DNA from: Gammaproteobacteria bacterium
GTDB lineage: Bacteria; Pseudomonadota; Gammaproteobacteria; Granulosicoccales; Granulosicoccaceae
Direction: 5' to 3'
Assembly: GCA_002746645.1 (NCBI GenBank)
Contig: PDPU01000010.1
Coordinates: 2,947 to 66,946, forward strand
DNA: 64,000 bases
A model generated the notes under the pieces. That model saw nothing but the letters and a program-made list of their open reading frames with translations, ran no database searches and was not told the DNA's origin. The translations under genes were made by a program, and so were the position numbers. The first letter of the stretch is position 1; each line of letters begins with the position of its first letter. Shown here piece by piece: positions 1 through 64,000 of this stretch.

Positions 1-68
1 GCATTGGCGGCCACCAGTCCATCAGGGTCGACTGCTTCGACTTCGTTGTACATCGCGTGTGCGTTCAT
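1..68 (-). CDS. fliA: Probable flagellar sigma factor sigma-28, 5' end only (runs off the window)
   Basis: Minus strand reads MNAHAMYNEVEAVDPDGLVAAN from an ATG 10 bp after the fleN stop. The fleN-fliA order is conserved, but only about 22 codons are visible. Confidence 0.55.
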   Translation of the reverse strand, partial: MNAHAMYNEVEAVDPDGLVAAN

Positions 69-78
69 ACGACCGTTC

Positions 79-1026
79 TCACCTGTTGTTCGTGGCGGCT
101 GTTGCTGAAACCAACCGCTCCATGAAGAATTCCGTCCGTCCGCTCGGCGCCGTCGGGCGTGGCCAGCGCGCCACCCGCGAGGCCAGCCTCGCGAAGGCCA
201 TGGCCGCCGCCGATCGCGGAAAGGCATCAATGACCAGACGACGTTGCATCGCCGCATCATGTATCGCGTCGTCCTCGGGTATCGAGCCGCAATAGTCCAG
301 CAGCACATCAAGCCCGGGATCGATCGTCATGCTGAGCGCCGCGTAGGTATCGAGCCCGTCGCGGGTCGAACTGACGCGGTTCGCCACCACCCGAAAACGC
401 TGCACCCGATACATCTCGTGCAGCATCGCAATCATGCTGGCCGCATCCTGCAGCGCCGCCGGTTCCTCACCGACGAGCAGCAGCACCTCGCGCGTAGCGC
501 CGGCAAAGCCGAGCACACCCGGCGTCAATCCGGAAGCCAGATCCACGATCAGGGTATCGGCCGCGACCGGTAGCTGACTGAAGCTCGCGATGAGAGCCGT
601 GTGTTCGATCTGTGACAGCGCAGCCATTTCCTTCACGCCGTTCGCGGAAGGCAGAAGGGACAAGCCGTCACCGATCGCAACCGGAATCTCGCCAAGCTCA
701 AATCCGCCGAAAAGCGCATCGGCCAGCGTCGCCTCGGGTGCGATATCGAAAAGGCAACCGAGATTGCCGAGCGCAAGATCACCGTCGAGCAGCAGCACCT
801 CGTGCTCGTGGCGCGCAAGCGCGGCGGCAAGGTTCGCGGCGACGGTGGACTTCCCCGCCCCGCCCTTGCCACTCGCGATGGCGATGCTCTGCACGGGCGC
901 CAGGGCAGGACGAGCGGACAGCACGGAGTTCGCGGCGCTCACGAGGCGATGCCCCGCTGCGTGCGACGTGTTCCGATTGGTGTGCTGAATGGAGTCCAAT
1001 GCCTCGATTTCCCGTGTTGCAGACAT
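79..1026 (-). CDS. fleN: MinD/ParA-family ATPase FleN/FlhG (flagellar number regulator, FleQ antiactivator)
   Basis: Deviant Walker A ASGKGGAGKS, DGDL.LGN, C-terminal 'WP.P..PSG..EFFMERLV' typical of FleN; adjacent to fleQ. Confidence 0.85.
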   Translation of the reverse strand: MSATREIEALDSIQHTNRNTSHAAGHRLVSAANSVLSARPALAPVQSIAIASGKGGAGKSTVAANLAAALARHEHEVLLLDGDLALGNLGCLFDIAPEATLADALFGGFELGEIPVAIGDGLSLLPSANGVKEMAALSQIEHTALIASFSQLPVAADTLIVDLASGLTPGVLGFAGATREVLLLVGEEPAALQDAASMIAMLHEMYRVQRFRVVANRVSSTRDGLDTYAALSMTIDPGLDVLLDYCGSIPEDDAIHDAAMQRRLVIDAFPRSAAAMAFARLASRVARWPRPTAPSGRTEFFMERLVSATAATNNR

Positions 1027-1085
1027 CGCAGACGATGCAAACGACGGATGAGGTCGAGGGCACAGCCTGCGGTGACCTGGCAAGC

Positions 1086-1101
1086 TGCAATCATCGAACC
1101 A
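1086..1101 (-). promoter_or_regulatory. Putative sigma-54 (-24/-12) promoter for fleN-fliA
   Basis: Minus strand TGGTTC-GATGA-TTGCA has GG-N10-GC spacing and lies about 60 bp upstream of fleN. Confidence 0.5.
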
Positions 1102-1251
1102 GAGCGGGGCCTTTCAGCCCCTCGGTTCGCGGGAGTTTCCGATCAATGCGCGAAAGTGGGAGGCAGCGCAAGATTTGTCATGGCGGTCACGGCCTCCGGC
1201 GGCTTGCTCCGGCGATTCGCCAGAGCCGTGACTGCAGAGGCCCGGATCGGC

Positions 1252-2721
1252 TCAGGTGACCTCTTCGGGACGCTGGATACCGTACTTGCGCATCTTCTCG
1301 ACCAGCGTGGTGCGGCGAATATTGAGGCGGTTGGCGGCGTGCGCGACCACGCCCGAACACTCATCGAGTGCCTGCTCGATCAGGCTGATCTCGATATCGG
1401 TGAGGTGCTGCTTGAGATCGACGCCATCGCGCGGCAGGCGCGGCTTGTTGTTCATTGCCACCTGCGGCATGCCCTCGACCAGCGGCAGGCGCGGCTCGCC
1501 ATCGGCATCCTGTGCTGCATCCCCGTCTGCCGCCGCCCCGAGTGCCGCTTCCGGGGCGATCTTCGGTGGCAGATCCTCGGCGTCGACCACGCCATAGGGG
1601 TGGAGAATGGTCAGACGCTCCATGAGGTTGGCGAGTTCACGGACGTTGCCCGGCCAGTCGTAGTTGCAGAGCGCCATCATGGCCGTCGGTGTCAGTTTCA
1701 CCGAGGACTTCTTCTCGTGCTCGAGCCGGGTGATGAGTTCGTTGACGAGAAGCGGGAGATCTTCGGCGCGCGCGGCGAGCGGCGGCATCTCGATCGGGAA
1801 GACGTTGAGGCGGTAGTAGAGGTCTTCACGGAACTTGCCGTCACGGATGAGCTTCTCGAGGTCTCGGTGGGTGGCTGCCACGATCCGTACATCGCACTTG
1901 ATGCTCTTGTTGCTGCCGACCCGCTCGAAGGAACGTTCCTGAAGCACCCTGAGAAGCTTCACCTGCATCGACAGCGGCATGTCGCCGATCTCGTCGAGGA
2001 AGATCGTGCCTCCTTCGGCAAGTTCGAAGCGCCCCTGGCGTGCGCCCACGGCGCCCGTGAACGAGCCCTTCTCGTGCCCGAACAGTTCGCTTTCGAGAAG
2101 GTCGTTCGGAATCGCGCCGCAGTTGATCGGCACGAAGGGCTTGTTGCGCCGGTTCGAGTAGTAGTGGATGTTCCGCGCCACGACTTCCTTGCCCGTGCCC
2201 GATTCGCCGAGAATCAGCACCGTGGCTTCGGTCGGCGCCACCTGGTCGATCATCTTCCTGACGCGCACCACCGAGCGGCTGTTGCCGACGAGCGAGCGGA
2301 AGAGTTCGGGGTTCTGCGTGCCTTCGGCCGACGGGCGGGTATTGGCCGTGCCACGTACCTCCGACTTGTGCAGGAGATCGGCGAGGTTGGCGTAACGCGC
2401 ATCGTCCTTGAGGCAACCGACGAAATTCGCGTCGATCTCGCTCTGAGGTATGTCTGCCGGCTGGTTACCGAGCATCAGCACCATCGGCGGGCACTTCTCG
2501 TGTTTCGCGCGCAGGGCTTCGGCCCAGGCCGTGATGCCGTGGAAGTTCGCCACGAGCACGCTGCTGAAGTCTTCGAAATCACCGAGGCTGTCGACAAGTT
2601 CGTGCGAACTCAGCGTCTTCGGCTCGTAGTCGATGAATTCGAGCTGATGGGCAAGACGCTGCGCGCGCTCGGCGTCCTGATCGAGGATGAGTATCCGGTT
2701 TGACGATTTCTTCTTGGCCAT
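1252..2721 (-). CDS. fleQ: Sigma-54-dependent flagellar master regulator FleQ/FlrA
   Basis: Degenerate REC-like N-terminus; AAA+ motifs [40 protein letters not shown]; Fis-type HTH '[21 protein letters not shown]'. Confidence 0.9.
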
Positions 2722-2794
2722 GGCGCTACCTGTGGCGGGTGCGTGCCCGCTACTCGTGATTCGATCCAGAGAGCATAGATGACAGAATCACAAA

Positions 2795-2808
2795 GACAAA
2801 GTTTTGAC
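2795..2808. promoter_or_regulatory. Putative FleQ-box-like operator in the fleQ/flgM divergent region
   Basis: GACAAAGTTTTGAC resembles the 14-bp FleQ box GTCA-N6-TGAC with one mismatch in the arms. Confidence 0.3.
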
Positions 2809-3094
2809 GAGCGATCCGCAGGACGCGTCGCTGCCTGCGGCGAAGTTCAACGTATGCGGCGTCGGATCTCAGTCAATACAGACTGTAACAGTTGGCAGTT
2901 CCGGCGCCAAGCTGCGGAATCGTCCATGGTTTTCCCGATCCGTGTGTGACACCCGCCATGCTCTGCGACCTCGGGCGTTCAAGAAAGACCGGTAGCGCCG
3001 ATCCATGCCTTGCGTTTCATGACAACAAGAAGCTCACGACTCGGGAGCCAGCGCAGGCTCGACGAGATCCAAAGAGCTCAAGGAGAGAGTCTGC

Positions 3095-3313
3095 ATGGCT
3101 GAACCCTGCAAGGACGACAGGAATGTCGTCGCCGACATCAGCGATGCACGCCGCAAGCGATGGGCTCAGCAGGTCCGTGGCGGCCGCATCATCAACCGAC
3201 GTTTCGACTACGAGAAGGTAGCGAGGCTCAAGGCGGAAATCGAGTCCGGCAGCTACATGATCGACACCTACCGGGTGGCCGACAAGCTGATCGAGCACGA
3301 GAGAAACGGCTGA
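3095..3313 (+). CDS. flgM: Anti-sigma-28 factor FlgM (short)
   Basis: C-terminal 'FDYEKVARLKAEIESGSYMIDTYRVADKLIEHE' matches the FlgM sigma-binding motif; AAGGAGAG RBS; sigma-28-like TCAAG...GCCGAT at 2979-3002. Confidence 0.75.
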   Translation: MAEPCKDDRNVVADISDARRKRWAQQVRGGRIINRRFDYEKVARLKAEIESGSYMIDTYRVADKLIEHERNG

Positions 3314-3515
3314 GCGCTTGTACGAAAAAACCCTCCCGGCGCACACGACAGGCTTTCTGCCATGTGCGCCGAGAGGGCCAGATTCGTCGAGTCTGTCGAG
3401 AAGGCTGGGCTGCATCTCGGGTACTTCGGGTACCTCGGGTACTTCAAGTGTGCCCGGAACGCCGAGTGCGCCGAGCGCCGGACCGCAACAGCGGCCCGAC
3501 ACCCTCCGTCAGCAC

Positions 3516-3974
3516 TTACTCGGGAACGTGCTCGAGTGTGCTGGCTTCGCCGTCAACCGCATTGACGGGAATCTGACGCGGTTTCATCGCTTCGGGAATT
3601 TCCTTGACCAGAGCGATCTTCAGCAGGCCATTGTCGAGCTGTGCATTGACGACTTCGACATGATCGGCGAGATTGAACTTGCGCTCGAAAGAGCGGGTGG
3701 CGATGCCACGATGCAGGTAGCGTGAATCCGTCTTCACGTCTTCCTTCTTGCCACGAATCGTGAGCACGCCCTTCTCGACCTGCACACCGATTTCGCCTTC
3801 GCGGAAACCGGCAACGGCCAGGGTGATGGCGTAGCGGTTCTCGTCGACGCGTTCGATGTCGTAGGGAGGATAACCGGCGGCCTGGCGATCGGCGTTCAGC
3901 GCCGCATCGAGAAGCGAACCGAAACGGTCGAAACCGACCGTGTTTGCGTACAGAGGGGTAAGATCGACTTTCAT
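3516..3974 (-). CDS. ibpA: Small heat-shock protein (Hsp20, IbpA family)
   Basis: DLTPLY...VGFDRF, YPPYDIE, YLHRGIA.RSFERKFNLADHVEV, NGLL; GGAGA RBS. Confidence 0.93.
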   Translation of the reverse strand: MKVDLTPLYANTVGFDRFGSLLDAALNADRQAAGYPPYDIERVDENRYAITLAVAGFREGEIGVQVEKGVLTIRGKKEDVKTDSRYLHRGIATRSFERKFNLADHVEVVNAQLDNGLLKIALVKEIPEAMKPRQIPVNAVDGEASTLEHVPE

Positions 3975-3977
3975 CGT

Positions 3978-4001
3978 ATATTCTCCAATCAGAAGCAATA
4001 T
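3978..4001 (-). promoter_or_regulatory. ROSE-like RNA thermometer hairpin sequestering the ibpA Shine-Dalgarno
   Basis: mRNA AUAUU-G-CUUC-UGAUU-GGAG-AAUAU: the U(U/C)GCU motif with a bulged G pairs across the SD. Confidence 0.7.
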
Positions 4002-4046
4002 GTGAATGTGGTTCCCGATTCTCGTGGAGACATCGGCCACGACAAC

Positions 4047-4075
4047 AAGGTGGCGTCCGAATCCGGGTTTTCAAG
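4047..4075 (-). promoter_or_regulatory. Sigma-32 promoter of ibpA
   Basis: Minus strand CTTGAAA-N14-GCCACCTT resembles CTTGAAA-N13/14-CCCCATNT. Confidence 0.6.
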
Positions 4076-4123
4076 GGTCGAAATGAATGCTGCAGCAGCT
4101 TTTTCGTGGCTTGTCGGCCACGC

Positions 4124-4834
4124 ATGACCGGCGCCACGCTGGATACGCTCCGCGACGCAGCGGCCGCGCACGGCATGCTGCTTCGCGGCGTACTGGCCGT
4201 GCAACCTGCCGACGAAGCCATTGTTCTGGCCAACGGCAGAGAGGCCGTGGCAATTGCGCTCTTCGGTAACACCGGAGACGCGCTCTGGCCCGTGTTCACG
4301 GCCTCTGCCGAGTACCGGGACGGCGAGCGTCACCCGCTGGATCGCTGGTCGCGACGCGTCGCAACGATCATCGCCGCACCACTCGGTGCGCGCGTGCTGA
4401 TGCCGAACGACGGCCCGCCCCACCTGCCCTTTCTGAGCTGGGCCGAGCGCGCCGGTGGCGTCACCCAGTCACCCATCGGGCTGTTCCTGCATCGCGAATA
4501 CGGACTCTGGCATGCCTACCGGTTTGCGCTGGCGCTGGGCGAGATGCCGGAGGGAGTGGCGGGCACCACGACTTCCCGGGATGCCGCCGCCATCTGCGCG
4601 AACTGTGTCGCCAGACCCTGTCTGACGGCCTGCCCTGTCGGCGCGTTCACGAACGACGGATATGCCGTCGATCGTTGCGCGGAGTATCTGCTGGATGACG
4701 AGGATGCGCCCTGTCACGGCAGCGGCTGCCTTGCGCGCGTGGCCTGCCCCGTGGGCGCGGCCGCGCGTTATCCCGAGGCGCAGCGGCGGTTTCACATGGC
4801 GAGCTTTCTGAGAGGGGCGCGGGAACGGCGCTGA
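4124..4834 (+). CDS. 4Fe-4S ferredoxin-like protein (QueG/CblC-like N-terminal region)
   Basis: HPLDRWS, PF..WA, SPIGL.LH.EYGLWHAYRFAL, C..C...PC..ACPVGAF and C.....GC.AR.ACPVG Fe-S motifs. Confidence 0.65.
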   Translation: MTGATLDTLRDAAAAHGMLLRGVLAVQPADEAIVLANGREAVAIALFGNTGDALWPVFTASAEYRDGERHPLDRWSRRVATIIAAPLGARVLMPNDGPPHLPFLSWAERAGGVTQSPIGLFLHREYGLWHAYRFALALGEMPEGVAGTTTSRDAAAICANCVARPCLTACPVGAFTNDGYAVDRCAEYLLDDEDAPCHGSGCLARVACPVGAAARYPEAQRRFHMASFLRGARERR

Positions 4835-4913
4835 CTGATGACTCTGGCTGTGGGCTGTCTCTCGACGAAAAGCTGTTACTCGACGAAAAACGGAAAAACA
4901 GCCGATTCCGTTG

Positions 4914-4941
4914 TTGACGACGCCCGAACAGGCGTTATAAT
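4914..4941 (+). promoter_or_regulatory. Sigma-70 promoter of tRNA-Ala
   Basis: TTGACG-N16-TATAAT immediately upstream of the tRNA. Confidence 0.7.
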
Positions 4942-4953
4942 AATTGCTTCGGC

Positions 4954-5029
<76 letters not shown>

Positions 5030-5040
5030 CCGAATCATGT

Positions 5041-5066
5041 GAAGGCGTCCGATGGGCGCCTTTTTC
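5041..5066 (+). terminator. Rho-independent terminator after tRNA-Ala
   Basis: GAAGGCGTCC-GAT-GGGCGCCTT followed by a T run. Confidence 0.75.
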
Positions 5067-5093
5067 ATGCCCGGCTACCTGATGCAGCGCTGT

Positions 5094-5888
5094 TCACCAC
5101 CCGTCACGCCGCCTACGGATCTCCGCAAACACCGCCACGTCGTCGGCCTCGGCCATGCCGAGCGCCTCACGGATACCCGCGTCATCGGTGCGCAGGAAGG
5201 GGTTGGTGGCCAGTTCCTCGGCAAGCCTCGCCGGCACCGTGGGTTCACCGGCAGCCCGCGCGGCCCTGATACGCTCGGCGCGCCTCTGCAGCGCCGCATT
5301 GTGCGGATCGACGGTGAGCGCAAAACCCGCGTTGGTTTCGGTGTACTCGTGACCACAGAACACCATCGTTTCCGGGGGCAGCGCCTTCAGTTTGGCAAGG
5401 CTCGCGTGCATCATCCTGGCGTCGCCCTCGAAGAGACGGCCGCAACCGAGCATGAACAGGGTGTCGCCCGTGAACAGGAGTCCGGCGTCGGGCAGGTAGG
5501 GGTTGATCATGTCGAGCGTGTGCCCGGGAGTCTGGATGAACTCGATGCGGTGGCCACTGAAATCGAGCACGTCGCCTTCACTGACCGTGAGGTCGTAGTC
5601 GTTGGCGGTGGTTTTCGATGCCGGATTGGCGGCCGACCCCACGATCGTGCATCCCGTGGCTTCCTTCACGCGCCGCATGCCGGCACGGTGATCATCGTGG
5701 TGATGGGTAATGAGGAGATGGGTGAGATCCTCCGGCCTGGCGCCGACAGCGCCGATGGCCTCGAGTACCGCGTCGGCTTCGCCCGCATCCACGCAGGCGA
5801 GTCTGCCACTGGCCACGTCCCTCAGCAGCACGCCGTAGTTGTCGGCGCGCCAGGTGAAAAGGTGTGTGTCGAGTCCGTCTGTGCCCAC
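5094..5888 (-). CDS. gloB: Hydroxyacylglutathione hydrolase (glyoxalase II)
   Basis: DNY, THHHDDH, TPGHT, LFTGDTLF..GCGRLFEG, CGHEYT, E.ATNPFLR; GTG start with GGGAGA RBS. Confidence 0.9.
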   Translation of the reverse strand: MGTDGLDTHLFTWRADNYGVLLRDVASGRLACVDAGEADAVLEAIGAVGARPEDLTHLLITHHHDDHRAGMRRVKEATGCTIVGSAANPASKTTANDYDLTVSEGDVLDFSGHRIEFIQTPGHTLDMINPYLPDAGLLFTGDTLFMLGCGRLFEGDARMMHASLAKLKALPPETMVFCGHEYTETNAGFALTVDPHNAALQRRAERIRAARAAGEPTVPARLAEELATNPFLRTDDAGIREALGMAEADDVAVFAEIRRRRDGW

Positions 5889-5923
5889 TGCAAGCGTCTC
5901 CCTGGTTGGCGATGGTTGGCGAT

Positions 5924-7333
5924 TCAACCGGCCGCGGCCGCAATGTGGCGCTGCGCGCGAGCGATGCGTGACAGCGCTTCCGCCTTGTCCAGCACTGCCA
6001 GCACCTCGTTCATCGACGGCGACTGTGTGCCACCGGTGATGGCGAGTCGCAGCGGTTGACCGAGTTTGCCGAAGCCGATCTCGCGCTCGGCCACGCAGGC
6101 CTCCATGGCAGCCTGAATGGCATCGGCCTGCCAGTCGTCGAGCGCCTCGAAGCGTGCCGCCACGTCGCCGAGGATTTCGTCTGCCGGTGACCTGAACTGC
6201 TTCGCTGCGGCCTTTTCGTCGTAGCTCTCGGGCGCCTTGTACAGAAAGCCTGCCGCTTCCGCCATCGCCACGAGCGTGCTTGCACGCGGCGCCAGCAATG
6301 CCGCCACCCGATCGAGCGCGGGCCCCGCGGCCAGATCGTACCCCTGCGCATCGAGGTACGGTTTCAGACGCTCGCCAAGCTCGAGCACCGGCATGGCCTG
6401 CAGGTATTGCTCGTTCACCCAGTCGAGCTTGCGGCTGTCGAAGACCGCCCCTGCCCTGTTGACATTCTCGAGCGCGAACAGCGACTGCATCTCTTCCATC
6501 GTGAAGATTTCCTGATCCCCGCACGACCAGCCGAGACGCACGAGATAGTTCAGGAGTGCTTCGGGGAGATAGCCATCGTCGCGGTACTTGACCACACTGA
6601 CCGCACCGTGGCGCTTCGACATGCGCTTGCCGTCATCGCCGAGGATCATCGGCAGGTGCGCATAGACAGGCTGCGGCGCACCCAGTGCTTCGAGAATGTT
6701 GATCTGGCGCGGCGTGTTGTTGACATGGTCGTCACCGCGAATGACGTGGCTGATGCGCATGTCCATGTCGTCCACCACCACCGTCAGATTGTAGGTGGGC
6801 GTACCGTCGCTGCGCATGATCACGAGGTCATCGAGTTCGGTGTTGGATACCTTGATGGTGCCCTTGACGGCGTCATCGAAGACGACATCGCCATCGAGCG
6901 GATTCCGGAACCGCACCACGGGCCTGACGCCTTCGGGGGGCGTATCGCTGCGATCCCGCCAGTAGCCGTTGTAGCGTGGCTTCTCCTTCCTCGCGATGGC
7001 ATCGGCACGCATGGCCTCGATTTCCTCGGGCGTGCAGTAGCAGTGATAGGCCTTGCCTTCGTCGAGGAGCTGCTGTACCACCTCGCGGTAGCGATCGAAG
7101 CGCTCGGTCTGGAAGAAAGGGCCTTCGTCGTAGTCGAGCCCGAGCCATTCCATGCCTTCGAGAATGGCCTGCACCGACTCCTCGGTGGAGCGCTCGCGGT
7201 CGGTGTCTTCGACGCGCAGGACGAAGTCGCCACCGTGCTTCCTGGAGAAGAGATAACAGAACAGCGCCGTGCGGGCACCGCCAATGTGCAGATAGCCCGT
7301 GGGGCTGGGCGCGAAGCGCGTACGAACGGTCAT
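5924..7333 (-). CDS. gltX: Glutamate--tRNA ligase
   Basis: RFAPSPTGYLHIGG (HIGH motif) and RMSKRHG (KMSKS motif). Confidence 0.96.
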   Translation of the reverse strand: MTVRTRFAPSPTGYLHIGGARTALFCYLFSRKHGGDFVLRVEDTDRERSTEESVQAILEGMEWLGLDYDEGPFFQTERFDRYREVVQQLLDEGKAYHCYCTPEEIEAMRADAIARKEKPRYNGYWRDRSDTPPEGVRPVVRFRNPLDGDVVFDDAVKGTIKVSNTELDDLVIMRSDGTPTYNLTVVVDDMDMRISHVIRGDDHVNNTPRQINILEALGAPQPVYAHLPMILGDDGKRMSKRHGAVSVVKYRDDGYLPEALLNYLVRLGWSCGDQEIFTMEEMQSLFALENVNRAGAVFDSRKLDWVNEQYLQAMPVLELGERLKPYLDAQGYDLAAGPALDRVAALLAPRASTLVAMAEAAGFLYKAPESYDEKAAAKQFRSPADEILGDVAARFEALDDWQADAIQAAMEACVAEREIGFGKLGQPLRLAITGGTQSPSMNEVLAVLDKAEALSRIARAQRHIAAAAG

Positions 7334-7636
7334 GAGGGTCTGGGACGGGTTCCTGATGGGACGGGTTCCTGAACCGAATGCCTTCAGGGGAGCGCAGGCC
7401 AGCGACCCGCAGCAAGCCGCCCGGAACGGAGCGATCGGGAGCAACAACCGGAGCCAGTGACCCGGGGTGGCCTTCGAGGCAATGTCAGGCAAGGTTTCGG
7501 CAAGCTCTGGAGTGTATCAAAGCGAGCTTCGGCGGAGCGCGGCTATAATTCCTGGATTCAACGCGGTGCCTGGCCGACAATGGCCACCATCGCCTATCGC
7601 GCCCACGGCGTGAGGCACGTTTCTTCAGGAGTTACC

Positions 7637-8368
7637 ATGTCCGCTGCCCCAGCCACCCGTGACTCCCTGCCCTGGTATTCGGCAGGGAAGACGGCCACGG
7701 GACACGTTCGCCGCCTCAACGAGGACGCCTTCCTCGACGTCCGCGAGCAGGGGCTCTGGGCAGTGGCCGACGGCATGGGCGGGCACAGCCGCGGCGACTG
7801 GGCCAGCCAGTGCATCGTGGAAACCCTGCACGACTTCAAGCGCCTGGACAACCCCGATGCCTCGATCGAAGAACTCATGCGCAGGCTCGAGCAGGCCAAC
7901 CGGCTCTGCCTCGCGGAATCCGGCGACAGGATCATGGGCAGCACCGTTGCCGCCCTCTATCTGCACGACGACAAGGCCTACACACTCTGGGCCGGCGACA
8001 GCCGCATCTACCGCTTCCGCGGCGAGGCCTTCAGCCAGCTCACCGACGACCACAGCCTCGTGCAGGAACTCCACCGACTTGGCGAGCTGACCCGCGACGA
8101 AGCCGACAGCCACCCCTCGCAGAACGTCATCACGCGCGCGATCGGTGTCGCCGAAGAGCTTGAGGTTCAGGTGCGGCAGTTCGACCTCGAAGCGGGTGAC
8201 CGCTTCATCCTCTGCAGCGACGGTCTTTTCAAGGACATGAAACCCGCGGAGCTACGCGAGCTTGCCGGACTCCCCTCGCCGCGCGATGCACTCGACCGGC
8301 TCATGGAACTCGCCTTGAAGCGCGGTGGGACGGACAACCTGACGGCGGTCGTGGTGCAGGTGGCCTGA
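7637..8368 (+). CDS. PP2C-family Ser/Thr protein phosphatase (Stp1/PppA-like)
   Basis: GHVRRLNEDA, VADGMGGH, WAGDSRIY, LCSDGL, GGTDN; CAGGAG RBS. Confidence 0.88.
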   Translation: MSAAPATRDSLPWYSAGKTATGHVRRLNEDAFLDVREQGLWAVADGMGGHSRGDWASQCIVETLHDFKRLDNPDASIEELMRRLEQANRLCLAESGDRIMGSTVAALYLHDDKAYTLWAGDSRIYRFRGEAFSQLTDDHSLVQELHRLGELTRDEADSHPSQNVITRAIGVAEELEVQVRQFDLEAGDRFILCSDGLFKDMKPAELRELAGLPSPRDALDRLMELALKRGGTDNLTAVVVQVA

Positions 8369-8378
8369 AAGACAGTGC

Positions 8379-8771
8379 TCAGCAACCACTGATACTGTTT
8401 TTCTCGAACCAGTTGCTCAGTTCCCGTTCGGTAATTTCCCCTGCGGACAGCGATTCAATCATGGCCGCTGCCTCTGGTTCCGAGGCATCAAGCGAGTACC
8501 CATTGATTTCGAGAAATATTGCCGATACCGCCAGCGCTGAACGCTTGTTCCCGTCAACGAACGGGTGGTTCCTGGCCAGACCATGGCAATAACAGGCAGC
8601 CAGGCTCGTGATTGATTCACGTTCACCGAAGGAATACAACTGCCTGGGTCGGTTGAGAGCAGAGTCCAGCAGATCGGGATCTCGAACACCGGGCAACCCT
8701 CCGTGTTCTGCAATCAGCATCTGATGCACCAGGCCAACAACGTCAGGTAATACCCAAGCCGGCTCGGTCAT
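8379..8771 (-). CDS. Doc (death-on-curing) Fic-family toxin
   Basis: HGGLPGVRD...L.SAL.RP and HPFVDGNKRSA (Doc-type Fic motif). Confidence 0.9.
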   Translation of the reverse strand: MTEPAWVLPDVVGLVHQMLIAEHGGLPGVRDPDLLDSALNRPRQLYSFGERESITSLAACYCHGLARNHPFVDGNKRSALAVSAIFLEINGYSLDASEPEAAAMIESLSAGEITERELSNWFEKNSISGC

Positions 8772-8992
8772 CTTGCCAATTGGTGAAGGGCGTTTCGATA
8801 CTTCTTCATGACCTTTTCGGCAGCCTCCATCTGCTCGGCAAAATCTTCCCGATAGGGTGTCAAGGTGAGCCCGTTGGGCCCATCGACCAGATACAACACA
8901 TCCCCTTTGGCGGCCTTGAGCCGGGACAGCGCCTCCTTTGGTAATACGACACCCAGTGAGTTGCCGATGGAGGTAACCTTGACTTCAAGCAT
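8768..8992 (-). CDS. AbrB/MazE-fold antitoxin
   Basis: KVTSIGNSLGVVLPKE.L..L....GD.LY; overlaps the doc start by 4 bp (ATGA). Confidence 0.88.
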   Translation of the reverse strand: MLEVKVTSIGNSLGVVLPKEALSRLKAAKGDVLYLVDGPNGLTLTPYREDFAEQMEAAEKVMKKYRNALHQLAR

Positions 8993-9005
8993 TCTTGCGC
9001 AGCAC

Positions 9006-9054
9006 GTTATAACAAAAGTTATAACAGATTAGAAACTCACGTCTATCCTGTCAA
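9006..9054 (-). promoter_or_regulatory. Sigma-70 promoter and palindromic operator of the AbrB-Doc operon
   Basis: Minus strand TTGACA-N17-TAATCT followed directly by GTTATAAC-N4-GTTATAAC (two perfect 8-bp palindromes). Confidence 0.75.
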
Positions 9055-9193
9055 GTGACAATGCCGCCGCTTGATCGGCCGAAACCGAATCACCGAAAGC
9101 AACTTGTCCATTCTTGCGACTTCCGACTTGAACCACCCGCTGAACCTCAAGGCGCCGGCAGACTCCCGGCGCGCCTGAGGCCTGCATGGTGGA

Positions 9194-11824
9194 TCAGTGC
9201 ACTGCTGCCGCCCCGGACGATGTAGCCTGATCGCTGAACACGAGCCCATCGGGCCCTGCGTCCACGACCACGGTATGGCCCGGTGCGAAGTCGCCCGCGA
9301 GGATCTTCTGCGCCAGCGGGTTTTCGAGTTCCTGCTGGATGGCGCGCTTGAGAGGACGCGCTCCGTACACCGGATCGAAACCGACTTCGCCGAGCCTGTC
9401 GAGCGCGCCATCGGTGATGACGAGTTCGAGGTCACGATCGGCCAGGCGTGCGCCGAGGTAGGCGGTCTGGATGGCCGCGATGCGGCGGATGTGTTCGGCC
9501 GCAAGCGGACGGAACACCACCGTTTCATCGATCCGGTTGATGAACTCGGGCCGGAAGTGCTGGCCGACGATCTCCATCACCGCACTCTTCATCTTCTCGT
9601 AGCTCTCGGCACCCTCGATGCCTTCGACATTGGCAATCTCCTGGATGGCCTGGCTGCCGAGGTTCGAGGTCATGACGACGACGGTGTTGCGGAAGTCCAC
9701 CGTGCGCCCCTGCCCGTCGGTCAGGCGCCCGTCGTCGAGCACCTGGAGAAGCACGTTGAAGACGTCCGGGTGCGCCTTCTCGACTTCGTCGAGCAGGATC
9801 ACCGAATAGGGCTTGCGTCGCACCGCTTCAGTGAGGTAGCCCCCTTCTTCGTAGCCGACATAGCCGGGAGGCGCCCCGATGAGCCGCGCCACCGAATGCT
9901 TCTCCATGAACTCCGACATGTCCACGCGAATCATCGCGTCGTCGGAATCGAACAGGAAGTCCGCGAGTGCCTTGGTGAGTTCGGTCTTGCCGACACCGGT
10001 GGGCCCGAGGAAGAGGAAGGAACCGATCGGGCGGTTGGGATCCGAAAGGCCCGCACGCGAACGACGGATCGCATCGGACACGGCCGTTACCGCTTCGTCC
10101 TGACCGACCACGCGCGTCGCGATCTCGCGCTCCATGCGCAGCAGCTTTTCCTTCTCGCCTTCCATCATCTTCGACACGGGAATTCCGGTCCACTTGGCGA
10201 CCACCTCGGCGATTTCGTCCTCGGTGACGTTGGTGCGAAGGAGTGTCATCTCCTGATCGGAGGAGTCGTCCATGGCTTCGGCAACCTGCTTCTCGAGCGC
10301 CGGAATCTGCCCGTACTGCAGTTCGGACATGCGCGCGAGATCACCCGCGCGGCGCGCGGTTTCGAGTTCGAGACGCACGCGCTCCAGCTCTTCCTTGACG
10401 TGCGCGGTGCTTTGCACACTTGCCTTCTCGCTGTTCCAGACTTCCTCGAGGTCGGCAAACTGCCTCTCGAGCTTCTCGATGTCTTCTTCGAGATCGGCAA
10501 GGCGCTGCTTCGAGGCCTCGTCGCTTTCCTTGGCAAGCGCCTCGCGCTCGATCTTCAACTGGATGAGACGACGTTCGAGGCGATCGAGTTCTTCCGGCTT
10601 GGAATCGATTTCCATGCGGATGTGCGACGCAGCCTCGTCGATGAGGTCGATGGCCTTGTCGGGAAGCTGCCGGTCGCTGATGTAGCGGTGCGAGAGCGTG
10701 GCCGCGGCGATGATGGCAGGGTCGGTGATGTCGACACCATGGTGCACTTCGTAGCGCTCCTTCAGGCCACGCAGAATGGCGATGGTGTCTTCGACGGTAG
10801 GCTCATCCACGAGCACCTTCTGGAAGCGGCGCTCGAGCGCGGCATCCTTCTCGACGTACTGGCGGTATTCATCGAGAGTGGTCGCACCGATGCAGTGAAG
10901 CTCGCCACGCGCCAGCGCGGGCTTGAGCATGTTGCCCGCATCCATGGCACCGTCGGCCTTGCCTGCACCGACCATGGTGTGAATCTCGTCGATGAAGAGA
11001 ATCACCTGCCCTTCCTGCTTGGCAAGGTCGTTCAGAACCGCCTTCAGACGCTCTTCGAATTCACCACGGAACTTCGCACCCGCGATGAGCGCGCCCATGT
11101 CGAGCGAGAGGACGCGCTTGTCCTTGATGCCATCGGGCACCTCGCCGTCGACGATGCGCTGTGCAAGGCCCTCGACGAGAGCGGTCTTGCCGACTCCGGG
11201 CTCGCCGATGAACACCGGGTTGTTCTTGGTGCGGCGCTGCAGCACCTGGATGGCACGGCGGATTTCGTCGTCACGGCCGATGACGGGATCGATCTTGCCC
11301 TGCTCGGCGCGTTCGGTGAGGTCGATGGTGTACTTCTCGAGCGCCTGACGGTTGTCTTCGGCATTCTGATCGGTGACGGGGCCGCTCTGTACCGCCTCGA
11401 TGGTCTTCTCGATGGCAGCGAGATTGGCGCCGTTGGCCACGAGGGCTTCGGCGACGGAGTTCTTCTTGTCCTCGAGTGCCGCCAGCACGAAGATTTCGGA
11501 CGAAATGTACTGGTCGCCACGCTTCCGTGCCTTCTTGTCGGTGAGGTTCAGAAGACGGTTGAGTTCGTTCGAGACGTGCAACTGCCCACCCGCACCGCCT
11601 TCGACCTGCGCCATGCCGTCGAGGGCACGGTCGAGCGCGACCCGCAGGCCGTTGACGTTCACGCCGGATTGCGCCAGCAGCGGCCTGACGCCACTGCCGT
11701 CCTGATCGAGCATCGCGGCCATGAGATGCGCCGGCTCGATGAATTGATGATCCCGCCCCAGAGCCTGGGACTGGGCATCCTGAAGTGCCAGCTGGAACTT
11801 GCTGGTCAGTTTGTCCATTCGCAT
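9194..11824 (-). CDS. clpB: ATP-dependent disaggregase ClpB
   Basis: [12 protein letters not shown]-terminus, two AAA+ modules ([16 protein letters not shown]), middle coiled coil. Confidence 0.97.
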
Positions 11825-11912
11825 GGTTCAACTCCTGGAAATCGGTGATAAAGACATTGAAGACTCGGGTTGACGCGCCGACTTCGCAGGTGGCGCGTTA
11901 TGGATGCTTTCA

Positions 11913-11940
11913 ATGTGGGGGTTCCGGGGCGTTGATCAAG
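11913..11940 (-). promoter_or_regulatory. Sigma-32 promoter of clpB
   Basis: Minus strand CTTGAT-N14-CCCCACAT. Confidence 0.6.
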
Positions 11941-11990
11941 ATACCGCGGACAGAACGAAATGAACCTTGTTCACATGGAAAGGCTGCCGG

Positions 11991-12428
11991 TCAATCTCGC
12001 TTCACCAGCCCGAATCCGATTGCTCGCGAACGTTTGTGCACAGCGTCGAAGACTTCCCTGGCCAGCTTGAAAGGAAGAGCGCCGTAGATCCACTCTCCAT
12101 CAGGAGTAGGCACCACCCCCTGTGGAAGCCCCAGAGCTGGCCAGGACAAGGTATTGACCTGATGAGTCTTGATCCACGAAGGTGCATCATCAAGCCCCAG
12201 GTGACGAGCAACTTTCGCAGGTAAGGGAATAGCATCTTCGCCCAGTTCCGGAGGAGAGTGAGTGACAGGGACAACAACCACCTCCCGGCTTCCATCAGGC
12301 GCCGGTTTGGTAATGATCACGACAGCGCAAGGCCGATCCTTGGCGCCATGAACTCGCCCCTCCAACTGTTCTTCCTTCCAGAGAAAATCGTAGCGAATGA
12401 CGTCGCCGAGCCTTGGTATGAGTTTCAT
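11991..12428 (-). CDS. PemK/MazF-like toxin
   Basis: P..GDVIRY..LW..E...G...G.KDRPC.VV, VVPVTHSPP, GLDD..SWI; coupled to the upstream antitoxin. Confidence 0.7.
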   Translation of the reverse strand: MKLIPRLGDVIRYDFLWKEEQLEGRVHGAKDRPCAVVIITKPAPDGSREVVVVPVTHSPPELGEDAIPLPAKVARHLGLDDAPSWIKTHQVNTLSWPALGLPQGVVPTPDGEWIYGALPFKLAREVFDAVHKRSRAIGFGLVKRD

Positions 12429-12689
12429 CTAGTCCATTAAATGATCGAGATCGGGCGTTGGTTTGCCCTGATATCCCTTCTCCAGCTCCTGCTTCAACTC
12501 TTCACTGAGTTCATGCGGGTAAAGGGCCTGTCGAGTGTCAAGAGCCTTGAGCCGCTGATACTCGCCAACATCTATGAGAATGCGATAAGGGCGATCATGA
12601 CGTGTGATGAGCACCGGGTGCTTACCGGATGCTTCCAGGTACTTTCCTGACCGCGTCTGGAATTCCGTTGAGGTTACGCTGGTTGTCAT
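12429..12689 (-). CDS. Phd/YefM-family antitoxin
   Basis: VTSTEFQ...G.Y.E.....PVLITRHDRP..IL....EYQRLK; acidic tail. Confidence 0.8.
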   Translation of the reverse strand: MTTSVTSTEFQTRSGKYLEASGKHPVLITRHDRPYRILIDVGEYQRLKALDTRQALYPHELSEELKQELEKGYQGKPTPDLDHLMD

Positions 12690-12710
12690 GGCCGCTCCAC
12701 GGGCATCTCA

Positions 12711-12748
12711 ATAATAACCATAATAGCCATTCTAGCTATTCTGGTCAA
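12711..12748 (-). promoter_or_regulatory. Promoter and 9-bp repeated operator of the Phd-PemK operon
   Basis: Minus strand TTGACC-N17-TATTAT, overlapped by ataataacc/ataatagcc/attctagct/attct repeats (plus strand). Confidence 0.6.
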
Positions 12749-12769
12749 TATCTATCTGAACGCTTACCG

Positions 12770-12836
12770 GAGACACCGCATCCTCTGCTGCATCGGCGAT
12801 GTGACCCAGCAAGACAGCGAGTTACGTGCTGTTCAT
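12770..12836 (-). pseudogene. Truncated HEPN (DUF86-like) toxin remnant
   Basis: An ATG overlapping the MNT stop (ATGA) reads MNST*LAVLLGHIADAAEDAV, resembling a DUF86 N-terminus with an in-frame stop; nothing recognisable follows. Confidence 0.45.
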
Positions 12837-13110
12837 ACAGGTCGAGCTTGAGACAACACCGCTTCAAGCACCTTGGGTGGCAAGTCACCCGGTACGAGAA
12901 GGTCGACGGTGACACCGAGCGTTTCCTGCAATTCGTCCTGCATGCCACCCAGATCCAGCAAGGTGGTTCCAGGCAAAGGATCAACCAGAATATCGAGATC
13001 ACTTTTCTCGGTGTCTGTTCCCTGCACCACCGAGCCGAAAACACGTGAGTCGGACCCTCGCGGTATCGGCTTGCAATCTCACGCCGCGCCGCACCCCGTC
13101 GCGCCGCCAC
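12833..13110 (-). pseudogene. Minimal nucleotidyltransferase (MNT, COG1669-like) antitoxin, frameshifted
   Basis: One frame gives RVFGSVVQGTDTEKSDLDILVDPLPGTTLLDLGG...LGVTVDL (GS...DxD). The N-terminal REIASRYR lies in another frame and has no clear start. Confidence 0.7.
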
Positions 13111-13121
13111 GAAACGAGCGC

Positions 13122-13895
13122 TCAGGTCATCCTGGTGCTGTCCAGGGATCGGGATCCAACGCCGGCATCTCGCTCGAGATACCTGGCAAACGCTGCAACA
13201 ACAAGGTGCAGCACGATGGCCATGAGCGCCAGCACGAAAAGGCTTGCAAACATCAGATCGGTCTTTGCCCGGCCATTGGCAAGCAGCATCAAATAGCCCA
13301 AACCCCGCGAGGCCCCCACCCATTCACCGATAACGGCACCGATAGGCGCATAGACGGCGGCGAGCTTGAGGCCTGTTCCAAGCGATGGCATGGCGTGCGG
13401 AATCCTGATGCGCAGCATGACCTGGTACCTGGTGGCGCACATCGTGTCGGCAAGATCAAGAAAACCGGATGGCACACGATTCAACCCGTCGTAAAAGGCG
13501 CTTGTTACCGGGAAGAAAATGATCAGCACCGCCATCATGACCTTTGATGCGATACCGTAGCCAAGCCAGAGCGTCAGAATCGGTGCAAGGACAAAAAACG
13601 GAGCCGCCTGTGTGAATACGAGAATCGGCATGATCAGCCGGTGCAGCCGATCCGACCATGTGAGCTGCACTCCGGCAACAGCGCCCAGCGTCGCGCCGAT
13701 CACGAGGCCAAGCACCACTTCCAGGAAAGTGATGCTGGCATGACTCATGAGAGTCAGCCGATTTTCCCAGGCCGCAGTTGCCACCAGCAACGGGGAAGGC
13801 AGGATGAATGGCGGCGCCTGTGTCAGCCAGACAACAGCCTGCCACAGGCCCAGGAGAACGACAGACGCTCCAGGAGCATAGCGTATCCGCGTCAT
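13122..13895 (-). CDS. ABC permease, ThiX/SsuC-like (HMP/FAMP uptake)
   Basis: PPFILPSP, EAA-like loop, AVIGEWVGASRGLGYLM; last gene of the thi operon. Confidence 0.85.
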   Translation of the reverse strand: MTRIRYAPGASVVLLGLWQAVVWLTQAPPFILPSPLLVATAAWENRLTLMSHASITFLEVVLGLVIGATLGAVAGVQLTWSDRLHRLIMPILVFTQAAPFFVLAPILTLWLGYGIASKVMMAVLIIFFPVTSAFYDGLNRVPSGFLDLADTMCATRYQVMLRIRIPHAMPSLGTGLKLAAVYAPIGAVIGEWVGASRGLGYLMLLANGRAKTDLMFASLFVLALMAIVLHLVVAAFARYLERDAGVGSRSLDSTRMT

Positions 13896-14620
13896 CGCAA
13901 AGCCCGTAGTCGCGCCATGAGATCGGACAGGTTCGCGACGATCTCGGGCGCGTAGATATCCCGCAAGGGCAAGGTTGACGGTAGTGGCCAGCTTTGCGCC
14001 CTCCGTGAAGTGAAAACGATGACCTGGTGACCAAGTCGTATCGCTTCGGCCGGATCGTGCGTGACCAGCAACACCGTCCTGCCGGCGAGCATCTCGCCAG
14101 TGAGTTCCTGCATTTCTGCACGTGTACTTGCATCCAGGGCTGAAAAGGGCTCGTCAAGGAAGGCGATCGGGCGGTTTTCCATCAGCGTGCGGGCCAGCGC
14201 CGTTCGCTGGCGCATCCCGCCCGACAGCTCACCCGGTTTCCTGGTCTGATGATCGCCCAGCCCGACACGGTGCAGAAGCTCCTGCGCACGCGCAATGTCC
14301 GGCTTGTCGCCACGCAGGCGTGCGCCCAGGACGGTGTTTTCCAACACGTCGAGCCATGGCAGAAGAAGATCATCCTGTGCCATGAGGCTGGCACGCCCAG
14401 CGACTGGTCTGGTGTCCGATGTGGTGATCGTTCCATCAAACCTCCCGGCACAGTCCAGACCGGCCATCAGCCGAAGGAGTGTTGTTTTTCCGACACCCGA
14501 GCGCCCGAGCACGCAGGTCCATTGCCCGGCAGGCAACGTGATCTCCACCGGACCGAAGAGCGTCACGTCCGCGAGAACGTGACGGCCTTTCAGCGAGATG
14601 GCAGGTGCGACGTCGAGCAT
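13892..14620 (-). CDS. ABC ATPase, ThiZ/SsuB-like
   Basis: GRSGVGKT, LSGGMRQR, LDEPFSALD, VTHD. Confidence 0.88.
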   Translation of the reverse strand: MLDVAPAISLKGRHVLADVTLFGPVEITLPAGQWTCVLGRSGVGKTTLLRLMAGLDCAGRFDGTITTSDTRPVAGRASLMAQDDLLLPWLDVLENTVLGARLRGDKPDIARAQELLHRVGLGDHQTRKPGELSGGMRQRTALARTLMENRPIAFLDEPFSALDASTRAEMQELTGEMLAGRTVLLVTHDPAEAIRLGHQVIVFTSRRAQSWPLPSTLPLRDIYAPEIVANLSDLMARLRALR

Positions 14621-15303
14621 GCGCCGCGCAGCCCCATGTCCCAGAACCCGACCTCAAGCCTTGTTGCCACGGCAAAGCGCTGTTGCAGCCGCTGCCAACG
14701 GGGGGCGTGCTCGGGATCGGGCCCCAGACGCAGCGCGACTGCACCGTCAATCATTGTCCCGACGGATTGCATGGCCTGCTGATACTCGGCCCCGGCATAG
14801 GTTTCGATCCAGGTGCGATAGGGCGTATCGTTCGGTGCCTCTCTGGACAGACGCAGGCCGATTTCACCATAGCCAAGACAACAGGGTGCAAGCGCGGCCA
14901 TCAGGTCAAGAAAATCCCCTTGCATCCCGGCATCCAGCACATAGCGAGTGTATGCAAGGTTTTCGAGTTCTTCGAGGGCGGTAAACAAGGCCTCTTCGTC
15001 GACCCCTTCGGCAGCGCATGTCTTCACATGCAGATCCATCTCGAAATTAACCAGCACATCCAGAATACGGGCGCAGACCTTCATCTCGTCAAGTGTTTCC
15101 GCCTTGACGACACCCATCGACCAGGCGCGCGAAAAGTGCACCAGAAAGACATAGTCCTGAATCAGATAGTGCAGGAACGCCGCGCGGGGCAGCGTGCCAT
15201 CACGCAGCCCCTCGACGAACCTGTGGTGGGTATAGGCACGCCACGTTTCAGGGCACCCGGCGCGCCAGAGTTCAAAGACCTGCCCGTAAGTTGCGCCGCT
15301 CAT
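14590..15303 (-). CDS. tenA: Thiaminase II / aminopyrimidine aminohydrolase TenA
   Basis: H.FV..L.DGTL....F..YLIQDY.FL, catalytic ALAPC..GY, Y..WI.TY, E..FWDMG. Confidence 0.9.
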   Translation of the reverse strand: MSGATYGQVFELWRAGCPETWRAYTHHRFVEGLRDGTLPRAAFLHYLIQDYVFLVHFSRAWSMGVVKAETLDEMKVCARILDVLVNFEMDLHVKTCAAEGVDEEALFTALEELENLAYTRYVLDAGMQGDFLDLMAALAPCCLGYGEIGLRLSREAPNDTPYRTWIETYAGAEYQQAMQSVGTMIDGAVALRLGPDPEHAPRWQRLQQRFAVATRLEVGFWDMGLRGACSTSHLPSR

Positions 15304-16238
15304 TGCGCGGCCAGATCCGTGGCGATGCGGGAGACGGGTCCGACTCCGGAGATCAGACCCGCCTCGTGCAGGAAGGTCTCGAACTGCGCATATCGACCGG
15401 TATCCAGAGCCGCAGGCCGCAGGGCGAAACGCGGCAACGTGTCGATCCAGGCGCGGCGGTTCAACTCATCGTCCAGTTCGGGGGAGGTGTCGGCAAAAAT
15501 CTCCCAGCTTTCTTCGGGGTGGTTGATGATGTAATGGGTGGCCCGTTCCGTCGCCTGCAGAAAGCGGAGAATCATGTCGGCGTTCATGGTGTCGGGGTTG
15601 GCTACATAGATCAGCTCGTCATAGGGCGGCAGCCCTTCTTCTTCGACATGGAAGCAGCGACCCGGCACACCTTCGATATCCATCTGGTTCAGCTCGAAAT
15701 TGCGAAAGGCACCGATCACCGCATCGACCTGACCCGACATCAGCGATGGCGAAAGCGACCAGTTCACGTTGACCAGTTCGATGTCGTCCAGCGACAAGCC
15801 GTGGTTGCGCAGAATATGCGCCAGAACCGCTTCCTCGACACCACCGACCGAAAAGCCGACGCGGCGGTCTTCAAGATCTGCTGGCGATTTCACGGGGCCT
15901 CGCTCCAGCGTGAGCAGACAGTTGAGCGGAGTTGCAACCAGCGTCCCGACCCGCAGCAAAGACAGCCCTTCGCGAACCTGAAGGTGCAACTGTGGTTGAT
16001 AGGAAATGGCCAGATCCGCCTTGCCGGCAGCCACCTGTTTTGGCGGATCCGATGGATCGGCCGGCGCGATGATCTCGACCGTCAGATCCACATCGTCGAA
16101 GTAGCCCAGTTCTTCGGCCAGAATGACGGGAGCATGATCGGGGTTCACGAACCAGTCCAGCAGGAGTGTCATCCGATCCCTCGCCAGCGCTGGCGCGGCC
16201 ATCAATGCAAGTACCAGTATCGTGAAGACTGTTTTCAT
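15300..16238 (-). CDS. ThiY/NMT1-THI5-like substrate-binding protein
   Basis: Signal peptide, LDWFVNPDHAP, PADPSDPP, ISYQPQL, GAFRNFE, PPYDELI. Confidence 0.87.
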   Translation of the reverse strand: MKTVFTILVLALMAAPALARDRMTLLLDWFVNPDHAPVILAEELGYFDDVDLTVEIIAPADPSDPPKQVAAGKADLAISYQPQLHLQVREGLSLLRVGTLVATPLNCLLTLERGPVKSPADLEDRRVGFSVGGVEEAVLAHILRNHGLSLDDIELVNVNWSLSPSLMSGQVDAVIGAFRNFELNQMDIEGVPGRCFHVEEEGLPPYDELIYVANPDTMNADMILRFLQATERATHYIINHPEESWEIFADTSPELDDELNRRAWIDTLPRFALRPAALDTGRYAQFETFLHEAGLISGVGPVSRIATDLAAQ

Positions 16239-17050
16239 GAGCGTTCTCCTTGCGCGGTATGGAATGTCGCGAAATGATGCGTGGGGCCGTGGCCTGTACC
16301 GACGCTCAGCGCGTCGGCATGGGCGATGGCCGTTGAAACATAGGTCTTGGCGGCACTGACAGCAGCCGACAGGTCCAGTCCGAAGGCCAGCTTCGCCGCC
16401 AGGGCCGAAGACAGGGTGCATCCTGTGCCGTGCGTGTTTCCCGGAGCAATGCGCACGCTGTCGAACCAGGTCGTGCCGTCGGCGGTGACAAGACAGTCGG
16501 GGCTGTGCCCGTCATCGAGATGCCCACCCTTGATCAGCACCGCCTGCGGACCATACGCGAGCAGCGCCTTGCCCTGAGCCGCCATTGCGTCACGCGTGGT
16601 TGCAGTTTCCGTTTCCAGCAGATGCGCCGCCTCCGGCAGGTTCGGCGTCAGGACCCGCGCCAGAGGCAACAGGCACTCGCGCAGCACAGCCACCGCGTCG
16701 GCTTGCAGCAGTGGCGTACCGCCCTTGGCAATCATCACCGGATCCAGTACGACCGGCGTCCTGGTGGCCGCCAGTGCCTGCGCAACGGCCTGCGCGATCT
16801 CGGCGGTGGCGATCATGCCGACCTTGACGGCGTCAACTCGGACATCCTCGAACACATCCCTGATCTGAGCCGCAACGAAATCGGGCGGCACCACGTGGAT
16901 GCCGCTGACACCGATGGTGTTTTGCGCCGTCAGGGCCGTCACGGCCGCCATGGCAAAGGCACCATTGGCGGAAATGGCCTTGATATCGGCCTGGATGCCG
17001 GCACCACCGGATGGGTCCGAACCTGCAATGCTCAATACATTGGGAATCAT
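16235..17050 (-). CDS. thiD: Hydroxymethylpyrimidine/phosphomethylpyrimidine kinase
   Basis: LSIAGSDPSGGAGIQADIK, DPVMIAKGG, TPNLPEA, KGGH, NTHGTGCTLSS. Confidence 0.95.
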   Translation of the reverse strand: MIPNVLSIAGSDPSGGAGIQADIKAISANGAFAMAAVTALTAQNTIGVSGIHVVPPDFVAAQIRDVFEDVRVDAVKVGMIATAEIAQAVAQALAATRTPVVLDPVMIAKGGTPLLQADAVAVLRECLLPLARVLTPNLPEAAHLLETETATTRDAMAAQGKALLAYGPQAVLIKGGHLDDGHSPDCLVTADGTTWFDSVRIAPGNTHGTGCTLSSALAAKLAFGLDLSAAVSAAKTYVSTAIAHADALSVGTGHGPTHHFATFHTAQGERS

Positions 17051-17682
17051 GGTCGTTTTTCCGATTCGGCGAAAGCCCGCGTTGCGGCCAGGATGTCGGG
17101 CTGACCACAGATCGCGGAAACAATGGCTGAGCCATCGGCGCCGCATTGCAGCACCGCTTGATGGTGTTCAGCCTTCAGCCCGCCAATGGCCACCGTCGGC
17201 AGTACCGACTGCGTCACGAGCCGGGCCAGACCATCAAGCCCGAAAGGCAGTCCGTGATCGGGCTTGGTGGTGGTGCCGAAGACCGGCCCGAGGCCAAGAT
17301 AGTCAACGAGAGCGGGGTCGGCGGCGTTCACCTCGTCGAGGCTTCCGCACGAGAGCCCCAGTATCCTGTCCGGCCCCAGCAGGGCACGGGCCTCGGCGGG
17401 TGAAACATCTCCCTGTCCGATATGCACCCCGTCCACACCGGCGATCCGAGCCGCCTCCACATCGTCATTGATGACAAGCGGTACATCGGTGCCGCGCAGC
17501 ACCTCTTTCAGCGCCTGCGCCTTCGCCACACGCAACTCCGTCGTGCTGTCCTTGTCGCGCAGCTGCACCATCGTCACGCCGGCGGAAACGGCCTGCCGGA
17601 CGGTTTCCTCCACGCCCGGGCCGGCACACAGGTGCGGGTCGGTCACCAGATACAGTCGCAATCGAGCAATCAATCGGTTCAT
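17047..17682 (-). CDS. thiE: Thiamine-phosphate synthase
   Basis: LYLVTD, VQLRDK, INDD, GVHIGQGD, DYLGLGPVF.T.TK, VAIGG. Confidence 0.94.
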   Translation of the reverse strand: MNRLIARLRLYLVTDPHLCAGPGVEETVRQAVSAGVTMVQLRDKDSTTELRVAKAQALKEVLRGTDVPLVINDDVEAARIAGVDGVHIGQGDVSPAEARALLGPDRILGLSCGSLDEVNAADPALVDYLGLGPVFGTTTKPDHGLPFGLDGLARLVTQSVLPTVAIGGLKAEHHQAVLQCGADGSAIVSAICGQPDILAATRAFAESEKRP

Positions 17683-18455
17683 GAGAGAATCACCTCTGCC
17701 AGTTCGTCGGACTGCGTTGCGGCCAGTGCGTCGAGGAAATGCACCTGGAAACTGCCGGGGCCCTGCGCCTTTGCCGCCGCCGCGGTACCCGCACACTTGA
17801 AATGTGCCGTGGCACCAAGCGCCGCGTCAAAAGCAGGACCGACGGCGACGTAGGCCCCCATCAGCGCAGTCAGCGCGCACCCCAGCCCGGTAACCAGCGG
17901 CATGATCTCCGAGCCGCCACGCACCCGTGCTTCGGCTTTGCCATCGGTCACGAAATCTACGGGACCGGTAACGGCCACCACAAGGTCATTTTCCCGGGCA
18001 AGTACCCGCGCTGCCTCTTCGGCCGCTTCGACCGGATCACCGCTGTCGACACCCTTGCCGGTTCCGGCCTGCCCGGCCAGGGTGATGATCTCGGACGCAT
18101 TGCCACGCACAATTGCCGGACGCCGTGCCAGCAGATCCTGCGCGGCCTGCTGGCGAAACCCGCTGATGAAGTGGGCTACCGGATCGAGAACCCACGGAAT
18201 GTTCCGTGCGTTCGCAACGTCGGCAGCGGCCTTCATGCTGACCAGCCAAGGGGCGGACAACGTGCCGATATTGATCGTCAACGCACCGCACAACGGCGTG
18301 AAATCGGCCATTTCCTCTGGCGCGTGAACCATCGCTGGGGACGCTCCGACGGCCAGCACCACATTCGCGGCCACGTTCATGGCCACGTAATTGGTGATGC
18401 AATGCACCAGCGGGGCTTGCTCGCGGAGTGGGGTAAGCAGCGACTTACGCATCAT
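17679..18455 (-). CDS. thiM: Hydroxyethylthiazole kinase
   Basis: PLVHCITNYVAMN..AN, INIGTL, VLDPVA, RGNASEI, VTGLGCAL. Confidence 0.94.
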   Translation of the reverse strand: MMRKSLLTPLREQAPLVHCITNYVAMNVAANVVLAVGASPAMVHAPEEMADFTPLCGALTINIGTLSAPWLVSMKAAADVANARNIPWVLDPVAHFISGFRQQAAQDLLARRPAIVRGNASEIITLAGQAGTGKGVDSGDPVEAAEEAARVLARENDLVVAVTGPVDFVTDGKAEARVRGGSEIMPLVTGLGCALTALMGAYVAVGPAFDAALGATAHFKCAGTAAAAKAQGPGSFQVHFLDALAATQSDELAEVILS

Positions 18456-18499
18456 GATCTTCCTTTCGGGCTACGAAAGAAAGATCGGTCAAGGAGCCG

Positions 18500-18590
18500 C
18501 CTCGACCATACCTCCCTCCGCCAGCATTATCCGGTTCAGGTTCAAAGGGTACGTCTCAGCTTTTCAGCGCCCCTGGTGATTCCCATGCTA
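18500..18590 (-). ncRNA. TPP riboswitch
   Basis: Minus strand GGGGCGC..GCTGAGA..ACCCTTTGAACCTGAACCGGATAATGCTGGCGGAGGGA, upstream of thiM. Confidence 0.93.
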
Positions 18591-18609
18591 GCGCCCGACA
18601 TCATGGTCG

Positions 18610-19419
18610 TCAATCACTTGTTCCTGATTCTCCAGACTGCAATGCGATCCACGCCAGCGTCGCCATCCGCCCCGACCGTGCCCCGTCACGCCGATAGGAA
18701 TGGAAATCCTCCGCCTCGGTGAACGTGCAGTGCTGGCCACCGACGACATCGTCGACACCAAGCCGGGAGAGATCGGCGCGCGTGATGGCGTAGAGATCAC
18801 CAAGGTACTTCTCTGCGCCGTCCGCATTCGGCTTCTGCCTGAACGCCGCATCGAGCGAGGTATCGCGTCGAACGAAGGCAGCGCGCACTTCCGGCCCCAC
18901 TTCGAAGGCATCGGGCCCGATGGCCGGGGCGAGCCAGGCCTTGAGCGGCCCACGACCATCGAAGTGCCCGAGCACCTCATCGAGAATGCCGTCAGCAAGC
19001 CCGCGCCAGCCTGCATGCACGACCGCCACAGCCGTACCGTCGGCACTGGCAATCACCACGGGAAGGCAATCGGCCGTGAGAACGGCAATCACGATGCCGG
19101 GCTGGTCGGTATAGGCCGCATCGGCTTCTTCGCCGCCACCCGCCCCGTTCGAAAAGACCGCCACCGCCGTGCCATGCACCTGCCTGAGCCACCGCGGCTC
19201 GGCGGGCAGATGAAACGCGTCGACGAGTCGCGCCCGATTCGCCTGCACGGCATCGGCATCATCGCCCGTGTGGCGGCCAAGGTTCATCGAGTCCCAGGGC
19301 GGCTCGCTGACACCGCCGTGGCGTGTGGTGGACAGAACCGTGAGCCCGGGTGGTGGCTCGCGCCATTCGGGGGTCAGCACGACGGGCAGCGGGCTTCGGA
19401 ATCGAGCAGATCGGGTCAT
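18610..19419 (-). CDS. pgeF: Peptidoglycan editing factor / purine nucleoside phosphorylase PgeF (YfiH); start uncertain
   Basis: TTRHGGVS, NLG.H.GD, WLRQVHG, TADCLPV, HAGWRGL, SYRRDG..GRMA. Confidence 0.92.
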   Translation of the reverse strand: MTRSARFRSPLPVVLTPEWREPPPGLTVLSTTRHGGVSEPPWDSMNLGRHTGDDADAVQANRARLVDAFHLPAEPRWLRQVHGTAVAVFSNGAGGGEEADAAYTDQPGIVIAVLTADCLPVVIASADGTAVAVVHAGWRGLADGILDEVLGHFDGRGPLKAWLAPAIGPDAFEVGPEVRAAFVRRDTSLDAAFRQKPNADGAEKYLGDLYAITRADLSRLGVDDVVGGQHCTFTEAEDFHSYRRDGARSGRMATLAWIALQSGESGTSD

Positions 19420-19501
19420 CGTCGGAGCGGTTTTGCGTGAATGGGGAGTGGGGCAGCGTTGCTCCGTCATCGGTGCATGAAGCAATGCCTCGCCGGTCAC
19501 G

Positions 19502-20566
19502 TCAGTCGCTGGCCGCATCCAGCGCCGCCAGCAGGGCCCGGAAATCCTCGGGCGGCGAGGCCGTGAAGCTCACCACCTGCTCCGCATCGGGATGCACGAG
19601 CGTCAGTTCACGCGCGTGCAATGCCTGGCGCGGGAACCGGCGCAGGGCCGCGATGCGCGACAGCCGCGTCGGCAGATTGCCCGCACGCCGGCCATAGACC
19701 GGATCACCGATCAGGGGGTGGCCGATGTGCTGCATGTGCACGCGGATCTGATGGGTGCGGCCGGTGTCAAGCTTGCATTCGAGCAGCGCGCAGTCGCCGT
19801 AGCGGGTCATGACCTCGTAGTGGGTGACCGCCGCCTTGCCGCCGCTGACCACGGCCATGCGCTTGCGGTCCCGCGGGTGGCGCGCCATCGGCGCATCGAC
19901 GGTGCCACTGATCTGCGGATCGCCGAGAACGAGTGCAAGGTAGCGCCGGCCCATGCTGCGCGCCTGCAACTGGCGCACGAGATGTGTCTGTGCTTCGAGG
20001 GTCTTCGCCACCACGCAGAGGCCCGTGGTGTCACGATCCAGCCGATGCACGACGCCCGCCCGGGGCACCTCGCGCAGTGACGGCAGATAGTGCAGCAGCC
20101 CGTTGACGAGCGTGTCGTCGCGATGCCCGGCCGCGGGGTGCATGACGAGGCCCGCAGGCTTGTCGAGCACGAGGATGGCGTCGTCTTCATGAACGATGGG
20201 CAACGGCATGGCTGTGGCCACCGCGTCTTCGAGCCGCAGCGAGCCCTCGCCCAGCGCGCTTTCAGGCAGTGTGAGCGACAGGCATTCGCCGCCCGCGAGG
20301 CGCTGCTTGCCGCGCCCTGTCGCCCCGTCGACGGTCAGGTGCCCGGCCTCGATCCACGCCTTCAGACGCGCCCGCGAATGGCGCGGGAAGTGGCGCGCGG
20401 CCACGGCGTCGAGCCGCTCGCCCGCTTCGTGAACCGCGACGGTGACGGACTCCGGCGCACAGGCAATCCTGTCGACATCTGACGCGGCGCACGATTTCGT
20501 GGCTTCCGGCTCGCGGCTTGCGCCGATGGCCGGATCGCAATGGCTGTCGGGTTCGGAAGAATTCAT
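19502..20566 (-). CDS. rluD: 23S rRNA pseudouridine synthase RluD
   Basis: S4 domain, VHRLDRDTTG, GRTHQIRVHM, RQALHA; pgeF-rluD-bamD synteny. Confidence 0.93.
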   Translation of the reverse strand: MNSSEPDSHCDPAIGASREPEATKSCAASDVDRIACAPESVTVAVHEAGERLDAVAARHFPRHSRARLKAWIEAGHLTVDGATGRGKQRLAGGECLSLTLPESALGEGSLRLEDAVATAMPLPIVHEDDAILVLDKPAGLVMHPAAGHRDDTLVNGLLHYLPSLREVPRAGVVHRLDRDTTGLCVVAKTLEAQTHLVRQLQARSMGRRYLALVLGDPQISGTVDAPMARHPRDRKRMAVVSGGKAAVTHYEVMTRYGDCALLECKLDTGRTHQIRVHMQHIGHPLIGDPVYGRRAGNLPTRLSRIAALRRFPRQALHARELTLVHPDAEQVVSFTASPPEDFRALLAALDAASD

Positions 20567-20592
20567 GGTCTGCGGGGCGCTATACTCCGCCC

Positions 20593-21408
20593 ATGATAAA
20601 CTGCTTCCCGACAGTACGCCCGTGGGCGCGTGCGACGGCGCCTCGCGTCGCACTTGCCTTCCTTGTTGCCGCGAGCCTCGTGCTCGGCGCCTGCTCCTCC
20701 GGCAACTCGCGCTCGCGCGACGTGGCCGAAGCGGGCTCGGCGGAATCCCTGTACCTGATCGGCAAGCGCGCGCTCAATCAGGGCGACTTCCTGACCGCCA
20801 TTTCCACCTTCGAAGTACTGGGTGCGCGCTATCCCTTCGGCAACTTCACCCAGCAGGCGCAGCTCGACATCGCCTACGCCTACTTCCGTCAGGGCGAATA
20901 CGACAACGCCGTGGATTCAGCCAACCGTTTCATCAAGCTCTACCCGCGCTCGGAGCGGCTCGACTACGCCTACTACATCAAGGGCCTCTCGCACTTTTCA
21001 CGCGGCACCACGCTGTTCGAAGGCATGGTGCCACGCGACATGGCGCGGCTCGATCAGAGCTGGCTGCGCGCCGCCTACAACGAGTTCGACAACCTTGCCC
21101 GGCGCTTTCCGGACAGCGAATACGTTGAGGACGCCATCGCACGCATGCAGTTTCTGCGCAACGAAATGGCGCGTCATGAACTCGTCACTGCCCGCTTCTA
21201 CTACCAGCGGGGCGCCATGGTAGCCGTGGTCAACCGCGTGAACTGGCTGCTCGAGCACTACGACGGCTCCACCCACGTGCCCGACGCGCTGGCGCTCATG
21301 GCCGATGCGTACGAGGCGATGGGGCAGAGCGACCTGCGCGACGATACGCTGCGCGTGCTCGCCGAGACTCAGCCCGATCATCCGGCACTCGACAGGCAGC
21401 GCAGCTGA
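20593..21408 (+). CDS. bamD: Outer membrane assembly lipoprotein BamD
   Basis: Lipobox LGAC, RYPFG..TQQAQLD.AYAY, RF.KLYP....DYAYY.KGL; divergent from rluD. Confidence 0.92.
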   Translation: MINCFPTVRPWARATAPRVALAFLVAASLVLGACSSGNSRSRDVAEAGSAESLYLIGKRALNQGDFLTAISTFEVLGARYPFGNFTQQAQLDIAYAYFRQGEYDNAVDSANRFIKLYPRSERLDYAYYIKGLSHFSRGTTLFEGMVPRDMARLDQSWLRAAYNEFDNLARRFPDSEYVEDAIARMQFLRNEMARHELVTARFYYQRGAMVAVVNRVNWLLEHYDGSTHVPDALALMADAYEAMGQSDLRDDTLRVLAETQPDHPALDRQRS

Positions 21409-21508
21409 GCGGCTCCGCCGACAAACTGAAACCGCCTGTGAACTGAGCCTGCTCATGGCCTGAAACTTGCGGCTTCGCCCCCATCAACCAACCGATGGGA
21501 ACAGGGCC

Positions 21509-23125
21509 TTGAGCTCGCAAGCAGACGCCATCCGACTCGAAAACGTCACCACCAGTGGCCACGTGGCCGACTGGCCAGCGTTGCGCCTGTTCAATCAGTA
21601 CCGGCTACTGGTCCTGATTGCGCTGACGGCCGTGTACTACCTCGCGGGCGACAACCCGACGGTGGGCGGGCGCAACAACACACTCTTCGAAATCACCCAC
21701 TTCGCCTACTTCGTGGCGACCTTCGGTTTCGTGTTCCTGATCCACCGCCAGCAACCGAGCGCGCAGGTGCAGTTCTTCCTGCAGAGCTACCTCGACATGC
21801 TGTTCGTGGGCCTGCTCGTGTACGCGAGCGAGGGCGTGAACGGCGGCCTGGCCCCGCTCATGCTCATGAACCTCATGCTCATGACGCAGATGACGGGGCT
21901 GCGGCACGCACTGCTCTTTGCCGCGATCGGCAGCACGGTGCTGCTGGGTGAAGAACTCTACGCCCAGCTCATGCACGGCGAAGAAGCGACGAACTTCGAG
22001 GTCACCGCCCTTCTCGGCGCGCTGCTCTTCGCCATCGCCTGGGTCATGACCGTGCCGCTGCGGCACCTGACCGAACGACAGCTCACGCAGGCCACCGCCT
22101 CGCGCGTGGGACTTTCGGTGAAGCAGATCTCGCAACTGAACGAGGAAATCGTGCGCGAGCTTGACTCGGGCGTGGTGGTGCTCGACGAAGCGCACCACGT
22201 GCAGCTTATCAACGACACCGCCCGAAGCCTGCTTGCCTGCGAGTTCGAGAGGGTGCCGATGCCCGTGAAGAAGCTCTGCCCCGAGTTGCACGCGGCGCTC
22301 TTGCATGCCGAGGTGTCGAACCAGTACACGAGCCAGCCCTTCGAGATCAAGAGCAGCGGCCAGACGATCCTGCCCTACTTCATTCCGCTCTCGAACGGCG
22401 GCATGCTCGTCAAACTCGACGATCATGCACACATCCGTCAGCAGTTCCAGCAACTGAAACTCGCCTCGCTCGGGCGGCTGTCAGCGAGCATCGCGCACGA
22501 GATCCGCAATCCCCTAGGTGCGATTTCACAGGCCGTGCAGCTCATTCAGGAGTCGCCCGCCGTGCACCCGAAGGATGCCGAACTGCTCGACATCGCCAGT
22601 CGTCACACGCAGCGCATCAACCGCATCGTCGAGGACGTGCTGCAACTCTCCAACCGTCGGCGCGTGGCCTCGGAGAAGCTGCAGATGAATCGCCTTCTCG
22701 ACAGCTTCTGCAAGCGCTTCCGCAAGGAAAACCAGCTGGGGCCCGAAGAACTGGTCCTGCGCGTCACACCGGGGCTCGACGGCTTCTTCGACGCCAGCCA
22801 CCTCGACCAGATACTCTGGAACCTCTGCACCAACGCCCGCCTGCACAACGACGAGAGCGAGCTCACGATCGCGATCATTGCGCACCGGAACGAGATCAAC
22901 CAGTGCGTGATCGACGTGACCGACACGGGCCGCGGCATCAGCGACATCGACCGCGAGCGCCTCTTCGAACCCTTCTACTCGTCGCACGATCAGGGCACGG
23001 GGCTCGGCCTCTACATCATCCGCGAGCTCTGCGAACTGAACAACGGCCAGATCGAATGCCTGCCCTCGGAAATGGGCGCACACTTTCGCCTGACCCTTCC
23101 CACTGCCGGACAGATGGCCGCCTGA
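21509..23125 (+). CDS. pilS: Sensor histidine kinase PilS (start uncertain)
   Basis: Six TM segments, PAS-like region, LASLGRLSASIAHEIRNPLGAISQA, GTGLGLYI.RELC..N. Confidence 0.87.
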   Translation: MSSQADAIRLENVTTSGHVADWPALRLFNQYRLLVLIALTAVYYLAGDNPTVGGRNNTLFEITHFAYFVATFGFVFLIHRQQPSAQVQFFLQSYLDMLFVGLLVYASEGVNGGLAPLMLMNLMLMTQMTGLRHALLFAAIGSTVLLGEELYAQLMHGEEATNFEVTALLGALLFAIAWVMTVPLRHLTERQLTQATASRVGLSVKQISQLNEEIVRELDSGVVVLDEAHHVQLINDTARSLLACEFERVPMPVKKLCPELHAALLHAEVSNQYTSQPFEIKSSGQTILPYFIPLSNGGMLVKLDDHAHIRQQFQQLKLASLGRLSASIAHEIRNPLGAISQAVQLIQESPAVHPKDAELLDIASRHTQRINRIVEDVLQLSNRRRVASEKLQMNRLLDSFCKRFRKENQLGPEELVLRVTPGLDGFFDASHLDQILWNLCTNARLHNDESELTIAIIAHRNEINQCVIDVTDTGRGISDIDRERLFEPFYSSHDQGTGLGLYIIRELCELNNGQIECLPSEMGAHFRLTLPTAGQMAA

Positions 23126-24855
23126 TGCACACCGCGCTGATCATCGACGATGAAGCCGACATCCGGCAACTGATCGCGCTCTCGCTCGACCGCATCGGCA
23201 TCGATACGCATGTGGCGGCGAACCTTGCCGAGGCGCGCGAGCTGCTTCGCGCCTACCGTTTCGATGTCTGCCTGACCGACATGAAACTGCCGGACGGCAA
23301 TGGGGTGGATTTCGTGCGCGAGATCGTGAGCCAGCAGGCCAACCTGCCCGTGGCCGTGATCACGGCGCACGGGAACATGGACGCGGCAGTGGAAGCGATG
23401 AAGAACGGCGCCTTCGATTTCGTGTCGAAGCCAGTGGACATCGAACTGCTGCGCAAGCTCGTGAAACAGGCGGTGGCCCTGAATGCCGCGTCGGATGCCT
23501 CGGCCGCCGAAACGACAGAATCAGCGTCCGGTTGCGAGGAAGGCCAGCCCGACGATGAATACATCAACCCTGCCCCTTCACCCGCGGTTGCCGCGCCTGA
23601 CGAGGAGCAGCCACCCGAACGCAGGAACCACGCATCCGATGCCACGGTTGCGAATCATGCCATACCGGCCAGCGCATCAGCCGGCATCGCGATGGCCGCG
23701 GAAGACAAGCCCGTCCCGCACGAGCAGGCCAGCACAGTACAACTCAGGGGTGGCGAAAGACTCATCGGCCACTCCGCTCCCGTGGAAGACCTGCGGCGAC
23801 TGATCTTCAAGGTCTCGCGCACCAACGCGCCGGTATGGATCACCGGGGAATCGGGTACCGGCAAGGAACTCATCGCGCGGCTCATCCACGAAAACAGCCC
23901 GCGTGCCAACGGCCCCTTCGTCGCCATCAACTGCGGTGCGATTCCGGGCGAACTTGTCGAGAGCCAGCTCTTCGGGCACAGGAAAGGCAGCTTCACGGGC
24001 GCACACGCCGACCACGACGGATTCTTCAGGCAGGCCGAGGGCGGTACGCTGCTGCTCGATGAAGTGGCGGACCTTCCGCTGCACATGCAGGTGAAACTGC
24101 TGCGCGTGGCCCAGGAACGCATGATTCGGCCGGTGGGTTCGAAAGACGAATTCCCCGTGGACGTGCGAATACTCAGCGCGAGCTACAAGCATCTCGACGA
24201 TGAAGTGGCGGCCGGGCGTTTCCGGCAGGACCTCTTCTATCGACTCAACGTGATCACGCTGACCGCACCGTCGCTGTCGGCGCGCGGGGATGACATCCTG
24301 CTTATTGCCAGACACCTGCTTGCCAGACTGACGAACCGTTTCGGCCTGCCGGAGCCCCTGGAATTCTCAGGTGCAGCCGAAGCCGCGCTGCTTGCGCACA
24401 CCTATCCCGGCAATGTTCGTGAACTCGAGAACATCCTCGAACGTGCCGCGGCGCTGGTGGATGGCACCACGATCGAGGTTGCGGATCTCGGCCTTGATGA
24501 TCGAATCGCGCGTGCTGATGCCGTTGTGACGAATCAACACGTTCCGGACGCAGACGCACCATCGACTCCTGCCACCCACACGACAACACCGTCGGACCAG
24601 CGAAACACGAGCTCCTTCATGGCAAGCGGTCTGCGCGCACTCACGGCCAACAAGGCATCGCGTTCGGCGGCCAGTGACGACAACGGTGACGAGGCGACCC
24701 ACACCCGACGCACCAACGAACGCGACCGCATCCTCGATTGCCTACAGCGCCATCGCTGGAATCGCAAGGCCGCTGCCAAGGAACTGGGCCTGACCTATCG
24801 CCAGCTTCGCTACCGTATCGGGCAGTACGGACTGGATCGGGATACGGATGGTTGA
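23125..24855 (+). CDS. pilR: Sigma-54 response regulator PilR with long low-complexity linkers
   Basis: REC domain (DDE, LTDMKLPDG), [47 protein letters not shown]. Confidence 0.88.
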   Translation: MHTALIIDDEADIRQLIALSLDRIGIDTHVAANLAEARELLRAYRFDVCLTDMKLPDGNGVDFVREIVSQQANLPVAVITAHGNMDAAVEAMKNGAFDFVSKPVDIELLRKLVKQAVALNAASDASAAETTESASGCEEGQPDDEYINPAPSPAVAAPDEEQPPERRNHASDATVANHAIPASASAGIAMAAEDKPVPHEQASTVQLRGGERLIGHSAPVEDLRRLIFKVSRTNAPVWITGESGTGKELIARLIHENSPRANGPFVAINCGAIPGELVESQLFGHRKGSFTGAHADHDGFFRQAEGGTLLLDEVADLPLHMQVKLLRVAQERMIRPVGSKDEFPVDVRILSASYKHLDDEVAAGRFRQDLFYRLNVITLTAPSLSARGDDILLIARHLLARLTNRFGLPEPLEFSGAAEAALLAHTYPGNVRELENILERAAALVDGTTIEVADLGLDDRIARADAVVTNQHVPDADAPSTPATHTTTPSDQRNTSSFMASGLRALTANKASRSAASDDNGDEATHTRRTNERDRILDCLQRHRWNRKAAAKELGLTYRQLRYRIGQYGLDRDTDG

Positions 24856-25061
24856 CATCCCTGAGCGCCTGTCGTGGCCCGGGATGCCAAAACGAGAAGT
24901 ACTGATGGTTCCGTCAAGAAATGATGCACTGCGTCGTTGCCCGATGACAGTACCGATGTGGCAGTTTGTTGCACACGTCACCAACAGACCTGGTTGGCAA
25001 GTCTCGACAACCCATTGAAATATCGTGACTTACCTGGTCATGCCGCAGGCATTCCCGAATC

Positions 25062-25077
25062 TGGCACGCCAGATGCT
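25062..25077 (+). promoter_or_regulatory. Sigma-54 promoter of pilA
   Basis: TGGCAC-GCCAG-ATGCT (GG-N10-GC) about 90 bp upstream of pilA and downstream of pilR. Confidence 0.75.
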
Positions 25078-25165
25078 CTAAACCCCCTGTCCCCTCGGAC
25101 GATATCCAAGGGTGAGCTGGCTTGACATCGGCTCATCAAATATCTCAACTCTCTGGAGAGAATCA

Positions 25166-25618
25166 ATGGTTAAGGTTCAAAAAGGTTTTACCCTGATCGA
25201 ACTGATGATCGTCATCGCGATCATCGGTATTCTGGCAGCGGTTGCTGTTCCGCAGTATGGGCAGTATACGAAGCGTGCCAAGTTCGCGGACGTCATCACC
25301 CAGACAGCTGCTGCCAAAACTGCGGTGAATCTGTGTTTTCAAGAGGAAAACACTCTGGACAATTGCACCAATGGATATGGAACAATCCCCGATGATTTTA
25401 CAGGCGGCACAGGAAACGTTGCGTCACTGACCACCTTGAAAGGTGTTATCACGGCAACTGGCACCCCCAAAGTAGACAGCGCGGTATATAAAATCACTCC
25501 TACAAAAGGCACACATGGCCTGACTTGGACACTGGATCATGATAGCGCAACCAGCTGCGTCACACTCGGCCTCTGCAAGCCGACCCTTCCGAAAACTGCA
25601 GGTGGCGGCAACCCCTAA
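25166..25618 (+). CDS. pilA: Type IVa major pilin
   Basis: QKG|[24 protein letters not shown]; GGAGA RBS; C-terminal Cys pair. Confidence 0.93.
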
Positions 25619-25645
25619 TCACTTGTAAGTAGCAAACGCAGTAAC

Positions 25646-25673
25646 AAAGATGCCCGGGTTTCCGGGCATCTTT
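25646..25673 (+). terminator. Terminator hairpin between the two pilin genes
   Basis: AAAGATGCCCGG-GTTT-CCGGGCATCTTT perfect 12-bp stem. Confidence 0.8.
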
Positions 25674-25724
25674 CGTCCAGTTCATACATTTACCTTGAAC
25701 ATCATCACGCGGAGCCTCCTACAA

Positions 25725-26141
25725 GTGTCAACGCATGCGCAAAGAGGATTCAGCCTTCTGGAGCTGATGGTGACAATAGCAATTGTAGGTGTGCTGGCTT
25801 CTTTGGCCATACCCCAATACGGCGCTTACACCAAACGGGCCAAGTTCGCCGAAGTGATCAGTGCAGCCAAGGCAAGAAAGACCGCAGTGTCGCTTTGCGC
25901 TAATGAAAATGCAACTTTTATCGGTTGCAGTGGTGAAAACATCACGTCCGGAGTACCCGAGAACATCACGCCGCCTGGCATCGGTTTGGTTCTGTCCGTC
26001 ACTACCGTTGATGGAAAAATTTCAGCACAGGGTCAAGCTGACGTTGATGGACACACATACATACTCACGCCGAGCTGGAACGATGACTCGATAACATGGA
26101 CAAGCTCTGGTACCTGCAAACCAGTCAGCTTCTGCAGATAA
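25725..26141 (+). CDS. Second type IVa pilin (PilA paralogue)
   Basis: GTG start; QRG|[35 protein letters not shown]; two Cys pairs; clearly homologous to the upstream pilin. Confidence 0.85.
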   Translation: MSTHAQRGFSLLELMVTIAIVGVLASLAIPQYGAYTKRAKFAEVISAAKARKTAVSLCANENATFIGCSGENITSGVPENITPPGIGLVLSVTTVDGKISAQGQADVDGHTYILTPSWNDDSITWTSSGTCKPVSFCR

Positions 26142-26231
26142 ATGACGATTTGTCAACAAGCTACGTTCGCTAAAGCCTCAGTTGATTCTGCCGAAACAGA
26201 CAACTGAAGCTACCTATCAGTGTATTGAGTC

Positions 26232-27932
26232 ATGAGCGAAAACACGAAAACCCGCCTTCCAGGTATTGCGAGACACCTTATCGGGTGCAAGCTCTTGGAT
26301 GAAGAAAGTGCTTTCGAGTTGGCCAGCAAGGCCAATAGTGACAAGGTTTCGTTTCTATCTGCAGCCGTAGAGCAACTCGACACAAAGCAGGTTGCGGAAA
26401 TATCCGCCAGAGACTTCGGCATGCCCTGTTTCGATCTGTCCTCGATCGATACAGACAGCCTTCCCCAGTCAGTGCTACAAGAAGAATTATTGAACGCTCA
26501 TGAAGCTGTTCCTCTGGTCGCCAAAGGCAACCGCCTTTACATCGGCATAGCCGACCCCACAAGCACCGAGGCAGCCGACAAGTACAAGTTCGCCTCAGGC
26601 ATGAGCGTCGAGACCGTCATTGTTGAACACGACAAGCTGCTGGAACTGAGATCGAAGGTACTCGAAGGCAATTCGGCCCTTGACGATGAGGCGCTTGACG
26701 ACAGCTTTGATCTCGATGTCGGCGATGACAGGGAAACCGAACAGGAGGTCGACAGCTCCGATCTGGACGACACACCGATTGTTCGATACGTGAACAAGGT
26801 CCTTCTTGATGCGATCAAGCGCGGGGCTTCGGATATCCACATCGAACCCTACGAAAAGCTGTTCCGTATTCGTTACCGCATCGACGGTATGCTGCAGGAA
26901 GTCGCCAAGCCGCCTCTGAACATGGCAGGTCGACTGACCGCGCGAGTCAAGGTCATGTCTCGAATGGACATTTCCGAACGACGCGTCCCGCAGGATGGTC
27001 GCATCAAGCTGAAACTGTCCAAGACCAAGGCAATCGACTTCCGTGTCAATACCTGCCCGACACTCTTCGGCGAAAAGACCGTACTGCGAATTCTCGATCC
27101 GAGCAGCGCACAGCTGGGTATCGACGCTCTCGGCTACGAGCCGGAGCAGAAACAACTCTATCTCGATGCTCTCGCGAACCCCTACGGGATGATCCTGGTA
27201 ACAGGCCCGACCGGAAGCGGCAAGACGGTTTCGCTCTATACGGGTCTGAACATCCTCAACGAGCCGAGCACCAACATTTCAACCGCGGAAGACCCGGCCG
27301 AAATCAATCTGGCGGGCATCAATCAGGTCAACGTGAACCCCAAGGCCGGGCTGACCTTTGCCGAAGCGCTGAAGTCATTCCTGCGTCAGGACCCTGACGT
27401 TGTCATGGTGGGTGAGATTCGAGACCTCGAAACCGCCAGCATTGCCGTCAAGGCAGCACAGACGGGCCACCTCGTCCTTTCCACACTGCACACGAACGAC
27501 GCACCGCAAACGCTGTCACGCCTCATCAACATGGGCGTTCCGGCATTCAACATTGCAACCGCCGTATCGCTGATCATCGCTCAGCGTCTCGGCCGCCGAT
27601 TGTGTGAGGCCTGCAAGGCTCCCGAGGATGACATTCCGAGACAAGTACTTCTGGAAGAAGGGTTCAAGGAAGAGGATCTTGACGGCCTCCAACTCTACAA
27701 GGCTGTCGGCTGCAGGAAGTGCAATGGTGGTTACAAGGGCCGCGTCGGCATCTATCAGGTGATGAAGATCAGCGAAGAGATCTCGAAGATCATCATGGAA
27801 GGCGGCAACGCCATCGACATTGCCGAACAGGCCAGGAAAGAAGGCATTCCCGATCTTCGCGAGTCTGCGCTGCTCAAGGTCAAACAGGGAATCATGAGCC
27901 TCGAAGAGGCCAACCGCGTAACAAAGGACTAG
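26232..27932 (+). CDS. pilB: Type IV pilus assembly ATPase PilB
   Basis: ASDIHIEPYE, GPTGSGKT, LRQDPDVVMVGEIRD, STLHTND, tetracysteine motif. Confidence 0.96.
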   Translation: MSENTKTRLPGIARHLIGCKLLDEESAFELASKANSDKVSFLSAAVEQLDTKQVAEISARDFGMPCFDLSSIDTDSLPQSVLQEELLNAHEAVPLVAKGNRLYIGIADPTSTEAADKYKFASGMSVETVIVEHDKLLELRSKVLEGNSALDDEALDDSFDLDVGDDRETEQEVDSSDLDDTPIVRYVNKVLLDAIKRGASDIHIEPYEKLFRIRYRIDGMLQEVAKPPLNMAGRLTARVKVMSRMDISERRVPQDGRIKLKLSKTKAIDFRVNTCPTLFGEKTVLRILDPSSAQLGIDALGYEPEQKQLYLDALANPYGMILVTGPTGSGKTVSLYTGLNILNEPSTNISTAEDPAEINLAGINQVNVNPKAGLTFAEALKSFLRQDPDVVMVGEIRDLETASIAVKAAQTGHLVLSTLHTNDAPQTLSRLINMGVPAFNIATAVSLIIAQRLGRRLCEACKAPEDDIPRQVLLEEGFKEEDLDGLQLYKAVGCRKCNGGYKGRVGIYQVMKISEEISKIIMEGGNAIDIAEQARKEGIPDLRESALLKVKQGIMSLEEANRVTKD

Positions 27933-29153
27933 ATGATGGCGACTAAAGCAGCAAGCTCGAACATCATGTTCGAGTGGGAAGGAAAGAACGCCAAGGGCGC
28001 AAAGCAGAAAGGGATCATTTCGAGCCCCAGTGCAGAGCTGGTCAAGGCCAGACTGCGCCGACAGGGCATCATCCCAACGAAAATCAGGAAGCAGCGCCAG
28101 ACTCTGGGGCGTGGCTCCAAGATCACACCGTCCGATATTGCTCTGTTCGCACGCCAGCTCACTACCATGATGGGCGCGGGTGTGCCCATGGTGCAGGCAT
28201 TCGAGATCGTCGGCAACGGTGTCGAAAACAAGGCCATGCGCGACATGATCGCGGATATCAAAACCGAGGTGGAATCCGGCAGCAATCTCACCAATGCACT
28301 TCGCAAACATCCCGAACAGTTTGACAATCTGTTCTGCAGCCTGACCGAAGCCGGTGAACAATCCGGTACGCTCGAATCCCTTCTCGGCGAAATCGCAACC
28401 TACAAGGAAAAGTCCGAATCGCTGAAGAAGAAGATCAAGAAGGCCATGTTCTACCCTGTTGCAGTCCTGATTGTCGCCTTCATCGTGACCGCCATCCTGC
28501 TGGTATTCGTGGTTCCGCAGTTCGAATCCTTGTTCGAGGGCATGGGCGGAGACCTGCCGGCGTTCACGCAAATGATCGTCCACGCCTCCGAGTGGATGCA
28601 GAAGTGGTGGTATGTCATGTTTGGCGGAATCGGCGTTGCGGTCTGGGGGTTCATCGAAGCGAAAAAGCGATCCAGGGCATTCTCCGAACTTCTGGACCGA
28701 CTTGCACTGAAAGCCCCGGTCTTCGGAGAAATCGTCGTCAAGTCCGCCATCGCGCGCTTTGCTCGCACGCTGGCCACCATGTCGAAAGCCGGTGTCCCGC
28801 TCGTTGAAGCCATGGATTCTGTCGCGGGCGTGGCCGGCAACTCCGTGTTCGAACGCGCGATTCTGAAGATGAAGGACGAAGCTGCCACCGGCCAGAACCT
28901 CCAGACGTCCATCCAGAACTCCGGCCTGTTCTCCAACATGGTCGTGCAGATGGTGGCAATCGGTGAGGAATCGGGCTCGATCGACGACATGCTGTCCAAG
29001 GTCGCCGACTACTACGAAGAAGAAGTCGACAACGCCGTCGATGCCATGACCTCTCTCATGGAACCGATGATCATGGCCTTCCTCGGTGTCGTCATCGGTG
29101 GTCTCGTGGTGGGCATGTACCTGCCGATCTTCAAGATGGGCGATGCGTTCTGA
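27933..29153 (+). CDS. pilC: Type IV pilus platform protein PilC
   Basis: FARQL.TM..AGVP, GE.SG.L, KKAMFYP, MYLPIFKMG. Confidence 0.95.
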   Translation: MMATKAASSNIMFEWEGKNAKGAKQKGIISSPSAELVKARLRRQGIIPTKIRKQRQTLGRGSKITPSDIALFARQLTTMMGAGVPMVQAFEIVGNGVENKAMRDMIADIKTEVESGSNLTNALRKHPEQFDNLFCSLTEAGEQSGTLESLLGEIATYKEKSESLKKKIKKAMFYPVAVLIVAFIVTAILLVFVVPQFESLFEGMGGDLPAFTQMIVHASEWMQKWWYVMFGGIGVAVWGFIEAKKRSRAFSELLDRLALKAPVFGEIVVKSAIARFARTLATMSKAGVPLVEAMDSVAGVAGNSVFERAILKMKDEAATGQNLQTSIQNSGLFSNMVVQMVAIGEESGSIDDMLSKVADYYEEEVDNAVDAMTSLMEPMIMAFLGVVIGGLVVGMYLPIFKMGDAF

Positions 29154-29198
29154 GGTCGTTTCGTTGCCGCCAATTCGATGAACGGCCATACTGCTGCC

Positions 29199-30149
29199 AT
29201 GACACTGATCTCCACCATCCAGGCATCACCCGCGCTCTTCTACCTCATCGTCGGCTTCGTGAGCCTGATGGTGGGCAGCTTCCTGAACGTGGTCATCCAT
29301 CGCCTGCCGATCATGATGGAGCGTGCCTGGCGTGAGGGGCTGGCGGAACTCGATGCGGTCGACGGCGAGTTGGATACCGTAGCCAACGCCGACAACGGCG
29401 CCGAGACCAGCACCGACAACGACGCCGAGACCAGCATCGAAACCGGCACCCAGGCCAACACCAGAACCGACGTCTTCAACCTCGCCGTGCCCCGCTCGTG
29501 CTGCCCGAACTGTGGCCACCAGATCACGGCGCTCGAAAACATCCCGGTGCTGAGCTATCTCGTGCTGGGCGGCAAGTGTTCCAGTTGCAGAACACCGATC
29601 TCGGTTCGCTACCCCATCGTCGAATTCGTGACGATGCTGCTGTCGCTCATCGTTGCCTGGCAGCTCGGCCCGACGCCGCAGGCAGTGCTCGGCATCATCG
29701 TCACCTGGTTCCTCGTGGCCATGTCGATGATCGACTTCGACCATCAGCTCCTGCCCGACAACCTGACCCTGCCACTCATGTGGATCGGGCTGCTCGCGGC
29801 GCTCGTGCCTGTGCTTGCCGACCTACGCTCGGCCGTGATCGGCGCCGCCGCCGGTTATCTGATTCTCTGGAGCATCTTTCAGCTCTTCAGGCTCGTCACG
29901 GGCAAGGAAGGCATGGGCTACGGCGACTTCAAGCTCCTCGCGGCCCTGGGTGCGCTCCTCGGCTGGCAGGCGCTGCCGATGGTGATTCTGCTATCGTCTC
30001 TCGTGGGTGCGGTCGTCGGCATCGCCATCATCATGGTCACCGGGCGGGACAGGAACATCCCCATTCCCTTCGGGCCCTATCTCGCCGCCGCGGGCTGGAT
30101 CGCGATGCTCTGGGGTGACGGCATCATGCGCTGGTATCAGGGGTTCTGA
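29199..30149 (+). CDS. pilD: Prepilin peptidase/N-methyltransferase PilD
   Basis: GSFLNVVIHRLP, two CxxC pairs, IDFDHQLLPD, GMGYGDFKL, PFGPYLA. Confidence 0.95.
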   Translation: MTLISTIQASPALFYLIVGFVSLMVGSFLNVVIHRLPIMMERAWREGLAELDAVDGELDTVANADNGAETSTDNDAETSIETGTQANTRTDVFNLAVPRSCCPNCGHQITALENIPVLSYLVLGGKCSSCRTPISVRYPIVEFVTMLLSLIVAWQLGPTPQAVLGIIVTWFLVAMSMIDFDHQLLPDNLTLPLMWIGLLAALVPVLADLRSAVIGAAAGYLILWSIFQLFRLVTGKEGMGYGDFKLLAALGALLGWQALPMVILLSSLVGAVVGIAIIMVTGRDRNIPIPFGPYLAAAGWIAMLWGDGIMRWYQGF

Positions 30150-30211
30150 GGCCGACAGGTTCGAGCGGTTCGGGCATCGGCGCTCCTCAGGGTCGGGAGG
30201 TGTGCAGTTCC

Positions 30212-30826
30212 ATGTTGTCGATAGGCCTGACCGGTGGCATCGCCAGCGGCAAGACGCTCGTCTCCGGTCGGCTCGCCGAACGCGGTGCATTCGTCATCGA
30301 CGCGGACGTGATCGCACGTGAGGTGGTCGAACCGGGTTCGGCCGGATTGAATGCGCTGGTAAACGCCTTTTCCCCCGTCATTCTCACCGCCGACAAGGCA
30401 CTCGACCGTCAGGCGCTTCGTCGCATCATCTTCAGCGACGACACGGCGCGCGAGCGCGTCAACGACATCCTGCACCCGCTGATACGGCAACGCGGTGACG
30501 AGCTTCGGCAGGCTGCCGCGGCGTCAGGCGAGTTCCCCTATTCCGTCCATGCCATTCCACTCCTGCTGGAAACCGGGCAGGCTGATCGCTTCGATCGCAT
30601 TCTCGTTGTCGACGTACCGCGCGACATTCAACTCGACAGACTCATGGCCCGCGACGGTGCCGATCGTTCCCAGGCCGAAGCAATCCTCGATGCCCAGGCT
30701 TCACGCGAGGATCGCCTTGCCATCGCCGACGACATCATCGACAACAGCGGCAGCCCCGAAAACACCCTGGCGGCAACCGATGCACTGCATCGTCACTACC
30801 TCGAACTCGCTGGCGCCGGCAGATGA
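30212..30826 (+). CDS. coaE: Dephospho-CoA kinase
   Basis: IGLTGGIASGKT, DADVIAREVV, HPLI, IPLLLE. Confidence 0.94.
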   Translation: MLSIGLTGGIASGKTLVSGRLAERGAFVIDADVIAREVVEPGSAGLNALVNAFSPVILTADKALDRQALRRIIFSDDTARERVNDILHPLIRQRGDELRQAAAASGEFPYSVHAIPLLLETGQADRFDRILVVDVPRDIQLDRLMARDGADRSQAEAILDAQASREDRLAIADDIIDNSGSPENTLAATDALHRHYLELAGAGR

Positions 30827-31045
30827 AACCGCGCCGGCAGCGTCAGAACCACATCGGAAACACCGGATTCCGACCGTTCCGCGAGCGGCATCACGGACAC
30901 GTCATCCTCCCCTGATTCTCCAGGAACACTATCCGCTCTGTCAGGCCAATGCCTGACTGGCGCCGACATTCAGGATGGAACAGGGCAGAGTGGCGTTCTT
31001 CTTCAAGATGCACACCGCGTGCAGCGTGTCGGACCTGGCCGGCAA

Positions 31046-31501
31046 TCAGAAGTCGAACGTTTCCCGAAGCTGCGCAATCACCGGACGATTCGCAGCCGGG
31101 AAACGGGCCTCGTCCAAGTCGGCAATGCGCTTCCAGGCCAGCGTCTGCCCTTCCCGCCCCTCGGGCTCGCCTGCAAAAGCCATGACATCGAAGAAGTGCA
31201 GCCGCACGGTCTTGTCGCCATAGTCGTGCGTGAGGCTCACACGCGCGGCACTCTCGAGCACGGTGATGCCGATCTCCTCGGCCAGCTCCCTCGCGAGGGC
31301 GTCCGCCGCCACCTCGCCACGCTCGAGCTTGCCACCCGGAAATTCCCACAGCCCACCGAGGTGCTGATCGCTGCGGCGAAGCGACACCAGCACGGCATCG
31401 CGCGCCGCGTTGAAGATCACCGCCGCGGCGACGTCGATGACGGGCCTGTCGCTCACGTTCGGCATGACGTCGCTGACTGGCCTCCCGCTCACCTTCCGCA
31501 T
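31046..31501 (-). CDS. mutT: 8-oxo-dGTP diphosphatase MutT (start ambiguous because of a 36-bp triplication)
   Basis: Nudix box WEFPGGKLERGE....ALARELAEEIG, GREGQ, FPAAN. Confidence 0.9.
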   Translation of the reverse strand: MRKVSGRPVSDVMPNVSDRPVIDVAAAVIFNAARDAVLVSLRRSDQHLGGLWEFPGGKLERGEVAADALARELAEEIGITVLESAARVSLTHDYGDKTVRLHFFDVMAFAGEPEGREGQTLAWKRIADLDEARFPAANRPVIAQLRETFDF

Positions 31502-31532
31502 GACATCGATGACTGGTCTGTCGCTCAGGTTC
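31425..31532. repeat. Three degenerate 36-bp tandem repeats at the argJ-mutT junction
   Basis: Minus strand gaacctgagcgacagaccagtcatcgatgtcatgcg / gaaggtgagcgggaggccagtcagcgacgtcatgcc / gaacgtgagcgacaggcccgtcatcgacgtcgccgc. Confidence 0.75.
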
Positions 31533-32769
31533 GGTATTCGGCGTTCACCGTCACGTATTCGTGCGAGAGATCGCTCGTGTAGACCCGTGTTTCCGCTTCT
31601 CCGCGACCGAGCTGCACACCGATCTCGATATCGGTTTCCGCCATGACCGCGCTGGCGCGCTCCTCGCTGTAGCCCGCAACGATGCCACCCTTCTCGAAGG
31701 CGGGAACATCACCGATGCGCACGCGAACCACATTGCTGTCGAAGTCCGGAAGTTCCGTCTTGCCGATGGCCATGAGCAGCCGGCCGAGATTGGCGTCGCT
31801 CGCGAACATGGCGGTCTTCACGAGGGGTGAATTCGCGATGGCATAGGCGACCTCGCGCGCTTCGGCATCGTCGCGCCCCCCCTCCACCACCACCGTGACG
31901 AACTTGCTGGCCCCTTCGGCATCGCGAATGACGGCCTGGGCAAGATCCAGACAGACGGCATCGAGCGTCGACTGGAATTTCTGCCAGTTATCGTCACCGC
32001 GCGACAGCGACACACCACTTGCGCCCGTCGCGCTCAGCAGGCAGGCATCGTTGGTGGAGGTATCGCTGTCGACCGTGATGGCGTTGAAGGACCGTGCCAC
32101 GGCCTCGTGCAGCGCCGCGTCAAGGTCCGGCATGTCGATGGTGGCATCCGTGAACACGTAACTCAGCATCGTGGCCATGTTCGGCTGGATCATGCCTGCA
32201 CCCTTGGCCATGCCGGTGATGGTGATGCGCTGACCCGCGCACACGAGTTCACGCGAAGTGAGCTTCACCTGGGTGTCGGTGGTCATGATGCCGCGCGCGG
32301 CCGCTTCCCAGTCGGCAAGCGGCGCCAGCGGTTCCTCGGCCTTGTCCCGCAGCACCGATGCCGCCTTCTCGATACCGGCCAGCATGCGCTCATCCGGCAG
32401 CAACTGGCCGATGACGCCCGTGGAGAAAGGCAGCACCGTCTCCGTCGCCACTCCGAGTGCCGACGCCAGTGCCTTGCAATGACCGCGCGCCATGAGCCGC
32501 CCGGGCTCGCCGGTGCCGGCGTTGGCGTTGCCGGAGTTGATCAGCAGCACGCGGGTACCACCGGACGAGGATTCGAGGTGCTCACGCGCAACCGTGACGG
32601 GCGCGGCACAGAAACCGTTCTTCGTGAAGACACCGGCAGTGACGGTACCTTCGGGCAGGGTGATGACCACCATGTCGTCGCTGCCGCTGGCCTTGATGCC
32701 GGCGGCAAGCGTGGTGAGGTGAACACCCGGAACAGGAATGGCGGGAGCGAGAGTGAGAGGAAGGGGCAT
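31525..32769 (-). CDS. argJ: Bifunctional ornithine acetyltransferase ArgJ
   Basis: NSGNANAGTG, STGVIG, KGAGMI.PNMATML, DTSTND, DAEGASK, NAEYRT. Confidence 0.96.
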   Translation of the reverse strand: MPLPLTLAPAIPVPGVHLTTLAAGIKASGSDDMVVITLPEGTVTAGVFTKNGFCAAPVTVAREHLESSSGGTRVLLINSGNANAGTGEPGRLMARGHCKALASALGVATETVLPFSTGVIGQLLPDERMLAGIEKAASVLRDKAEEPLAPLADWEAAARGIMTTDTQVKLTSRELVCAGQRITITGMAKGAGMIQPNMATMLSYVFTDATIDMPDLDAALHEAVARSFNAITVDSDTSTNDACLLSATGASGVSLSRGDDNWQKFQSTLDAVCLDLAQAVIRDAEGASKFVTVVVEGGRDDAEAREVAYAIANSPLVKTAMFASDANLGRLLMAIGKTELPDFDSNVVRVRIGDVPAFEKGGIVAGYSEERASAVMAETDIEIGVQLGRGEAETRVYTSDLSHEYVTVNAEYRT

Positions 32770-32832
32770 GGTGCTCTGATGAATTGATGGTCGATGGCGA
32801 GCCAGTCTACTCCACGTCGTTCAATCTGACGC

Positions 32833-32928
32833 ACTGCTTCACTACCGCACTACCGCACTACCGCACCGCCGCACTGCCGCACCGCCGCACCGCCGCACTG
32901 CCGCACTGGCTCACTGCCGCACTGGTTC
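32833..32928. repeat. 8-bp microsatellite, 12 units of ACYRCCGC-like sequence
   Basis: actgcttc-(actaccgc)x3-accgccgc-actgccgc-(accgccgc)x2-actgccgc-actggctc-actgccgc-actggttc. Confidence 0.9.
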
Positions 32929-33078
32929 TCTGTCGCGAAGGCGACGGGTGACACCAGGCCCATGCCAACCCGCTCGCAATTCCGGCAACGAACTACCGCG
33001 AATGCTTGCGACACCATCTGATTCAGGGCAGCCTGTCGATGGCCCGACGGATTCGGGTCGGTATCAGGAACGGACTCC

Positions 33079-35601
33079 ATGCCTGCCAAGCACCTCGCGC
33101 GGCGATCACGCCGGCGACATTCATCCCGCGTCTTTCTGTCACTGGTCTTTCTGGTGTCTGCAACATTCGCCGCCCTGTCCACTTCGGCAGCCACCCGTGA
33201 TTCGGGCGCGCCTGACAACAGCTGCCCGACAGACCCCGCACCCGGGTCCGCCTGTGCAAGCGGCACAGACGTCGGCGTCGCGGCACGTTCCCTCGGGCCG
33301 AACCGCCACGTCGGCAACCCGATCGACGCCATCTCCGGCAACAAGTACCAGTTCGCACAGGACTTCAAGGCCGTCGGCTCGCCACTCGCGTTCGCTCGGC
33401 ACTACAACAGCTCCCTCGCCGACTACGACATCGGGCTCGGTCACGGCTGGCGACACAGCTACAACATGCGCCTCAGCCGACAGGATGCACTTACGCTGAG
33501 CCTTGTCCAGGCCGACGGGCGCGTGCTTCTGTTTCAACGGCAAAACGAAACCGAAACACACTACCGCTCCGCCACCAGAGAATACGGTGATGTCGTCGAC
33601 ATCGGCAATCATCGCCATCAATGGCAACTGCCGAGTGGCGAGCGCTACGAATTCCTCGGTAGCTGGCTGGTCGAAATCATTGGCGCGGATCCCGACAGCC
33701 AGCGACTGAGCCTCTTCTATCGCAACCAGCGCCTGCACAGCGTCACCGACAACTACGGGCGAACGATCGTACTGCACTACACCCCCGGCGAGCGGGGCGG
33801 CATCCCGCGCTACGGCGACGCTCAACGCCAGGCCGGCCATCTCGAAGCCCTCGAATTGCCCGATGGCAGCCGTGTGGAATACCGCTACGACGGCTTCAAC
33901 CTAGCAACCGTGGCCTACCAGTCCGCGAACGCCGGCGCTGCATATTCACACGAATCGGCGAACGACGCCGACGCCAACACCGACGATGGATCACTCACCT
34001 TCTCCGCCCACGGCGAAACAGACGACATCGCCGCCGGCATCGTCGCCGGTATCGCGGAAAACGAACTCACCCGTTACGCCTACGACGACGCCATCCACCC
34101 ACACTACCTGACGCGGCAGGTCACGACCGTCGACATCGGCAACGCGACGAACCGGGAAACACGCTCCTGGACCTACGACGATGCCGGACGCGCCATCACG
34201 TACTCGGAAAACGGCACGACGCAGCTCTCCATCAACTACGGTGAAACACAGCCCTTCGCGGTCGAGGGCATATCGACCGTGCGCCATCACGAGACGGGCC
34301 TCGTCGAGAGCTACGAGTGGTCCCGGGCGGGCGCGACGGGCGATGCCCGAGTCGAGCGCATCCTGCGCCAGCCCTGCAACGACTGTACGTCTGTCACCGT
34401 GTTCGAGCGACAGGCCAGTGTCGCTGCCGTTGATCGGGAAAACACCACCACGGATTCGGGCACAGCCGCATCTTCAGGTACGAGCAACGATACGGACATC
34501 GGTACGAACAACGATGCGAATTACGGTGCGGGCATCGGTGCAGACATCGGTGCAGATGCAATGGTCAACGCCGGGCAGACCTCAGCCAATCCGCTGCCGG
34601 TTCTGAGGCTTGTCTCGACCGATGGACTCGACACCGTCTTCGAAGACCGGTTCGGATACCGATATGCCATCACGGCGAATCGACAGGGGCGGGTTGTCGC
34701 TGTTCGCCGGCAGGAAACCGGCGGACCGAAGCTCAGGATTGACGAATTCGGAGAAGCGATGGACCTTGCCACGGTGGCCGCTGTTGCGGAGTCCAGTGGC
34801 GGGATCACACCGCGCGCACTCGGCCTCCCGAACCTCAATCGACGCTTTTGCCGAATTCCGGACAACACGACCTGTGAGGAAATGAAGCGTGCTCAGGAAC
34901 TCGCCCTGCTTGCCGAATGCGCCTACGCCGAGGTAACTTGTCCATCGGAATGGCAGACCATTACACCGGCATCAATAGGATTCAACCCCGAGGATTTCGA
35001 GACAGGGGGGTTCTTTGCCAAACTCCTCTACAACGCCTCGACAGGCGAATACGTGCTTTCCTTTCGCGGCACGGATGACAGGGTCGACTGGCAGGAAGAC
35101 ATAATACAGAACATGGGCGTGCTTACGGATCAATATCAGCAGGCACACGATCTGGCAATAAAGGTAACCGAGTATCTAGGCTCACCGCCGACCTACGCAG
35201 GGCACTCTCTGGGTGGAGGTCTGGCCACGACAGCCGCACTCTCGACCAGTGGTCACGCCACGGTATTCAACTCGGCATCCCTGCACCCCGACACCGCTGC
35301 ACAACTGGAAATCAGCCGCGACGGGGCAGAACAGCAGGTGGTCAACTATCACGTCAAAGGCGAAGTCGTTACGGAACTTCAGGACAACGGTCGCGTACCT
35401 GGATCGTTCCTCAGGCCCCTTCTCCCTTTTACCATCACCGCAGTTGACATAATAACTGTTGCGAACCCGGCACCTGGTCAACGTGTCGAGATTGAACCCG
35501 TATCCATCATCAATCCATCGGGTATCAAAAGACATTACATGGCATCGGTTCTCGATTCCCTTGAATACCACCTCCGTTACGGCTGCGGAAAGACACCATG
35601 A
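33079..35601 (+). CDS. Exported DUF6531/YD-repeat (truncated RHS) protein with a C-terminal PhlA-like phospholipase toxin domain
   Basis: Signal peptide; VGNPIDAISGNKYQ...PLAFARHYNS...GLGHGWRHSY; a few YD repeats; C-terminal YVLSFRGTDD..DW, QYQQA, GHSLGGGLA..AAL, TVFN, late His. Confidence 0.8.
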   Translation: MPAKHLARRSRRRHSSRVFLSLVFLVSATFAALSTSAATRDSGAPDNSCPTDPAPGSACASGTDVGVAARSLGPNRHVGNPIDAISGNKYQFAQDFKAVGSPLAFARHYNSSLADYDIGLGHGWRHSYNMRLSRQDALTLSLVQADGRVLLFQRQNETETHYRSATREYGDVVDIGNHRHQWQLPSGERYEFLGSWLVEIIGADPDSQRLSLFYRNQRLHSVTDNYGRTIVLHYTPGERGGIPRYGDAQRQAGHLEALELPDGSRVEYRYDGFNLATVAYQSANAGAAYSHESANDADANTDDGSLTFSAHGETDDIAAGIVAGIAENELTRYAYDDAIHPHYLTRQVTTVDIGNATNRETRSWTYDDAGRAITYSENGTTQLSINYGETQPFAVEGISTVRHHETGLVESYEWSRAGATGDARVERILRQPCNDCTSVTVFERQASVAAVDRENTTTDSGTAASSGTSNDTDIGTNNDANYGAGIGADIGADAMVNAGQTSANPLPVLRLVSTDGLDTVFEDRFGYRYAITANRQGRVVAVRRQETGGPKLRIDEFGEAMDLATVAAVAESSGGITPRALGLPNLNRRFCRIPDNTTCEEMKRAQELALLAECAYAEVTCPSEWQTITPASIGFNPEDFETGGFFAKLLYNASTGEYVLSFRGTDDRVDWQEDIIQNMGVLTDQYQQAHDLAIKVTEYLGSPPTYAGHSLGGGLATTAALSTSGHATVFNSASLHPDTAAQLEISRDGAEQQVVNYHVKGEVVTELQDNGRVPGSFLRPLLPFTITAVDIITVANPAPGQRVEIEPVSIINPSGIKRHYMASVLDSLEYHLRYGCGKTP

Positions 35602-36320
35602 AAAACACCTTTTACCAACTGGCTCTTGTTCTCACCTTTGTTGCGTCAGCTCTTGTACCAACGACAGACGTCCTGGCAGGCAACAACACCGGCCCGAACT
35701 CGACGAAATGGACTGATGAAGAGGTCGCGTTTCTTTACGAACCGAATGGCAAGCAGGCGCATCACGATCTGCTGGCTGCGATTCACTACTTCGACAAGAA
35801 GCGTTTTGATGCTGCACTGGAAGCCATTACCGACGCTTCCTATCTGGCGGATCCGTACAACCCTCGAGAAAACGCGCTTTGTACAGCAACGGTCAAGGGC
35901 AAATCGTACGCCTTGCAGGCACTGCTGGACAAGGGTGCCGACCCGAACTTCCATCACGAATTCAGTGACGGCAGTCAGACACGACTACCGTTGACCTGTG
36001 CATTGTATTTTCAGAACGACGATGCATTCTTCGCACTGGTGGAGGCCGGGGCAGACATTCATCTTGACCAGACCCTCCGTGAAAGCAAGGGACTCACGCC
36101 GTATTCCCTATTCAGTGCAGCATCATCCACACCCTCGAGAACAGCCAAGTACCTGCTCGAAAACGCCAGAATCACCGAAAATGACCTGGGAGTCGTGAGA
36201 CTCAAGGTCGAACTCACGCGCCACAAGAAGGACAGCGAATACGGCCGCTGGTTCCTGCGCCTCGCACGCCTGCTCGAGGAGCGCGGCGTGGAGTTCACCT
36301 TGCCGCCGCAGCTCCGATAG
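35598..36320 (+). CDS. Exported ankyrin-repeat protein, probable PhlB-like immunity protein
   Basis: Signal peptide ending VLA; ankyrin-like ALLDKGADPN and ALVEAGADI; ATGA overlap with the toxin stop. Confidence 0.72.
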   Translation: MKNTFYQLALVLTFVASALVPTTDVLAGNNTGPNSTKWTDEEVAFLYEPNGKQAHHDLLAAIHYFDKKRFDAALEAITDASYLADPYNPRENALCTATVKGKSYALQALLDKGADPNFHHEFSDGSQTRLPLTCALYFQNDDAFFALVEAGADIHLDQTLRESKGLTPYSLFSAASSTPSRTAKYLLENARITENDLGVVRLKVELTRHKKDSEYGRWFLRLARLLEERGVEFTLPPQLR

Positions 36321-36402
36321 CAAAGACTCACCGACGCTCCGGTCGGCAACGTTGATGGCAGGCGGTCAAGCGGTCAGAACACCTGAAACGCCGGGGCTGG
36401 GT

Positions 36403-39219
<2,817 letters not shown>

Positions 39220-39351
39220 GAAAGTCTTTCCGGTACGGGAACCTGCCCGCGAGTGAGCCCCACGGATCGTGCCGAAGCGCGCCGAGCGGCATTGGAGTCT
39301 TGTTCAACGCACGTATTATGGCACCGAATCTTCCCGGCGCCGATAGCAGGC

Positions 39352-40728
39352 TCAGCGCAGGAAGAACTGCGGATCGAGCGCTTCGCCCTGGTGACGGACT
39401 TCGACGTGCACATGCGGGCCCGTCGAGCGGCCGGTGTTGCCGAGGAGCGCAACCGTCTGCCCCTTCTCCACCCGCTCGCCAACGGCAACGAGATTCGTCT
39501 GGTTGTGTGCGTAGCGTGTGCGATAGCCGTCGCCATGTTCGATCTCGACGAGGAATCCGTAGCCACCGTTTCTGCCCGAGTAGGTCACGACACCCGCCGC
39601 CAGCGCCATGATCGGCTCACCCGGTTCGCCTGCGAAATCGAGACCGCGGTGAATGCGCCGCTGGCCCGTGGCGAAGTCGGTGCGATAGCCGAAGCTCGAA
39701 CTCAGACGCCCGTTTTTGATGGGTCGGCCCGAGATGCGCATGTCATGCACCTGGCGCCGATCGATGAAGATGCGTTTCAGTCGGTCTGCCTGGTGGGATA
39801 TGGGGTCGAGTGCTCGTTTTGCAAGCTCGACACGAGCGGCCGCCGAACGCCCGACGTGGCTCGCTGCGCCGAGGTGTGGACGCTGCGGGCGCTGGCGAAC
39901 GCTTGCCGTGGCTGCGCTTGCATTGACACCTGTGGCCTTGCTGCCTGCAATGGCAGCCTTGTCCGCAGTGGCAAGCATGGCCGCGGCATCAGGATCGTTC
40001 TCTTCTGCCTGACGGGCAAGCTGCAGCAGTGGTTCGCTGTCGATGTCGAATTCACCGCCATGGAGTTCCGCGACATCCGCAAGTGCCTTGAACATCACGC
40101 GCAGGCGCAGGATCTCGGCGTGCAGTTCGGCAATCTGGGCATGCACGAAGGGCGAGCCCGGATCGGTGAATCGCGCGTCGATGAGTTCGCGCCGCATCCC
40201 GGTTTCGACCCCTGTCGCGCCCTGAGCGATGCGGCCGTTCAGGTCGTGCCGGCTCGTGTCGTGCCGGCTTGTGTCATGCCGGCTTGTGTCATGCCGGCTT
40301 GTGTCATGCCGGCTTGTGTCATGCCGGCTTGCGTCTTCGCCGACGTCACTGTTTCTCGAGAGATGGTCGACCATGCTGCCGGTGTCGCTCCGGTCGTTCG
40401 CTCCACCATCATCGACAGCTCCACCACCATCTGCAGCTTGACCACCATCGGCAAAGGCCAGCGCGACCACGCTCTCGAGCGCGTCGCGGGTGTTTCCAGC
40501 GGCCACGAGCCAACCGATCATCACGCCCATGCAAAGGGTTATGATCAGTCGGGCCTGTTCGTTGAAGACAGGTGTTCGTACCGGTATCGCAGGCAATGAC
40601 AAGCGCTTCGAGGCGCTTTTCGACGGGCGCTGTGGCCTGAGCCATCCAAGGCGCAGCAGTGCCTTTACCAGCGGCAGGCGCAGGACCGGAGGCAACCTGA
40701 GGATCCAGCTCTCTGGGGTGGGTTTCAT
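39352..40728 (-). CDS. M23-family peptidase (start uncertain, possibly further downstream)
   Basis: SSSFGYR, HRGLD, YAH, GRSTGPHVHVEV; N-terminal TM segment; usual position upstream of secA. Confidence 0.82.
   Translation of the reverse strand: MKPTPESWILRLPPVLRLPLVKALLRLGWLRPQRPSKSASKRLSLPAIPVRTPVFNEQARLIITLCMGVMIGWLVAAGNTRDALESVVALAFADGGQAADGGGAVDDGGANDRSDTGSMVDHLSRNSDVGEDASRHDTSRHDTSRHDTSRHDTSRHDTSRHDLNGRIAQGATGVETGMRRELIDARFTDPGSPFVHAQIAELHAEILRLRVMFKALADVAELHGGEFDIDSEPLLQLARQAEENDPDAAAMLATADKAAIAGSKATGVNASAATASVRQRPQRPHLGAASHVGRSAAARVELAKRALDPISHQADRLKRIFIDRRQVHDMRISGRPIKNGRLSSSFGYRTDFATGQRRIHRGLDFAGEPGEPIMALAAGVVTYSGRNGGYGFLVEIEHGDGYRTRYAHNQTNLVAVGERVEKGQTVALLGNTGRSTGPHVHVEVRHQGEALDPQFFLR
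40243..40335. repeat. 15-bp in-frame VNTR, 6 units, encoding (SRHDT)n in the M23 peptidase
   Basis: gtcrtgccggctygt repeated six times. Confidence 0.92.
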
Positions 40729-41215
40729 GCAATCGCTAGTCAATCTGATCAGTACCGACCTCTCGGCCACCGTGGCCAAGGATCGGCATATCCGGGACTG
40801 CATTTCACGGATTGTGCCAGCGTCGCACGCCGCCCACGTGCAATTCTGCCGCCTCGACGAGCACTGTCTGCACCTCACACTCGACTCCGCCGCCTGGATC
40901 ACGCGGCTTCGCTTCATGGAGCGTCAACTCATTGACACCCTGCGGGAGGAACGCATCCTCGTTGACAGCGTGCGCTGGCACGTGGCGGCCACCGACGTCG
41001 ACCCACGCGCCAATGCAGCAATGGCACAGGCGGCAGTGTCGATCGGCGGAACACCTCGCCTCCGGGCCGAGCCAGTGTCCGCTCGAACTCCCCGACAGGA
41101 TTCAGTCAACGACGCTGCGGCACACTCGGTGGATGACAGGCCCGACGAAGCACTTACCCGGCGGCTGCGTGAATCGATGGCTCGCGTGACCACGAGACTG
41201 AGCGGGAAGGCGTGA
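40727..41215 (+). CDS. DciA/DUF721-family protein
   Basis: L.L..DSAAWITRLRF....L...L motif; conserved lpxC-DUF721-M23-secA position. Confidence 0.7.
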   Translation: MQSLVNLISTDLSATVAKDRHIRDCISRIVPASHAAHVQFCRLDEHCLHLTLDSAAWITRLRFMERQLIDTLREERILVDSVRWHVAATDVDPRANAAMAQAAVSIGGTPRLRAEPVSARTPRQDSVNDAAAHSVDDRPDEALTRRLRESMARVTTRLSGKA

Positions 41216-41272
41216 GCATGCTTCCTCAAGCCCGGAACGACACAAGACCGGATGACAGGCAGGTGATGATAC

Positions 41273-41893
41273 TCAGAGATACTCGATGCTGTTCCAGCTG
41301 CGTCGTATCTGGCCGCTGAGATGTGGCATCTTGCCCGCCAGTGTCTGCATCTGAAGCAGCATTGGCCCCCGTACGCCATCCCAACCGATGAACACCTTCA
41401 TGTCAACCGGGTAATCTTCGTTGCGCGAGCGAAAATCCAGTTCGTAACCCTTGAGAACACCATAGGTTCTGGCTCTCGTTTTCAGGGCTGCAGCCTGCTC
41501 TCTTGTAGCGCCGTACTGCATCGCGCCCTGCCGCAGAGCGGTTTGTGCGACCTGTTCGAACTCCTGCGCATCCATTGGCATGTGTTCAAAGCTCGTGACA
41601 CTCATCGTTGCAGGTGGATAGACATTGAGCGGTGTGTTGGCGGTGAAAATCGGTTTCTTTCCTCTCCAGAGTTTTCCGACTTCCCATGCCGGAGACGTTT
41701 CGACAACGATTCTGATGCCGAGGTCTTCATCATGAAAGACACCGACCGGACGCGCCTTGCGCTTTTCCACAGCCACCGGCAAACGATCGGAATCAGAACT
41801 CGCTTCGTGTTTGGCTGCGGATTCGGCAACCAGAAGAACAGGCAAGACGGCGCAGGCAAAGACAACCACGACCGTGGCAACAATGCGTCTCAT
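41273..41893 (-). CDS. Exported hypothetical protein, last gene of the TadE-toxin operon
   Basis: Signal peptide MRRIVATVVVVFACAVLPVLLVA; ATGA overlap with the upstream immunity copy. Confidence 0.65.
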   Translation of the reverse strand: MRRIVATVVVVFACAVLPVLLVAESAAKHEASSDSDRLPVAVEKRKARPVGVFHDEDLGIRIVVETSPAWEVGKLWRGKKPIFTANTPLNVYPPATMSVTSFEHMPMDAQEFEQVAQTALRQGAMQYGATREQAAALKTRARTYGVLKGYELDFRSRNEDYPVDMKVFIGWDGVRGPMLLQMQTLAGKMPHLSGQIRRSWNSIEYL

Positions 41894-42497
41894 GTTCCAA
41901 TCCTCCCCTTGAGCAGACTTTCCATTTCCCGCACCTGCTCCAGTTGATCGTCGACATCACGATACGGACTCTCGACATCAAGTACGACGAGACTCCCGGC
42001 ACCACTGGTCATCCAGCCAAGATCGTCTGACGGCGCGTATTCCTGCTCGTTTTTCCTCTCGACAAAGTAGGCATGAGACCTTCCATACCCCACCTTGATC
42101 TTCCAGATACTCGAATAGGTTTCGAACAGAAAGCGCCCTGTGCCTTCCGGGTCCGGAAGATAGTCCTTGAATGAAAAAACGCAGGTTGACCCGCTCACCC
42201 CGACCGCATAACCCATCAACAGATAGGGCTCGTCGAAACTGCCGACGGAATAATTCAGATCAAACATCGTGCCAATACCCGATACCATCTTGTCCTCATC
42301 GGGAATATAATCGGCATCCCGGAATGCCAGATCATATACCTGATTTCTGGCACGATCAGCATCACGTTCAATCCTGATGAACTCGACTTCCACCTCCTCG
42401 CCATTCCTGCCACCAGCTTATTTACATATTCGTCCAGCACCATGCCATCGGTGTCAATATACAACACGAAATTTAACATTTTGGTTATGTCTTTCAT
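41890..42497 (-). pseudogene. Second immunity-gene copy, frameshifted by a 19-bp deletion
   Basis: MKDITKMLNFVLYIDTDGMVLDEYVNKLV, then loss of agacttcacggatcctgca relative to copy 1; the remainder (ORF 41890-42393) is highly similar to 42602-43225. Confidence 0.82.
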
Positions 42498-42601
42498 TGA
42501 CTTTCTCCGCTTTCTGCTGCAATTTATTGCAGACTCGACAACCTGGCGAACAGGCAAGACGGCGCAGGTGAAGACAATTACGACCGTGACGACAATGCGC
42601 T

Positions 42602-43225
42602 TCAAATTCTAATTTTCCCGTTGAGCAGACTTTCCATTTCCCGCACCTGCTCCAGTTGATCGTCGACATCACGATACGGACTCTCGACATCAAGTACGAC
42701 GAGACTCCCGGCACCACTGATCCAGCCAAGATTATTTGATGGCGCGTATTCCTGTTCGTTTTTCCTCTCGACAACGTAGGCATGGGACCTGCCATACCCC
42801 ACCTCGACATTCCATATACTCGAATAGGCTTCGAACAGAAAGCGCCCTGTGCCTTCCGGGTCCGGGAGATAATCCTTGAATGAAAAAACGCAGGTTGACC
42901 CACTCACCCCGACCGCATAACCCATCAACAGATAAGGCTCGTCGAAACTGCCGACAGAACACCTCAAGTGAAACATCCTACCAATATCCAACACCAACTG
43001 ATCCTCATCGGGAATATATTCGGCATCCCGGAATGCCAGATCATATACCTGATTTCTGGCACGATCAGCATCACGTTCAATCCTGATGAACTCGACTTCC
43101 ACCTCCTCGCCATTCCTGTGCAGGATCCGTGAAGTCTCCACCAGCTTATTTACATATTCGTCCAGCACCATGCCTTCGACATCAAAATGCAAGGTGAAAT
43201 TCAGCACTCTGGTTCTATCTATCAT
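42602..43225 (-). CDS. Putative cognate immunity protein of the nuclease toxin
   Basis: 207 aa, acidic, no signal peptide, ATGA-coupled to the toxin stop, and duplicated downstream. Confidence 0.72.
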   Translation of the reverse strand: MIDRTRVLNFTLHFDVEGMVLDEYVNKLVETSRILHRNGEEVEVEFIRIERDADRARNQVYDLAFRDAEYIPDEDQLVLDIGRMFHLRCSVGSFDEPYLLMGYAVGVSGSTCVFSFKDYLPDPEGTGRFLFEAYSSIWNVEVGYGRSHAYVVERKNEQEYAPSNNLGWISGAGSLVVLDVESPYRDVDDQLEQVREMESLLNGKIRI

Positions 43226-45627
43226 TGATCCTTTCCGTTTTCTGCCACAACTCGAATGTCCAGACCCAGATCCTGGAAATCATGTGATTCTATCTCCATG
43301 TCTTGACGATACCGCTGCAAATCCATATTTAAATCATCTTCCAGAGCCCTTATAAGGGACATTTTTGCCTCCTCAGTATGAACCACAATATCCAGTCTGT
43401 ATCCAGATTCTCTTGCAATCCTGAGCTCCTGGACCAACGAATCTATTTCGATATCCATCAGGAAATCGTTTTCCAGAGTTGCACTGGTATAACGCTTGAC
43501 TTCCGTCACCATGCGGCTCAGGAGATTCACGTCATCAAACCATTTTTTACCGGCATCGTTCTCGATGAAGTATTCCATCCCGATCGGAATCCCGGTTACC
43601 TCCTCCTGATACTGCAGGGCCTTGTTGTTCGGATCCCTTGGTTCCGAAGGGTATCCAAAGAAACCCGGCCCGATCGTGCCGTCTGAATAAACACCGCTTT
43701 GATTCTCGAGCAAATGCGGGTTTTCAAGCTCATCCGGATTTCCGAGATAACGCTCGTAAACATCGAAGCAGTTGACATTATGCACCCATACTCCTGCATC
43801 GCCAACAAAGTAGCTCTGGTTGTTCGCCACACTGAAGTTGTAGACATCGATCGGTTCGTCAACCACTTGCTTCTCAAGCACCACTTCATCACCGGTCGCA
43901 GTGGCCACGATGTCATAGGCTTTCAGTTCAGTGGCAGAAACCCAGCCCTTTCCCTGTACCCAGAAAGGATGCTCTTCCGTTACACGCAGCAAGAGCCGCT
44001 CTGTCTGCAACTCCAGATAGCGCTTGGCCTGTCGCGAATACAGATGTGTCACCGCTTCGGTACTGTCGAAGTAATGGAACTCATTCCGCGAGAGCACCTG
44101 ATTTCCTACTTCTATATCTTCGATTGACTTCAACCCTGTCGGCGTCCAGACCCGGGTACCGGCCGCGAAACTGCTCGCACAAATCACCTCCTCAGGCACG
44201 TTTCGCTCTCGTGCCAGTTCTGCGCGTGTTTCCGATGCCGCCCGTGTCAGATCACGGTAACGCCCAAGCTTCACCGTCAGCTTGACCACCGCGCCACCGG
44301 AAACATAGGAGCCGATGATGCGCCCCTTGTCGTAGGGACCACAACCCTCAAGATCACTGACGTCCTGATTGATGTTCTGATTGATGATCGACCCGAGCGT
44401 GGCAACGGTGCCGGCGAAATCATGGTAGAACGCCTTGCCGAGTTCGATCAGTCCAGCAAGGGTTTCTTCGGGATTGGTGACGAGTTCCCAGACATCTTCG
44501 ATCTGACTCCATATCCCATTGATGAAGCCTTGCACGAACTCGACTGCAGCAGGCACAACCGCGGTTACAACTCGATTGAGCAGACTGCGTCGCTCATCAT
44601 CATGCGCGTGAGCCTCTTCCGGTTCCAGAGCATCTGCCTCTTCGCACTGTGGCTCCGGCCGATTTTCCCATTTCGGCGGAACCCCTGTAGTGCAGTCCCA
44701 CTGAACACCGGCTCTCAGGCTGATTCCGGTCTCGGACTCCTCGTATGCCGTGGTGGGGCAGGATTGCACACCGTCAGCACCATCACCGGGAAGGCCGTTG
44801 TCGGTGAAATCGTTTTCGACACCGCCAGCCCCTTCAAGCAGCGAGTTGAAGCTGTCGCTGTTGTCACTCAGGGGTGAAGTATCAGCGACCGGACTGGTAT
44901 TGCCTGTTGCTGCCTCGTCGTCAGCAACCTGCGCCTCGGCCATGCTCGCCTCAGCCTGTTCGATTTCGTCCTTCCAGGCCGATGATTGCATGCGCACCGT
45001 GGCGACAGCTGTCAGCGGTATCTGGTTCTGCTCGTAGTAATAATGGTTGTCGGGGTCGATCGCCCTCATCGCGAGGGCGAGCGCTCTTCCGACCAGCGGC
45101 ACCTTCAGATCGAAACCGTACTTGACCTTGATCTTGAGGATGTTCGCGTCGCGAATGGACAATCCCGAGGCATTGCCGATCTCGTTTCCCTGATGGCGAA
45201 GATGACTGTTCGGAATGATCCTGCGCCCGCTGTCCAGTTCTTCGACACCCCAGTCATCGAAGGCTGCAAGGGTAGGGTTGATGATTTCGATGCGGGTTCG
45301 AAGGGGGTCCCCGACCATCAATCTTGATCGAACAATTGCTGCCGCCGCCTTGTCTGCGCTGCCGTCACCACCCAGCAATGGCGCCAGACGAAGACCCAGC
45401 TCGTGCCGCATCCTGTCCACACGCGCATTGTGTGTGGCCCCTGTTCTTGCCGCCTCGAAAGTTGCGTAGTTGAGTGTGGTCTTGCCGTGATAAATGAAGC
45501 TGACCTGAAGAGTGGCAAGACCGATGCCGAGAAGAATGGGCACGGCAATGGCGAATTCGCTCAGAGATCCCTTCTGACGATTGCCTCGCTTGATGGCGCC
45601 TGAAAGGCGCAACATTCCAGTGTCCAT
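43222..45627 (-). CDS. TadE-like pseudopilin / pre-toxin / Hint / Tox-REase-5-like polymorphic toxin
   Basis: N-terminus QKG-SLSEFAIAVPILLGIGL..LQ...LNYATFEAARTGA (TadE). Hint SFAAGT.V.T..G.KSIEDI..G..V, TEEHPFWV..KGWV.A..L, VYNFSV....YFVG..GVWVHN (44172-43777). C-terminus YQEEVTG....EY...FDD....TEVKRY. Confidence 0.82.
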   Translation of the reverse strand: MDTGMLRLSGAIKRGNRQKGSLSEFAIAVPILLGIGLATLQVSFIYHGKTTLNYATFEAARTGATHNARVDRMRHELGLRLAPLLGGDGSADKAAAAIVRSRLMVGDPLRTRIEIINPTLAAFDDWGVEELDSGRRIIPNSHLRHQGNEIGNASGLSIRDANILKIKVKYGFDLKVPLVGRALALAMRAIDPDNHYYYEQNQIPLTAVATVRMQSSAWKDEIEQAEASMAEAQVADDEAATGNTSPVADTSPLSDNSDSFNSLLEGAGGVENDFTDNGLPGDGADGVQSCPTTAYEESETGISLRAGVQWDCTTGVPPKWENRPEPQCEEADALEPEEAHAHDDERRSLLNRVVTAVVPAAVEFVQGFINGIWSQIEDVWELVTNPEETLAGLIELGKAFYHDFAGTVATLGSIINQNINQDVSDLEGCGPYDKGRIIGSYVSGGAVVKLTVKLGRYRDLTRAASETRAELARERNVPEEVICASSFAAGTRVWTPTGLKSIEDIEVGNQVLSRNEFHYFDSTEAVTHLYSRQAKRYLELQTERLLLRVTEEHPFWVQGKGWVSATELKAYDIVATATGDEVVLEKQVVDEPIDVYNFSVANNQSYFVGDAGVWVHNVNCFDVYERYLGNPDELENPHLLENQSGVYSDGTIGPGFFGYPSEPRDPNNKALQYQEEVTGIPIGMEYFIENDAGKKWFDDVNLLSRMVTEVKRYTSATLENDFLMDIEIDSLVQELRIARESGYRLDIVVHTEEAKMSLIRALEDDLNMDLQRYRQDMEIESHDFQDLGLDIRVVAENGKDQ

Positions 45628-45777
45628 CTTTGAATTCCCGAACAAACCTGTCGACGACGGGAACCGGCCATGCCTTGTCGACCACTACCGCAAGAACCGG
45701 ACTCCCGAAGGAGCTAACGCGCGGGCACTGGAATTCTGACAGCCAAGCCATGGCGGATCGTGAGGCGGCCGACATCA

Positions 45778-45872
45778 GTCAGCCGGCACGCACCACCGAA
45801 CCACCTGAAACAGGTCAGCCGATATGCACTACCGGCCCTCTGGACAGTGGCCAGCCGGTACGGGCCGCCGCC
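45778..45872. repeat. Three degenerate 36-bp-period repeats between lpxC and the toxin operon
   Basis: gtcagccggcacgcaccaccg (45778), gtcagccgatatgcactaccg (45814), gccagccggtacgggccgccg (45850). Confidence 0.55.
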
Positions 45873-45887
45873 GGGGCGTTCCTGGCC

Positions 45888-46799
45888 TCAGGCCGTCTGC
45901 GCCTGCGCGTACACGATGGGCGCGGGCTTGCGCTCGTCGTCGAACACCACTTCTTCCCAGGTGTCGGGGTTGGCCATGAGTTCGCGCAGGAGCTTGTTGT
46001 TGAGCCCGTGTCCGGACTTGTGGCCGATGAAGTAGCCAATGAGGCTGTGGCCGAGCAGATAGAGGTCGCCGATGGCGTCGAGAATCTTGTGACGCACGAA
46101 CTCGTTGGAGTAGCGGAGGCCGTCCTGGTTGAGCACGCGGAAGTCGTCGATGACGATGGCGTTGTCGAGGCTGCCGCCGAGGGCAAGATTGCGCTGACGC
46201 AGCGTTTCGATGTCGCGCATGAAACCGAAGGTGCGTGCGCGGCTGATTTCGCGCACGAACGACATGGTCGAGAAGTCCACTTCGGCCGACTGCTCCTGGG
46301 TCTGGAACAGCGGGTGCTCGAAATCGATCGAGAACGAGACCTTGAAACCGTCGAAGGGCTCGAAACGGGCGAGCTTGTCACCGTCGCGCACTTCCACGGG
46401 CTTCTTGATGCGCACGAAGCGCTTCGGTGCGCCCTGCTCGAGAATACCGGCGGACTGGATGAGGAACACGAAGGGGGCTGCGCTGCCGTCCATGATCGGC
46501 ACTTCACCGGCCGAGAGATCCACGTAGCAGTTGTCGATGCCAAGCCCGGCCAGCGCCGACATCAGGTGCTCGACGGTGGAGATGCGCACGCCATCCTTTG
46601 CCAGCGTGGTCGCGAGGTCGGTTTCCTGCACGTGTTGCGGCTTGCTCGGAATTTCCACCGGTGGGTTGCTGTCGATGCGGCGGAACACGATGCCGCAGTC
46701 GATCGGCGCCGGACGCAGGGTCAGGAACACCTTCTGACCGGTATGGAGGCCGATGCCGGTAGCGCGGATGGTGTTCTTGAGAGTGCGTTGTCTGATCAC
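45888..46799 (-). CDS. lpxC: UDP-3-O-acyl-GlcNAc deacetylase
   Basis: (M)[38 protein letters not shown]; GTG start with GGAG RBS. Confidence 0.96.
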
Positions 46800-47229
46800 G
46801 GGTGGGTTCTCCGGAACGGTGTGCTGGCCGTTGGCGTCGCGTCGGAACATCGAGACTTCGCCGTGAAAACCCTGTGAAATCAAGGTTCCGACTGCACCGG
46901 ATGCGAACGGTTGCGCGGTACTTTTGTGAAGAGCGCTCTGATATATAGCAGCTCTCCGCAATTTTGGAAGTATGGTTGCACCTCCGGGCCGCAACAAGTG
47001 GACACTTGTCACAGATGTTTGACGAACCGATCGAGATCCAGCCCGAATCGGCCCGATTCGGCAACCAACCTCCCTTAGCGAAACCAGCAACACCCGTCTT
47101 GAGCATACCAGAGCACAGGTGGACGAACTGTCATGTGACTCGTATCCGATACGAAAGTTCGTCATTCGGAACCGTGAACGAGTGGCCACTGCGAGATGCA
47201 TCCCGCAGCGGCCACTCGCGAACCTCGGC

Positions 47230-48540
47230 TCAGTCAGCCTGACGACGCAGGAATGCCGGAATGTCGAGGTACTCGACGTCCTGACTACCGCTGCTCGGCT
47301 GCGCAAGGCCCTGGGCATGTTTCCTCGTCACCGACGGCTTTTCGTACTGGCTGTAGCGTGACTGACCGCCGGGCTGTCCGCCCATGCCGCCCTGCACACC
47401 CGAAACCATGCCGGATTGCTGGCCACCGGCCATGCCGGCACCTCCCTGCCCCATCATGCTCGGCTGGGTGCCGGCGCCGTGACCGACACCACCACCGGCA
47501 ACCGCGCCGCGGGCACCCCCGCGAGCAACGGCACGTGCCGGGCGTGCGCTCTGTACCGAACGGATCTGCGCCTGCTGAGCCTGTTGCTGACCGAGGCCGG
47601 TCGCAACGACGGTGACGCGGAGTTCGCCTTCGAGCGATTCGTCGATCGCGGTACCGACCACCACCGTTGCATCGTCGGCGGCGAATTCGCGAACCACGTT
47701 GCCGACTTCCTCGAACTCGCCGATGGCCATGTCGAGACCGGCGGTGATGTTGACGAGGATGCCGCGCGCACCCGAAAGATCGATGTCTTCGAGGAGCGGG
47801 CTGGAGATCGCCATTTCGGCGGCTTCGGTGGCACGCTCGTCACCACGGCCAACGCCCGAGCCCATCATCGCGAGACCCATTTCACTCATGACGGTACGCA
47901 CGTCGGCGAAGTCGACGTTGATGAGGCCGGGGTTGGTGATGAGTTCGGCGATGCCCTGCACCGCACCGCGCAGCACGTCGTTCGCCGCTCGGAAGGCGTC
48001 GAGCAGGCTGATGTTCTTGCCGAGCACCGACAGCAGCTTCTCGTTCGGAATGGTGATCAGCGAATCGACGTGGCCACGAAGTTCCTCGATACCGGCTTCG
48101 GCGGTACCCATGCGCTTCCTGCCCTCGAAGGGGAAGGGCTTGGTGACGACGGCGACCGTCAGCACGCCCATTTCACGGGCGATCTGGGCCACGACGGGAA
48201 TCGCGCCCGTGCCGGTACCGCCGCCCATGCCGGCAGTCACGAACAGCATGTCGGTGCCCTCGATGAGGTCCTGGATGCGGTCACGGTCTTCCATCGCGGC
48301 CTGTCGGCCGATCTCGGGATTGGCACCGGCGCCGAGGCCCTTGGTGATGCTCTGGCCGATGTGCAGCACGGTGTCGGCGTTCATGGCCTTGAGCGCCTGG
48401 GCGTCGGTATTGGCGCAGATGAATTCCACGCCCTCGATGCCCGAGGCCACCATGTGCTGGACGGCATTGCTGCCGCCGCCACCGACGCCGATGAGCTTGA
48501 TGGTGGGCGAGTCGTTGATGGTATCTACGAGTTCAAACAT
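47230..48540 (-). CDS. ftsZ: Cell division protein FtsZ
   Basis: [26 protein letters not shown]-terminal [12 protein letters not shown]. Confidence 0.98.
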
Positions 48541-48749
48541 GTTTCTGTTTCTCCTGTGTATTGATGTTGTATTGAGTTGAGTTCTGGTTACCGATCGTCA
48601 GCAATTGCTGTTCATGAAATCAGTTCTGTTGCTTCCGGCGTCGTGCTGTTGCCTGCGGCGATTCACTGTTGCTCTTGTCGTGTTGTTGCTCTTGTTGCGT
48701 TCTCGATACGAGCCGACGCGTTCCTGCGACTTCCCGCCCCCTGTCATGC

Positions 48750-49985
48750 TCAGAAATAACTTCTGAACCACTCCATCATCCGACTGATCAAGCCCTGCTC
48801 GGTGCTGGTATCGGACGAATCGCTTCGTGGGTTCTGCCTGCGTTGCTGCCCGTACAGCAGCAACCCGACTCCCGTGGCATGAATCGGGTTGCGCGCTATC
48901 TCTGCGAGCCCGTTGACATGCTGTGGCACACCCAGTCTCACCGGCATGTGAAAGATCTCCTCTGCCAGTTCCACCACGCCTTCCATCTTTGACGTGCCGC
49001 CGGTCAGAACCACCCCGGCGGCACAGGCGCTGTCAAATCCGTATCTCGTCAGTTCTTCGTTGACGAGCGTCAGTAGTTCCTCGTAACGCATCTCGACGAT
49101 GCCGGCGAGCGTCTGCCGCGCCAGCCGCCGTGCGTTCCGGTCGCCCACGCCGGGCACCTCGATCATGTCCTCGGCGCTCGCCAGCTGCTTCAGCGCGCAG
49201 GCATACTTCACCTTGATTTCCTCGGCGAACTGCGTCGGCGTGCGGAAGGCCACGGCAATGTCGTTGGTGACCTGATCGCCCGCGACGGGAATCACCGCCG
49301 TATGGCGAATCGCACCCTCGGTGAAGACGGCGATGTCGGTGGTGCCGCCGCCCATGTCGACGAGCACGACACCGAGATCCTTCTCGTCATCCGTGAGTAC
49401 CGAATGGCTCGAGGCGATCTGTTCGAGGATGATTTCCTCGCACTCGAGATCGCAGAGGCGGATGCACTTGACGATGTTCTGCGCGGCGCTGATCGATCCG
49501 GTGACGAGATGCACGCGCGCTTCGAGGCGCACGCCCGACATGCCGAGCGGCTGGGTGATGCCGTCCTGATCATCGATGGCGTATTCCTGCGGCAGCACGT
49601 GGATGATGCGCTGGTCAGCGGGAATCGCCACCGCCTTTGCCGCATCCACCACCCGGTCAATGTCGTTCTGCTCGACTTCGTTGGTCTTGATCGCGACGAT
49701 GCCATGCGAGTTCATGCTGCGGATATGGGAGCCGGCAATGCCGGCGAACACCGAGTGCACCTGCACGCCCGCCATGCGCTCGGCCTCCTCGACCGCATGC
49801 CTGATGGCGGTCACGGTGCTGTCGATGTTCACGACCACACCCTTCTTCATGCCCTGCGAGCGGTGCGTGCCCATGCCGATCAGTTCGACCTCGCCCGCCT
49901 CGTCGATCTCGGCAACCAGCGCGACGATCTTCGAGGTACCGATATCGAGTGCAACCACCATCTGTCTGTCTGTATTCGATGCCAT
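48750..49985 (-). CDS. ftsA: Cell division protein FtsA
   Basis: ALDIGTSKI, DMGGGTTDI, VLTGG, C-terminal amphipathic helix. Confidence 0.97.
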   Translation of the reverse strand: MASNTDRQMVVALDIGTSKIVALVAEIDEAGEVELIGMGTHRSQGMKKGVVVNIDSTVTAIRHAVEEAERMAGVQVHSVFAGIAGSHIRSMNSHGIVAIKTNEVEQNDIDRVVDAAKAVAIPADQRIIHVLPQEYAIDDQDGITQPLGMSGVRLEARVHLVTGSISAAQNIVKCIRLCDLECEEIILEQIASSHSVLTDDEKDLGVVLVDMGGGTTDIAVFTEGAIRHTAVIPVAGDQVTNDIAVAFRTPTQFAEEIKVKYACALKQLASAEDMIEVPGVGDRNARRLARQTLAGIVEMRYEELLTLVNEELTRYGFDSACAAGVVLTGGTSKMEGVVELAEEIFHMPVRLGVPQHVNGLAEIARNPIHATGVGLLLYGQQRRQNPRSDSSDTSTEQGLISRMMEWFRSYF

Positions 49986-50902
49986 CAGCGGGCCTCCTCC
50001 GAATGCTCTCCCGATTGCCCTGCCGACTGACCGGACTTTCCCTGTTCGTTCACCCCGAGGCGCTCTCCCGGACGCGCACCCGACACCGTGAATCCATTGC
50101 TGTAACGCATGTCGATTCCTGTTCGTCGCGCCGTTGCCGCATCCAGCCCGTCGAAAAGTCGCGGGGCCACGTCGACAAAGCGTGCGAGACGCTGCTCCTG
50201 ATTCTCGTAGCCGAGTTCGAGCGAGACACCGTTCGAGAGCCTGAGCGTCTGCGACTGGCGTTCGTCCTCCTCGAGCACGACGATGGCAAGACCGATGGGC
50301 GCGAGCGCGCCGCTGTAGCGTCGATAGTCGTCAACGACCACATCGTGGCGGCCATCACCGCCGTAAAGCTGTGGCAGGTCACTGAACATCTGGCGCCACT
50401 CGTCGTAGCCGGGGTTGTTCATGTCGAGCTGCGAGGGCTCGAAGACGTCGAGACGCTTGCTGATGAAGGCATTGTCGTTCCAGCGCGCCATCGGTTCATG
50501 CTCGTCGACCTCGACGGTGATGCGGCCCGGCCAGACCCGGCTGACGTGCGCCGACGCCACCCAGGGCGTCGCTTCAACGGCGTCCCTGACGGCATCGATG
50601 TCGAGTCCGTAGAAACCGAGACTGACGAAAGGCACGATGACACTCTGGATATTGCCTCGGTCGGCGTAGTCGAGGGTGCCGAGCACGTCGACGTTCTGCA
50701 CCGGAAAGTGCTGCGGATCGATGACGTAGTCGCGCACTTCGAACACCAGCAGCACGCCAAGCACCACGGCAACGATCGACGCAAGCGGCCGCCAGGGTAC
50801 ACGACCGGCGGTATCCGCGGCCATGTCGCCAGCCCTGTTCGAAGTTGCCCCCGGGAACGAACCCGAAGCGCCGAAGGCACAGTTGTCGGCAAGCTGCATC
50901 AT
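49985..50902 (-). CDS. ftsQ: Cell division protein FtsQ
   Basis: TM segment plus POTRA (PWV..A.V.RVWP), IDMRYSNGF; dcw position. Confidence 0.9.
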   Translation of the reverse strand: MMQLADNCAFGASGSFPGATSNRAGDMAADTAGRVPWRPLASIVAVVLGVLLVFEVRDYVIDPQHFPVQNVDVLGTLDYADRGNIQSVIVPFVSLGFYGLDIDAVRDAVEATPWVASAHVSRVWPGRITVEVDEHEPMARWNDNAFISKRLDVFEPSQLDMNNPGYDEWRQMFSDLPQLYGGDGRHDVVVDDYRRYSGALAPIGLAIVVLEEDERQSQTLRLSNGVSLELGYENQEQRLARFVDVAPRLFDGLDAATARRTGIDMRYSNGFTVSGARPGERLGVNEQGKSGQSAGQSGEHSEEAR

Positions 50903-51840
50903 GCCGCACGCTCCTTCTCGCCAAGGCTGCCGCGCAGAATCTCGAGGCAGAGTTCGGTGAAATCGATGCCGGCTTCGGCCGCAGCCTGCGGCACGAGACT
51001 GTGACCGGTCATGCCCGGTGCGGTGTTGCACTCGATGAACTGCGGATCGTCGTTGGCATCGAGCATGAAGTCGACTCGACCCCAGCCGCTGCAACCGAGC
51101 AGACGATAGGCCTCGAGTGCAAGTCGCTGGATGCGTGCGGTGAGTTCCGGCGCAAGATCCGCCGGACACTCGTATACGGTGTCGTCGGCATGGTACTTCG
51201 CCTCGTAGTCGTAGAAGCCACTCGCCGCACGCATGCTCACGAGCGGCAGTGCGCGGTCTCCGAGAATCGCCGCCGTCACCTCGCGCCCGCGCATCTTCTG
51301 CTCGACCATGACTTCACCATGGCGCGCGGCGAGTTCCCAGGCGGCGTCGATACCCGCGGCATCGTCGACCATCGTTATGCCAATGCTTGACCCCTCGGTA
51401 CTCGGCTTGACCACCACGGGATAACCGATGGTATCGGCGGCACGGCGGGCGTCGTCAGGCGAATCGACGAGCAGCGCCACGGGCGTGGGGATACCGCACT
51501 GCTGCAGAAACTGCTTGGTGCGCCACTTGTCCATGGCAAGCGCCGAAGCGAGCACGCCGGAGCCGGTATAGGGAATGCCGGCGAGTTCGAGCACGGCCTG
51601 AACGATCCCATCTTCACCGCCACGACCGTGCAGTATCAGAAAGGCACGCTCGAAGCCGCCTGCCAGGAGCATCCGGGCGATGTCGCGCCCGGCGTCCACG
51701 GGATGCACGTCGATGCCGGCCGATGCCAGCGCATCGAAAACGGCCTGCCCGCTCATGAGCGACACCTCGCGCTCACTGGACCAGCCGCCCATGACCACGG
51801 CGACCTTGCCGAAATCGTTGTTGCGGTTCTGCTCAGCCAC
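50899..51840 (-). CDS. ddl: D-alanine--D-alanine ligase
   Basis: [44 protein letters not shown]. Confidence 0.95.
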
Positions 51841-53383
51841 GGCGCTCCCCTTCATCGCTGGTGGCCCTTGATGACATGGCATCACCGCCATCATCCGCGC
51901 TGTCGTTGTTGCCTTCTCCCTCGAAGGATGCCCTGCCCGGCGCAGCATCACGGCCGAACGCGGCGGGCAGACTGGTTGCGAGCGTGCCGACGCTACCGGC
52001 ACCGAGAGTCAGCACGATGTCACCGTCCTCGAGTACACGCTCGAGCACCGCGGGCACTTCGGCGATGTCTTCGACGAAGATCGGATCGACCGCACCGCGG
52101 TTGCGGATCGCACGGGCCAGCGAACGCCCATCGGCGCCGTTGATGCGTTCCTCGCCCGCGGCATAGACCTCGCTCAGGATCAGCACATCGGGAATCGACA
52201 GGCACTCGGCGAAGTCATCGAACAGGTCGCGTGTACGAGTGAAACGATGCGGCTGGAACACCACCACGAGACGCCTGTCCGGCCAGCCGCCGCGAATGGC
52301 GCGCAGGGTTGCGGTGATTTCGGTCGGATGATGACCGTAGTCGTCGAGCAGTTCGGCTTCGCCCTTCGGAAAATGCAAGCTGCCGTGCGCCTGCGCGCGA
52401 CGGCCGATACCCTGGAAACGCGACAGCGCCCGCTTGCTCGAACGCACGCTGACGCCGAGTTCGAGCGCCACGGTGATCGCGGCGAGCGCGTTCAGCACGT
52501 TGTGACGTCCCGGCAGGTTCAGTTCGATGTCACGAATCTCGCTGCTGACGTCACCACCGTCATCGATGCGCACGTCGAAGAACATCCTGAGTCCCTGCTG
52601 GCGCACGTTGGTGGCGCGCACGTCGGCCGCTTCGTCGAAACCGTAGCTTCTGACCGGGCGGCCGATGCGCGGCAGCACATCACGGATGTGCTCGTCGTCG
52701 ATGCAGACGATGGCAAGGCCGTAGAACGGCAGGTTCATGAGAAAGTCGACGAAGGTCTGCTTGAGCTTCTCGAAGTCGCCGTCGTAGGTCGAGAGATGAT
52801 CGGCATCGATGTTGGTGACGATCGAGATGATCGGCTGGAGGTGGAGGAAGGAAGCATCGCTCTCGTCGGCTTCGGCCACGAGCCAGTCCGACTGACCGAG
52901 ATAGGCGTTGGCCGAGGAACTGTTGAGGCGCCCGCCGATGACGTAGGTCGGATCCATACCGCCCTCGCTCAGGAGGCTTGCCACGAGGCTCGTGGTGGTG
53001 GTCTTGCCGTGCGTGCCGGCAACGGCAATCCCCTGCTGGAAGCGCATGAGTTCGGCGAGCATTTCGGCGCGCCGCACCACGGGCAGGCGCAGTTCGCGGG
53101 CGCGCACGAGTTCCGGGTTGTCCTCGGGTACGGCGGTCGAGATCACCACCACGTCGGCGTCTTCGACCTGCTCGGCACGATGCCCCTGATACACCGTCAC
53201 GCCAAGTCCGGCAAGGCGCTCGGTCAGCGCATTCTGGCCAAGGTCCGAGCCGCTGACCTCAAAGCCGAGATGGTGCATGACTTCGGCGATGCCACCCATG
53301 CCCACGCCGCCGATGCCGATGAAATGCATGCCGCGCACGCGCCGCATCTGACCCTTCACCACCGGAGAGATATCGACAACCAT
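51833..53383 (-). CDS. murC: UDP-N-acetylmuramate--L-alanine ligase
   Basis: [48 protein letters not shown]. Confidence 0.96.
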
Positions 53384-54582
53384 CAGTGTGCTACCTCCAG
53401 CAGGGCCTCGGCGACACGTCGCGCCGCGTCGGGTGAAAAGCGGGTGGCGGCGGCAAGCTGCATGGCGCCGAGCTTCTCGCGATCGCCCGCGAGTTCGGTG
53501 ATGGTGCCCGCCAGCGTGTCGGCCTGAAGCTCCGCCTGGCGAACGACGATGGCGGCACCCGCGTCGGCAAGGTGCCGGGCATTGGCGTATTGATGATCGT
53601 CGACGGCATGCGGGTACGGCACGAGGATCGACGCCTTGCCGAGCGCGGCAAGCTCGGTGACGGTCATGGCGCCCGCACGACACACGACCAGATCAGCCCA
53701 GGCATAGGCCGCGGCCATGTCGTCGATGAAGTCGTCAACCCGCACCTCGGCATCGGGAACGGTGGCTGCATAGCGTGCGCGTACCGTTTCGCCATTGCCC
53801 GCACCACACTGATGCCAGCACTCGGCCACGCCGTCGAGTCGGGCGAACACCTCAGGCATCGTGTCGTTCAGCACTTTCGCGCCGAGGCTGCCACCGACCA
53901 CCAGAATCTTCAGGCGATCCGAACGGTTCACGTCACGGCTTGCGGACGTCACGTTGCCGGTGGCTGGTACGGCGCCGTCGACCGAGGGTGTATCTGCCGC
54001 CGTCGCGGCATCGCTGCCGGCGCCGTCGACAGACCGCGCTTCCGCTGCTCCGGTTGCAGCATCGCTGCCGATGACGCGCCGCGCCATGCTTTCCCGTACC
54101 GGATTGCCCACCACCTCGGCCGCCACGCTGTCGGGGAACACGGCCGGCCAGGCCGCAAAGACACGCGTAGCAAATCGCGCCAGATAACGATTGGTCATCC
54201 CCGCGATGGCGTTCTGTTCGTGCAGCACCAGCGGGCGACGGCTCAGAAGTGCCGCAACGCCTGCCGGGCCCGACACGAAACCGCCCATGCCGAGCACCGC
54301 ACGCGCATCCACTTCGCGCAGCACGCGCGCACTCTGCCAGCAGCTCCGGAGCAGGCGCAGCGGCGCCATGAATGTGCGCAGGAGGTTCTGACCACGCAGC
54401 GCTGCAACGTCAATCCAGCGGATGTCGAAACCGGCCGCCGGCACCATGCGCGCCTCGAGTCCATTGCGGGTACCGAGCCAGAGCACCGGCACCTCGCGTC
54501 TTGCCAGCTCTTCGGCCACCGCCAGTGCGGGAACCACGTGCCCGCCCGTGCCGCCTGCCGCGATGATCACCGGGCGACTCAT
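53383..54582 (-). CDS. murG: Lipid II GlcNAc transferase MurG
   Basis: [38 protein letters not shown]. Confidence 0.96.
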
Positions 54583-55982
54583 CGTGCACCTCCGTCGAGA
54601 CGCTGACGAATAGTCTGCCACAGCGCCTCGTCGAAACCGCTTTCGTCAGCGCTGTCGACCAGTTCGCGTGCGGCCTCGCGGCGGCGGCGCTCGGCCATGT
54701 TTTCGGGTTCGGTGCTCTCGTCCACCACACGGGTCTGCGGTGCCATGCGCTCCCGCACTTCGGATTCCACACGGAGAAGCAGCGCAAGTGCCACGGCAAA
54801 GATGACCACACTGCTGCCACCGTAACTCATGAGTGGCAGGGTGATGCCCTTGGTCGGCAGAATGCCAAGACTGACCCCCATGTTCACGAAGGCCTGCAGA
54901 CCGATCCAGCAACCGACGCCGAGCGCAAGGTAGCTCGCGAACGGGAAGCCGGCGCGTTCGGCATCACGCGCGATGCGGAAGCAGCGCCACAGGAGGAAAC
55001 CGTAAAGCAGCACCACGACCACGACACCGACCAGTCCGAGTTCTTCGGCAATGACCGCGAAGAGAAAGTCCGTATGAGCTTCGGGCAGATAGAAGTTCTT
55101 CTGCACGCTGCTGCCGAAGCCGACACCGGCAAGCCCGCCACTGCCGATGGCAATGAGTGACTGCGCGAGCTGAAAGCCCGTGTTGTAGACATCGGCAAAG
55201 GGTTCGAGAAAGCCCGTGACACGTTGCAGTCGATACGGCGAAACGACGATGGAAATGGCCGCGACGACACCGAAGGCGATACTCAGCACGGCAAGCTGAT
55301 CGAGCCGCACGCGCGCGACGAACAGCATCATGAGCGAGGTTGCCACGATGACGAATGCGGCCCCGAAATCAGGCTCACCGAGGAGCAGCGCACTCGCGAG
55401 ACAGATCAGCAGCAGCGGGCGCAGGAAACCACCCCAGGTGTTCTGCACCAGTGCCTCGCGGCGAACGAGGTAGCCCGCGAGATAAACGATGAAGCAGAGC
55501 TTGGCCACTTCCGACACCTGAATCGTGAACACCCCGACATCGATCCAGCGGCGCGCACCGTTGACGCTCTTGCCGATGCCCGGAACCAGCACGAACACCA
55601 GCGCGACCAGTGAGGCCATCATGATGTACGGCCCCACGCGCTCCCAGACGGCAACGGGTATCTGATAGACGTAGTAACCGATGGCAAGCCCCATGCCGAG
55701 GAAGAAGATCTGACGGAACACGAAATGGAACGGGCTCGTGTACCAGGGGCTTCTTTCGGCGAAAGGCAGCGACGCCGAGGCAATCATGACCACGCCGAAG
55801 AGCGCCAGCGTGACGATGGTGACGAGCAACGCATTCTCGGCGAGGAGTTCACCGGCCGACACACGCCGGGAAGTGGCGCGGCGCGGCTTCAGGCGCGGCA
55901 TGGCCACATCATCGCGCGTCGGCGTGATCGTCTCGCCCGCATCCATGTGGACAGTCTGCATCGTGTGTTCGTTCGCGCTCAT
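54579..55982 (-). CDS. ftsW: SEDS peptidoglycan polymerase FtsW
   Basis: NGARRWI, EPDFG, LPEAHTDF, PTKGITLPLMSYGGSS. Confidence 0.95.
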   Translation of the reverse strand: MSANEHTMQTVHMDAGETITPTRDDVAMPRLKPRRATSRRVSAGELLAENALLVTIVTLALFGVVMIASASLPFAERSPWYTSPFHFVFRQIFFLGMGLAIGYYVYQIPVAVWERVGPYIMMASLVALVFVLVPGIGKSVNGARRWIDVGVFTIQVSEVAKLCFIVYLAGYLVRREALVQNTWGGFLRPLLLICLASALLLGEPDFGAAFVIVATSLMMLFVARVRLDQLAVLSIAFGVVAAISIVVSPYRLQRVTGFLEPFADVYNTGFQLAQSLIAIGSGGLAGVGFGSSVQKNFYLPEAHTDFLFAVIAEELGLVGVVVVVLLYGFLLWRCFRIARDAERAGFPFASYLALGVGCWIGLQAFVNMGVSLGILPTKGITLPLMSYGGSSVVIFAVALALLLRVESEVRERMAPQTRVVDESTEPENMAERRRREAARELVDSADESGFDEALWQTIRQRLDGGAR

Positions 55983-57502
55983 GCAGCCAGTACCTCGCTG
56001 ACGAGCGAACGGAAGACATCGCCACGATGCTCGAAGGAATCGAACATGTCGAAGCTCGCGCAGGCGGGCGAGAGCAGCACGACGTCACCGGCCTTGGCCA
56101 TCCGCGCAGCCAGACGCACCGCTTCGGCCATCGAATCCACGCGGTGCACGGGAGCGAGGCCCTCGAGCGCGTTGGCCATCACCTCACGATCACGCCCCAT
56201 GAGAAGCAGTGCCTTGAGACTGCCGGCAAGCGGTTCGCGCAGGGCCCCGAAATCGGCCCCCTTGCCGAGACCACCGGCGATCAGGATCACGGGCCCGGGC
56301 ATGGCCGAAACCGCCTTTTCGCAGGCATCGATGTTGGTACCCTTGGAATCGTTGTACCAGCGTACACCGGCGTGTTCGCCGACAAGCTCGGTACGATGCG
56401 CGAGACCGCGGAAGGCAAGCATGGCCCCGGCCGCCATCTGCAGCGTGGCCTTGACGATGCCGGCATCGACAAGCGGTCTGATCAGCGCGAGCGCGGCAAG
56501 CGCGTTGGCCACGTTGTGCCTGCCGGGCAGCGGCAGACGATCCGCCGCCACGAGGAACTCGGCATCATCGCCCTCGTCACTGACGACAAGCCAGTCGCGC
56601 CTGACTGACGCACTTGGTGCGGCCTCTTCCCGTGAGCCCACTCCTGCGTCCACACTTGAGCCCGCTGAATCCGGGCGTGAGCCCACGCCTGAATCCAGAC
56701 CCGAGCCCACTCGCGAGGCAAGCGCATAGACACATCGAACGTCGTCGGTGACGCTCGGTGCCGCCGCCTTGCCCACACCTCCCGCCAGCGTGAACCCGGC
56801 GCACGACGCACTCTTGTCTGCTGCACAGGTACGCGCATCATCGAGATTGATCACGCAGTTCGACGCGCCATCGTAGATGTGACGCTTGACCGCGGCGTAG
56901 GCCTCGATCGACTCGTAGCGATCGAGATGATCATCGCTGACGTTAAGTACCGTCGCGGCCAGCGGCCGGAGTGACTCGGTGGATTCGAGCTGATAGCTCG
57001 AAAGCTCGAGCACCAGCACCTCGGGGCGCTTGCCAGCCTTGTCTTTCGAACCATCGGCATCGGCATCGGCACCCTCCAGCATATCCAGCGCCGGGCGCCC
57101 GATGTTGCCGCAGGCAACGGCATTGCAGCCGAGTGCTCTCAGCATCTGCTCGAGCCAGGCCGCGACCGTGCTCTTGCCGTTCGAACCGGTCACGGCAACC
57201 ACCGGCACGTCGACTTCGCCCGCGAAGAGTTCGATGTCACCGATCACCCTGACACCCTTGTCGATGGCCGCCTGAACTGCATCGCCGGCACGCGGAATGC
57301 CCGGGCTCAGCACGACCACATCGGCCGTTGCCAGAGTCTCGCCGTTCAGGGGCAGAGTTGCCATATTGCCGGGCTCGTCGAATCGTGCGTCGGCCATCGA
57401 CCAGGCGACACCGGCGCGATCGAGAAAACGCGCCACCGATTGTCCGGTGCTGCCCGCCCCGGCGACGATGACCTTGCGACCTTTGAGTTCCGTCGTCTTC
57501 AT
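55979..57502 (-). CDS. murD: UDP-MurNAc-L-Ala--D-Glu ligase
   Basis: SPGI, VTGSNGKSTV, ELSSYQL, DHLDRY, NDSKGTN, LLSPACASFD. Confidence 0.95.
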   Translation of the reverse strand: MKTTELKGRKVIVAGAGSTGQSVARFLDRAGVAWSMADARFDEPGNMATLPLNGETLATADVVVLSPGIPRAGDAVQAAIDKGVRVIGDIELFAGEVDVPVVAVTGSNGKSTVAAWLEQMLRALGCNAVACGNIGRPALDMLEGADADADGSKDKAGKRPEVLVLELSSYQLESTESLRPLAATVLNVSDDHLDRYESIEAYAAVKRHIYDGASNCVINLDDARTCAADKSASCAGFTLAGGVGKAAAPSVTDDVRCVYALASRVGSGLDSGVGSRPDSAGSSVDAGVGSREEAAPSASVRRDWLVVSDEGDDAEFLVAADRLPLPGRHNVANALAALALIRPLVDAGIVKATLQMAAGAMLAFRGLAHRTELVGEHAGVRWYNDSKGTNIDACEKAVSAMPGPVILIAGGLGKGADFGALREPLAGSLKALLLMGRDREVMANALEGLAPVHRVDSMAEAVRLAARMAKAGDVVLLSPACASFDMFDSFEHRGDVFRSLVSEVLAA

Positions 57503-58584
57503 CAGCGGATCTTCAACGTCGAGAGGCCGATCAGCACCAGAATCACGGTGATGATCCAGAAACGCACGATGATGCGCGGCTCGGGCCAGCCCTTGAGTTC
57601 GAAGTGATGGTGGATCGGTGCCATGCGAAAGACACGCCTGCCCGTGAGCTTGTAGGAACTCACCTGCACGATCACCGAGACCGCTTCGAGCACGAAGATG
57701 CCGCCCATGATGAAGAGCACGAGTTCCTGGCGCACGACCACGGCAACGATGCCGAGAGAGGCACCGATGGCGAGTGCGCCGACATCGCCCATGAACACCT
57801 GCGCCGGGTAGGTGTTGAACCAGAGAAAGCCAAGCCCGGCCCCAACCAGGGCACTGCAGAACACAGTCAGTTCACCCGCGTTCGTCACCGAGGGGATGCC
57901 GAGATAGTCGGAGAACACGGCGTGACCGGCCAGATAGGCAATGAGACCGAGCGCACCGGCGACCATCACCGAAGGCAGGATTGCCAGACCATCGAGCCCG
58001 TCGGTCAGATTCACGGCGTTGCTGCTGCTGACCACGACGAGAAAGGCCAATGGCACGAACAGCCAGCCGAGGTGGAACACCGCTTCCTTGAAGAAAGGCA
58101 CGATGAGTTCGAGTTCAACCCGATCCTGGGCGGTAAGGTAGAGCACCAGTGCGGCGATGCCTGCAACCACACTCTGCCAGAACAGTTTCTCGCGTGCGCT
58201 GAGTCCGTCGGAGTTACCGAGCATGACCTTGCGGTAGTCGTCGATCCAGCCGATGGCGCCATAGCCGAGACAGACGAACAGCACCACCCACACCTGCCGG
58301 ACGCCAAGGTCGGACCAGAGCAGCGTACTCATGACCACGGCGAGAATGATCATCGCGCCACCCATCGTGGGAGTGCCCGCCTTGACGAGATGCGACTGCG
58401 GGCCATCATCGCGCACCGACTGACCGATGCGCGCGTTCCGCAGCCAACGGATGAGGGCAGGGCCCGAAAGCAGGCAGATCAGGAGCGAAGTGAGGGCGGC
58501 GAAGATCGCTCGCACGGTGATGTACCGCACCACACCGAAGCCATCGTCGATGAAGGACAGCCATTCGCCAACGAGCAGCATCAT
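57502..58584 (-). CDS. mraY: Phospho-MurNAc-pentapeptide transferase
   Basis: [36 protein letters not shown]. Confidence 0.97.
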
Positions 58585-60044
58585 GAAGACACCTCATCGG
58601 ACGTTTCCGGCGTTTCCGGCATTTCCGGCATTTCCGGCGTTTCCTCATTACCGGCGTCATTCACCACCAGTGCTTCGACCACACGTTCCATGTGCGCACT
58701 GCGCGAACCCTTCACCATCACCACTGAGTCCACATCCAGCACCTGTCGAAGTGCTGCGGAGAGGCTCGGCTGATCGGCAAAGTGCCCTCCCTCGCTGAGG
58801 TCGCTCTCGAAGGCACCGCGGGCATCTCGCTGGCGGAGCCGCGGTGCTCGCGTGTCGGCAAAGGCGCAATCGGCTTCACCGGCGAGGGCTCCCACGGTCC
58901 AGATCGCGTCGATGCCGCGCTCGCGAGCGTAACGTCCGACTTCACCGTGAATGTCTTCGGCATCGTCGCCAAGCTCCGCCATGTCGCCAAGCACGAGGTG
59001 GCGCTCGCCATCGTTGGCCGCCAGTACGTCAATGGCCGCCATGACCGATGGCGGATTGGCGTTGTAGGAATCATCGATGATCAGCGAATGGTTCACTCCG
59101 ATCTTGTACTGGAGACGCCCCGGTACCGCCTTGACCGCCTCGAGTCCGGCAACGATCGTTTCCGGCTGCACGTGAAGGCACAGCGCAGCGGCGACGGCGG
59201 CGAGCGCGTTCATGCCGTTGTGATCACCGGCGAGGGCAAAGCGTGGCTTCAGGATCGCACCCATCATGTCTATCTGCAGGCCTGGCCCCGGAAGGCCACG
59301 CACATCGGCCTGTTCGTCGAGGCCGAATTCACGAATGGTGGCGTGGCTGGCAGCCTTGCGCATGACATCGGCGTAGGCGTCGTCGGCATTGATCACGGCG
59401 AAGCCGTCGTCGCCAAGGCCGGAGAAGATCTCCGACTTCGCCTCGGCAACGGCGTCGAGGCTGCCGAAACCTTCGAGGTGTGCCCGCCCGACGTTGTTGA
59501 CGATGGCGACATCGGGCTCGACGATGGACACCAGCCGTGCGATCTCGCCGGCGTGGTTTGCGCCCAACTCGATGACCGCGTAGCGGTGCTCGGGGCGCAG
59601 GCGGAACAGGGTCAGCGGCACACCGATGTCGTTGTTGAGATTGCCCTCGGTGGCCAGCACGGGACCGAGCTGGCCGAGAATGCTGGCCACGAGTTCCTTG
59701 AGGGTGGTCTTGCCGTTGCTGCCGGTGATGGCAACCGTGGGCACCATGAACTGCTTCGCCCACCAGCGTGCCAGCGCGCCGAGCGCAACGCGCGTGTCGG
59801 CAACCACCAGTTGCGGCAGTTCCGTCGAGACGCGTCGTGACACGAGCACGGCGGCCGCACCGGCGGCTTCGGCGGCATCGACGAAATCGTGACCGTCGAA
59901 ACGCTCGCCTTCGATGGCAACGTACAGGTCACCCGCGGCAAGGCTGCGCGAATCGATCGAGATGTCAGCGATCTCGGCATCGCCACCGACGAGTTCGGCA
60001 CCGAGAATCTCGACCACTTCGTCGAGTGTGAAGAACATGCTCAT
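58581..60044 (-). CDS. murF: UDP-MurNAc-tripeptide--D-Ala-D-Ala ligase
   Basis: [41 protein letters not shown]. Confidence 0.95.
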
Positions 60045-61591
60045 GAGGCCTCCCGCAGAATCGCCGCCACGGTGTCGCGGTCGCTGAAGGGGCGTTTTTC
60101 GTGCCCGATGATCTGGTAGTCCTCATGGCCCTTGCCGGCGATCAGTACCACGTCGGCCTCGTTTGCCTTGTCGAGCGCATGATCGATGGCCTCGCCACGA
60201 TCGGCAATCACGATATAGTCGGCATCCGATGAAAAGCCGTCGAGGATGTCGGCGATGATGGCCGCGGAAGATTCGGTACGCGGATTGTCATCGGTCACGA
60301 TCACGCGATCGCCCGCGGCAGCAGCGGCTGCCATCGGTGCGCGCTTGCCGGGGTCACGATCACCCCCGCAGCCGAACACCACCCAGAGCTCACCGGCGCA
60401 ATGCGGACGCAGGGCGTCGATGGCGGCAGCCAGTGACTGCGGCGTGTGCGAGTAGTCGACCACGGCAAGAGGCCCGCCCGCGTCCCCGGGGCGAAACACT
60501 TCCATGCGCCCGGCCACCGGCCTCACGCTCGACAGTGCATGCACGGCCTCGTTCGCCGCCACACCGGCAGCGCGCAGCACGCCATGACAGGCAAGCAGGT
60601 TGTCGACGTTGAAGCGACCGAAGAGCCTGCTGTCGACGGTGGTGCGAGCGTCGCCGTCGTGCAGGGTGAAGGCCAGTCCGCCGGTACGGGATTCGATGTC
60701 GCTGGCGCACACCAGGTTCACACCCGCTGCGGCCAATGCGCTCTGATCAGACAACGCGCCTTGATCATGGCTGTCGAAACCCCAGCGCTCGACCGACTCG
60801 GGCGCCGAAGCGAGCAGTGAACGCCCGAAGGCATCGCCGACATTCACGACCATGGCCTCAAGCGTCGGCCAGGCAAACAACATCGCCTTCGCCTCGCGAT
60901 AGGCCTCGATGCTGCCGTGATAGTCGAGGTGATCGCGTCCGAAGTTGGTCAGCACCGCAACGCGAATGTCGAGCCCTTCGAGGCGCCCTTCGGCAAGCGC
61001 GTGCGACGATGCTTCGAAGGCAACGTGCGTTGCGCCCTCCGCGGCGAGTTCGAACAGCATGCGGCGCAGCATGATCACGTCAGGCGTGGTCAGGGCATTC
61101 TCCCGCAGCCTCTCTCCCATGCCCCAGCCCACGGTACCTATGTAGCCACAGGGACGCCCCGCTGCGCTCAGCGCTTCGCTGATGAAACGACACACGGAGG
61201 TCTTGCCGTCGGTGCCCGTCACACCGATGAGAAAGAGACGCGAGGCCGGCGTCGCGTACACCGCGTCGGCAATCTCGGGTGCCAGGCGCGAGACATCACC
61301 CTCGACGGCGACACGAGCAAGGCCTGCGGCCTCGGCGCGCACCACCGCGTCGGGATGCTGCGCCCAGTCATTGACACCGGCCACCACGGCCACGGCACCC
61401 TTCTCGATCGCGTCAGCGATGTGCAGCAGTCCGTGACTCGCGCGGCCTGCAAGCGCAAGGTACAGATCACCCCGCTGCAACAGACGCGAATCGAGCGCCG
61501 CACCACTGACGACGGAGGCACGATTGCCACTGACAATCTGATCAGCGGAAAACAGGGAGTCAAGTGCACACTGGATAACAGGAAGACTCAT
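60041..61591 (-). CDS. murE: UDP-MurNAc-dipeptide--meso-DAP ligase
   Basis: GVTGTDGKTS, TTPD, EASSH, DHLDYHG, DNPR, AGKGHEDYQ. Confidence 0.95.
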   Translation of the reverse strand: MSLPVIQCALDSLFSADQIVSGNRASVVSGAALDSRLLQRGDLYLALAGRASHGLLHIADAIEKGAVAVVAGVNDWAQHPDAVVRAEAAGLARVAVEGDVSRLAPEIADAVYATPASRLFLIGVTGTDGKTSVCRFISEALSAAGRPCGYIGTVGWGMGERLRENALTTPDVIMLRRMLFELAAEGATHVAFEASSHALAEGRLEGLDIRVAVLTNFGRDHLDYHGSIEAYREAKAMLFAWPTLEAMVVNVGDAFGRSLLASAPESVERWGFDSHDQGALSDQSALAAAGVNLVCASDIESRTGGLAFTLHDGDARTTVDSRLFGRFNVDNLLACHGVLRAAGVAANEAVHALSSVRPVAGRMEVFRPGDAGGPLAVVDYSHTPQSLAAAIDALRPHCAGELWVVFGCGGDRDPGKRAPMAAAAAAGDRVIVTDDNPRTESSAAIIADILDGFSSDADYIVIADRGEAIDHALDKANEADVVLIAGKGHEDYQIIGHEKRPFSDRDTVAAILREAS

Positions 61592-63642
61592 GAGCGATCT
61601 GCTCCGCTGTCGTCCCGCACCATATCTGCGCGCTGTTGATCAGCGCCCGTGGGTACATCGATTCCGATCGTGCCGGCACGATTGTCGTCAGCGCCAGCGG
61701 GTGCATCGGTCCCGATCGCGCCGGCACGATTGTCGTCAGCGCCCGCGGGCTTGCGAACGCCGATCACGTGCGCACGCTCACCGTCGATATCATCGGGCTC
61801 GATGCCACCGATACGCAGCGCATGCGCCATGACCTCGGCAAACACCGGAGCAGCAACCTGGCTGCCGAAGTGTCCGCCGGCCTTCGGGTCGTGCACCACC
61901 ACGACGGCGGCGTATTCGGGATCGCTTGCCGGCGCAAACCCCGCGAACAGCGAAATGTAGCGGTCTTCCGCATAGCTGCCCGACTGCGAGCGGTGCGAAG
62001 TACCGGTCTTGCCGGCCACGGTGTAGCCGGGGATGCGCGCACGCGTGCCCGTGCCTTCGAGCACCACCGATTCGAGCATCCGGCTCACGTCGGCGGCCAC
62101 GTCCTCGTCAATGACGCGACGCCCTTCGGGTACTTCGTCAAGCGCCACGAACGAAACAGGCGGCATCACGCCGTCGTTGGCGATCGCGGCATAGGCGCGC
62201 ACGAGCTGCAGGGCCGAGACGGCAATGCCGTAGCCGTAAGACACACTCGCCTGTTCGATGTGATGCCAGAGCGTCGGGTGGTTGAAGTAGCCTGCAACCT
62301 CGCCCGGAAACTCGCTGCCCGGCGGGCGCCCGAAACCGAAGGCGTCGAACACTTCCCACATCTGCTCGGGGTCGAGATCGCGCGCCACCTTGCTGACGCC
62401 GACGTTGCTCGATTTCGTGACGATGCCGCCCAGATCGAGCCAGCCATGATCCTTCGTGTCGCTGATGCGGTACTTGCCGATCCGGTAGGAACCGGGTGAG
62501 GTATGCACGATGCTGTCGGGCTGGAAACGCCCGCTCGCCAGCGCCGCGGCGATCGTGAAGGGCTTCATGGTCGAACCCGGTTCGAACACGTCGGTCACGG
62601 CGCGATTGCGCTGCCGACCGCCACTGCGATCGGAGGTGTCGTTCGGGTTGTAGGTCGGGTAGTTGGCCATGGCCATGATCTCGCCCGTCTGCACCTTCAT
62701 GACGACCAGCGAGGCGGACTCGGCACGATGGCGGGAAATGACGTCGGCGAGCGCACGGCTGGCGATGTACTGAAGCTGACGATCGATGCTCAGGGCCAGA
62801 TCCTTGCCGGGCAGTGCCGGCTTGATGAGTTCGAGTTCGTCGATCTCGCGCCCGTAGCGGTCCTGCAGCAGACGCCGCCTGCCCGACTCGCCCGAAAGCC
62901 AGTCGTCATAGGCCATTTCCAGCCCTTCACGGCCGCGGTCATCGATGTCGGTAAAACCGATGAGGTGCGCTGCCGCCGGCCCGCTCGGGTAGTAGCGGCG
63001 AAATTCACGGTCCGCTTGCAGCCCGTCGATCTTCAGTGCCAGCACGCGTTCGACACGGGCAGGCTCGATGTGACGCGCGATGTAGACGAACTCGCGGTCA
63101 CGTTCGGCATAGTCGGTGATGCGCGCGTTCAACTTCTCGGCGTCGAGATTCAGCAGCGCCGCTACCTCTCGCATGGCCGCCGGTTGCTCGGCCAGACTCT
63201 TCGGTTTGCCCCAGAGCGTCTTGATCGGCGTACTGATGGCCAGCGGTTCGCCGTTGCGATCGAGCAGGTTGCCACGATGCGCCGGAATCACCACATTGCG
63301 CACCTGACGGAGCGCGCCTTCGTTGCGGTAGAAATCGGCGTTGACGAGCTGTACCTGTACTGCACGCCCGATCAGTAAAGCGCCAAGAGCAGCAAAACCC
63401 GCGAGCAGCACCGTGCGACGCATGGCACCACTGGTGTTTTTCGTGCGCGGCGACAGTGCCGGTGGCACCGCTCGGCGGCTCGAAACCTTGTTCCGCGTGC
63501 CACCAACCGGACGCCCATGCGCCGAACGGCGCTTCGCCGAGCCTCCCGTTGCCGCGCGGCCCTTGCCACTCGCCGCCACACGCGTGGCTCCACGAGAAAC
63601 CGTGACGGCAGGTCGAGTTGTGCCTTGCTTCACTTTCGGCAT
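61588..63642 (-). CDS. ftsI: Penicillin-binding protein 3 (FtsI)
   Basis: RG...DRNG.PLA, EPGSTMK (SxxK), KSSN (SxN), KTGT. Confidence 0.95.
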   Translation of the reverse strand: MPKVKQGTTRPAVTVSRGATRVAASGKGRAATGGSAKRRSAHGRPVGGTRNKVSSRRAVPPALSPRTKNTSGAMRRTVLLAGFAALGALLIGRAVQVQLVNADFYRNEGALRQVRNVVIPAHRGNLLDRNGEPLAISTPIKTLWGKPKSLAEQPAAMREVAALLNLDAEKLNARITDYAERDREFVYIARHIEPARVERVLALKIDGLQADREFRRYYPSGPAAAHLIGFTDIDDRGREGLEMAYDDWLSGESGRRRLLQDRYGREIDELELIKPALPGKDLALSIDRQLQYIASRALADVISRHRAESASLVVMKVQTGEIMAMANYPTYNPNDTSDRSGGRQRNRAVTDVFEPGSTMKPFTIAAALASGRFQPDSIVHTSPGSYRIGKYRISDTKDHGWLDLGGIVTKSSNVGVSKVARDLDPEQMWEVFDAFGFGRPPGSEFPGEVAGYFNHPTLWHHIEQASVSYGYGIAVSALQLVRAYAAIANDGVMPPVSFVALDEVPEGRRVIDEDVAADVSRMLESVVLEGTGTRARIPGYTVAGKTGTSHRSQSGSYAEDRYISLFAGFAPASDPEYAAVVVVHDPKAGGHFGSQVAAPVFAEVMAHALRIGGIEPDDIDGERAHVIGVRKPAGADDNRAGAIGTDAPAGADDNRAGTIGIDVPTGADQQRADMVRDDSGADRS
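61640..61749. repeat. 48-bp in-frame tandem repeat (about 2.3 units) in the FtsI C-terminal tail
   Basis: Encodes PAGADDNRAGAIGTDA / PAGADDNRAGTIGIDV / PTGAD. Confidence 0.85.
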
Positions 63643-64000
63643 CAGTCCTCACCCCCTGCGGTGGGCGTCAGCCCGCCTACCGCCACGCCGGCGTCATCGC
63701 GTTCTCTGGCGATCATCACCGACCCCTCGAGCCCCGGCATTTCCATGCCAAGACGTTCGCGCGCGATCTTCTCGATGCGCGCATGATCGGACAGCGTGCT
63801 CTCCTCGATGCGAAGCTGGTTCCATTCGAGATCAAGCTCGCCAATGGCCGACTGCAACCGGGCAATCTCGGCCGTGGCGAGGCGCGACTGGTGCGTGAAC
63901 CAGACGACGCCCAGCGCCGAACTGAACACGAGCGCCACAAGCATCACCAGCATCCATAGTGATCGCGGCCAGACAGCACCACCGACTGCCACTGGAAGCA
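63642..64000 (-). CDS. ftsL: Cell division protein FtsL (5' end may lie outside the window)
   Basis: TM segment SALGVVW..H.SR, coiled coil EWNQL.IEESTL....RIEKIARE.LGM; directly upstream of ftsI. Confidence 0.85.
   Translation of the reverse strand, partial: LPVAVGGAVWPRSLWMLVMLVALVFSSALGVVWFTHQSRLATAEIARLQSAIGELDLEWNQLRIEESTLSDHARIEKIARERLGMEMPGLEGSVMIARERDDAGVAVGGLTPTAGGED

Follow-up and report, generated by a model that had tools for sequence, protein, structure and literature searches.

A TadE-type pilin fused to a HINT domain and a nuclease-like C-terminus in Granulosicoccus: a candidate polymorphic toxin of the Tad pilus

Described toxin-bearing tips and export routes

The Kil system of Myxococcus xanthus is a Tad-like pilus that kills on contact, has KilL/M/N tips (TadE/F/G-like) that can be interchanged, and whose toxin was left unidentified; it is reported from predatory lineages only and acts together with a needleless T3SS (PMC8460266; PMC12075869). 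The locus described here, from a marine Granulosicoccus bacterium (contig PDPU01000010.1), resembles Kil in that both ATPases carry an N-terminal FHA region, with no TadZ, and in that each genome holds several paralogous minor-pilin sets, some encoded away from the machine. Minor pilins with variable C-terminal modules are common to both, and an antagonistic role is presumed here as well. The two differ in that the Granulosicoccus TadE homologue, which a candidate immunity gene accompanies, is itself fused to a putatively self-cleaving domain and to a recognisable nuclease, and in that this fusion occurs in non-predatory marine Gammaproteobacteria; neither PMC8460266 nor PMC12075869 mentions a HINT domain or a pilin-fused toxin.

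The PT-HINT polymorphic toxins (PMC3482391) share with this locus a conserved trafficking N-terminus, a PT-HINT release module, a hypervariable C-terminal toxin, an adjacent immunity gene, stacked or degenerate immunity copies, and a low-GC toxin-immunity tip, but here trafficking falls to a type IV (Tad) pseudopilin domain. The main part of the text of Zhang et al. 2012 (PMC3482391) gives T2SS, T5SS, T6SS, T7SS, PVC, PrsW, and MuF as export routes, and that part makes no mention of a pilin or pilus. No pilin-led or Tad-led polymorphic toxin was found in the literature searched, and within these bounds the view of a preliminary description, that the route lies outside the classical polymorphic-toxin delivery systems, holds.

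In the T6SS, specialised ('evolved') VgrG, PAAR, and Rhs components bear toxins as C-terminal extensions, and some are encoded in orphan islands. As in the family considered here, a structural tip component is either bare or extended with swappable toxins, and satellite toxin-immunity islands lie apart from the main cluster; RHS-fused variants are also found within the TadE family. The T6SS is built on a contractile sheath, in contrast to the Tad pilus here, and no Hcp is found in the MAG. Cargo-bearing or modular minor pilins cited in PMC12075869 include Vibrio cholerae TcpB docking TcpF, T2SS pseudopilin tips, and Streptococcus sanguinis PilB, all of which resemble the present case in that a filament-tip minor pilin carries or presents an effector module. 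What they carry, however, is either another protein or a module for adhesion, and in none of the three is it a self-cleaving toxin with an immunity partner. We consider it probable that the toxin gene described below encodes a polymorphic toxin with a TadE-type minor pilin as its trafficking domain, delivered by a Tad machine.

The toxin gene, its neighbours, and its island

The window is the whole stretch of 64,000 nucleotides that was analysed. Each of the five parts that the preliminary description had placed along a single ORF was recovered at the position it had been assigned (Table 1). The ORF is real; its longest frame opens at TTG 45645, and the ATG at 45627, previously taken as the start, is one possible alternative, as is the ATG at 45615, from which the public gene call (P0002) encodes 797 aa.

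Table 1. Features of the toxin locus, and the candidate prepilin peptidase, in the window
Feature	Position	Strand	Description
Whole toxin ORF	43222..45645	(-)	TadE pseudopilin, linker, pre-HINT, PT-HINT, Tox-REase-5-like nuclease; 807 aa
Prepilin-type leader	45568..45645	(-)	Basic, pI 11.7; ends R-Q-K-G26, then S-L-S-E30-F
TadE-type pilin module	44980..45567	(-)	Residues 27-222; 47-residue N-terminal helix and beta-sheet head
Acidic low-complexity linker	44596..44979	(-)	Residues 223-350; pI 4.05; Cys 296, 318, 334
Helical pre-HINT module	44182..44595	(-)	Residues ~351-488; conserved; no Pfam family
PT-HINT autoprocessing domain (predicted)	43777..44181	(-)	Cys489, T556-x-x-H559, H622-N623; PF07591
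Variable C-terminal toxin domain (putative)	43225..43776	(-)	Residues 624-807; divergent Tox-REase-5-like PD-(D/E)xK; GC 47%
Candidate immunity gene	42602..43225	(-)	207 aa, pI 4.57, without signal peptide; ATGA overlap
Degenerate tandem duplicate of 42528-43250	41816..42522	(-)	About 89% identical, frame-disrupting indels
Secreted accessory protein	41273..41893	(-)	206 aa, signal peptide, PsbP/DcrB-like predicted fold
Peptidase_A24 core of PilD	29694..30023	(+)	Candidate prepilin peptidase

The assignment of the N-terminus as a TadE-type pilin, also made in that description, is upheld by a Pfam score above its cut-off and by the predicted fold. PF07811 (TadE) matches residues 29-67 with 35 bits against a cut-off of 22.9, and with 39 bits in the genome-wide search. 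The AF2 model of the pilin module (pLDDT 91.5) has a helix at 5-51 followed by strands, and the ESM Atlas fold search gave TM 0.96 and 0.89 to TadE clusters; Foldseek against the PDB with the same module gave nothing at E <= 0.001, the best rows (E of at least 0.055) being prolidases. What is kept among family members, at 40-68% identity, is a full head domain and more than the hydrophobic helix, and stand-alone short forms end in an acidic tail comparable to the linker, with about three Cys. The prepilin motif of the window copy retains the glycine and the hydrophobic helix with Glu at +4 (G-SLSE-F) instead of the usual +5, exactly as had been cautioned. In the family as a whole +5 is the consensus, seen in 64 of the 71 ORFs whose motif could be read, and four of the five ORFs with Glu at +4 are Granulosicoccus HINT forms resembling the window copy.

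The HINT domain is complete and ends in HN, as had been claimed: PF07591 matches residues 499-623 (E 5e-20), and the window copy keeps Cys1 and the remaining catalytic residues. Among 41 relatives, TxxH and HN are invariant and Cys1 is present in at least 34. The residue that follows HN is Val or Ala and the flanking modules are unrelated, which fits cleavage rather than splicing; an intein or BIL splicing element was ruled out on these grounds. From its sequence, the domain would release the C-terminal toxin by autoproteolysis. The pre-HINT module also occurs in HINT toxins led by a Sec signal (P0038, P0045) or by a Flp-like leader (P0052).

The C-terminal domain had been called Tox-REase-5, and this call stands for a divergent relative only, since the direct Pfam score for PF15648 is under threshold (13 bits, E 0.16, against a cut-off of 25). 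Other direct family searches of the C-terminus gave DUF6310 at 17.9 bits in Pfam, below cut-off, and nothing in NCBIfam. The motifs Y679-Q680, T684-G685, E691-Y692, F703-D704, and E715-V-K717 align with genuine Tox-REase-5 domains, and the candidate nuclease residues E691, D704, and E715-x-K717 are all retained. The four nearest relatives of the C-terminus library-wide all match PF15648, three of them over the cut-off. The best structural match is to TseT (Foldseek E 8.8e-6 and 2e-3; PDB 7dym and 9oz0), the Tox-REase-5 effector of the Pseudomonas aeruginosa H2-T6SS, whose immunity protein is TsiT. TseT is also the best profile match (E 2e-3), shows 14% identity, and shares the YQ..TG, EY, FD, and (D/E)xK motifs with the window protein. 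Because of the transitive homology and the fold similarity to TseT, the last 184 aa are assigned as Tox-REase-5-like, and they are probably a divergent DNase toxin. TseT differs in being delivered by the T6SS. The window protein itself was considered as T6SS cargo and rejected as such: Hcp was not found in the MAG, which is 83% complete, and the protein contains none of the PAAR, VgrG, and MIX domains.

The acidic, translationally coupled gene that had been reported after the toxin is present, its ATG overlapping the toxin stop codon as ATGA. Its product has no Pfam, NCBIfam, or PDB sequence match and is Imm52/TsiV-like by language-model features and predicted structure only (ESM Atlas); Imm52 is the immunity family that Zhang et al. 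2012 (PMC3482391) pair with Tox-REase-5. We regard the gene as a candidate cognate immunity gene, plausibly Imm52-like on these predictions. The duplicated unit comprises the last ~9 toxin codons, the immunity gene, and the first 26 codons of the next gene, and indels split the degenerate duplicate into ORFs 42255-42605 and 41890-42393. The accessory protein follows the immunity genes of HINT-type loci: its gene lies downstream of 12/14 HINT forms, 1/23 short forms, and 0/11 RHS forms.

The window copy lies between lpxC and a DUF721 gene, not inside a tad/cpa locus, and forms a 4.4-kb satellite island that is missing at the same site in four congeners; the lpxC-secA gap is 6.7 kb in this genome versus 1.6-1.9 kb in those four. 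GC is low in the toxin and immunity parts of the island, and a promoter and terminator scan of it gave nothing above shuffled expectation. We propose that the island is a horizontally shuffled satellite cassette of toxin, immunity, and accessory genes. Alternatively, a toxin cassette might have been duplicated and left here as an inactive relic without present function, as the distance of the window copy from Tad machinery, the frameshifted immunity duplicate beside it, and a frameshifted or truncated third copy at the end of contig C8 could suggest. The intact 807-codon frame, the retention of every HINT and nuclease catalytic residue, an intact and translationally coupled first immunity gene, and a retained conserved accessory gene make a relic very improbable.

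The Tad operon on contig C6 and the family

The preliminary description had correctly cautioned that the window holds no tad genes, and had proposed to look for them elsewhere in the genome. A complete Tad locus was found there, on contig C6, and its terminal gene encodes a paralogue of the window protein, TadE-HINT-AHH, the sole PF07811 member of the operon. The paralogue is 49% identical over residues 23-626, and homology stops directly after WVHN. The operon order is Flp, TadG-like, TadF-like, RcpC, secretin, FHA-CpaF, TadB, TadC, lipoprotein, and DUF192, with TadE-HINT-AHH last; the ATPase combines FHA (E 2.8e-14) and T2SSE (E 1.3e-63) domains without TadZ, and the secretin gene directly abuts it. 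The same layout is found in Granulosicoccus antarcticus and Ca. Thiodiazotropha.

A family survey yielded 84 related ORFs at 77 loci, with the TadE module alone in 34, joined to a HINT-toxin in 20, and joined to RHS in 26. The default place of the module is the last gene of a Tad operon, just downstream of the Tad genes. Among loci that offered 8 kb or more of sequence on the upstream side, CpaF lay upstream of 23/25 short, 10/13 HINT, and 11/16 RHS forms, and the FHA region could be aligned in 44/51 CpaF loci. In most congeners the short form, which lacks a toxin, is the only one present, and thus the Tad machine clearly has some role in which toxins play no part. The preliminary description had proposed to test whether C-termini vary among homologues while N-termini are conserved, and this is the pattern observed: 50 HINT-fused proteins fall into 21 unrelated C-terminal classes, among which Pfam names AHH, Endonuclea_NS_2, YwqJ deaminase, WHH/colicin DNase, and Tox-REase-5. 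There are even pairs of proteins whose pilin modules are 92-98% identical and whose C-termini are unrelated.

Modelling of the window pilin module with the TadF-like pseudopilin of the C6 operon gave an ipSAE of 0.71 versus 0.00 for the best control; the controls were unrelated proteins and no other pilins, and therefore generic bundling of hydrophobic pilin helices could inflate the score. The same mark is reached by 58/80 solved complexes and 2/110 mismatched pairs, which are rough counts since the alignments were self-made. At least 92% of the contacts are shared between runs, the partner pLDDT is at least 82, and the modelled contact uses both the helix and the head of the pilin module.

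These findings bear on whether the TadE-like N-terminus might be a mere signal-anchor, such that the protein would be exported by Sec to the inner membrane or periplasm and released by vesicles, lysis, or another system, independently of Tad. Some observations are compatible with this: Tad genes are missing from the 10 kb around the window copy and around several further orphan loci (3/13 HINT and 5/16 RHS forms), the window copy has its Glu at +4, and no dedicated TadV/CpaA-type peptidase was found beside the C6 locus, in the MAG, or in three near-complete congeners. We nevertheless judge a mere anchor to be improbable, given that the module comprises an entire pilin head, conserved across the family, that it stands by default at the end of a Tad operon, that helix and head both take part in its confident model with the operon's own TadF-like pseudopilin, and that the MAG, lacking Hcp, shows no sign of a T6SS. 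PilD is the only prepilin (A24) peptidase found in the MAG and the three congeners, and hence is the candidate processing enzyme.

Proposed delivery and implications

We favor delivery by the Tad machine. The prepilin-like N-terminus would insert the protein in the inner membrane, with the remainder in the periplasm, and the leader would be trimmed by a prepilin peptidase, possibly PilD. The pilin module would then dock with other pseudopilins (TadF-like, TadG-like) of the C6 FHA-CpaF Tad machine and so be incorporated into the pilus, and the machine would carry the linker-HINT-toxin extension out via the secretin, at or near the pilus tip. Cyclisation of Asn623 in the HINT domain would free the 184-aa Tox-REase-5-like DNase, which would be delivered on contact and kill neighbouring bacteria without the cognate immunity protein (42602-43225). 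The satellite cassette would rely on a Tad machine whose genes lie at another place in the genome, by analogy with orphan VgrG/Rhs islands. This model offers no explanation for the passage of an externally released nuclease through the target envelope.

Operon linkage and the pilin module would look the same if the Tad machine were used in the manner of a T2SS, with a short pseudopilus pushing the TadE-loaded protein through the secretin and the HINT domain freeing a soluble nuclease into the medium, without pilus display or contact; possible roles would be eDNA or nutrient scavenging or diffusible antagonism. T2SS-like behaviour was raised for Kil by Herrou et al. 2025 (PMC12075869), and P0038 and P0045 bear a plain Sec signal in place of the pilin module, so that such proteins would need piston-type export. 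We consider this unlikely, since T2SS-type cargo has no need of a covalent pilin fusion, and immunity genes of the cytoplasmic type, extremely polymorphic C-termini, and immunity copies in stacks are hallmarks of cell-to-cell antagonism among relatives and not of scavenging enzymes.

Beyond this locus, we tentatively suggest, at slightly less than even confidence, that Tad (type IVc) pili are a general and unrecognised delivery route for polymorphic toxins, in which the terminal TadE minor pilin of FHA-CpaF operons is the carrier, bare or extended with toxins that HINT releases or RHS encapsulates, and satellite cassettes re-arm the pilus. Polymorphic toxins are classed by export machine, and no pilus-borne class appears in the literature searched. 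The family includes proteins in which a Tad minor pilin is naturally joined, by covalent fusion, to a recognisable nuclease, to a deaminase, or to an RHS cage, and immunity genes accompany each; because these fusions mostly end Tad operons, the idea of the pilus tip as a weapon is directly testable, and a cultured, fully sequenced carrier exists in G. antarcticus IMCC3135. Two conserved but unstudied parts also come to notice here, the helical module before HINT and the accessory protein with its predicted PsbP/DcrB-like fold. If correct, our proposal would give a concrete molecular answer to contact killing by Kil-like Tad systems and would extend Tad toxin delivery to free-living marine bacteria and to symbionts of lucinid clams (Ca. 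Thiodiazotropha). On this view, symbionts and environmental bacteria may use their Tad loci for competition besides adhesion.

The toxin gene and its island

The preliminary description read this gene as a TadE pilin-Hint-nuclease polymorphic toxin of five parts, followed by a coupled acidic gene. That reading is supported: the gene is real and intact, and every part was located by ORF scan, Pfam and pI (see the table). Besides the TTG start, in-frame ATG codons lie at 45627, the start chosen in that description, and at 45615, the start of the public call P0002 (797 aa, otherwise identical). The catalytic residues of the HINT domain are conserved, with T556-x-x-H559 and H622-N623 invariant in 41/41 distinct sequences and the N-terminal Cys kept in at least 34 of these 41. 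In the distinct HINT sequences HN is followed by Ala, Thr or Val, as would suit C-terminal cleavage better than splicing.

Features of the toxin island and related loci (window coordinates unless a contig or locus is named; residues counted from the TTG start)
Feature	Location	Strand	GC	Remarks
Flanking genes (lpxC, DUF721)			63%	
Toxin ORF	43222-45645	-		807 codons, TTG at 45645, one open frame
Pilin module			57%	
TadE domain	residues 29-67			Pfam, 35 bits (cut-off 22.9)
Acidic linker	residues 223-350			pI 4.05, three Cys
Helical pre-HINT block	residues 351-488			without family match
PT-HINT domain	residues 499-623		53%	Pfam, E 5e-20
C-terminal toxin domain	last 184 residues		47%	begins straight after H622-N623
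Candidate immunity gene	42602-43225	-	49%	ATG overlaps toxin TGA (ATGA); pI 4.57; no signal peptide
Tandem duplication	41816-43250			~710 nt per unit; immunity gene repeated, ~89% identical
Accessory gene	41273-41893	-	55%	206 aa, secreted; last gene of island
Second toxin island	33079-36320	+		between secA and next core genes
PilB-like ATPase gene and pilD	26766-30023	+		type IVa pilus genes, ~13 kb from toxin island
PilD	29694-30023			A24 peptidase
C6 paralogue	C6 17303-19660			785 aa; TadE + PT-HINT + AHH nuclease
C8 paralogue	L008:11045-11542			on contig C8, after LysR-type gene, at contig end
DUF192 gene	L006:7747-8277			directly upstream of TadE gene
Accessory-protein homologues	L006:1735-2298, L009:13117-13689, L010:13063-13641			

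We predict that the C-terminus is a divergent Tox-REase-5-like nuclease. The domain is rare: phmmer, run exhaustively on 1.84 billion representatives, returned four relatives only (E 5e-5 to 8e-4). Each of the four hits Pfam Tox-REase-5, in three cases with a score above the cut-off. Compared by BLASTP with the Tox-REase-5 tail of the database protein P0024, the domain gave E 5e-5 with the YQ..TG, EY, FD and (D/E)xK motifs aligned, and T684, G685, P687, E691, Y692, F703, D704 and K717 are invariant in a nine-sequence alignment. Additionally, the best PDB match of the AF2 model (pLDDT 76, core >90) is the Pseudomonas aeruginosa T6SS effector TseT (9oz0_B, E 8.8e-6; 7dym_A, E 2e-3), followed by PD-(D/E)xK nucleases of the CdiA-CT and Mus81 types. 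The alignment profile also matches 9oz0 and 7dym, which are deposited as "Tox-REase-5 domain-containing protein". The direct Pfam Tox-REase-5 score is 13 bits only, and we therefore speak of a divergent Tox-REase-5-like nuclease, not of a member by the curated threshold.

The protein encoded at 42602-43225 had no match in the sequence-family search, and Imm52 clusters are indicated by its language-model features (0.90) as well as by its predicted structure (TM 0.68). Where Zhang et al. 2012 (PMC3482391) deal with Tox-REase-5, its partner immunity family is Imm52, and an Imm52-like product beside a Tox-REase-5-like toxin is thus a coherent lead from these models. Each repeat unit of the tandem duplication spans the last ~9 codons of the toxin, the immunity gene and 26 codons from the start of the gene after it; in the second immunity copy, frame-disrupting indels leave two separate ORFs. 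The occurrence of the secreted protein that follows goes with the constant HINT cassette rather than with the variable toxin, and an accessory role is therefore likelier for it than one in immunity. A homologue lies downstream of 12 of 14 HINT-type, none of 11 RHS-type and one of 23 short forms of the pilin module. Homologues come after the immunity genes at the C6, Granulosicoccus antarcticus and Thiodiazotropha loci. These proteins (~190-206 aa, secreted) have a predicted PsbP/DcrB-like fold, and the accessory protein matched no Pfam family.

The toxin island is inserted between lpxC and secA. The gene order is ftsQ-ftsA-ftsZ-lpxC, island, DUF721, M23 peptidase, secA, and the lpxC-secA gap spans 6.7 kb in the window versus 1.6-1.9 kb in four congeners. 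The second toxin island encodes a Sec-signal "mini-RHS" protein of 840 aa with a Cys pair, a DUF6531-type start and a GHSLGG lipase-like C-terminus, and a gene for a 240-aa signal-peptide protein comes after it. The RHS part of this protein is homologous to that of the TadE-RHS fusion P0041 (E 2e-21); the same Tad machine may also carry the mini-RHS protein as a cargo.

A TadE subfamily with variable C-termini

Over residues 23-626 the window protein shares 49% identity with its C6 paralogue, and past WVHN the two are unrelated. In the database search we found ~30 proteins with TadE, PT-HINT and variable tails, as well as TadE-RHS fusions, in carriers that include Ca. Thiodiazotropha, G. antarcticus and Chromatiaceae. 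The tails named by Pfam are AHH, Endonuclea_NS_2, YwqJ-type deaminase, WHH plus colicin DNase, and Tox-REase-5, and several others are unnamed. Clustering of 50 HINT-type proteins gave 21 unrelated C-terminal classes, and protein pairs among the 50 carry different toxins on pilin modules that are 92-98% identical. The expected variation of C-termini on conserved N-termini is thus borne out. Other proteins carry the same cassette behind a different N-terminus. In P0038 and P0045 a Sec signal precedes the same pre-HINT/HINT cassette in place of the TadE module, and in P0052 (691 aa) a Flp-like leader and short pilin helix (QRGAGSVEF...) replace that module before the same linker, pre-HINT, HINT and toxin cassette.

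A pattern scan for the module in one genome per GTDB species yielded 369 stretches, and the best 77 of the 369 loci were analysed. These come from Granulosicoccaceae, Thiodiazotropha, Marinobacter, Pseudomonadales, Oleiphilaceae, Agarilytica, Chromatiales, Thiotrichales and Burkholderiales. The 84 module-bearing ORFs at these 77 loci fall into four groups: 34 short forms (~300-450 aa), with the pilin module and an acidic tail that mostly holds about three Cys; 20 HINT forms, with HINT and toxin; 26 RHS forms, with complete ORFs up to ~2,350 aa; and four truncated by a contig end. Of the ORFs preceded by at least 8 kb of sequence, 23/25 short, 10/13 HINT and 11/16 RHS forms have a CpaF gene upstream, and an FHA region aligned in 44 of 51 CpaF loci. 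A gene of this subfamily therefore normally closes an FHA-CpaF Tad operon, and the toxin is an optional extension at the C-terminus of its product. Within the genus, the module occurs in 35/47 genomes, mostly as one short form. Orphan copies like that of the window are in the minority; that this copy, with its intact frame, is a relic cassette is the less likely reading.

Tad machinery and the pilin module

The MAG behind the window (3.02 Mb, 49 contigs, 82.7% complete) holds three TadE matches and two full TadE-HINT genes. The Tad genes sought elsewhere in the genome are present on contig C6, where a same-strand row opens with a Flp-like pilin, an 849-aa TadG-like protein, a 275-aa pseudopilin (G/SALTE motif) and a 230-aa secreted protein, continues with RcpC/CpaB, secretin, FHA-CpaF ATPase, TadB, TadC, lipoprotein and DUF192, and ends with the TadE-HINT-AHH toxin. 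After it come three paralogues of 221 aa each, then a 193-aa gene and a gene for a secreted protein of 188 aa. The C6 operon has no PF07811 member besides this fusion, so the fusion is the TadE of the C6 machine. In G. antarcticus IMCC3135 (CP018632, copy P0010 at ~2.097 Mb) and a Thiodiazotropha MAG, a TadE-HINT-AHH gene ends a row of the same layout (TadG-like, two small proteins, RcpC, secretin, FHA-CpaF, TadB, TadC, small protein, DUF192, TPR protein, toxin), with an immunity-type gene after it, Imm11 in Thiodiazotropha. The third paralogue, on contig C8, shifts frame after ~95 codons and the contig ends within its pilin module. This copy is a pseudogene, or else the assembly is wrong here.

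A DUF192 gene directly precedes the TadE gene in Tad operons carrying the module, and TadE-DUF192 fusions form two ESM Atlas clusters of 118 and 129 members in other bacteria. This adjacency and these fusions suggest that DUF192 and the TadE-type minor pilin work together.

The AF2 model of the pilin module (pLDDT 91.5) has a 47-residue N-terminal helix and a beta-sheet head. In the ESM Atlas it matches TadE clusters (among them one of 659 members, ~306 aa, at TM 0.96), TadE-DUF192 fusions and TadG-like proteins; a PDB search returned nothing at E <= 0.001. The family leader consensus, (R/K)-Q-x-G then x4-E-[FLM], is the canonical Tad prepilin motif and occurs in 64 ORFs, and in the Granulosicoccus HINT subgroup, all MAG copies included, the sequence is G-SLSE and Glu falls at +4. 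Among A24 peptidases the MAG has PilD alone, which is hence the only candidate processing enzyme. Three near-complete Granulosicoccus genomes likewise have Tad loci, yet PilD is their sole A24 prepilin peptidase.

Complex prediction supports binding of the window pilin module to the C6 275-aa TadF-like pseudopilin, scoring 0.71 against 0.00 for the best control. This mark is reached by 58/80 solved complexes and 2/110 mismatched pairs in a benchmark that is rough, since the alignments were self-made. At least 92% of contacts recur from run to run, the partner pLDDT is at least 82, and the contacts join head domain to head domain and run along both N-terminal helices. The controls are non-pilins, so generic helix bundling may add to the score. 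Beside this predicted pilin-pilin contact, an N-terminus that serves as a mere signal-anchor is less likely.

A proposed delivery route and its nearest analogue

We propose that Sec/SRP would insert the prepilin with the toxin side in the periplasm, where the DNase would be harmless to its producer, and that PilD would cut the leader. The pilin module would then join TadF-like and TadG-like pseudopilins at the tip of a Flp filament built by the C6 machine, and the tip assembly with its toxin would pass the secretin. The main rival is a T2SS-like discharge of the toxin into the medium. In the tip-borne route that we propose, Asn623 would mediate nuclease release, the freed nuclease would get into a neighbouring cell, and the cytoplasmic immunity protein would shield siblings.

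The nearest functional analogue is the Kil system of Myxococcus (PMC8460266, PMC12075869), whose Tad-like machine has an FHA-fused ATPase and takes interchangeable TadE/F/G-like tips with genes at several loci. The FHA-fused Tad ATPase, recognised in the literature as "class III" CpaF, is common to both, whereas here the TadE protein itself is fused to HINT and toxin. The Kil papers leave the toxin unresolved, and neither mentions a HINT domain or a pilin-fused toxin. In the sections of Zhang et al. 2012 (PMC3482391) that catalogue PT-HINT, Tox-REase-5 and Imm52, no pilus route is listed, and our full-text literature search turned up no polymorphic toxin led by TadE or by another pilin. Tad-pilus export of the toxin would be a new secretion route, proposed here from sequence and models. 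We would class the window gene as a variant polymorphic toxin system with a Tad minor pilin as its trafficking module; the Tad-pilus toxin hypothesis is a specific one, with a widespread family behind it and a cultured carrier, G. antarcticus IMCC3135, at hand.
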